From Bdellovibrionota bacterium (GTDB taxonomy: Bacteria > Bdellovibrionota_C > UBA2361), in NCBI GenBank assembly GCA_044352465.1, contig JBILDU010000065.1, positions 1 through 17,725 on the forward strand: 17,725 bases of DNA. Direction: 5' to 3'. Made by a program: the position numbers and the translations under genes. Every line of letters begins with the position of its first letter. Positions within the stretch are counted from its first letter, which is position 1. Below the pieces are notes generated by a model, which worked only from the letters and a program-made list of their open reading frames with translations, was not told where the DNA came from and did not search any database. Positions 1-17,725 of the stretch are shown here, piece after piece.

Positions 1-71
1 TTTCTCCCCCGCCGGAGATTGTGCGGGCGGAGTAAGGGCCCCCCGAAAAAGCCCGCGGTGTGTCTGCTGTA

Positions 72-1439
72 CTAACCAACCTGTGGCAGAAGTCGCCCTA
101 ACGCACCCCTCAGAACCGCCCCCTGGGACTTCAACCCGCTCGACAGGCGCTCAAGCTCGCCCTTTGTCACCTCGAGGCCCAGATTGCCCGGAGCCCCAGT
201 TGAACGCTTTGCCTCAATATAGGGCATGGGATCAAGCGCGGCACCGTGCGCACCTTCCGCTTTCATCGCCCGGTACGCGTCACGAAAACTCACCCCCGCC
301 TTCACCTGCTCATAGGCCATATCGGTAGCAAAAAGCTCCGGGGTGCACGCCGCGCGACACCGCGCCGCATCAACTTCAAGTTTCTGAATGAGTCGCGTCG
401 CTAACGCCACCGAGAGGCCCACCAACTCGAAGCCACGCATCAACGGCTTCTTTGAAAGCTGAAAATCCCGATTGTACCCCGAAGGTAGATCGCACACATT
501 CAAAAGCGCTTGACTCTGGAGAGCCACGACCTCTTTGGCTTTGGCCCGCATCAACTCAAGAACATCGGGGTTCTTCTTCTGCGGCATGATGGAGGAGCCG
601 GTGCAGAACTCGGCGGGGAGTTTCACAAACCCCAACTCACCTTGGGAAAAAAATAGGAGATCGGTCGCCATCTTATTAAGGTCAACCGCGAGATGAGTCA
701 GGACTCCAAGAGCGAGGACCTCATTTCGTCCCCGCATATTCTGACAGTACATGACGTTACGCTGGACCCGCGCAAACCCGAGAAGCTCGGCTGTCATCTC
801 GCGGTCGAGCGGCAGGATGACGCCGTAGCCGGCGGCGCTCCCCAGCGGCGAGGAATCTATAAGATCTATCGTATCGCTCAAATATCGAAGCGTGTCGCAC
901 ACCCCCTCCGCAAAACTGCCCGCCCATAGGGCTAGGGTGGACGGCATCGCTTTTTGCAAATGGGTATAGCCGGGCATCGGAACCGGATGACTCATCGCAA
1001 ACTCAAGCAGCGCCCCACCGAGGGAACCAACCTGAGCCGCGAGATCGAAGAGCTCTACCTTCATATAGAGCTTCATTGCTGTGAGCACTTGGTCGTTACG
1101 CGACCGGCCCGTGTGAACCTTCTTACCGACCTCACCAACGCGCTGAACGAGATAGTTCTCAATGGCCGTGTGGCAGTCCTCGTCGCTCCGTTCAATCCTG
1201 AAATTCCCCGCACGGTGGAGCGCTACGATCTCTGTGAGACCCGATTCAAGCTCGGCAAGCTCGCGAGCATTCAAAACCCCGATCTTCTCAAGCATCACCC
1301 CGTGGGCCATGGAGCCGTAACAATCCCAGGGCACAAGCACACGGTCGATGAGGTAATCCTCCCCGACCGTGTACTCTTCGACGAGCGCGAGCAGCGCCTG
1401 GTCACTTTGATCTCCAGCACCGACTTCCCACAGCTTCAT
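72..1439 (-). CDS. argH: Argininosuccinate lyase
   Basis: 455 aa with fumarase/ASL superfamily motifs HTGRSRNDQ, MPGYTHLQ and GSSIMPQKKNPDVLE; lies directly downstream of argG. Confidence 0.96.
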   Translation of the reverse strand: MKLWEVGAGDQSDQALLALVEEYTVGEDYLIDRVLVPWDCYGSMAHGVMLEKIGVLNARELAELESGLTEIVALHRAGNFRIERSDEDCHTAIENYLVQRVGEVGKKVHTGRSRNDQVLTAMKLYMKVELFDLAAQVGSLGGALLEFAMSHPVPMPGYTHLQKAMPSTLALWAGSFAEGVCDTLRYLSDTIDLIDSSPLGSAAGYGVILPLDREMTAELLGFARVQRNVMYCQNMRGRNEVLALGVLTHLAVDLNKMATDLLFFSQGELGFVKLPAEFCTGSSIMPQKKNPDVLELMRAKAKEVVALQSQALLNVCDLPSGYNRDFQLSKKPLMRGFELVGLSVALATRLIQKLEVDAARCRAACTPELFATDMAYEQVKAGVSFRDAYRAMKAEGAHGAALDPMPYIEAKRSTGAPGNLGLEVTKGELERLSSGLKSQGAVLRGALGRLLPQVG

Positions 1440-1457
1440 CGCGCCTTTTCCCTCACG

Positions 1458-2705
1458 CTACTTCGCCAACTTCGCTTTCATCTGCTGCGCGAGCTTCATT
1501 TGAAGGCTATAAACCTCAATGAATCCTGGTGAGCAGTTTTGATTAAACGACATATCCTTATTGAAAGTCGCGAGCTTCGAGTCGTACAGCGCATACTCGG
1601 AGCTCAGCGCTACCACATCGGCTTTCCCTTTATGGAGCTTCACCTTCACTGTGCCGGTCACCCGCTCGTTCACCTTATCGCAAAAAGCATGAAGATCGTC
1701 CATCAAAGGATCAAGCCATTGAGCACCGTAACAGAGCTGTGCCCATTTCTGATCGATCAAGGGCTTAAACTCATTTTCCATCCGGGTCGACACCAGCATC
1801 TCAAGCTTCTGGTGCGCTTTGATTAATATCTCTGCCCCGGGATGTTCGTAAACGCCGCGAATCTTTAGTCCAACCACCCGGTCTTCGATCATGTAATGCA
1901 CACCGACGCCGTGCTTTGCGCCGAGCTTGTTCGCCGCTTGAATGAGGTTCGCCAGCTTGAACTCCTCGCCGTTCAAAGTCCTCGGCAAACCCTTCACGAA
2001 TCCGATCTCGACGATCTCGGCGTTCTCCGGCGCATCCTCGAGCGCGCTCACCGTCAAAAACTTTTCGGTCTTCGGTATCTCGTGCATCTGCTCGATCTCG
2101 CCCGACTCCCAGGTCACTCCCCACATATTATCATCGCTGGAGTATGGAAAATCCGGGCGCTGGACAACTTCAATCCCGTGCTCCTGGGCGTAGGCGAGCT
2201 CCTCTTCCCGTCCCATCGCCCATTCCCGCACCGGAGCGATAATCTTGATGTTCGGCCGAAGTGCTAACGCTGTTGCCTCGATCCGCACCTGATCATTGCC
2301 CTTCCCGGTACACCCGTGAGCGATCGTATCAGCACCCTCTTTATCAGCGATCTCGATCGCTTTTTCCGCCATCAGATACCGCGAGATAGTGCTGATGTAA
2401 TAATCACCCTGGTAGGTTCCATTCGCTTTAATCGCCCGAGCAAGATACCGGTCGGCGAACTCATGCTTCAGATCCAGAACGTACGCCGCTTTCGCCCCCA
2501 GCTTCAGCGCTTTCGCCTTGATCTTCTCGAGATCATCAACTTGCTGCCCCAGGTCAAGCGTCAGAGTCACGACCTCGGCGTTATACTTGTCCTGAATCCA
2601 CTTCAGAATACAGCTCGTGTCGAGGCCACCGGAATACAGCAAGACGACTTTTTTGACTTCTCCGACTTTTCCCTCGTACGACGAGACTTTCTGATACGTA
2701 TTCAT
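1458..2705 (-). CDS. argG: Argininosuccinate synthase
   Basis: 415 aa with motifs LYSGGLDTS, AHGCTGKGNDQVR, APVREW, YSSDDNMWG and EDRVVGLKIRGVYEHP; SD-like AGAGGAG upstream on the minus strand. Confidence 0.97.
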   Translation of the reverse strand: MNTYQKVSSYEGKVGEVKKVVLLYSGGLDTSCILKWIQDKYNAEVVTLTLDLGQQVDDLEKIKAKALKLGAKAAYVLDLKHEFADRYLARAIKANGTYQGDYYISTISRYLMAEKAIEIADKEGADTIAHGCTGKGNDQVRIEATALALRPNIKIIAPVREWAMGREEELAYAQEHGIEVVQRPDFPYSSDDNMWGVTWESGEIEQMHEIPKTEKFLTVSALEDAPENAEIVEIGFVKGLPRTLNGEEFKLANLIQAANKLGAKHGVGVHYMIEDRVVGLKIRGVYEHPGAEILIKAHQKLEMLVSTRMENEFKPLIDQKWAQLCYGAQWLDPLMDDLHAFCDKVNERVTGTVKVKLHKGKADVVALSSEYALYDSKLATFNKDMSFNQNCSPGFIEVYSLQMKLAQQMKAKLAK

Positions 2706-2785
2706 CGAAATTACTCCTCTAAAGAAACTGTCTCTCTAGACTCACATCGGATGGGCGCGTCGATCAAGGCAGCACCTCGATATTT

Positions 2786-2831
2786 TGTCGCGGCACCGAC
2801 ATTTCTAGACTTATTTGTCTCATTTCGGACA
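2786..2831. promoter_or_regulatory. Tandem palindromic operator candidates, TGTC-N8-GACA x2
   Basis: Box 1 at 2786-2801 is TGTCgcggcaccGACA; box 2 at 2816-2831 is TGTCtcatttcgGACA. Both are preceded by TTT and followed by T, start 30 bp apart, and sit between the divergent arg transcription units. Confidence 0.65.
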
Positions 2832-2835
2832 TAAT
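2806..2835 (+). promoter_or_regulatory. Putative sigma70 promoter for the regulator-DUF1611-argCDFB operon
   Basis: -35 TAGACT (2806-2811), 18-bp spacer, -10 CATAAT (2830-2835). Box 2 fills the spacer and overlaps the -10. Confidence 0.5.
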
Positions 2836-2894
2836 GTTTATTCAGCCGGTTGCCCTGCCCAGCCGGTGTGGCATCTTTGATTAATGGAGCGCCT

Positions 2895-3533
2895 ATGTCG
2901 AGCATGATGGCTATCACTCAACGCTTTATCTCAGAGCACCCGAGCATTAAGGATTGTCTCCGGCGGGGCCTCGTGAACTATTCAGCGCTTGCGCGCCTTA
3001 TCTGTGAGACTCGTGGAGTCGATAAGTTTGAGGCCGTCCTCATCGCTCTGCGCCGCCAGCATACCCTGATAAAAAACCAACTACCGCAGGAGAAGAGGAT
3101 TATCACCCTTCTCAAGCGTGCCAAGATTCGACTCCGAAACAAAATGATGGTCGCGATCGTCGAGAAGCCGTCCGACTTCGAGCGGGTATACGAGATTCAA
3201 AAAAGGATCAAGAAAGATCGCGGCGACTTTCATCTCATCGAAGGAGAGGAGGTGATCACGATAATCTCCAACTCCGACTATGTCTCTGACGTCAAAGATA
3301 CCTTTCGGGGAAAGGTAAAGAAGATCACGGGGGACCTCGCCCAGCTCACCATGATCTTCGATGAGAAGATCGAAACAACTCCGGGGGTCGTCTCTTTTAT
3401 CTACGGGCTCCTCGCCGACAATTCTATCAACGTCTGGGAGGAGATGAGCTGCTGGACCGATTTTATGGTGATTATTGAGCAAAAAGACGCCGCTCGCGCG
3501 ATGCGAGTCTTAAGCCTCGAGGAAGAGGCTTAG
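2895..3533 (+). CDS. ACT-domain protein with an N-terminal HTH-like segment; putative amino-acid-sensing transcription regulator
   Basis: ATG at 2895 has GGAG upstream, so the ORF-track start at 2850 is probably too long; 212 aa. N-terminal helical segment EHPSIKDCLRRGLVNYSALARLI; C-terminal aspartokinase-type ACT signature TPGVVSFIYGLLADNSINVWEEMSCWTDFMVII. Confidence 0.75.
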   Translation: MSSMMAITQRFISEHPSIKDCLRRGLVNYSALARLICETRGVDKFEAVLIALRRQHTLIKNQLPQEKRIITLLKRAKIRLRNKMMVAIVEKPSDFERVYEIQKRIKKDRGDFHLIEGEEVITIISNSDYVSDVKDTFRGKVKKITGDLAQLTMIFDEKIETTPGVVSFIYGLLADNSINVWEEMSCWTDFMVIIEQKDAARAMRVLSLEEEA

Positions 3534-3565
3534 AGTCACTCTGATTATCTTGAGGGTTCGAAACG

Positions 3566-4615
3566 ATGAATAAGTTACAGCTCGATAAGATCGCTTCCTC
3601 GACCAGGAATTCAAACCTTCAACGTGAGGTGACGGTCACCGACGACATCGTGTCGAAGGAGGGTTACATTATCGCGGTGCGGGCGCTGACGGAGAAGAGC
3701 ATTTACAACACCGTCGAGCTGACCCCCGGCCGCATGAGTCGAATCTGTCAAGGCGATGTGATTGCCGGGGTGCTCGGCGCCCGCAATGCGCTCAAGGGCT
3801 ACAGCGGTGTGGTTCCGGAATCGCTTCACGTGGGGGACGTGCTCCAGATCTTGAACCTCGGTGCCGTTATTGGTCGCTGTACGAGCGACAACCCCGAGCT
3901 CGGCAGACCGATCGACGTCGAGGTCTTGGGTGCCGTGCTTTATTTCCCGTCTTTTCAGCACCGCATCGGGAAGCAAGCGAGCATTCATTCGGGGCCGGTC
4001 CACCCGACTGATACGCTGACCCACGCAGCGCCGCTGGTCATCGTCTCAGGGACCTGCATGAGCGCCGGAAAGACCCGCGCCGCATGCGAGATCGTGAAGC
4101 AACTCGCCCACTCGGGTAAAAAAGTTGCGGCCGCCAAGCTCTCCGGCATCAGTCTTCGGCGCGACACCCTCGAGATGCTTGATTTCGGCGCCACCGCTAT
4201 CTACGACTTCACCGACGCTGGCATCGTCTGCACGACCCCTCGCAACGTGGTGCAAGCAGCGAAAGGAATCGTTACGGCCCTCACGGCGCTGAACCCTGAC
4301 TGCATCGTCCTCGAACTCGGGGATGGGATTATGGGTGAGTACGGGGTGATGAATCTCCTCTCCGATAAGCAACTGATGGCGCATGTGAGGGCCCATGTTC
4401 TCTCAGCGAACGATCAGGTAGGCGCATGGGGAGCGGTGCAGTTTCTGGAGGGGAAATGCCCGCCGATCGATATCATCTGCGGACCGGCGACCGATAATCT
4501 GGTGGGCAAGCGCTTTATCAACGACAAGCTCGGCCGCTGCGCTTTGAACGCCATCAAGGACTCGGCAGCTCTCGGCGAAGCGATCGCGGCAAAACTTTTT
4601 CCTGGGGAACTATGA
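3566..4615 (+). CDS. DUF1611/DgcN-like P-loop protein, function unknown (candidate glutamate N-acetyltransferase)
   Basis: 349 aa with a beta-rich N-domain, deviant P-loop VIVSGTCMSAGKT, AAAKLSG, DFTDAG and Walker-B-like IVLELGDG. Its stop overlaps the argC start (ATGA, 4612-4615). CDS is solid; family is recalled from motifs; function is inferred. Confidence 0.7.
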   Translation: MNKLQLDKIASSTRNSNLQREVTVTDDIVSKEGYIIAVRALTEKSIYNTVELTPGRMSRICQGDVIAGVLGARNALKGYSGVVPESLHVGDVLQILNLGAVIGRCTSDNPELGRPIDVEVLGAVLYFPSFQHRIGKQASIHSGPVHPTDTLTHAAPLVIVSGTCMSAGKTRAACEIVKQLAHSGKKVAAAKLSGISLRRDTLEMLDFGATAIYDFTDAGIVCTTPRNVVQAAKGIVTALTALNPDCIVLELGDGIMGEYGVMNLLSDKQLMAHVRAHVLSANDQVGAWGAVQFLEGKCPPIDIICGPATDNLVGKRFINDKLGRCALNAIKDSAALGEAIAAKLFPGEL

Positions 4616-5622
4616 ACGTTGGGATCATCGGCGCATCGGGGTACGTGGGCTTAGAGCTTCTCCGGCTCTTAGCACTTCATCCCCATTTTAAGGTCACGTG
4701 GGTCACCTCACGTGAGCACCAGGGAAAAGCGGTGAGCTCGGTCCACACAGCGCTCCGCGGCGTCTATGACATCCCCTTCGCCGATTGCAGCACGCTGCCC
4801 CCGAATCTTGATATCGTCTTTCTGGCGGTGCCTCACGGCGAATCGATGCGCATCGCGGCCGAATTACGGGCGCAAGCGCCTCAGCTCAAGATTATCGACC
4901 TGGGCTCCGATTTTCGGTTAGACGCCGCAACCTACGAGGCGACATACCACCATCCCCACACCGCTCCAGCGCTGCTTGAAACAGCCGTCTACGGCACTCC
5001 GGAGATCTGCCCCGAAAGGATCGCCCAAAGCACTCTCGTAGCCAATCCAGGTTGTTTCGCCCACTGCATCATCTTAGCAACGGCGCCCCTGGCAAGGGCC
5101 AGGCTCATCGACGGGCGGATCAACATCGCGGCGGTGACAGGTTCCTCAGGTAGCGGTGCTCAAGCCACGCCAAGGACCCATCATCCCGAGAGAAACGAGT
5201 CGTTGAGCGCCTACCAGGTGCTGAAGCATCGCCACGTCCCAGAGATCGAGACGACCCTATCTCAGTGGGAGAGGCCGGTCGCCATCGATTTTGTCCCGAT
5301 CTCCGGGCCGCTCTCGCGGGGTATCTTTGCGACCTCGTTTGTTCCCCTCACCGATCGCACAGCTGATATCGAGTCGTGCTACGCCGAATTTGCCGAGATG
5401 AACCCGTTTATCCGGATCCGCACGGAGACACCTCGCTCACTCGAGGTGCGGGGCTCTAACTTCGTCGATATCTCCGTGCATCGCTCGGGCAACACCGCGG
5501 TTATCGTGAGTACACTTGATAACCTCGTCAAAGGAGCCGGCGGTAACGCGATTCAATCCGCCAATCTCATGAGTGGACTCCCCCCAACAACGGGACTTCT
5601 CTCCCCACCCCTTTTCCCGTAA
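4612..5622 (+). CDS. argC: N-acetyl-gamma-glutamyl-phosphate reductase
   Basis: GASGYVG nucleotide-binding loop, catalytic ANPGC, SSGSG, HRHVPE and DNLVKGAGGNAIQ. Confidence 0.95.
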   Translation: MNVGIIGASGYVGLELLRLLALHPHFKVTWVTSREHQGKAVSSVHTALRGVYDIPFADCSTLPPNLDIVFLAVPHGESMRIAAELRAQAPQLKIIDLGSDFRLDAATYEATYHHPHTAPALLETAVYGTPEICPERIAQSTLVANPGCFAHCIILATAPLARARLIDGRINIAAVTGSSGSGAQATPRTHHPERNESLSAYQVLKHRHVPEIETTLSQWERPVAIDFVPISGPLSRGIFATSFVPLTDRTADIESCYAEFAEMNPFIRIRTETPRSLEVRGSNFVDISVHRSGNTAVIVSTLDNLVKGAGGNAIQSANLMSGLPPTTGLLSPPLFP

Positions 5623-5633
5623 CGGAGCGTTTC

Positions 5634-6827
5634 ATGGAACCAACCTTCAGCGACATCAAGACAATCGAGGATGCCTATCAACTGAAGACCTATTCGAAAT
5701 TTCCACTCGCGATCGAACGGGGTGTGGGCGCCTATGTCTTTGACTCAGCGGGTAAGCGCTATCTCGATTTTTATGGAGGCCACTGTGTCACCGTCACCGG
5801 GCACTGCCATCCCCACATCGTCGGGGCGATAAAGAATCAGGCGGAGAAACTGATCTTTTACTCGAACATCGTCTATAACCAAACCCGCGCCACCGCCGCC
5901 AAGGCGCTCGTCGATTTCGCTGCCAATGGCATGTCGCAGGTCTTTTTCTGTAACTCTGGAGCGGAAGCGAACGAAACTGCGATCAAAGCGGCGCGTCGGC
6001 ACACGGGGAGATCCACTGTCATCAGTATGATCCACGGCTTCCACGGGCGCACGTACGGGGCGATGAGCATCACCGGCTTTCCGAAATATCGGATCTTTCC
6101 CCCGATGCTCCCCGCTACCGTGCACGCCGAGTTCGGCTCGATCGAGGCCATCGAAGCGATCGTATCTCGAGAGAACAGCGATGTCGCAGCGATTATTCTC
6201 GAGCCGGTGCAAAGCATGGCCGGGGTAAAGATGGCGGCGCCGGCGTACTACCGGGATCTCCGCGGGCTCTGCGACAAGAACGGCATCGTCCTTATCTTCG
6301 ACGAGGTCCAAACCGGCTTCGCTCGTACCGGTGCACCGTTCTTCGGTGATCATGTCGGTGTCACCCCGGACCTCATCACCTGCGCCAAGGGGATTGCGAG
6401 CGGAGTGCCCATGGGTGCGGTGATCTTCTCCCCTACCATAGCTTCAAAGATCGGTCTCAGCGAACACGGTGCCACCTTCGGCGGCTCCCCGATCGCATGC
6501 GCCGCTGCCACGGCAAGCCTTGAGGTAATTATCAACGAGCGTCTCGCCTCTCGAGCTAAAGAGCTTGGGGCTTATCTCGCTTGCTCGATTCAGGAGCTGA
6601 AGCTACCCCACCTTATCGAGGTGCGGGGGATCGGGCTTCTGCTTGGGCTCGCATTTGACTGCGAAGCGAAGAAACTGATCCCTGCTCTCCTCGAGGAGGG
6701 GGTCATCATCGGCTCCTCGGAGGACCCCAACGTGCTCCGTCTCATCCCCCCACTCACCATCTCTCAAGCTCACTGCGATGAGTTTTTAACCGCTCTTGTC
6801 CGCGCGAGTGAGAGGGCTTTTGCCTAA
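5634..6827 (+). CDS. argD: Acetylornithine aminotransferase (class III PLP-dependent)
   Basis: FFCNSGAEANE, FHGRT, IFDEVQTGFARTG, the PLP lysine in AKG, and HGATFGGSP; arg operon context. Confidence 0.92.
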   Translation: MEPTFSDIKTIEDAYQLKTYSKFPLAIERGVGAYVFDSAGKRYLDFYGGHCVTVTGHCHPHIVGAIKNQAEKLIFYSNIVYNQTRATAAKALVDFAANGMSQVFFCNSGAEANETAIKAARRHTGRSTVISMIHGFHGRTYGAMSITGFPKYRIFPPMLPATVHAEFGSIEAIEAIVSRENSDVAAIILEPVQSMAGVKMAAPAYYRDLRGLCDKNGIVLIFDEVQTGFARTGAPFFGDHVGVTPDLITCAKGIASGVPMGAVIFSPTIASKIGLSEHGATFGGSPIACAAATASLEVIINERLASRAKELGAYLACSIQELKLPHLIEVRGIGLLLGLAFDCEAKKLIPALLEEGVIIGSSEDPNVLRLIPPLTISQAHCDEFLTALVRASERAFA

Positions 6828-6835
6828 GGAATGAT

Positions 6836-7780
6836 ATGTTTGAACGAAGCTTAACCCGGGTAACAGATCTGACGCCCCTCGATATCCAGCGAGTGCTCAC
6901 GAAGGCCTTTAGCTTTAAGCGAAAACACGAGGAAGGGGTACGGCGCGAAAATGTCCTCGATGGGAAGGTCGTCGCCCTCCTCTTCGAGAAACCCTCGCTG
7001 CGAACCAAGGTCGCTTTTGAGGTCGCGACCCACTATCTCGGGGGCCAGCCGATATTCCTGTCGAGCTCCCAGATCCTCGCGAGCGGTGGTAACGAGCGGG
7101 GTCGCGAGTCGATCCCCGATATCGCGCGTAATTTAGAGCGTTTTTGCGATCTCATCGTCGCGCGGGTGTATCATCACGAGGTGATCGATGAGATCGCTCA
7201 AGCCGTCCGTACGCCGGTTATCAATGCGCTCTGCGACAAACATCACCCCACCCAGGCGCTGGCCGACCTGATGGCGATCCAATCGGTGGTGAAAAAGGAT
7301 CCGCGCGATATCTCCGTCGCTTTTGTCGGCGACGGAAATAACGTCGCGACCTCCCTCATGCAGATCTGCCTGATAAGCGGAATCAACTTTCGTATCGCGA
7401 CACCGGGGGGCTATGAAATCCCCTTGGTCGAGCATAAGGTGGGGGAATATCTCGCCCGGGGTAGTGGTGCAACGTACGCCGCCGTTCACGACCCTGCGGA
7501 AGCAGTACGAGGTGCGGATGTCGTTTACACCGATACCTTTACCTCGATGGGACAAGAAGGGGAAAAGGCGGCACGGAGCGCCGCTTTCGTGGGTTATCAG
7601 GTGAACGCGGATCTCATGGGGCTTGCATCGCGGGAAGCCGCCTTTATGCACTGCCTGCCCGCTCATCGGGGAGAGGAGGTTACAGACGAGGTGATGGATT
7701 CTCCTCAGTCGATCGTCTTCGATCAGGCGGAGTGTCGACTCCATGTGGCCAAAGCATTGATTGCATCGTATCTATCGTAG
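6836..7780 (+). CDS. argF: Ornithine carbamoyltransferase
   Basis: FEKPSLRT carbamoyl-phosphate motif, HPTQALAD, GDGNNV, DTFTSMGQE ornithine loop and HCLPAHRGEE. Confidence 0.95.
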   Translation: MFERSLTRVTDLTPLDIQRVLTKAFSFKRKHEEGVRRENVLDGKVVALLFEKPSLRTKVAFEVATHYLGGQPIFLSSSQILASGGNERGRESIPDIARNLERFCDLIVARVYHHEVIDEIAQAVRTPVINALCDKHHPTQALADLMAIQSVVKKDPRDISVAFVGDGNNVATSLMQICLISGINFRIATPGGYEIPLVEHKVGEYLARGSGATYAAVHDPAEAVRGADVVYTDTFTSMGQEGEKAARSAAFVGYQVNADLMGLASREAAFMHCLPAHRGEEVTDEVMDSPQSIVFDQAECRLHVAKALIASYLS

Positions 7781-7797
7781 ATCAAAGAGGGGGACTG

Positions 7798-8706
7798 ATG
7801 GACCGGATGAAAGCCTTAACCGAGATCTTACCGTACGTTCGAGAGTTCGTTGGGCGGACATTTGTCGTAAAGATCGGAGGAGAGATCTGCTCCGGGAACT
7901 ATCTTGCCGGGATCGCCGAACAGGTCAGCCTCCTTCATCACATGGGTATTAAAGTCGTGCTCGTCCACGGCGGTGGCCCCCAGATGGACGAACTTCTCGG
8001 TGAGCTCGGGCTTGAACCTAAAAAAGTGGCTGGTCGTCGTATCACCGACACCCCGACGCTACGGGCGGCAAAGATGGCGTTCAAGGGGGTGCTCAATACC
8101 GATATCGTCGCAGCATTAAAGACCCACGGCGCGCTCGCGGTCGGACTCTCGGGCGCTGACGGTAGCATCATCATCGCCGAAAAGCGCCCGCCGACAAGGG
8201 GAAAGGCGGAGTCGGGCGAAATCGTTACCATCGACTACGGGCACGTCGGTGAAATCGTGGTCGTGAATCCGAGCCTCATACAGACACTCTTAGGGCAAAA
8301 CTATATTCCGGTGGTCTGCTCCCTCGGAATCGGCGCAGACGGTGCTCTTTACAATATCAACGCTGACACCATCGCCGCTGAGCTCGCTCGAGCAGTATCA
8401 GCGGCGAAACTTGTTCTCATGACGAACGTCCCAGGACTTCTACGTGACATCAAAGACCCAACGAGCCTCATCTCCTACACCGACATCGCATCGCTCTCAA
8501 ATATGGTCAAAGACGGAGTCATTAAAGATGGCATGCTCCCCAAGATCGAGGCGTGCATATCAGCGGTGCAGCGCGGTGTCTCACGCACCCATATCGTCGA
8601 CGGCACCCGCCAGAACTCCCTTCTGCTTGAGCTTTTCTCTAATGAGGGCTGCGGCACGATGATCGTTGATACCGACGAGAAGCGGCACTATGAAGCCTCA
8701 AGCTGA
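7798..8706 (+). CDS. argB: Acetylglutamate kinase
   Basis: ATG at 7798 with AGAGGGGG upstream (the track start at 7732 overlaps argF). Motifs VVKIGG, VHGGGPQ, GRRITD, NINADTIA, MTNVPG, GMLPKI and ELFSNEGCGT. Confidence 0.95.
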   Translation: MDRMKALTEILPYVREFVGRTFVVKIGGEICSGNYLAGIAEQVSLLHHMGIKVVLVHGGGPQMDELLGELGLEPKKVAGRRITDTPTLRAAKMAFKGVLNTDIVAALKTHGALAVGLSGADGSIIIAEKRPPTRGKAESGEIVTIDYGHVGEIVVVNPSLIQTLLGQNYIPVVCSLGIGADGALYNINADTIAAELARAVSAAKLVLMTNVPGLLRDIKDPTSLISYTDIASLSNMVKDGVIKDGMLPKIEACISAVQRGVSRTHIVDGTRQNSLLLELFSNEGCGTMIVDTDEKRHYEASS

Positions 8707-8730
8707 TCTCCCCGGGCGGCTTCGCAGCAA

Positions 8731-9630
8731 CTACGGCTGACGATAGAGCCGGTACATCGTCAGCATCCTCTTTTTCTGTTGGCTCGTGAAGCTACGGGTG
8801 CAGAGATCATCGGTGTAGCTCATAAAATTTCGAATCGGATCAAGCCCGGGCTGCTGCGGGCACGAATCGGTCGCCCGACAGGAAAAATGAGGCACCCGTT
8901 CCGCCGGGGTATCGGCGACGCGGTCCCCCTTGCCACGACACCCGTTGTTCGTCGATGAAATGCGTGAATCCGGGCGGGGGGGCTCATGGGTGTGCAACAA
9001 GCCAAGCCAATGCCCGACCTCGTGAACCAAAGTTTTTCCCTTATTGTATCGCGACTGAGAAGCTCCCGGTAAGGTCGTGTGGTGCAGATACACCCCGTCA
9101 TAGAGCGGATACTCTCGATAGTCGCTGGGGGGCGAGGCGACCCCCAAAACGTCCGACGGCTCCTCAATATACGGTTCGTGAACGTATACGTTTAAGGTTC
9201 GGGCATCGCCGACCCGGAGCGCCTGGACCATCGCCTCTGTCTCTGTTGAATCCAGCTGAAGCTCGAACCACGCATCGTTTACCACCGTATTGATAGCCGA
9301 CGTGGAAAACCTAAAATTACCCCGATAAGCGCTATTTAAAAGACTGACCTGCGCTGCAATTTTCCCCGAGGTCGCCTCGTTACCCCCATCCGACGACTGA
9401 ATGATGTGAAAAACGACCGGAATATTGATCGGTGCTGCCGCGCTCACCGCTGGCGAAAACGTCTCAGCCAGAGCGACACGCGCCTCCATCATAGCCATCT
9501 CCCGGGGGCTTCGAGGCTCAAAACCGCATCGACGTCCCCCACGCTGCCGCCCAGAGGGCTCCGCGACAACAACGGTGGAGATAAAAATACTTACCAGAGA
9601 AATCAGGAACAATTTGGATCTAATCGCCAT
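8731..9630 (-). CDS. Secreted zinc metalloprotease, M43 (pappalysin/ulilysin-like metzincin)
   Basis: Signal-peptide-like N-terminus, RRCG putative cysteine switch, IPVVFHII, HEVGHWLGLLHT zinc motif, VADTP and Met-turn NFMSYTDD. Confidence 0.9.
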   Translation of the reverse strand: MAIRSKLFLISLVSIFISTVVVAEPSGRQRGGRRCGFEPRSPREMAMMEARVALAETFSPAVSAAAPINIPVVFHIIQSSDGGNEATSGKIAAQVSLLNSAYRGNFRFSTSAINTVVNDAWFELQLDSTETEAMVQALRVGDARTLNVYVHEPYIEEPSDVLGVASPPSDYREYPLYDGVYLHHTTLPGASQSRYNKGKTLVHEVGHWLGLLHTHEPPRPDSRISSTNNGCRGKGDRVADTPAERVPHFSCRATDSCPQQPGLDPIRNFMSYTDDLCTRSFTSQQKKRMLTMYRLYRQP

Positions 9631-10392
9631 TCCGGGATTTTACCCCGAGAAGAGTCACCCTACCAAGAGGATTATCGACCCCTGGTCCCAAAAATACGTC
9701 GTATCCAACCCTGTACACCGGCAGAATCTTAGCTCCGTTGAGGAAGGATGCCGAACTTTCACAGGAGCGCGCCCGGCCCCCCCCCTGGGCCACAGCGTGA
9801 GAGATGAATGGCTCTTATTATCTTTTGAACAGCTTACTCAGAACTCTACACTCGAGTCTTGAATACGCTACTCATCGTTCTAGGCCATTTTCTATGGTCT
9901 CTACCTCAACAATTCCGCATCTGACCCCATTGACTTACATGACCTCCGTATCGTTTACCAACAACAGAGACACCCCATGACCCGGCCTCCAGCGTGTGCT
10001 CGTTAGGAATGCTCCCGGTGGAGACCTCCTCACCGAGTAACCGATGAACTGTTATGAAAAATCCCAACAACCGCCTTCTCACCTTCATGACGGGGCTTCT
10101 CTTTGGACATCCAGCCCTCGCCGGATCGTGCGACTCATGCAATCCGTCGCTCAATAACGAGTCCGCGCGTCAACGAGCAGGGTTGGGGAAAAATGAACTC
10201 CTGTCCTTTGTTCAGGATTGCAAACGTTCATTCGCACCTGGAATAGCGCGAACAGAAGCGCAATCCCAAACTGAAAACTAGGGGAATGAACTTGTGGCAC
10301 CAGGCACTATTCGGCTCAGGGCCGTCGTGGCTCCGCACAACGTCGCTCCGATATCCGTCGGCAAAGCCATCTTCCTGAGGCATAAATAGCGC

Positions 10393-11163
10393 TCACTCTT
10401 GATAGCGACTGAGGAGCGCCCGATTGAAGCAAAATAGATTCTCTCCCCGGTGAACGAAATCGAATTCACGGGCTGACATCGCCCTTAAAAACGGCTTCGA
10501 CGTCCCCGCAAACGGAAACATCCAATCGTGCAGTTCGATAACGATGAGAGGAAACTCGTCGATCCAGTCGGTCGGCTCCTGAAAAAGATCAGCCTCCGCT
10601 CCCTCGATGTCGATCTTAAAAATAAATGGGGTGGTGTTTTCGCCTATGATCCGACTGAGTATCGCCCGGGGCGAGATCGTTTCGATCGTCGGTGCGGAAG
10701 GTTCGTCGCTCAAAGCGGTCAGCTCCCCGGGGTAAACTCGCGTTGTCCGGAACGCCCAATCCGAGAAACCCGGGTCCTGGATTGTAGCTCGCCCTTCCTC
10801 ACTCCCGATAGCGCCGTAAAAGTTAATCTTGTGCGACAGCACCGCGGTGTTCGCCTCGAGAAGTTCAAAATTATCCCGCTGCGGCTCGACACTGAAAATA
10901 AACGCCTCAGGATAGGCGAGCCAAAACCAAAGCGGACTCGCCCCGATGTTGGCCCCCGCATCGATAATCAGCGGACGCTTCGAGCTACTCACTATCGTGC
11001 GATAGTGCTCGATCAAGCATCTCCCCTGCGGCCACTGGTCCACCCGGTAATCGTTTTGCTTGAAAATCTGCGTGATGACACCGTTGTCACCGACCGAATC
11101 GGTGCGAAACTGCAAAGGGAACTCCCGGTCACCAAGCGTCAGTGTAATGGTCGATACATTCAT
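10393..11163 (-). CDS. FkbM-family SAM-dependent methyltransferase
   Basis: IIDAGANIG, VEP, FKIDIEGAE and IVIELHD motifs; 256 aa. Confidence 0.9.
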   Translation of the reverse strand: MNVSTITLTLGDREFPLQFRTDSVGDNGVITQIFKQNDYRVDQWPQGRCLIEHYRTIVSSSKRPLIIDAGANIGASPLWFWLAYPEAFIFSVEPQRDNFELLEANTAVLSHKINFYGAIGSEEGRATIQDPGFSDWAFRTTRVYPGELTALSDEPSAPTIETISPRAILSRIIGENTTPFIFKIDIEGAEADLFQEPTDWIDEFPLIVIELHDWMFPFAGTSKPFLRAMSAREFDFVHRGENLFCFNRALLSRYQE

Positions 11164-11416
11164 CGCTAACTCAGCAAAAGACTACTCTTGATAACGATAC
11201 GATAATATAAATCCTTCACGAGCGGCACACCCGATCGAGGAGGAGATTTCTGACCCCCGACGCGGCCTCTTCTCGCGCCGAGTGACCGACCACCGCTGCT
11301 CCGATGAGTCGCGAGACCGCGACGACCGCTTGATGATTCAGAGAAGAGAACTTCCCCGCACATGAATCAGGTGCTTCCGTCTTGACTAGGGGAAGCCACG
11401 GTGGTACCTACGAGAG

Positions 11417-11470
11417 ATGACGAACATCGTCCTCAACCACTTCCGCTCGTTCCACCATCGCCGCGCCTAG
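11417..11470 (+). CDS. Putative leader peptide MTNIVLNHFRSFHHRRA (17 aa)
   Basis: ATG at 11417 to TAG at 11470 with clustered His/Arg codons before the stop. Preceded by TTGACT (11382-11387), N17, then an imperfect -10 TACCTA with extended TG; followed by a pyrimidine-rich tract. Confidence 0.55.
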   Translation: MTNIVLNHFRSFHHRRA

Positions 11471-11587
11471 GCGATACAATCTTTTTCCGTTTTTCATCCT
11501 AGTCATTTTCATTTTCGCGTTTTTCACTTTCGCTCCTGGCGTTGGTGTCTTTGATACACGCCTTGAGGACGAATTCAGGCGCGCCAG
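11457..11587 (+). promoter_or_regulatory. Putative attenuator: hairpin over the leader stop codon, U/C-rich tract and alternative hairpins
   Basis: ATCGCC (11457-62) pairs with GGCGAT (11470-75). About six TTT(T)C units lie in 11481-11531. Hairpin GGCGT-tg-GTGTC-ttt-GATAC-ACGCC at 11538-11562 competes with CTGGCG (11536-41)/CGCCAG (11582-87). Confidence 0.45.
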
Positions 11588-11608
11588 CCGCGCTGTAGGG
11601 ACCTCTGT

Positions 11609-13552
11609 ATGACGAATTACGACCCCGGCTTGGATCGCCCCGGCGATCGAGCCGACTTATCCCAATTATCAATTCCCCGTAATCGCTCTCCGCTGCCGCC
11701 GGCTAAGCGAGCGCTGACGTTTGAGATCAACCCCGAGTGTAAATACTTTGTCTCATGCGTAGACACCGAGCGAGCGCTCGAGCCGTGGATCAAGAGTATT
11801 GGGGAAAAACTTGGCAAAAGACCTGAGGAGATACTCCCCACTTTGAAGCCGCTCTACGAGGATTTCGTCGGAAAGGTCATGGGGCAAATCAACGGCTGTG
11901 GCTTCCAAGTGATCTTGCTGCCGTCACGTATCCTTGAGACCAGGCTTCGCGATAATACGAACGGTCTTTTCACGGTTTCTTTGAACGCGGGGGATGCATG
12001 GTGCGATTTCCGGCTCGAACTCTCTCGTCGATTCGACAGCGCGGGTAAAGAGCTGCTTGGGATGACCGCACGCCCGGGGGCTCCAACCATCGAGGAGCAG
12101 CTCACTGCACTGCGCGCGCAGCTCGAGCGCCGCGGAATAAAGAGCATATGCCTCGTCGATGACCACGCTTTCTCCTGCCGCACTCTCGAAAGTGCGGTCG
12201 AGGCGCTCGAGTCGATAGGCATTGGGGTAAGCCAGATCGCCGTTCTCTCTCAGGTCGGAGATTCGGCTGTGCTAGCTCGCCGAGGAATTCCGATTATTCC
12301 GGCATGTCGCTTCGTTGGCCCAGAGGGGGCGTCGGTCCTCGACTGCGTTGAGTTAGTTGAGGCGCGGTATTTCCTCCTCGGGAGTGCTGGCTGTGTGGTC
12401 GACCTCGGAGGTGGAGTGAAAGGCCGCGCGCCGTACCTCCTGCCCTTCGCCGATCCGACGAACCGAGCGAGTATTCCACCGGAGCGCGCAGTAGCATTCT
12501 CAATCACGGCTCTGCGTTACAACGCCGAATTCTTTGCTGCTATCGAACGTGAATTTGGGGTGAGGTTAACAGCAGCTGATGGGCGTGCCGATGCGACTAC
12601 GGTTCTCGAGCGGTATGGTATCGAAGCCGCTCAGCCGCTCCAAGAAGCCGCTGAGAGTGTCGCCAAACGCCTCGAAGCAGGTCTCCGTGAAGGAGGTCCG
12701 TGGTCCAACGCCTCTCCCCGCAGGGCAGAGGAATTGGGGCAGGCCCTGCGGGCGGCCAACCTTCCACAGCGGTGTCTCTTTCTTGATGTGAACGGAACCC
12801 TGATCGAGCGCGGACAGTCGGGGATCGCTGCCGGGGCGGAGGAGCCCTTAAAGGCTGAGATCCGACGGCTTCAAGGGCAAGGGGTCGCGGTGGGGTTGTG
12901 TTCCGATAGTCCCGGGATTCCCCTTCAGAGGCTCGCTCAGCAACTCGGTATGCGGGGTCCGATTCTGGCGGAGAATGGGAACTTACTCCTCACCGACCGG
13001 GATTCCGTGGTGCTCACTCCCCTACCAAATCGTGCGGAGCTCGAAACGCAAATTCGAAGCATCGCCCGCGCAAACGGGATCACCGAGGAGCCCGCGATGG
13101 AGGCGGTCGATTTTGGTGGCTCACCACCCGATCTGCGTGGTCGCTTCGCCTTTGGGCGAGGCCGACAGACCTCGGTGGCGTGCTTTGGAGACCCCAGATT
13201 CATCGCCCGACTTGAGTTAGTAAGCCGTGAGCAGGGCTGGGCTCAGACGTTCGGCGTGAGCCTCGATTGCAATCCCAACTGGGGACCGTACGGGGTCGCG
13301 ATAGCGCACCCCGGGAGCGCCGTGGTCGCGGGCAAGGGCATGGCCCTCGATCTTTTGACTCGCTATGGTATCGAGCGATCGTGGATCATCGGTGACGGTG
13401 CTGCCGATTGTATCGAGGGCAATAGCAAGGTGAGAAGTTTTCTCGTGGGGCAGCTCGGCTCCCCGCTTGGAGCACGGGCTGCGCGAGCCACCCCACAGGC
13501 GGGACTTGCAGCGGTAATCGAGCTTATGAATGAGGTCAGCAAGGAGGCGTAG
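11609..13552 (+). CDS. Fusion protein: type I phosphoribosyltransferase-like domain plus Cof-type HAD hydrolase domain
   Basis: 647 aa. PRPP-loop-like ICLVDDHAFSCRTL near nt 12146-12187. HAD motif I FLDVNGTL near nt 12780, motif II GLCSDS, ILAENG, Lys in GKG and motif IV IIGDGAAD. Confidence 0.7.
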   Translation: MTNYDPGLDRPGDRADLSQLSIPRNRSPLPPAKRALTFEINPECKYFVSCVDTERALEPWIKSIGEKLGKRPEEILPTLKPLYEDFVGKVMGQINGCGFQVILLPSRILETRLRDNTNGLFTVSLNAGDAWCDFRLELSRRFDSAGKELLGMTARPGAPTIEEQLTALRAQLERRGIKSICLVDDHAFSCRTLESAVEALESIGIGVSQIAVLSQVGDSAVLARRGIPIIPACRFVGPEGASVLDCVELVEARYFLLGSAGCVVDLGGGVKGRAPYLLPFADPTNRASIPPERAVAFSITALRYNAEFFAAIEREFGVRLTAADGRADATTVLERYGIEAAQPLQEAAESVAKRLEAGLREGGPWSNASPRRAEELGQALRAANLPQRCLFLDVNGTLIERGQSGIAAGAEEPLKAEIRRLQGQGVAVGLCSDSPGIPLQRLAQQLGMRGPILAENGNLLLTDRDSVVLTPLPNRAELETQIRSIARANGITEEPAMEAVDFGGSPPDLRGRFAFGRGRQTSVACFGDPRFIARLELVSREQGWAQTFGVSLDCNPNWGPYGVAIAHPGSAVVAGKGMALDLLTRYGIERSWIIGDGAADCIEGNSKVRSFLVGQLGSPLGARAARATPQAGLAAVIELMNEVSKEA

Positions 13553-13558
13553 TCAAAT

Positions 13559-14518
13559 ATGATAGACCAGAGCAACCCCACAATCGTGATCGACACCGAT
13601 CCAGGCGTCGATGACATTCTGGCGATTTTCTTTGCCCTTGGATCGAAGGCTGTGCAAGTGGCTGGATGCACCACCTGCATGGGCAATGCCCCCCTCGATA
13701 TCGTCACTCGAAACCTCGCCTTCGCACTCGGAGCTGTAGGTCATGAATCGGTGCCGATTTACACCGGAGCCGCCGCGCCGTCGAATCAAGCCCCGGTTTG
13801 GGCATCGACACACGGAGTTCAGGGACTCGGCCGAATTGTGCCTGACCCTTTTCCGATACCGACTGCCGGGAGTGCGCGTGATAAGTTCACTCGTGGGGCC
13901 GCGCTCCCCTATCAACTCGTGGCGCTCGCCCCTTTAACGAATATCGCCCAGGCGCTGAGCACAGACCCGCGGTGTTTCGATCGATGCAGCCGACTCATCA
14001 TCCTCGGTGGAGCTATCACTGCCCCGGGAAATAAAAGCGCTGTAGCTGAGTTCAACTTTTTCTCCGACCCGGAGGCAGCGGATGCGGTGCTCGCGCAGTG
14101 CCCGTGTCCGATCACACTCATTCCGCTCGACCTGTGCTATACTGCTGTCATTGCTCTCAGCGATCTCGAACGGGTGGAGGACCCAGAGTTTCGTTCCTTC
14201 TTGATGCACCTGTGCGAACCGTACGCCGTGGGGGGCGAACGGGAGGAGGGTATTCCCGGAATAATCCTCTACGATCCGCTCGCTGTCTTTGCGGCGATCG
14301 CACCAGACGCCTTCACCTATACCCCCGCAGCAGTTCGGGTCGACACCGGCCAGAGCCACGCCCGCGGGATGAGTGTAGCGGATCGCCGCCTTCGCTCAAC
14401 GACCCCGCCAAACGTCACCGTTGCAACCGCGGTGGATTTGGCTGCTTTCAGAGCCTCGTTCTTCGCAGCCCTGAATCGCCTGCGCTATGCCCCGCGCTAT
14501 CGTTTCCGCGTCACCTAG
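13559..14518 (+). CDS. Nucleoside hydrolase (IU-NH/Rih family)
   Basis: DTDPGVDD Ca/ribose motif, HGVQGLG, ALAPLTNIA, GNKSAVAEFNFFSDPEAA and LYDPLAV. SD AAGGAGG lies in the end of the upstream gene; 6-nt gap. Confidence 0.92.
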   Translation: MIDQSNPTIVIDTDPGVDDILAIFFALGSKAVQVAGCTTCMGNAPLDIVTRNLAFALGAVGHESVPIYTGAAAPSNQAPVWASTHGVQGLGRIVPDPFPIPTAGSARDKFTRGAALPYQLVALAPLTNIAQALSTDPRCFDRCSRLIILGGAITAPGNKSAVAEFNFFSDPEAADAVLAQCPCPITLIPLDLCYTAVIALSDLERVEDPEFRSFLMHLCEPYAVGGEREEGIPGIILYDPLAVFAAIAPDAFTYTPAAVRVDTGQSHARGMSVADRRLRSTTPPNVTVATAVDLAAFRASFFAALNRLRYAPRYRFRVT

Positions 14519-14685
14519 CTCGCAGCGATTTATGTGAATGACGAGCAGCCCCCCGGTGTTCCCCCCTCGGCAACGCTGGCCCACTTCGGTTGATAACACT
14601 ACCGCAACGATGGAAGAGGCGCACGCTTGGGTATCCAGCCTAATCACCTACGTAGTTAATAATATTGGACTTATCCGTAGTAAAT

Positions 14686-14715
14686 TTGACAGACCAGATC
14701 AGACCAGACTATACT
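14686..14715 (+). promoter_or_regulatory. sigma70 promoter of vapBC with a direct-repeat operator in the spacer
   Basis: TTGACA (14686-91), 18 bp, TATACT (14710-15); CAGACCAGA repeated at 14690-98 and 14700-08. Confidence 0.75.
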
Positions 14716-14722
14716 TATGAAC

Positions 14723-14959
14723 ATGATCATCAAGAACATCTCCGAAGCGAAAGCCGAGCTCTCAGCACTCCTTGAGCAAGTTCTGAAGGGAGAGGAGGTG
14801 ATTATCGGGAAGGCCGGTGTCCCGATCGCGCGGATAGTCCGCTACAGCGGACTTGAACGCGCTCGAACTCCGGGCGCTCTTCGGGGAAAGATAACGATCG
14901 CACCCGATTTCGATGAACTTCCAGACGATATTGCAGAGTCGCTTGGAGTAAAGCCGTGA
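14723..14959 (+). CDS. vapB: Phd/YefM-family antitoxin (VapB-type)
   Basis: NISEAKAELSALLEQVLKGEEVIIGKAGVPIARIV and C-terminal GALRGKITIAPDFDELP. ATG 14723 is preferred over 14717 because 14717 is only 2 nt from the -10 box. Confidence 0.88.
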   Translation: MIIKNISEAKAELSALLEQVLKGEEVIIGKAGVPIARIVRYSGLERARTPGALRGKITIAPDFDELPDDIAESLGVKP

Positions 14960-15330
14960 GATATCTCCTCGATACGCACATCCTCCTCTGGTGGCTCGCT
15001 GATTCCTCCGACCTCACAAAAAGCGCGCGGGAGACGATATCGAAACGGGAAAACTTCGTGATGGTGAGTGCCGCCTCGATCTGGGAGATTCGCATCAAGC
15101 AAGGGATCGGAAAGATTCAGCTTCCCCCCGATTTCGAAGTGATCGTGGCGGAGGCTCCGTTTGAGCATCTCTCTATCACCTCGCGTCACGCTCACGCGGT
15201 CTTTGAACTCCCGCTTCACCACCGCGACCCGTTTGACCGACTCCTTATCGCACAAGCTCAGTGCGAAAACTTAACGCTTCTTACCCACGATCGAAACCTT
15301 GCGGTGTACGATGTGGGAGTCGCGTTTTAA
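14956..15330 (+). CDS. vapC: PIN-domain ribonuclease toxin
   Basis: GTG start overlapping the antitoxin stop (GTGA); LLDTHILLW, SAASIWEI, HRDPFDRLLIAQA and LLTHD. Confidence 0.93.
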   Translation: MRYLLDTHILLWWLADSSDLTKSARETISKRENFVMVSAASIWEIRIKQGIGKIQLPPDFEVIVAEAPFEHLSITSRHAHAVFELPLHHRDPFDRLLIAQAQCENLTLLTHDRNLAVYDVGVAF

Positions 15331-15394
15331 TGGGAGGTAGAATCTATTTTCGATCCGCCCGACAGGAGCAGCACCCGTCTCGAAATCGGCGGTC

Positions 15395-15580
15395 TCAGTA
15401 AAACTTACGGTCGATGAGCCCCGCATCGCGGATCGCCCTCTCCCATATGGAGCGTACAAACCGCTCCCGCTCTGCAGCCTTACGGCGCTGCTCTGCCAGA
15501 TACTCCGGCATCTTCTCCAAAAGCTCACAGAGAGAGCGAATCTTCGGGTCGCTTATCATGTTTAGCTCATCGTCGCTCAT
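15395..15580 (-). CDS. Small charged helical protein, likely partner of the upstream ATPase
   Basis: ATG at 15580 with GGAG upstream; 61 aa MSDDELNMISDPKIRSLCELLEKMPEYLAEQRRKAAERERF...; overlaps the 3' end of the extended ATPase frame. Confidence 0.6.
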   Translation of the reverse strand: MSDDELNMISDPKIRSLCELLEKMPEYLAEQRRKAAERERFVRSIWERAIRDAGLIDRKFY

Positions 15581-16145
15581 ATCCACTCCAGAGAGCTGTG
15601 TTGAGTATCGTCTCGCCTTTCCCCCGCTCTTTGTACGCGACCAATTTTGCAGAGGCGCTCGAGTTATCGAAAAAGTACCAATAGTCCGATAGATGCCGTT
15701 AACTCGTCATGAAGTTCTTAATACTCCGGTCGAACCGCCTCCGAAGAGTGTCCTCGGGAATATCATGCCCACCTTCCAGAACCCTTCGTCGCACTCTCTC
15801 AATAGATATCTCAGCAGAGCTGACAGCTATGTAGCAAATAGTCGTGTCATAACCGGTATCTTGAGCTCGTTTCAGTACTGTTTTCCAAGATGTCCCCGAC
15901 ATCGTGGATTCAAAAGCGATCGATTCCCGACGGTTAAGACTGACGTGAATTTCTTCAAGAAGTACGCGCCCGGCAGTTATGTCAGAGCCAACTCTAGACT
16001 GAGCTGCCATGCCCTTCGCAATGATATCGGCGTTAAGGTAGGTGTATATATTCTTATTCAGCATCAAAAATTCAGCGACCGTGGACTTCCCCGCACCATT
16101 TGGCCCCGCCACGATAACGAAATTTTGCCTGCTATGGTCGTTCAC
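15567..16145 (-). pseudogene. Zeta-toxin-like/AAA (COG4185-type) P-loop ATPase with an in-frame nonsense codon
   Basis: IVAGPNGAGKST, YLNADIIA, AFESTMSG and RVRRRVLEGGHDIPE. TAA at 15701-15699 is followed in frame by RHLSDYWYFFDNSSASAKLVAYKERGKGETILNTALWSGYERR, ending at TGA 15569-15567. Confidence 0.8.
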
Positions 16146-16593
16146 TGCGGCACCTTATCAGATTCCTCGCCGATCGGAAAAGACAACCCTCCTCCTGGTC
16201 TCCCCTCCCCCTGGTCCGTCCCAACCTATCTCTCCAGGTCGGGAAAGTCTCAATCTTCAATCCAACTGCCGGATATAATGCTACTTTATCAACGGCTTTT
16301 CTTTAACTAGGTTAAAGTAACCGGCCTAAAAGCAAACCCAGGAAGTATTTATCGATAGCAGCACAGGAACTGGGGCTACCACGAATAGCAGCCCGGGCGG
16401 CGGAGCGGAGGCGCTCGAAGGCACTCAAGAGAGAAATCGTCGCCCTGACCATGGAACAGGCATGAAAAACCCCCTTGAAAAGGGCATGAGCTGAAGTCCC
16501 CCCATTCACGACCCGCACCACTTAATGATGGGCAATCGGCTCCATCCGGCCTACAATAAAAAGGAGCTCTCGCACTCGCTCAACGGAAGGGAC

Positions 16594-17725
16594 ATGGTTC
16601 GATTCCTCGCTTTAGCTGTCGGTGTATGCGCGGCTATTCTCTCGCCCCTCCCCCTTTCTTCCCTTAACGCCTCGGCTCAAGACATCTCAAGTTTTCGGCT
16701 CGGTACTAATCTGAACGAGGTGAACGACTACTCACCGCAGCTTCCGTTCCGTGACCTATTTCTCTTCTCTCGCGAGTGGATTACCCAGTGCCGTGTCGGA
16801 ATCGACCCGGGATGTGTGATTGGGAACGCCTTCGACACCGGCGAGGGAGGCTCTCTCGACCTCGACGACAACGGCTGGGTACGCTCACTGCCGGCGCCGG
16901 CGAGCCCCGTCATCTTCACTCAAGCGGCAACGGTGTGGGACTTACCGGCGGAGTTCCCCTCCGGCACCTTTATCGTCCTCTACGAGGGCAGCGGCTCAAT
17001 CGAGTATGCACTCGGAGCAACCAAAGATGTCGGCGCATCGGCACCCGGTCGCGACGTCGTGAGTGTCAACGTCGCTAACGGGCCTATCGTCCTTCGGATC
17101 GCCGCGACAAACCCCGCGAACTACATCCGCAATATCCGCTTCGTGCGGGCAAGCGATGAGAGCGGACTCGCCACCAATCGGTTCTCCGCAGCCTTCCTCT
17201 CCCAGCTCGAGCCCTATCAGGTCTTACGTTTCATGGATTGGATGCGGACCAATAATTCAGCCGTATCCGCGTGGAGTGAACGCGCAAAGCCCGCTGACTC
17301 CCGATACTCTACTCCACGGGGAGTACCACCGGAGATTATGGTCGAGCTGTCGAATACGACCGGCAAAGCCCCGTGGTTTACCCTTCCCGCCCGGGCAACG
17401 AACGAGTTCGTGGCGAATTTCGCGACGGTCGTGCGTGACAACTTGGCCCCCTCCCTCCCCGTATTTCTTGAGTATTCGAACGAGATATGGAACGGCGCGT
17501 TCTCACAAGGAGAGTTTGTCGAGGCCCAAGGCGTGGCTGAATTTTCGGGCCAACCAGGCAGTGGATACACCAAAAGAATAAACTGGTACGGCAAGCGCTC
17601 AGCTGAAATCTGTAACATCTGGAAAAGCCACTTTGGAGCAAATGCAAATCGGGTCGTTTGTATTATTGCATCGCAGGCGGCCAATACATTTACCGGGGAT
17701 GAGGCGATGCGTTGTCCGCTGTGGA
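16594..17725 (+). CDS. Secreted glycoside-hydrolase-like protein (often annotated as cellulose-binding protein); partial, runs off the window
   Basis: Manually translated open frame from ATG 16594 (GGAAGG upstream) to the window end. Signal peptide MVRFLALAVGVCAAILSPLPLSSLNASAQ, then LGTNLNEVNDYSPQLPFRDLF, LDDNGW, YIRNIR, VLRFMDWMRTN and VFLEYSNEIWN. Confidence 0.8.
   Translation, partial: MVRFLALAVGVCAAILSPLPLSSLNASAQDISSFRLGTNLNEVNDYSPQLPFRDLFLFSREWITQCRVGIDPGCVIGNAFDTGEGGSLDLDDNGWVRSLPAPASPVIFTQAATVWDLPAEFPSGTFIVLYEGSGSIEYALGATKDVGASAPGRDVVSVNVANGPIVLRIAATNPANYIRNIRFVRASDESGLATNRFSAAFLSQLEPYQVLRFMDWMRTNNSAVSAWSERAKPADSRYSTPRGVPPEIMVELSNTTGKAPWFTLPARATNEFVANFATVVRDNLAPSLPVFLEYSNEIWNGAFSQGEFVEAQGVAEFSGQPGSGYTKRINWYGKRSAEICNIWKSHFGANANRVVCIIASQAANTFTGDEAMRCPLW

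Follow-up and report, generated by a model that had tools for sequence, protein, structure and literature searches.

A DUF7523 and tandem-ACT protein as a candidate arginine-responsive repressor in Bdellovibrionota and DPANN-type archaea

INTRODUCTION

Arginine biosynthesis is a textbook regulon, and many lineages lack ArgR. What could regulate the arg genes in such a lineage? The question is raised by the stretch of DNA analysed here (the window, 17,725 nt, from a Bdellovibrionota bacterium), in which the arg genes lie in two divergent groups and the first gene of the rightward group encodes a 212-residue protein, termed X212 below. A sequence-only reading had proposed it to be an autoregulatory, arginine-responsive transcription factor of an uncharacterised family. 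Our analysis leads to a similar view: X212 is probably a transcription factor of the one-component type that senses an amino acid, belongs to an uncharacterised family and represses arg genes through a palindromic site. Its likely role is that of an arginine-responsive, autoregulated repressor of a new family, a functional analogue and not a relative of ArgR.

The N-terminal domain of X212 belongs to the Pfam family DUF7523. Searches of openly accessible literature found no paper on DUF7523 and, under the topics of ACT domains, regulators of arginine genes, archaea and DPANN, nothing on the X212 family.

RESULTS

Gene organization at the locus

The features of the locus are collected in Table 1. 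The X212 reading frame is real: it runs from ATG to TAG behind a GGAG and agrees with its homologues at the N-terminus. A longer frame would begin at TTG 2850; ATG 2895 is preferred because homologues begin at the same residue.

Table 1. Features of the X212 locus, in window coordinates
Feature	Position	Strand	Basis or remark
argH, argininosuccinate lyase	72..1439	-	Pfam Lyase_1 and homology to argH of other loci
argG, argininosuccinate synthase	1458..2705	-	Pfam Arginosuc_synth, Arginosuc_syn_C; divergent, shares operator region
Second candidate operator, TGTCGCGGCACCGACA	2786..2801	.	Exact core match, 30 bp upstream of primary
Promoter-like site, -35 TAGACT, 18-nt spacer, -10 CATAAT	2806..2835	+	Consensus match only
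Primary candidate operator, TGTCTCATTTCGGACA	2816..2831	.	TGTC-N8-GACA; exact palindrome, top PWM match
Shine-Dalgarno-like GGAG	2886..2889	+	Read from sequence, 5 nt before ATG of X212
X212 CDS (DUF7523 and tandem ACT, 212 aa)	2895..3533	+	ATG 2895 to TAG 3533, stop included
X212 N-terminal five-helix domain, residues 1-76, putative DNA-binding head	2895..3122	+	Pfam DUF7523, AF2
X212 tandem ACT domains, residues 77-206	3123..3512	+	AF2, Foldseek, VIA; ACT_7/ACT_9 in relatives
Y349, 349-aa protein, second gene of operon	3566..4615	+	No known family
argC	4612..5622	+	Co-oriented downstream of Y349
argD	5634..6827	+	Co-oriented downstream of argC
argF	6836..7780	+	Co-oriented downstream of argD
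argB	7732..8706	+	Longest ORF; ATG 7798 falls past the argF stop

As the sequence-only reading had described, X212 is the first gene of the rightward arg operon. It heads a tight cluster, X212-Y349-argCDFB, divergent from argG-argH; the argC, argD, argF and argB block spans 4612..8706 (+). That reading had also noticed that the window has no argR. The same is true of the host genome (3.13 Mb, 94.89% complete), where, as in the window, the ArgR profiles PF01316 and PF02863 gave no matches.

The second gene, Y349, has no family assignment in Pfam or NCBIfam at E ≤ 0.01 and matches no solved structure by sequence at E ≤ 10; there is a weak match to the P-loop family DUF1611 (E 0.02). Since the host genome has neither ArgJ nor a full ArgA, Y349 is a possible enzyme for the first step of the pathway.

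Domains of X212

The AlphaFold2 (AF2) model of X212 (pLDDT 91.3) has five helices followed by two ACT units. The ACT-type repeats suspected from the sequence are borne out by this model, in which residues 77-206 form two beta-alpha-beta-beta-alpha-beta units with the predicted fold of aspartokinase regulatory domains, which places X212 in the ACT superfamily: Foldseek matches the pair to 2zho_B (E 1.6e-8), and VIA matches residues 71-212 to 5yei_C (Z 14.0, rmsd 2.9, 139 residues aligned). By sequence X212 itself falls just below the ACT_7 cut-off (25.3 against 27), and ACT_7 and ACT_9 are matched in all 24 scanned family members at E ≤ 0.1 (best 1e-9). The second ACT domain holds a conserved loop, E160-T-T162-P-G164-V.

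The N-terminal domain matches Pfam DUF7523 (PF24367) with 30.3 bits (E 6.2e-7), above the gathering cut-off of 27. The match covers only residues 4-60 (positions 2-55 of the 158 in the profile), and the family is also matched by 23 of the 24 aligned relatives. Two stretches are conserved, G25-L-V-N28-Y-S30-A-L32-A-R34 and A51-x-R53-R54, with N28, S30 and L32 invariant in the 24-sequence alignment. X212 has no match to PF01316 or PF02863 (Pfam, E ≤ 0.01 and ≤ 0.1), nor a Pfam match to the HTH_AsnC and RAM (AsnC_trans_reg) families of Lrp/AsnC, and a sequence search of solved structures gave nothing at E ≤ 1.

A helix-turn-helix (HTH) had been proposed for this domain along with the tandem ACT, and only the ACT part of that proposal is carried by the predicted structure. 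The N-terminal segment singled out earlier, GLVNYSALARLI, does fall in helices 2-3 of the model. Folded alone, the domain is modelled with pLDDT 88.7, and Foldseek finds no match for it in the PDB at E ≤ 0.001. Its best VIA score, Z 5.7, is under the tool's noise level for helical domains, and in a wide VIA search five chains reached Z ≥ 5 and no chain reached Z ≥ 8. Weak as they are, the leading matches come from the tRNA-binding domains of GlnRS and GatB, amid homeodomains and winged helices at Z 4-5 (homeodomains, ScpB and Z-alpha reach only Z 4-5). An HTH fold is thus unconfirmed, since the best matches are weak and mixed (Z ≤ 5.7). Single relatives give weak Pfam hints, to HTH_74 (E 0.048) and to the Rv0623-like transcription factor family (E 1.2e-4). 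Among ESM Atlas look-alikes of residues 1-76 there are only unnamed or DUF7523 clusters (scores ≤ 0.89), and restriction to named clusters left no usable match.

Predicted homodimer. X212 is predicted to homodimerise with ipSAE 0.65 (runs 0.65, 0.67 and 0.65; best control 0.00); the runs share at least 92% of contacts, and the partner pLDDT is 86. In calibration the same mark was reached by 20 of 30 one-chain-pair structures and 1 of 23 single-chain structures, counts that are only rough for X212 because an alignment of our own was used. The pass may in part reflect likeness to solved aspartokinase ACT dimers. The predicted interface includes residues 24-28, 31-32 and 35 of the putative HTH, which makes the DNA-facing surface uncertain.

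A palindrome at the X212 promoter

Two copies of the palindrome TGTC-N8-GACA lie between argG and X212. The primary copy fills the spacer of the promoter-like site and overlaps its -10 hexamer by two bases; that site is the one promoter-like match in 2650-2950, where shuffles give 0.3. A position weight matrix (PWM) built from X212 relatives only, with the window left out, ranks 2813-2834 first in the 3.13-Mb genome with 25.8 bits, the next site having 17.8. The second copy scores weakly (10.5 bits). In a relative with 89% identity (locus L001) the primary copy is conserved, and the left half alone of the second. Pairs spaced 30-31 bp are found at nine other X212 loci, and the window pair is the only one in the host genome in which exact palindromes lie 18-45 bp apart.

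A wider regulon in the host genome was considered and set aside: the lesser PWM matches (≤ 17.8 bits), which adjoin amidase/flagellin, NUDIX/MipA or SecA/HemN-like genes, were treated as chance. Palindromes with at most one mismatch number 621 in the genome, too common to be interpreted as a regulon.

Distribution and gene neighbourhoods

With 224 genomic relatives confirmed and the N-domain profile matched by 961 representative proteins (clusters) at E ≤ 0.001, the family extends far beyond chance. By their labels the best 80 loci are 49 archaeal (DPANN-type) and 31 bacterial (Bdellovibrionota, Oligoflexia, Pseudomonadota and similar), so that the earlier description of such proteins as mostly archaeal is roughly right. 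One bacterial-labelled copy (L071) groups with archaeal copies in a quick tree.

Arginine genes are frequent in the neighbourhoods: arg, car or argS genes lie within 8 kb of X212 at 50 of 80 loci, the other 30 having no arg-related gene within that distance. In 17 of 79 loci argG is directly divergent from X212.

ACT proteins also serve as enzyme subunits (the ACT beta-subunit for aspartokinase, IlvH for acetolactate synthase), and the first step of the arginine pathway is classically feedback-inhibited by arginine. X212 might therefore sense arginine as the regulatory subunit of an enzyme in this pathway, Y349 being the obvious partner as a candidate first-step enzyme. The two genes are adjacent and co-oriented, 32 nt apart, the ACT pair resembles aspartokinase regulatory subunits best, and the absence of ArgJ and full ArgA leaves room for Y349 at the first step. 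We nonetheless give this only a slim chance. Y349 accompanies X212 at just seven loci by ORF clustering (8 of 80 by tblastn), and most X212 genes adjoin argG, argJ-type clusters or unrelated genes. Usually X212 and the arg genes are divergent around a palindrome, a layout that is characteristic of regulators, not of subunits. Nor were fused longer forms of X212 found at E ≤ 0.001, which by the tool's own rating is weak evidence.

ArgR in the phylum. ArgR_C is absent from 100 of 124 genomes of the phylum. Mutual exclusion of ArgR and X212 does not show in the raw counts: ArgR_C occurs in 6 of the 36 genomes with a strong X212 orthologue (E < 1e-40; set picked by hand) and in 18 of the 88 others. 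Beside argG, ArgR and X212 exchange position within the phylum.

The palindrome across homologues and arg genes

Upstream of X212 homologues (≤ 300 nt), TGTC-N8-GACA with at most one mismatch is present at 59 of 78 loci (bacterial 21/29, archaeal 38/49). In fifty shuffles of the 78 upstream regions the count averaged 5.6 and never exceeded 12, and unrelated genes of the same loci have it at 49 of 632 upstream regions. Counting the window, 60 of 79 loci carry the palindrome, 26 of them an exact one.

Arg genes have it too. Separate palindromes stand upstream of argJ, argF, argG, argB and argC in archaeal loci. Exact palindromes were counted in 6 of the 127 upstream regions that belong to arg-related genes and in 6 of the 632 remaining ones (Fisher p 0.0076). 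Among archaeal sites asymmetry is common (TGTCC...AAACA), and the right half-site varies with residue 31, in the putative recognition helix: proteins with Ala have 19 GACA and 6 AACA, those with Ser or Lys 4 GACA and 19 AACA, a co-variation that is confounded by phylogeny.

A comparison within the phylum separates X212 from argG. Where X212 is divergent from argG, the argG intergenic region holds an exact palindrome in 6 of 7 genomes; where ArgR takes that position, even one with a single mismatch is found in none of 6. On this comparison the palindrome tracks X212, not argG, as would be expected if X212 stands in for ArgR. As a conserved cognate site in both the X212 promoter and those of putative targets, the palindrome fits a sequence-specific transcription factor, and comparative genomics points to X212 as its probable binder.

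The palindrome might still be bound by another regulator, with X212 belonging to the arginine regulon as a stand-alone ACT sensor and its head contacting a protein partner, for example an enzyme or the true regulator. No known DNA-binding fold matches the N-domain significantly, part of its putative HTH lies inside the predicted dimer interface, and stand-alone tandem-ACT proteins match X212 well (1zvp, Z 11.9; 1zhv, Z 11.2), all of which would suit that arrangement. We judge it unlikely, because the palindrome accompanies X212 in bacteria and DPANN-type archaea even where no arg gene is nearby, X212 is the sole gene common to all palindrome loci, and the palindrome is missing beside argG where ArgR replaces X212. 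Neighbour clusters moreover offer no second conserved regulator candidate.

The fold matches of the N-domain suggest a further reading, to which we assign a very slim chance: an RNA- or tRNA-binding module of the GatB/YqeY tail or GlnRS N-terminal type, by which arginine sensing would be coupled to tRNA(Arg) or translation in place of transcription. The leading matches, all weak, are GlnRS N-terminal domains (4ye6, Z 5.7, rmsd 5.4, 73 residues aligned; 3tl4, Z 5.4), YqeY (8xje, Z 4.4) and GatB (3ip4_B, TM 0.64, query-normalised), and 12 X212 loci have an arginyl-tRNA synthetase gene. All these fold scores are inside the tool's stated noise range, however, and a conserved DNA palindrome would be left unexplained. 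Where argS adjoins X212 (L044 and L055), the two are divergent with an exact palindrome between, as for a regulated target.

DISCUSSION

Proposed mechanism

Repression of the arg genes by X212 itself is the reading we prefer. The palindrome is in the gene's own promoter, recurs in other arg promoters and has its top genome match at this locus, which speaks for the autoregulatory transcription factor first proposed. X212 would homodimerise through its ACT domains, as the model predicts, and the two helical heads would each read one half of the 16-bp TGTC-N8-GACA. Since the primary operator lies within the X212-Y349-argCDFB promoter, between its -35-like and -10-like hexamers, bound X212 would block RNA polymerase there and repress its own operon. 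From the position of the weaker second operator, which faces argG-argH, argGH would probably be repressed as well. In archaeal relatives the palindrome abuts a TATA box, and X212 would there compete with TFB/TBP.

The effector is most likely L-arginine, to judge from the gene context. It would bind to the second ACT domain, on the E-T-T-P-G-V loop at the interface of the dimer, and act as a co-repressor, as it does for ArgR.

It is possible, though we put it somewhat below an even chance, that X212, its palindrome and argG-argH form a self-contained cassette that crossed the archaea-bacteria boundary and works with two unrelated transcription machineries, from between the -35 and -10 of a sigma-70-type promoter in bacteria and from beside the TATA box, where TFB binds, in DPANN-type archaea. 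If so, it would be an amino-acid switch that is portable and independent of the machinery, of which nature offers few examples, and also the arginine regulator so far missing from DPANN archaea and from this Bdellovibrionota-like lineage.

Significance

The work yields a protein family, a 16-bp candidate operator and a list of predicted targets. If the proposal is confirmed, a DUF would have a function, the known folds of transcription factors would gain a new DNA-binding head, and DPANN-type archaea, for which few recognisable regulators are known, would have a defined metabolite-responsive switch. X212 would also offer a compact part, responsive to arginine, that may function in hosts of either domain, bacterial or archaeal.

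Comparison with known systems

ArgR/AhrC. The predicted job is the same: an arginine-dependent, autoregulated arg repressor with palindromic operators, often in tandem, and in six related genomes ArgR holds the X212 position divergent from argG. Both proteins would have a DNA-binding head (putative in X212) followed by an alpha/beta domain for ligand binding and oligomerisation. They show no sequence relation, X212 lacking both ArgR Pfam domains, and the sensor of X212 is a tandem ACT; the ArgR hexamerisation domain 1b4b is a partial match (Z 7.6, 68 residues aligned) that overlaps one ACT unit. X212 is predicted to be a dimer, perhaps a dimer of dimers, whereas ArgR is a hexamer, and where ArgR acts at the ARG box, the candidate operator of X212 is TGTC-N8-GACA.

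Lrp/AsnC. This family, also of bacteria and archaea, likewise comprises small one-component amino-acid sensors with an N-terminal DNA-binding head and a C-terminal ACT-like (RAM) domain, a beta-alpha-beta-beta-alpha-beta unit; the ligand sits at subunit interfaces. LysM, an archaeal regulator of the lysine/arginine pathway, belongs to it (FFRP). X212 differs in having two aspartokinase-type ACT units (ACT_7, ACT_9) instead of one RAM, and its DUF7523 head, of five helices, is of another kind.

Regulatory (beta) subunit and C-terminal tandem ACT domains of aspartokinase. X212 keeps the Pro-Gly ligand loop and, as predicted, the ACT-mediated dimerisation. Unlike the subunit it has no kinase partner nearby, carries an additional N-terminal helical domain, and is found in an arg-gene and not an asp-pathway context, with a palindromic DNA site.

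CASTOR. Aspartokinase-type ACT domains bind amino acids, and CASTOR1 binds arginine, in a pocket at the ACT2-ACT4 interface. The parallel drawn earlier between X212 and CASTOR1 stands as a general likeness of tandem ACT domains and is not a close one: VIA gives Z 7.8 for CASTOR2 (9kpb) and Z 7.4 for CASTOR1 (9kp4), a moderate fold likeness with no sequence relation seen, against 14 for aspartokinase. Each CASTOR has four ACT units and each X212 chain two, so the predicted dimer would unite four. CASTOR signals through protein-protein contact, not DNA.

Stand-alone tandem-ACT proteins. VC0802 (1zvp) and Atu0741 (1zhv) share the ACT_7-type tandem fold with X212 and, unlike it, have no DUF7523 head. 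Matches to the head also come in pairs: among the 150 best N-domain matches, seven are proteins of double length (436-510 aa) in which two stretches match the N-domain, which is consistent with a dimeric functional unit, and one of the four scanned against Pfam has two DUF7523 stretches.

The X212 gene and its cluster

X212, encoding a 212-aa protein with a DUF7523 head and tandem ACT domains, is the first gene of a tight co-oriented cluster, X212-Y349-argC-argD-argF-argB, where Y349 is an unknown gene for a 349-aa protein. Because argG and argH are divergent from this cluster, the intergenic region 2706–2894 between argG and X212 is a divergent control region, as the sequence-only reading had it. 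We prefer the ATG at 2895 to the start of a longer TTG ORF at 2850, because GGAG lies 5 nt upstream and homologues agree on the first residue. That reading had also proposed an arginine sensor and repressor independent of ArgR, and the genome (94.89% complete) indeed has no match to PF01316 or PF02863, the profiles used for ArgR.

Coordinates of features in the window and in loci of X212 relatives
Feature	Sequence	Position	Strand	Remark
argH	window	72–1439		divergent from X212 cluster
argG	window	1458–2705		divergent from X212 cluster
TCTAGACT, first copy	window	2735–2742		
Palindrome 1	window	2786–2801		exact, intergenic
TCTAGACT, second copy	window	2804–2811		
−35-like TAGACT	window	2806–2811	+	18-nt spacer to −10-like
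Palindrome 2	window	2816–2831		exact, intergenic
−10-like CATAAT	window	2830–2835	+	
X212	window	2895–3533	+	intact ORF, 212 codons
Y349	window	3566–4615	+	cluster member
argC	window	4612–5622	+	cluster member
argD	window	5634–6827	+	cluster member
argF	window	6836–7780	+	cluster member
argB	window	ends 8706	+	cluster member
647-aa ORF	window	11609–13552	+	
Nucleoside hydrolase	window	13559–14518	+	inosine-uridine type
Carbamoyltransferase	L002	4211–5215		
Carbamoyltransferase	L003	10793–11728		
Carbamoyltransferase	L004	10909–11910		
Carbamoyltransferase	L006	10911–11909		
Small archaeal ORF	L053	~7730–7830		also L037, L048, L013, L019, L033 and others
Second X212 copy	L009	4495–5100		divergent

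Protein families and predicted fold

X212 belongs to both the ACT superfamily and DUF7523. Its residues 4–60 match the Pfam family DUF7523 (30.3 bits against a cut-off of 27), covering only profile positions 2–55 of 158, and residues 148–206 fall just below the cut-off for ACT_7 (25.3 against 27); among 24 aligned relatives all matched ACT_7 and ACT_9 and 23 matched DUF7523. NCBIfam gave faint aspartate-kinase tails and nothing more, no solved structure related by sequence was found, and at source the relatives are annotated as ‘hypothetical protein’, ‘aspartokinase’ or ‘ACT domain-containing protein’. The part of the literature covered, with subscription journals outside its scope, yielded nothing on the DUF7523/X212 family.

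A confident AlphaFold2 model (pLDDT 91.3, from a 24-sequence alignment) has five helices (residues 4–75, the N-domain) followed by two beta-alpha-beta-beta-alpha-beta units (77–206). The expected tandem ACT is thus borne out: the pair resembles aspartokinase regulatory subunits and domains (Foldseek, 2zho_B, E 1.6e-8; VIA, 5yei_C, Z 14.0, rmsd 2.9 over 139 aligned residues) and stand-alone ACT_7 proteins (VIA, 1zvp Z 11.9, 1zhv Z 11.2), whereas the Z scores for CASTOR2 and CASTOR1 are only 7.8 and 7.4, so that the comparison once drawn with CASTOR1 holds as a general ACT likeness and nothing closer. The aspartokinase matches would suit a regulatory subunit of an enzyme, a very unlikely reading when set beside the inverted repeat found upstream of X212 genes. 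The N-domain folds well by itself (pLDDT 88.7) and has no Foldseek match among solved structures at E ≤ 0.001; its VIA scores reach at most Z 5.7, in a weak list where homeodomains and winged helices stand alongside tRNA-binding domains of GlnRS, GatB and YqeY. The helix-turn-helix in the earlier proposal is therefore not callable from structure, and this unclassified head counts against a regulator reading. A tRNA- or RNA-binding sensor, to which the tRNA-binding domains on that list would point, is the least probable reading that we weighed.

Distribution and variant forms

Relatives were sought in one genome per species; 224 were found and the best 80 loci kept. By record titles 49 of these 80 are archaeal (Woesearchaeota, Nanoarchaeota, Iainarchaeota and similar labels) and 31 bacterial (Bdellovibrionota, Oligoflexia, Pseudomonadota, Dadabacteria). 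In a quick maximum-likelihood tree built from 78 loci and the window (79 rows; L002 and the divergent second copy of L009 omitted), one branch parts bacterial from archaeal copies (SH-aLRT 97), and bacteria with seven archaeal rows form a supported set (99); L071, labelled Nomurabacteria, clusters with archaeal copies. The window's argG is 66–74% identical to argG of several DPANN-labelled loci (L007, L009, L010, L019, L026, L031, L061, L068) and only 32–36% identical to that of bacteria of its own lineage (L003, L004, L006). These comparisons suggest that the argGH-regulator module was transferred across domains, for which one transfer, in either direction on this unrooted tree, would suffice.

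At E ≤ 0.001 a profile of the N-domain matched 961 representative proteins. Of the best 150, almost all have about 200–230 aa and the same layout, and seven are double-length forms of 436–510 aa with two N-domain matches (P0069, P0076, P0077, P0126, P0158, P0164, P0180), which fit a dimeric unit; Pfam found two DUF7523 stretches in one of the four scanned. SAP is a DNA-binding motif, and one protein of 237 aa (P0184) carries a SAP domain N-terminal to its DUF7523 head. Many genomes of the phylum have a second, more distant copy of about 215–260 aa (E 1e-10 to 1e-31 against the X212 profile; G066, G067, G068, G114, G011, G030, G072, G079, G099 and others), and genus g34 has distant copies only. 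Such paralogues may sense other amino acids.

Gene neighbourhoods

Locus ORFs were called, clustered and named with Pfam. Recurrent neighbours, counted by loci, are argG (28), argH (23), argF and argB (18 each), argC (17), argD and arginyl-tRNA synthetase (12 each), argJ (8), Y349 (7), carA (5) and carB (3). At least one arginine-related gene lies within 8 kb of X212 in 50 of the 80 loci (49 of 79 parsed by script, plus L002), and the gene directly upstream is a divergent argG in 17 of 79 (argH, argB and argS, two each). The other 30 loci have no such gene nearby, a point against an arginine regulator; in bacteria, for instance, the arrangement aminotransferase, EVE-domain gene, X212, LpxK recurs.

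A candidate operator

Read side by side, the upstream regions of X212 genes share the inverted repeat TGTC-N8-GACA. With at most one mismatch it lies within 300 nt upstream in 59 of the 78 loci whose upstream sequence is 100 nt or longer (bacterial 21/29, archaeal 38/49), against 5.6 on average and 12 at most in shuffled regions, and against 49 of 632 regions upstream of other, unrelated genes of these loci. Counting the window there are 60 of 79, 26 of them exact, and pairs 30–31 bp apart occur in the window and nine other loci. In archaeal loci the palindrome directly adjoins a TTTATATA-type box that lies ~25–30 nt upstream of the start codon. Away from X212, palindromes also precede argJ, argF, argG, argB, argC and an unnamed arg-cluster gene; among upstream regions, 6 of 127 arg-related ones and 6 of 632 others carry an exact copy (Fisher p 0.0076), although such p-values overstate the case, the loci being related and so not independent.

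At least 14 of 49 archaeal loci, and none of 29 bacterial, have a conserved small ORF of ~27–43 codons between the palindrome or TATA box and the X212 start, by a strict regular expression that missed the similar-looking L007, L026 and L031. Its two types (MQKDLSEWIDV... and M..QTELS.YFDI...) could be a partner protein or a leader peptide.

Of 124 species genomes of the window's phylum, 24 contain ArgR_C and 36 a strong X212; ArgR co-occurs in six of these 36, a point against the regulator reading. The divergent neighbour of argG is X212 in eight genomes, the window's included, and ArgR in six others. The exact palindrome is present in six of seven X212-type argG intergenic regions (contigs already among the loci counted), and with at most one mismatch in none of the six ArgR-type regions, which are new data; the palindrome thus goes with X212, not with argG. 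Another factor could nonetheless bind it, X212 being a member of the regulon that does not itself bind DNA, which we judge unlikely.

In the window, the only promoter-like match in 2650–2950 has its spacer filled and its −10 overlapped by palindrome 2, a position fit for repression. A matrix made solely from sites of bacterial relatives, scanned over the whole 3.13-Mb genome, ranks the site at 2813–2834 first (25.8 bits against 17.8 for the next); palindrome 1 is weak (10.5 bits), and the next-ranked matches adjoin unrelated genes. In L001, an 89%-identical relative, the intergenic region has diverged and palindrome 2 and the −10 are intact. The two copies of TCTAGACT, 69 bp apart, are also kept there, the first as TTCTAGACTC and the second as TAGACTT, the −35-like hexamer. 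Several relatives (L010, L024, L032) have an extra GAC(A/T) half-site 5–6 nt upstream of the palindrome. These elements may be a second half-site or a promoter element for argG.

Predicted dimer and proposed mechanism

Two X212 copies are predicted to pair (ipSAE 0.65; runs 0.65, 0.67 and 0.65, with at least 92% contact agreement and partner pLDDT 86), against a best control of 0.00. In calibration 20 of 30 same-chain pairs and 1 of 23 single chains reached the mark, counts that hold only roughly here because a custom alignment was used, and solved aspartokinase ACT dimers may have contributed to the pass. The predicted interface comprises the conserved IEG (112–118) and EMSCW (182–187) strands, the T-P-G loop (163–167) and N-domain residues 16–35, the last of which make the DNA-facing surface uncertain. 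Residue 31, in helix 3, co-varies suggestively with the right half-site (Ala with 19 GACA and 6 AACA; Ser or Lys with 4 and 19), a pattern confounded by descent.

We rate X212 as a probable regulator of a new one-component, amino-acid-responsive family for which a candidate operator is now defined. Its dimer would use helix 3, whose S30 and R34 vary little if at all, and perhaps also R53 and R54, to read the palindrome; arginine would bind the loop of the second ACT domain and strengthen DNA binding, and X212-Y349-argCDFB, probably with argGH, would be repressed. Such a protein would work much as ArgR does and is similar in design to Lrp/AsnC, but its sequence matches neither family.

Y349 and other genes

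Searches of Pfam and NCBIfam at E ≤ 0.01 place Y349 in no family; its sequence contains a Walker-like GTCMSAGKT, and the DUF1611 P-loop matches it faintly (E 0.02). By tblastn it occurs with argC in 8 of 80 loci, one labelled Iainarchaeum. The window's genome has neither ArgJ nor a full-length ArgA, TIGR01890 being matched only by ArgB and a 134-aa GNAT-like ORF on contig C7. A distant DgcN homologue, ACG33_RS14135, is predicted to be ArgA in the GapMind 2026 preprint, and by analogy Y349 may be an alternative N-acylglutamate synthase. In four bacterial loci (L002, L003, L004, L006) the carbamoyltransferase of the X212-Y349-argC cluster has only 26–29% identity with the ornithine carbamoyltransferase of the window; an acyl-ornithine carbamoyltransferase is a possible identity, which would fit an acylated pathway after Y349. 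Farther along the window, a 647-aa ORF with only a sub-threshold HAD-like stretch (E 0.0096) is followed after 7 nt by a nucleoside hydrolase gene, and the two may form a nucleoside-related pair.

Follow-up and report, generated by a model that had tools for sequence, protein, structure and literature searches.

GNAT enzymes or ArgJ are considered to start arginine synthesis. DgcN, a protein of DUF1611 type, presumably uses acetyl-CoA and D-glutamate. In the available part of PMC7311316, the Bacteroidetes GNAT BT3761 is presented as a probable N-succinylglutamate synthase, and the available part of PMC12363236 describes dgcN as the key gene of a D-Glu racemisation pathway. The closest described system comes from the GapMind 2026 preprint, whose accessible text names DgcN 'D-glutamate acetyltransferase' and predicts the role of N-acylglutamate synthase for the Steroidobacter protein ACG33_RS14135, UniProt A0A127FCT3. 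According to the same text, the genes around this hypothetical protein virtually always form an arg operon of argB, C, D, F', G, H and argR, the protein bears a remote structural likeness to DgcN (7XRJ), and it does not co-occur with a classical starter enzyme. The ArgF' proteins beside it carry A/P/S/V/T at position 92, and the expected N-acylcitrulline hydrolase is also given there as missing in Steroidobacter.

The window analysed here, by which we mean the whole stretch of 17,725 nucleotides, contains a gene at 3566-4615 (plus strand) for a protein of 349 amino acids. From its reading frame, AF2 model, conserved family and arg linkage, this target is a predicted non-GNAT N-acyl-L-glutamate synthase. 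The hallmarks given in the preprint (operon, DgcN likeness, ArgF' residue 92 and starter exclusion, here of ArgJ) recur in the window's family, residue 92 at the related loci that have a knotted ArgF', and judging by them the target and ACG33_RS14135 look like one family. The window's operon differs in having a classical ornithine carbamoyltransferase (OTC) for ArgF' and a tandem-ACT gene for argR. In addition, exclusion was tested with P. aeruginosa ArgA in the accessible text of the preprint, and here with ArgJ. A preliminary description of this DNA had offered the idea of an N-acetylglutamate synthase as new; the role prediction is not new, since the preprint makes it independently, and for a protein that shares these hallmarks.

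The target gene and its operon

The target starts with an ATG preceded, about 8 nt 5' of it, by GAGGG. Its TGA (4613-4615) overlaps the ATG of argC (4612-4614) in an ATGA at 4612-4615, as the preliminary description had noted in proposing that the two genes are coupled. Gene order in the window is tandem-ACT gene, target, argC, argD, argF and argB, with argG and argH divergent. On the minus strand, argH (72-1439) scores 308.9 bits with TIGR00838 (cut-off 279.5) and argG (1458-2705) 495.5 bits with NF001770 (cut-off 334). On the plus strand, argC (4612-5622) scores 343.8 bits with TIGR01850 against a cut-off of 233.6. The argD gene (5634-6827), for an N-acylornithine aminotransferase, reaches 362.9 bits with Aminotran_3 and 383.6 with TIGR00707, below the latter's cut-off of 410. 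The following argF (6836-7780) encodes a classical, unknotted ornithine carbamoyltransferase, matching NF001986 with 350.6 bits (cut-off 306) and NF003384 with only 145.5 (cut-off 288). The N-acylglutamate kinase gene argB (7732-8706) scores 226 bits with TIGR00761 against a cut-off of 151.3, and tblastn finds it to be the genome's only copy. None of argA, argJ and argE lies within the window, so the earlier picture of a cluster with argB, C, D, F, G and H that lacks these three agrees with the matches to curated models.

Directly upstream of the target, a tandem ACT-like gene (2895-3533, plus strand; DUF7523 and ACT_7 by Pfam) encodes 212 amino acids counted from a conserved Met, in an ORF that opens at a TTG at 2850. 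It holds this position at 7/7 loci of the window's clade, and the atlas neighbours are named ACT/ACT. The protein looks regulatory rather than enzymatic. The target had been called the only unassigned enzyme-like gene of the cluster; the tandem-ACT gene is also unassigned, although regulatory in appearance. A complex prediction for the two proteins returned a score of 0.00, which gives no verdict on binding. Three features are peculiar to this genome: the classical OTC instead of ArgF', the tandem-ACT gene at a place taken by ArgR in other clades, and a remnant pair formed by an S-NAGS-like GNAT gene and an argC.

Domain structure and fold relations

AF2 models the target with a mean pLDDT of 97.4. 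Among 8000 candidates scored, 4138 are relatives at E≤0.001, and the family comprises 1303 representatives of 50%-identity clusters; given this size, the gene is real. A search of Pfam returned no match for the protein at E≤0.01. Predicted fusions within the family join it to an amino-acid-kinase domain (P0185) or to a C-terminal piece of ArgC (P0234). Separately, target-ArgC fusions suggested by frames of ~708 amino acids in Planctomycetota were rejected as over-extended frames in GC-rich DNA, with the hits lying in separate overlapping ORFs.

The protein consists of two domains. DSSP of the models assigns residues 1-132 (3566-3961, plus strand) to an N-terminal all-beta domain, which remains all-beta when modelled alone (pLDDT 92.2). 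Across 32 orthologues, 25 of its columns are invariant, with K8, E51, R56, R73 and E119 as the invariant charged residues. The domain has no Pfam match, and its best PDB match when compared alone is the C-domain of LexA (Z 3.7). Because no PDB chain reached Z 5, we give it no fold name. The C-terminal part (approximately residues 149-349; 4010-4612, plus strand) is a SIMIBI-type P-loop domain, BioD/DUF1611-like by VIA-align and hhalign. Its sequence contains the Walker A motif GTCMSAGKT (residues 162-170; 4049-4075, plus strand), in which G168 and K169 are present in 67/67 family members and T170 in 66/67. Lys191 (4136-4138, plus strand) is likewise invariant in 67/67 and aligns with the lysine after strand 2 in M. 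tuberculosis BioD. The equally invariant Glu250 (4313-4315, plus strand; 67/67) stands in a Walker-B-like ELGDG, the counterpart by hhalign of EGQGS in DUF1611, and the invariant Asp200 of the family occupies a BioD-like position.

The preliminary description had proposed kinship with DUF1611 and DgcN, and the structural part of this proposal stands. When the P-loop domain is compared by VIA-align with 48161 chains, DUF1611 structures rank at the top (2g0t with Z 17.8, 2obn with 16.2, DgcN 7xrj with 15.6), although BioD falls within tie range at Z 16.1 (3of5) and a second BioD structure, 1a82, reaches 15.4. The superpositions on the DUF1611 structures have an rmsd of 2.7-3.0 Å over 178-185 residues (7xrj_A: 3.0 Å, 185 residues), and the PDB entry title of 7xrj is N-acetyltransferase. 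Shared with DUF1611 and DgcN are the GTxxxxGK P-loop and the Walker-B-like Glu in E-G/L-x-G. In contrast, six true DUF1611 members have GKM or GKR where the target family has GKT in 66/67, and the invariant Lys191 has no counterpart there. The N-domain also appears to be a different one, all-beta in the target and, we assume, Rossmann-like (PF17396) in DUF1611. Furthermore, DgcN belongs to a context of D-glutamate catabolism, the target to one of arginine synthesis.

The proposal fares less well at the sequence level, where the link is weak. Against Pfam DUF1611 (PF07755), the target scores 14.8 bits (E 0.02; cut-off 25) over residues 152-189 and profile positions 9-46 of 201, and is not a member; a six-frame search of the genome with this profile gave 15.4 bits. 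An hhalign comparison of 67 family sequences with the 6 true DUF1611 proteins of the same phylum gave a probability of 35.8% (E 3.8e-4, 170 columns, residues 149-337). The best 50 Foldseek matches listed from the PDB are SRP GTPases, BioD, ParA, HypB and ATP synthase with no DUF1611 entry, and the link to DUF1611 and DgcN therefore rests on VIA-align. Searched against PDB sequences, the family profile finds only P-loop-length matches (BioD, FtsY, MobB), those to the BioD and FtsY P-loops having E 2.2e-4 at profile positions 145-193, and no DUF1611 chain at E≤10.

BioD thus resembles the target in sequence at the P-loop, in the canonical GKT, and in the Lys after strand 2. Asp200 and Glu250 also align with BioD residues, and the aligned BioD positions are, as we take them, ATP/Mg and substrate residues. 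The target differs from BioD in its extra N-domain of 130 residues and its gene context, and matches no BioD/AAA_26 model in Pfam at E≤10 or NCBIfam at E≤1. A GNAT domain is likewise absent at these thresholds, and Pfam shows no ArgJ domain (PF01960). ArgA, bifunctional ArgJ, S-NAGS and BT3761 share with the target the proposed reaction, N-acylation of L-glutamate, and the operon role, yet their folds are unrelated to it. BT3761 also resembles the target family in having a partner ArgF' of succinyl type.

Linkage to arginine genes and exclusion of ArgJ

A locus search with the single protein recovered 4 related loci, and the wider set comprises 32: the window and 31 others drawn from two phyla and from four MAG contigs. 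Genes for arginine synthesis adjoin the target orthologue at 32/32 of these loci. Several are cut by contig ends, and the individual counts are ArgC 28, ArgF/F' 26, ArgB 26, and ArgD, ArgG and ArgH 25 each. ArgR occurs at 11 loci, directly upstream of the target or of an argG next to it. At least G051, G035, G056 and G092 have no argC above cut-off other than the one linked to the target, and the cluster is therefore the arginine pathway of those genomes.

Additionally, the family excludes ArgJ. In the window's phylum, ArgJ occurs in 0/14 genomes with a strong target match and in 49/82 others; strong orthologues are present in 80/251 sampled Planctomycetota, where ArgJ occurs in 0/80 genomes with the target and in 110/171 others. 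The genomes reached through MAG loci have ArgJ in 0/4. These counts overstate independence, because genomes of one phylum are related. The preliminary description had expected homologues to cluster with arg genes, to anticorrelate with argJ and to replace ArgJ/ArgA-type enzymes; 32/32 linked loci and no co-occurrence with ArgJ in two phyla (0/14 and 0/80 genomes) bear it out. About 15 argC-bearing genomes of the window's phylum have neither ArgJ nor the target, so other routes exist.

The genome of the window (G000) is 94.9% complete. Within that coverage, it has no match to ArgJ, no full-length ArgA and no ArgA match above cut-off. It does, however, carry on contig C7 a second argC, immediately preceded by the gene of a 133-aa S-NAGS-like GNAT, so the target is not the only candidate for the first step here, as had been supposed. 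The best NCBIfam matches of this GNAT are NAGS-type and all below cut-off (NF005840 with 88.7 bits, the ArgH(A) fusion model NF008964 with 72, NF005921 with 56.9). The genome thus has two copies of argC and one each of argB, argF, argG and argH. Fifteen genomes of the phylum contain the GNAT-argC pair. ArgJ is present in 14 of these, and the exception is G000, with its target cluster. Conversely, 13/14 target-bearing genomes of the phylum show no match to the C7 GNAT at E≤1e-8.

A classical OTC implies that, in this genome, the acyl group has to leave N-acyl-ornithine before carbamoylation. The search for a deacylase yielded three M20 genes: one, C34, below all cut-offs, one DapE and one dipeptidase-like. 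The unassigned C34 gene has an orthologue in only one (G098) of 5 genomes tried and shows no pattern, and no M20 family recurs within ~8 kb of the 32 orthologue loci.

Predicted reaction and competing explanations

The usual partner of the target orthologues is a knotted ArgF' with specificity residues of succinyl type. In 22 such proteins encoded beside orthologues, the position of AOTCase E92 is Glu in 0/22 (A 9, T 5, P 4, S 2, V 1, Q 1), the N185 position is Pro in 22/22, and the K302 position is V/I/E in 19/22. Read with the residue rule for acyl specificity given in the available part of PMC4581275, the lack of an acetyl-type Glu in all 22 suggests that the family probably makes N-succinyl-glutamate rather than N-acetyl-glutamate. 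The N-acetyl product of the preliminary description gives way accordingly to a probable succinyl group across the family. This reasoning does not apply directly to the window, because its own ArgF is a classical OTC; its target protein sits in a clade with succinyl-type partners. In a quick tree, this clade has 9 rows (SH-aLRT 99) and 6 knotted-ArgF' partners.

What we observe is the gene linkage, the ArgJ exclusion, the fold, which residues are conserved and which kind of ArgF' accompanies the family; from these we infer reaction, acyl group and donor. We regard the target as a reasonably probable first enzyme of arginine biosynthesis, a non-GNAT form that acylates L-glutamate. The two-domain protein would transfer the acyl group to the alpha-amino group of L-glutamate, and ArgB, ArgC and ArgD would then process the N-acyl-glutamate. 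The substrates probably sit in the conserved N-terminal beta domain, and the nucleotide part of the donor would bind to the P-loop domain. This donor may be acyl-CoA, as in DgcN, or alternatively ATP and a free acid reacting through an acyl phosphate in the manner of BioD or of Mur-type chemistry. The latter, more specific reading, in which the target is an ATP-dependent amide ligase that activates succinate at a BioD/Mur-like P-loop, with an acyl phosphate as intermediate, and joins it to the amino group of L-glutamate, is possible but tentative. It is compatible with the protein because of the canonical Walker A (GKT in 66/67) and the invariant Lys191, Asp200 and Glu250 at BioD-like positions. 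If true, it would make the first step of arginine synthesis independent of CoA, and the tandem-ACT protein could then be an arginine-sensing partner of the target in the window's clade.

The GNAT on contig C7 opens two other accounts. It might itself make N-acetyl-glutamate here, leaving the target as a transacylase or nucleotide-dependent deacylase that acts on N-acyl-ornithine, or on N-acyl-citrulline in ArgF' clusters. Such a division of labour would fit the distribution of the GNAT-argC pair, which accompanies ArgJ in 14 of its 15 genomes and the target cluster in the remaining one, and also the fact that strict exclusion concerns ArgJ, an enzyme defined by ornithine acetyltransfer; ArgJ exclusion would equally follow if the target did another job that ArgJ does. 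The operon has an OTC with no assigned deacylase, and Steroidobacter, in the accessible part of the preprint, also lacks the expected N-acylcitrulline hydrolase. This account nevertheless leaves the first step unfilled in the 13/14 target genomes that have no match to the C7 GNAT, and a cyclic transacylase would have no need of a canonical Walker A in which Lys and Thr are invariant. Among structural relatives, the nearest that has been characterised acylates glutamate. Moreover, we know of no transacylase or amidase with the target's fold, and overall we find this division of labour quite improbable.

Target and GNAT might instead be redundant or parallel starters, with a horizontally acquired target cluster leading to N-succinyl-glutamate and a relic GNAT-argC2 pair that is decaying or serves another N-acetylated route. 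Two argC genes beside single argB, argF and argG genes agree with this, and so do signs of transfer: the target shares 74-75% identity with proteins from contigs binned as Gemmataceae and nests in the quick tree among rows from other families of its phylum, and the nearest same-family relative, G094, has ArgJ and lacks the target. However, target and GNAT are both intact open frames, and one ArgB for two acyl types would demand a promiscuous kinase, so that we hold parallel starters to be unlikely. Very unlikely, in our view, is that the target is no pathway enzyme but a P-loop NTPase with an accessory role, such as metallochaperone or assembly factor of one of the pathway's enzymes. HypB, UreG and ApbC, which play such parts within this structural class, do appear among the structural matches (Z 13.8-14.4), but the highest-ranking ones are enzymes, namely BioD, CTP synthase and DgcN, and the strongly conserved N-domain with its invariant K8, E51, R56, R73 and E119 speaks against such a role. 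A non-systematic inspection noticed no conserved Cys/His metal motif, and the exclusion of ArgJ suggests catalytic replacement.

Because a preprint already carries the prediction, acylation of L-glutamate by a protein of this kind is not first proposed here, and the window contributes detail: the strict exclusion of ArgJ across two phyla, a P-loop of canonical ATP type that is compatible with more than one acyl donor, an N-domain without a clear structural match, and a derived operon variant in which a classical OTC is combined with a tandem-ACT gene replacing ArgR. If the prediction is true, a large, widespread family of unrelated P-loop fold performs the first step of arginine synthesis, which would fill a gap that is common when the metabolism of uncultured bacteria is reconstructed.

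A conserved gene upstream of argC

The target gene (3566-4615, +) encodes a 349-residue protein, begins with an ATG about 8 nt downstream of a GAGGG motif, and ends in an ATGA overlap with the argC start (4612-4615, +). Curated models identify argC (4612-5622, +), argD (5634-6827, +) and argB (7732-8706, +), together with argG (1458-2705, -) and argH (72-1439, -), and argF (6836-7780, +) encodes a classical ornithine carbamoyltransferase (OTC; NF001986, 350.6 bits against a cut-off of 306). Immediately 5' of the target is the gene for a 212-residue tandem ACT-like protein (2895-3533, +; the ORF opens with TTG at 2850), which matches DUF7523 and ACT_7. For the target there is no Pfam match at E ≤ 0.01. 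Its sole match at E ≤ 10 is DUF1611, scoring 14.8 bits over residues 152-189, which comprise the P-loop GTCMSAGKT and the adjoining downstream stretch. Since the reading frame, the overlap, the curated neighbors and the P-loop match are all present, what the preliminary description had observed in the sequence is real.

The target is a genuine, conserved gene. Among 8000 candidates scored, 4138 proteins match it at E ≤ 0.001, and the 120 matches listed are all unnamed or "hypothetical", none with a precomputed Pfam domain. When 1.84 billion cluster representatives were searched exhaustively, 1303 matched at E ≤ 0.001, 137 of them at E ≤ 1e-30.

Elsewhere in the window, a PIN-domain gene (14956-15330, +; PF01850, E 1.2e-16) is preceded and overlapped by an 80-residue ORF (14717-14959, +) in a VapBC-type toxin-antitoxin layout. 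The stretch 11609-14518 (+) encodes a 647-residue protein whose HAD/mannosyl-3-phosphoglycerate-phosphatase-like matches are all weak (E about 2e-4 to 1e-2), and an inosine-uridine nucleoside hydrolase gene (13559-14518, +) lies directly downstream of that protein's gene.

Fold and conserved residues

AlphaFold2, run on a 67-member alignment of the family, produced a model with a mean pLDDT of 97.4, in which an all-beta N-terminal domain (approximately residues 1-130) is followed by a P-loop domain of alpha/beta type. Pro84, Gly168, Lys169, Lys191 and Glu250 are invariant across the 67 members, and Asp200 occurs in 65. The Walker A motif is canonical, with GK followed by Thr in 66 members and by Ser in one, unlike six true DUF1611 proteins, which read GKM or GKR at this point. 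Together with Lys191, Asp200 and Glu250, it aligns with positions where M. tuberculosis BioD has its ATP/Mg and substrate residues, including the lysine after strand 2 and the acidic residues.

Structural comparison with 48161 representative chains by VIA-align placed DUF1611 structures at the top (2g0t, Z 17.8; 2obn, Z 16.2) and DgcN (7xrj, titled N-acetyltransferase) in fourth place with Z 15.6, a range shared by BioD (Z 16.1) and CTP synthase (Z 15.6). The 50 PDB matches listed by Foldseek include SRP GTPases, BioD, HypB, ParA and ATP synthase subunits, and none is a DUF1611 entry. A profile of the six true DUF1611 proteins, all from the same phylum, aligned with the whole P-loop domain at a probability of just 35.8%. 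The N-terminal domain modelled alone (pLDDT 92.2) found no PDB match above Z 3.7. Taken with the Pfam score, these results make the target DUF1611/DgcN-like in one domain, the P-loop domain, and place it outside the family by Pfam's own test.

Genomic context and exclusion with ArgJ

Orthologues were compared at 32 loci: the window itself, 13 others of its phylum, 15 of Planctomycetota and 3 on MAG contigs; L010, a locus with the gene at a contig end, was left out, and seven paralogue loci were analysed apart. Several of the loci are cut by contig ends. ArgC is present at 28 of the 32, ArgB and either ArgF or its knotted homologue ArgF' at 26 each, and ArgD, ArgG and ArgH at 25 each. At 11 loci an ArgR gene lies just 5' of the target, or of argG where argG adjoins it, and the tandem-ACT gene takes its place at all seven loci of the window's own clade. 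No DNA-binding domain was detected in the tandem-ACT protein, which might serve as a regulatory subunit that senses arginine, or stand in as a regulator.

The paralogous subfamily, which scores about 200 bits with the profile of the target family (orthologues exceed 335), falls outside the orthologue clade and lacks arg neighbors at its seven loci. At two of them (L073, 6118-9068; L077, 5447-8269) the paralogue follows M20 hydrolase and flavin reductase genes, neighbors that hint at another N-acyl-amino-acid pathway. Two metagenome-predicted fusions, possibly gene-calling artefacts, join the target family to an ArgB-like amino-acid-kinase domain (P0185, 626 residues) and to a C-terminal piece of ArgC (P0234, 687 residues). 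If genuine, the first would parallel classical ArgA, which combines a kinase with an acetyltransferase. The closest relatives (65-88% identity) lie on short MAG contigs labelled as differing phyla (L008 and L010 Gemmataceae, L009 Woesearchaeota, L007 Pseudomonadota). In the tree, the L007-L010 proteins group within the clade formed by the window's phylum, suggesting mis-binning, mislabelling or recent operon transfer.

Within this phylum, a strong target match occurs in 14 of 96 genomes with a completeness of at least 85%, always directly upstream of argC; ArgJ occurs in none of these, compared with 49 of the 82 others. Similarly, ArgJ is absent from all 80 Planctomycetota genomes with a strong orthologue (of 251 sampled) and present in 110 of the remaining 171. 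The five Planctomycetota genomes with both a match and ArgJ have matches of the weak paralogue class only, and ArgJ occurs in five of seven paralogue-only genomes. Nor does ArgJ occur in any of four additional genomes to which the MAG loci led, whose completeness is not given. The clustering with arg genes and avoidance of ArgJ anticipated by the preliminary description are thus borne out, with counts that overstate the statistics because the genomes are related. About 15 argC-bearing genomes of the phylum have neither ArgJ nor the target, so other routes exist.

In the window's genome (94.9% complete), which carries single copies of argB, argF, argG and argH, the reported gap holds insofar as ArgJ has no match and ArgA none over cut-off. 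The ArgR C-terminal domain has no match there either. The target is not the sole candidate for step 1. On another contig, C7, a 133-residue S-NAGS-like GNAT (89772-90173; L033 7772-8173), which scores best in NCBIfam with NAGS-type domains, in every case under the cut-off, directly precedes a second argC (90116-91210; L033 8116-9210) and is a competing candidate. This GNAT-argC pair recurs in 14 further genomes of the phylum, each of which has ArgJ; among the 14 target-bearing genomes, only this one has the GNAT. Because it alone keeps the pair without ArgJ, the pair looks to be left over from an ArgJ-type pathway. A genome of the same taxonomic family, G094, has argC-argJ and no target. On the simplest reading, the window's genome comes from an ArgJ-type lineage, later acquired the target operon and is now without ArgJ. 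None of its three M20 genes could be assigned to the deacylation of N-acyl-ornithine: one is DapE, one is dipeptidase-like and one has no model match over cut-off.

Acyl group and predicted role

The carbamoyltransferase is of the knotted NF003384 type at 12 of 14 related loci scanned and OTC at the other two. According to a review of transcarbamylases (PMC4581275), N-acetylornithine transcarbamylases have E92, N185 and K302, and N-succinylornithine transcarbamylases have A/S/P/V/Q, P and V/I/E at these positions. These positions were located by aligning the proteins with the X. campestris enzyme and with chains of its mutants E92P and K302A. Among 22 knotted ArgF' proteins beside orthologues, position 92 is Ala in 9, Thr in 5, Pro in 4, Ser in 2, and Val and Gln in one each; position 185 is always Pro; and position 302 is V, I or E in 19 and K in 3. 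One of them (L034, 5691-6716, -, in G051) reads DCLP at the HxLP motif, and the 21 others HCLP or HCMP. These specificity residues indicate that the family's usual pathway is succinyl-type, a pathway known from Bacteroidetes (PMC7311316).

Classical OTC occurs in the operons of the window, L007, L008 and L041. In a quick tree, OTC-linked members arise twice, both times within knotted-ArgF' clades, and the window's protein belongs to a nine-member clade (SH-aLRT 99) with six knotted partners. Given this nesting, succinyl is the likelier acyl group here too. The acetyl group first proposed probably gives way to succinyl, as Glu at position 92 occurs in none of the 22 neighboring ArgF'.

The starter-enzyme idea is not new. 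On comparative grounds, the GapMind 2026 preprint predicts the role for a Steroidobacter protein whose gene sits in arg operons almost without exception and never occurs alongside ArgA homologues. The protein shows weak Foldseek similarity to 7XRJ, and position 92 is A, P, S or V in 90% of 70 neighboring ArgF'. The window's family shows every one of these features, and on that basis the two are very probably one family. The original proposal loses strict DUF1611 membership, at 14.8 bits, and keeps its core: comparative evidence supports well the prediction that the target is a non-orthologous starter enzyme of arginine synthesis with a DgcN-like P-loop.

Follow-up and report, generated by a model that had tools for sequence, protein, structure and literature searches.

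The 17,725-nucleotide stretch of DNA analyzed here (the window) carries two adjacent genes on its forward strand. The upstream gene (positions 11,609-13,552, ATG start) encodes a 647-residue protein in which a phosphoribosyltransferase (PRT)-like N-terminal domain is fused to a HAD-IIB C-terminal domain, and the downstream gene (13,559-14,518, ATG start) encodes a 319-residue IU-type nucleoside hydrolase (NH). The Shine-Dalgarno sequence AAGGAGG of the NH gene (13,540-13,546) falls within the 3'-terminal part of the upstream gene and is followed by the stop codon TAG (13,550-13,552), a 6-nt gap and the ATG at 13,559. A sequence-only reading had described this layout and credited the pair with three activities; both open reading frames and their junction were borne out, and the activities were upheld at the level of fold (PRT, HAD-IIB) or family (IU_nuc_hydro). 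A 445-nt leader or intergenic region (11,164-11,608) precedes the pair, which adjoins a Phd/PIN gene pair and lies 2.9 kb from an arginine biosynthesis cluster. Predictions of a complex between the fusion (alignment A1) and the hydrolase (A3) scored 0.00 in two runs, a result that counts neither way.

The N-terminal domain (residues 35-367; 11,711-12,709) was modeled with a pLDDT of 95.9 and has the five-stranded α/β core of PRTs together with family-specific extensions. In a wide VIA-align search with this model, PRT-fold proteins made up 39 of the first 41 rows (ranks 1-39, 41; Z 9.9 to 6.1), led by OPRT 3qw4 (Z 9.9), 2yzk (Z 9.6) and APRT 2dy0 (Z 9.1), with Z scores of 8-10 to OPRT, APRT, XPRT and UPRT. 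Foldseek matched the domain to APRT and OPRT (E 6.8e-4), and a profile of 54 stand-alone homologues matched OPRT (3.8e-5) and APRT (9.5e-5) in the PDB at the PRPP loop. The fold on which the earlier reading had staked itself in advance was thus recovered in the domain model, by Foldseek, by VIA-align and in profile matches. The PRPP-binding loop itself (ICLVDDHAFSCRT, residues 180-192; 12,146-12,184) consists of a hydrophobic strand, two acidic residues and then [ST]-G-x-[ST], with the family consensus [DE]D-x3-[ST]G-x-[ST]. D185 is invariant in 19/19 sequences and the loop motif occurs in 107 of 168 stored homologues, the remainder having no N-domain or no regex match. The window domain scores only 12.4 bits (E 0.1) against a Pfam gathering score of 26.3 for Pribosyltran (PF00156). 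As modeled, the domain is a very divergent type I PRT fold with a conserved PRPP/ribose-5-phosphate loop and putative transferase activity.

The C-terminal domain (residues 385-647; 12,761-13,549) is of the Cof/MPGP type, with a Rossmannoid HAD core and a C2B cap. When the full fusion model was searched with Foldseek, this domain matched 4dwo, 1wr8, 1kyt, PMMs, T6PPs, MPGP and SPP (probability 1.00, E 3e-10 to 1.6e-7); its profile matched 3niw (2.2e-5) and YedP (6.8e-4) in the PDB, and the MPGP family in NCBIfam (2.4e-4). Motif I (FLDVNGTL, 12,779-12,802) retains the nucleophile Asp393 and departs from the DxDx[TV] pattern at the general acid/base position (Asp+2), which is occupied by Asn395; D393-V-N395-G-T aligns with DLDGT of 3niw. 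Asparagine stands at this position in 19/19 aligned sequences and in 67 of the 71 motif-bearing homologues. Motifs II, III and IV are represented by the invariant residues S432, K576 and D600, and many CPR members have Asn in place of the first acidic residue of motif IV. The window protein scores 16.1 bits against the gathering score of 20.9 for Hydrolase_3 (PF08282), so that, as with PF00156, it falls under every curated cut-off; several homologues exceed this one (for example, P0029 at 31.6 bits). Because of the Asn at the general-acid position, the HAD domain may be something other than an ordinary nucleotide 5'-phosphatase.

The NH assignment is secure at the family level (IU_nuc_hydro, PF01156; E 2.6e-71, 241.2 bits versus a gathering score of 34.2). 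The N-terminal Ca2+ motif DxDxxxDD is present as DTDPGVDD (residues 12-19), and D14, D18, D19, N43, N158, E164, N166 and D239 are invariant in 19 partner sequences. The full set of Ca2+ and ribose ligands is therefore in place, and N-ribohydrolase activity is predicted from the family. At the position of the group I catalytic His (xHDP) the window NH has LYDP (ILYDPLAV, 14,264-14,287), with Tyr238 replacing the His and the Ca2+-binding Asp239 kept. Among partner hydrolases this position is Tyr in four (the window clade), His in 14 (mostly CPR) and Asn in one (L009). Among solved structures, its best relatives are plant NRH and RihA, and the protein remains under the NCBIfam equivalog cut-offs for RihC (161.4 versus 382), RihA (143.1 versus 433) and UriH (134.2 versus 450).

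None of Pfam, NCBIfam and PADLOC has a model that names the fusion, all 20 homologues whose names were inspected are called 'hypothetical protein', and a full-text literature search, judged by titles and abstract openings, returned nothing on a PRT-HAD fusion. By these searches the fusion corresponds to no characterized enzyme, in keeping with the sequence-only reading, which had not recognized it as a described one. The family counts 1886 representative proteins when the threshold is E≤0.001 and 176 when it is E≤1e-30, and it spans CPR bacteria, delta- and gammaproteobacterial MAGs, Actinomycetota and Bacillota. Stand-alone PRT-like copies exist, and elsewhere in the family the fusion partner is an APH-type kinase, NUDIX, NadD-like or NadE domain. 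The distribution of the fusion is patchy: it is found in 3/301 Microgenomatia genomes and in 10/91 genomes of the window's order.

The two genes travel together. Counting only loci with downstream DNA, the NH gene adjoins the fusion gene in 8/8 genome loci, 17/19 metagenome loci (collected by a scan with alignment A1) and 4/5 loci of the window's order, often with a 4-nt overlap. This pairing is far above chance, and its conservation had been set beforehand as a test of the sequence-only reading. A ribokinase-like PfkB gene lies beside the pair in four loci (L007, L129, L132, L133; TIGR02152, E 6.5e-47 to 3.6e-69, below cut-off), and one copy (L033) adjoins the citrulline hydrolase CtlX. Adjacency to arg genes was seen in 0/5 further loci of the window's order.

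The leader regions of the CPR homologues, those of tiny groundwater bacteria, revealed a regulatory element. At the Rfam gathering threshold, 26 loci yielded tRNAs only, and T-boxes surfaced only at an E-value threshold: the T-box model (RF00230) gave five matches in 10 loci (E 2.5e-6 to 0.03) with scores of 26.9-42.7 bits versus a gathering score of 93, covering 1-219 of the model with stem I mostly deleted. A T-box core was present in 11 loci, representing seven different CPR leaders, each with a terminator and then a start codon on its 3' side; 11 of 16 loci had no T-box at E≤0.5. The specifier loop triplet is CGC, matching the anticodon GCG. The UGGN sequence and the discriminator base of tRNA-Arg(GCG) covary in 4/4 cases, with UGGC paired to G73 (G001, G181) and UGGU to A73 (L023, G305). 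An alanine reading of the loop (GCG/GCA) was rejected because UGGC leaders need G73 while every tRNA-Ala has A73. Control by histidine was likewise discarded: the CPR loops read CGC rather than CAC, and tRNA-His, which always has C73, is incompatible with the discriminator pairing. As a control, the same loop architecture was found with CAC upstream of hisG, and with UGG upstream of trpE and a TrpB-like gene. All other T-boxes found in the genomes with the Arg-type leaders control cognate genes (serS, the TrpB-like gene, trpE and hisG).

The earlier proposal of leader control is borne out only for the CPR homologues, which have an Arg-type T-box. The 445-nt leader of the window has neither a T-box nor any other recognized riboswitch. 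T-boxes are absent from the window and its order: Rfam returned no relevant match for the whole window, with no T-box at E≤1, and none for positions 11,164-11,640 alone at E≤10. The only trace of a T-box core in this leader is the 9-mer GGTGGTACC at 11,400. The fold z-score is -1.05, which is not significant, and a search of the leader for a sigma-70-like promoter found none. A mini-ORF of 17 codons (MTNIVLNHFRSFHHRRA, 11,417-11,470), with CGC CGC as codons 15-16, could speculatively encode a leader peptide, and a weak terminator-like hairpin of 6 bp followed by a T-run (11,457-11,475) overlaps its end; two terminator-like sites were found in the leader region versus 0.4 expected from shuffles. 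The closest homologues (L001, L002) have no conserved counterpart of this mini-ORF on their upstream side. An Arg-codon leader peptide was rejected, since among 17 upstream regions only the window (..HHRRA) and L021 (..PRRRV) have a candidate and the closest homologues do not. A search of 26 upstream regions for a His-codon leader peptide found nothing except the HH pair in the window's mini-ORF.

We considered what arginine control might serve in the CPR bacteria. An argG match above the cut-off occurred in 0/5 CPR genomes searched, namely the T-box-bearing G001, G002, G181 and G305 and also G003, whose leader was unreadable; arginine deiminase (ADI) was likewise found in 0/5. The T-box genomes have canonical PRTs and pyrE-pyrF-pyrB-carB clusters. 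Carbamoyl-phosphate sparing was rejected: these genomes have carB, pyrB, pyrE and pyrF without argG, and therefore nothing competes for carbamoyl phosphate. An arginine deiminase energy switch failed on the absence of ADI, and the idea that the PRT-like domain supplies a missing OPRT failed on the canonical PRT genes that adjoin pyrF. Arginine control can be put down neither to the lack of a salvage PRT nor to a link through carbamoyl phosphate.

Our best guess is a starvation-linked module for the turnover or salvage of ribonucleotides, ribosides and bases. We regard it as plausible, while short of probable, that the two genes handle the ribose 5-phosphate or ribose part of a small N-riboside. 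The route would run from ribotide to riboside to base plus ribose: the HAD domain would remove the phosphate from the ribotide, the hydrolase would split the riboside, and a ribokinase would recover the ribose. The PRT-like domain would either rejoin the freed base to PRPP, as in the NH-plus-PRT salvage of purine-auxotrophic protozoa, or sense PRPP or a nucleotide as the partner of the phosphatase. Candidate bases are pyrimidine/orotate-like or pyridine (nicotinate). In CPR bacteria the module would be a starvation-induced function, because its operon would be transcribed only when tRNA-Arg(GCG) is uncharged. Against such a turnover module, the three activities acting on a single substrate would form a futile cycle, and the Asn at Asp+2, as read from the alignments, argues against an ordinary phosphomonoesterase. 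The cognate amino-acid targets of the other T-boxes in the same genomes also hint at an arginine-specific role, which general nucleotide turnover does not predict, and T-boxes are lacking in the window and its order.

A bolder version, which we hold to be doubtful, is a riboswitch-driven starvation device in which uncharged tRNA-Arg turns on the dismantling or re-routing of ribotide pools. The HAD domain with its Asn would then cleave a phosphoanhydride or other activated phosphate (for example, in PRPP) rather than a plain 5'-phosphate ester, or else these enzymes would free arginine from an N-ribosyl conjugate that has yet to be described. A related proposal, that the module feeds an arginine auxotroph by removing the ribose (phosphate) either of an arginine-type compound that is N-ribosylated or of a ribotide whose base is then turned into arginine, draws on the seven Arg T-box leaders with their discriminator covariation, on the four T-box genomes with neither argG nor ADI, on the cognate targets of all other T-boxes found there, on the arg cluster near the window copy and on the CtlX neighbor in L033. 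We nevertheless think it quite improbable: we know of no ribosyl-arginine metabolite or pathway, the proximity to arg genes does not recur in the window's order, and most loci searched have no T-box.

Among the remaining explanations, the suggestion of an NAD-related riboside in the sequence-only reading gained some indirect support from paralogues. PRT-like paralogues are fused to a NadD-like adenylyltransferase (P0165, P0167; TIGR00482, E 6e-17 and 4.6e-14) or are fused or adjacent to NadE and a 2OG oxygenase (P0169, L010 and the Streptomyces plasmid NZ_CP108162; TIGR00552 above cut-off), a HAD+NUDIX fusion occurs (P0099), and NadD and NadE are neighbors in G001 and G003, which gave no NAPRTase or QRPTase match. 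A pyridine-nucleotide cycle would cast the PRT-like domain as a nicotinate/nicotinamide PRT of type I fold, with the HAD domain turning NaMN or NMN into a riboside (NaR or NR) for the hydrolase to split. Such a cycle is unlikely here. It would still be futile, and nothing connects it to the arginine T-box; the fused paralogues are only remotely related (profile E about 1e-35) and may act on a different base; G002 has the module without a NadD match, and G000 and G004 have NadC. The full fusion occurs in just three of the Microgenomatia genomes and therefore is not a general NaMN source. Alternatively, the PRT-like domain could be non-catalytic, an allosteric sensor of PRPP, nucleotide or alarmone that gates the HAD enzyme, giving a regulated nucleotide degrader functionally like PpnN. 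PurR and PyrR are PRT-fold regulators, and both appear among the structural matches (1o57, Z 7.0; 1w30, Z 6.7), as does a ppGpp-bound PRT-fold protein (5vog, Z 8.8); the extreme divergence of the domain from catalytic PRTs and the starvation control in CPR bacteria also fit. We rate this sensor as improbable, since the acidic pair and phosphate-binding loop are kept family-wide along with several invariant Arg, Asp and Gly-Arg-Ala-Pro-Tyr motifs, and the stand-alone copies and NadD/NadE-like fusions suggest a catalytic step. Finally, a role in anti-phage defense or conflict through the draining of PRPP or nucleotides, also raised at the outset, went unsupported and is very improbable. The patchy distribution, the recombinases or integrases beside two copies (L023, L037) and the Phd/PIN pair beside the window copy are compatible with defense. 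Neither protein is matched by a PADLOC family (PADLOC-DB has 0 families for P0001, P0002 and the triple fusion P0028), the module lacks a sensor domain, and a search of viral contigs and phage records found no copy. Plasmids yielded a single distant N-domain homologue. T-box control and the recurrent ribokinase-like neighbor also speak against defense.

Together, these observations describe a conserved, unnamed family that keeps active-site-like motifs. Because its coupling to NH is fixed and its coupling to kinases, NUDIX, NadD-like and NadE domains is frequent, the family would mark an undescribed ribose-phosphate step. A mechanistic oddity worth solving is that Asn naturally occupies the general-acid position of the HAD domain. 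An Arg T-box over these enzymes, in arginine-auxotrophic ultra-small bacteria, is an unusual riboswitch target, and it offers a directly testable handle on how amino-acid supply is coupled to nucleotide metabolism. If the starvation-device reading were true, minimally regulated bacteria would tie PRPP/nucleotide metabolism to their amino-acid supply in a way that resembles the stringent response.

Each part of the module resembles a known system and departs from it. The N-domain shares with type I PRTs (OPRT/PyrE, APRT, XPRT, UPRT; PF00156) the α/β core, the PRPP loop with its acidic pair and the [ST]G-x-[ST] turn. It is longer (about 330 versus about 180 residues), carries extensions with the invariant motifs SR, RPG, DPRDF and GRAPYxLPF, lies under the Pfam cut-off, is 8-16% identical to solved PRTs, has a HAD domain attached and offers no matchable hood or base-binding residues. 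The C-domain is like HAD-IIB enzymes (Cof/MPGP/sucrose-P/trehalose-P phosphatases, phosphomannomutase) in its fold, its C2B cap, the nucleophile Asp of motif I, the Ser of motif II, the Lys of motif III and the distal Asp of motif IV, whereas the general acid/base Asp of those phosphatases and mutases is Asn in nearly all family members, and a PRT fold is attached. Purine-auxotrophic protozoa salvage bases with an NH (IU-NH) and a PRT (HGPRT/APRT); the module recalls this system and E. coli RihA and RihC in that an NH is genetically tied to a PRT-fold enzyme, often with an adjacent ribokinase, but here the PRT has a phosphatase domain welded on, the hydrolase lies under all the equivalog cut-offs, and in the window clade Tyr replaces the catalytic His. 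The yeast pyridine riboside cycle, comprising Npt1, the HAD nucleotidases Isn1/Sdt1 and the group I IU-NH Urh1, uses the same three activity types; known nicotinate/nicotinamide PRTs have type II folds, whereas the PRT-like domain of the module has a type I fold. The CPR leaders share with T-box riboswitches (RF00230) the T-box sequence, the antiterminator/terminator, the specifier triplet and the UGGN-discriminator pairing, and they differ in a target outside the aaRS, biosynthesis and transport genes and in an ultrashort stem I that presents the specifier in a 7-nt hairpin loop.

The 647-residue fusion of a phosphoribosyltransferase (PRT)-like N-domain and a HAD-IIB C-domain is encoded at 11609-13552 of the window, and its nucleoside hydrolase partner (319 aa) at 13559-14518, both on the + strand. 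Their junction reads exactly as the sequence-only reading had described it, with a Shine-Dalgarno sequence inside the upstream gene (AAGGAGG, 13540-13546), then TAG, a 6-nt gap and ATG. The downstream product belongs clearly to the IU-type nucleoside hydrolases (Pfam PF01156, 241 bits) and falls under every NCBIfam equivalog cut-off (RihC, 161 versus 382 bits; RihA, 143 versus 433; UriH, 134 versus 450). By sequence, the fusion gave sub-threshold Pfam hints only: Hydrolase_3 at residues 390-464 (16.1 bits versus a cut-off of 20.9) and Pribosyltran at residues 178-214 (12.4 versus 26.3).

An AlphaFold model of the whole fusion (pLDDT 86.8) had a pTM of 0.55, and the relative orientation of its domains is therefore uncertain. 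Foldseek matched the C-terminal half of this model to HAD-IIB enzymes (E 3e-10 to 1.6e-7), namely 4dwo, 1wr8, 1kyt, phosphomannomutases, and trehalose-6-P, sucrose-P and mannosyl-3-phosphoglycerate phosphatases. The N-domain (residues 35-367), modelled alone with 53 stand-alone homologues, reached pLDDT 95.9 and pTM 0.92. In a structure search independent of Foldseek, type I PRT-fold proteins made up 39 of its 41 top rows (ranks 1-39 and 41), led by OPRT (3qw4, Z 9.9; 2yzk, 9.6; 2wns, 9.4) and APRT (2dy0, 9.1), and followed by XPRT, UPRT, HGPRT, the PRPP synthetase C-domain, PurR and PyrR; Foldseek itself returned APRT and OPRT at E 6.8e-4. The family profile matched OPRT (3.8e-5) and APRT (9.5e-5), both at the PRPP loop. 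Two higher-scoring profile matches were disregarded, as they were designed repeat proteins aligned through many tiny stretches. Because the fold searches and the family profile agree, the earlier assignment of a PRT/HAD fusion is right, with a very remote PRT domain (8-16% identity) of ~330 aa that carries extensions.

An alignment of 19 sequences showed invariance of the PRPP loop acid D185, of R140, R155 and a GRAPYxLPF block, and of the HAD residues D393, N395, S432, D433, K576 and D600. The Asn-bearing motif I of the fusion aligns to DLDGT of solved relatives, and the Asp+2 position, which holds the general acid/base of HAD phosphatases, is Asn in 67 of the 71 stored homologues whose motif I could be recognised (the others are Asp in two, His in one and one spurious match). 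Judged from sequence, this replacement suggests either a substrate with a good leaving group or a HAD domain that acts as a phosphotransferase. The hydrolase partners keep all Ca2+ and ribose ligands; where group I enzymes have their catalytic His, 14 partner sequences carry His (mostly from CPR, ultra-small bacteria), those of the window's clade (4) carry Tyr and the one at locus L009 carries Asn.

A word-indexed search recovered 20 homologues, all unnamed or annotated 'hypothetical protein' and most of them fusions of 615-673 aa, while an exhaustive profile search among representatives yielded 1886 at E<=0.001, 1155 at E<=1e-10 and 176 at E<=1e-30. The family comprises full fusions, N-domains alone and HAD domains alone, together with PRT-HAD-APH kinase triple fusions of ~925 aa (P0028, P0029, P0034 and P0035), which place a kinase and a phosphatase in one chain, and the two-domain variants PRT+APH (P0054), HAD+APH (P0080) and HAD+NUDIX (P0099). 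One full-length homologue (G275:C1:673406-675262) has a single in-frame TGA, which could reflect a recoded stop, a pseudogene or an error in sequencing.

The gene pairing is widely conserved. In the genome collection, full-length relatives occurred at nine loci, with an IU_nuc_hydro gene directly downstream in seven (L002-L008); at L009 an inositol-monophosphatase-family gene lies between fusion and hydrolase, and L001 stops at the contig edge, so it has no downstream DNA. Metagenomes supplied 24 loci, 19 with downstream DNA, and the hydrolase was immediately 3' in 17 of these 19; near-duplicates exist among the loci (L003/24/25, L004/16/37, L006/17/18 and L002/14). The metagenomic exceptions were L036 and L033, the latter with a CobC-like histidine phosphatase instead. 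At L033 (5841-14708), which lacks the nucleoside hydrolase, the fusion stands between a citrulline utilisation hydrolase gene, CtlX, on the opposite strand and the CobC-like gene with pyrB, carA and carB. Genes of two further kinds recur near the fusion at three loci (L131, 139-1616; L132, 4683-7671; L009, 2141-2941): inositol-monophosphatase-family genes (HisN/CysQ best, under cut-off) and genes for 2H phosphoesterases (2'-5' RNA ligase superfamily).

Within the window's order, 10 of 91 genomes (7 of 39 genera) had a fusion match; a genome of the same genus (completeness 78%) had none. The hydrolase adjoins the fusion in four of five further loci of this order, and a ribokinase-like PfkB gene in three of the five as well as at the CPR locus L007; the remaining neighbours differ between loci. 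The module is rare, with three full-length copies in 301 Microgenomatia genomes. One copy (L023, 4983-11105) sits between two large serine recombinase genes and another is preceded by an rve-type integrase (L037, 5563-6666), flanks that fit horizontal spread.

Several CPR copies carry a T-box leader. At the gathering score, Rfam reported only tRNAs and no T-box at the loci; at an E-value threshold, 5 of 10 loci showed a T-box immediately before the fusion gene (L024, 2.5e-6; L016, 3.2e-6; L004, 2.2e-5; L005, 2e-4; L022, 0.03), and six further loci showed none. The T-box core GGUGGNACC precedes the fusion in 11 loci, representing seven different leaders, each continuing with a CCCGUC...GACGGGAUUUUUU terminator and then the start AUGAAAGAAC. 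Stem I is an ultrashort hairpin whose loop is GUCGCGA (four leaders) or (C)CGCA(G) (two leaders), and the triplet common to both forms is CGC (Arg). The leaders of G001 and G181 have UGGC, and the tRNA-Arg(GCG) of both genomes has G73; those at L023 and in G305 have UGGU, and the tRNA-Arg(GCG) there has A73, an agreement of four out of four. All tRNA-His have C73; an Ala reading of the loop (GCG/GCA) is excluded by this discriminator test, as tRNA-Ala is always A73. As a control, all other T-boxes in the four T-box genomes (G001, G002, G181 and G305; one to three per genome) precede serS, two TrpB-like genes, trpE and hisG, with UGG-containing loops for the TrpB-like genes and trpE, and GUCACGA with UGGG for hisG. 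Those at L137, L138, L139, L141 and L142 (G001, G002 and G181) all have an ultrashort stem I with specifiers in small hairpin loops, and the hisG and fusion operon leaders share a 7-nt loop of the form G-U-NNN-G-A. Because of the CGC specifier, the discriminator match and the cognate control T-boxes, the CPR operon is predicted to be read through when tRNA-Arg is uncharged.

The 445-nt leader in the window had no Rfam match, no significant fold (z -1.05) and no sigma-70-like promoter. A 17-codon mini-ORF in this leader (11417-11470) has the C-terminus ..HHRRA, with CGC CGC, and a weak terminator-like hairpin (11457-11475), accompanied by T-runs, overlaps its 3' end; this sequence arrangement, which has no conserved counterpart at L001 or L002, is suggestive of attenuation. 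The 9-mer GGTGGTACC at 11400-11408 is identical to the T-box core, and no T-box model matches this leader; 11480-11535, downstream of the hairpin, is pyrimidine-rich with repeated TTTTC/TTTTCA units. Upstream of the fusion operon, 2.9 kb away, is a cluster for arginine biosynthesis (72-8706) made up of argH (72-1439, -), argG (1458-2705, -), argC (4612-5622), an argD-like aminotransferase gene (5634-6827), argF (6836-7780) and argB (7732-8706); five other loci from the order do not show this adjacency. Within the cluster, two ORFs of no named family, 2850-3533 (DUF7523 and ACT domains) and 3566-4615 (349 aa, without a Pfam or NCBIfam match), stand where argJ/argA might be expected. Directly 3' of the hydrolase are genes for a Phd/YefM antitoxin (14717-14959) and a PIN-domain toxin (14956-15330) that overlap by 4 nt.

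In the T-box genomes, pyrF adjoins canonical PRT genes, and both carB and a pyrB-like gene are present. Neither argG over cut-off nor arginine deiminase (ADI) was found in any of five genomes searched, all incomplete MAGs, which leaves the absence unproven. So far as these MAGs show, the T-box organisms are auxotrophic for arginine and have a pyrimidine pathway of their own, and ideas of carbamoyl-phosphate sparing, ADI energy or a missing OPRT therefore fall. An arginine-specific scavenging role, which the tRNA-Arg leaders bring to mind, is improbable, a shade more so than a pyridine cycle, itself unlikely. On the pyridine side, NadD and NadE adjoin each other in G001 and G003, where QRPTase had no match, NadD is missing in G002, NadC is present in G000 and G004, and G000-G004 gave no NAPRTase match. 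A defence function is very improbable and has no positive evidence: PADLOC matched neither protein, and the module was absent from the viral contigs and phage records searched.

We conclude that this is a real, conserved and horizontally patchy two-gene module, placed in several CPR lineages under an Arg-tRNA-sensing T-box. It may turn over a ribotide/riboside/base set, as salvage or as starvation-induced dismantling, with the PRT-like domain serving as catalyst or PRPP sensor; that this domain is purely regulatory is about as doubtful as the pyridine cycle. A second conserved system uses the same PRT-like domain with an NAD(+) synthase-like protein and a 2OG-Fe(II) oxygenase. In Streptomyces sp. 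NBC_00158 (L038, plasmid NZ_CP108162.1, 6346-11154) its parts are separate genes adjoining those for an MFS transporter and a MarR regulator; an Actinomycetes MAG has the system as two genes (L010, 3495-7525), and P0169 is a single 1429-aa NAD_synthase+2OG oxygenase+PRT fusion. CTP_transf_like+PRT fusions are also found (P0165 and P0167). The nucleotidyltransferase parts match NadD best (TIGR00482, E 6e-17 and 4.6e-14, under cut-off), and the NAD-synthase parts exceed the nadE domain cut-off. The module in the window, which joins a PRPP-type fold, an atypical HAD-IIB domain and a predicted N-ribohydrolase, often with a ribokinase beside them, is an undescribed system.
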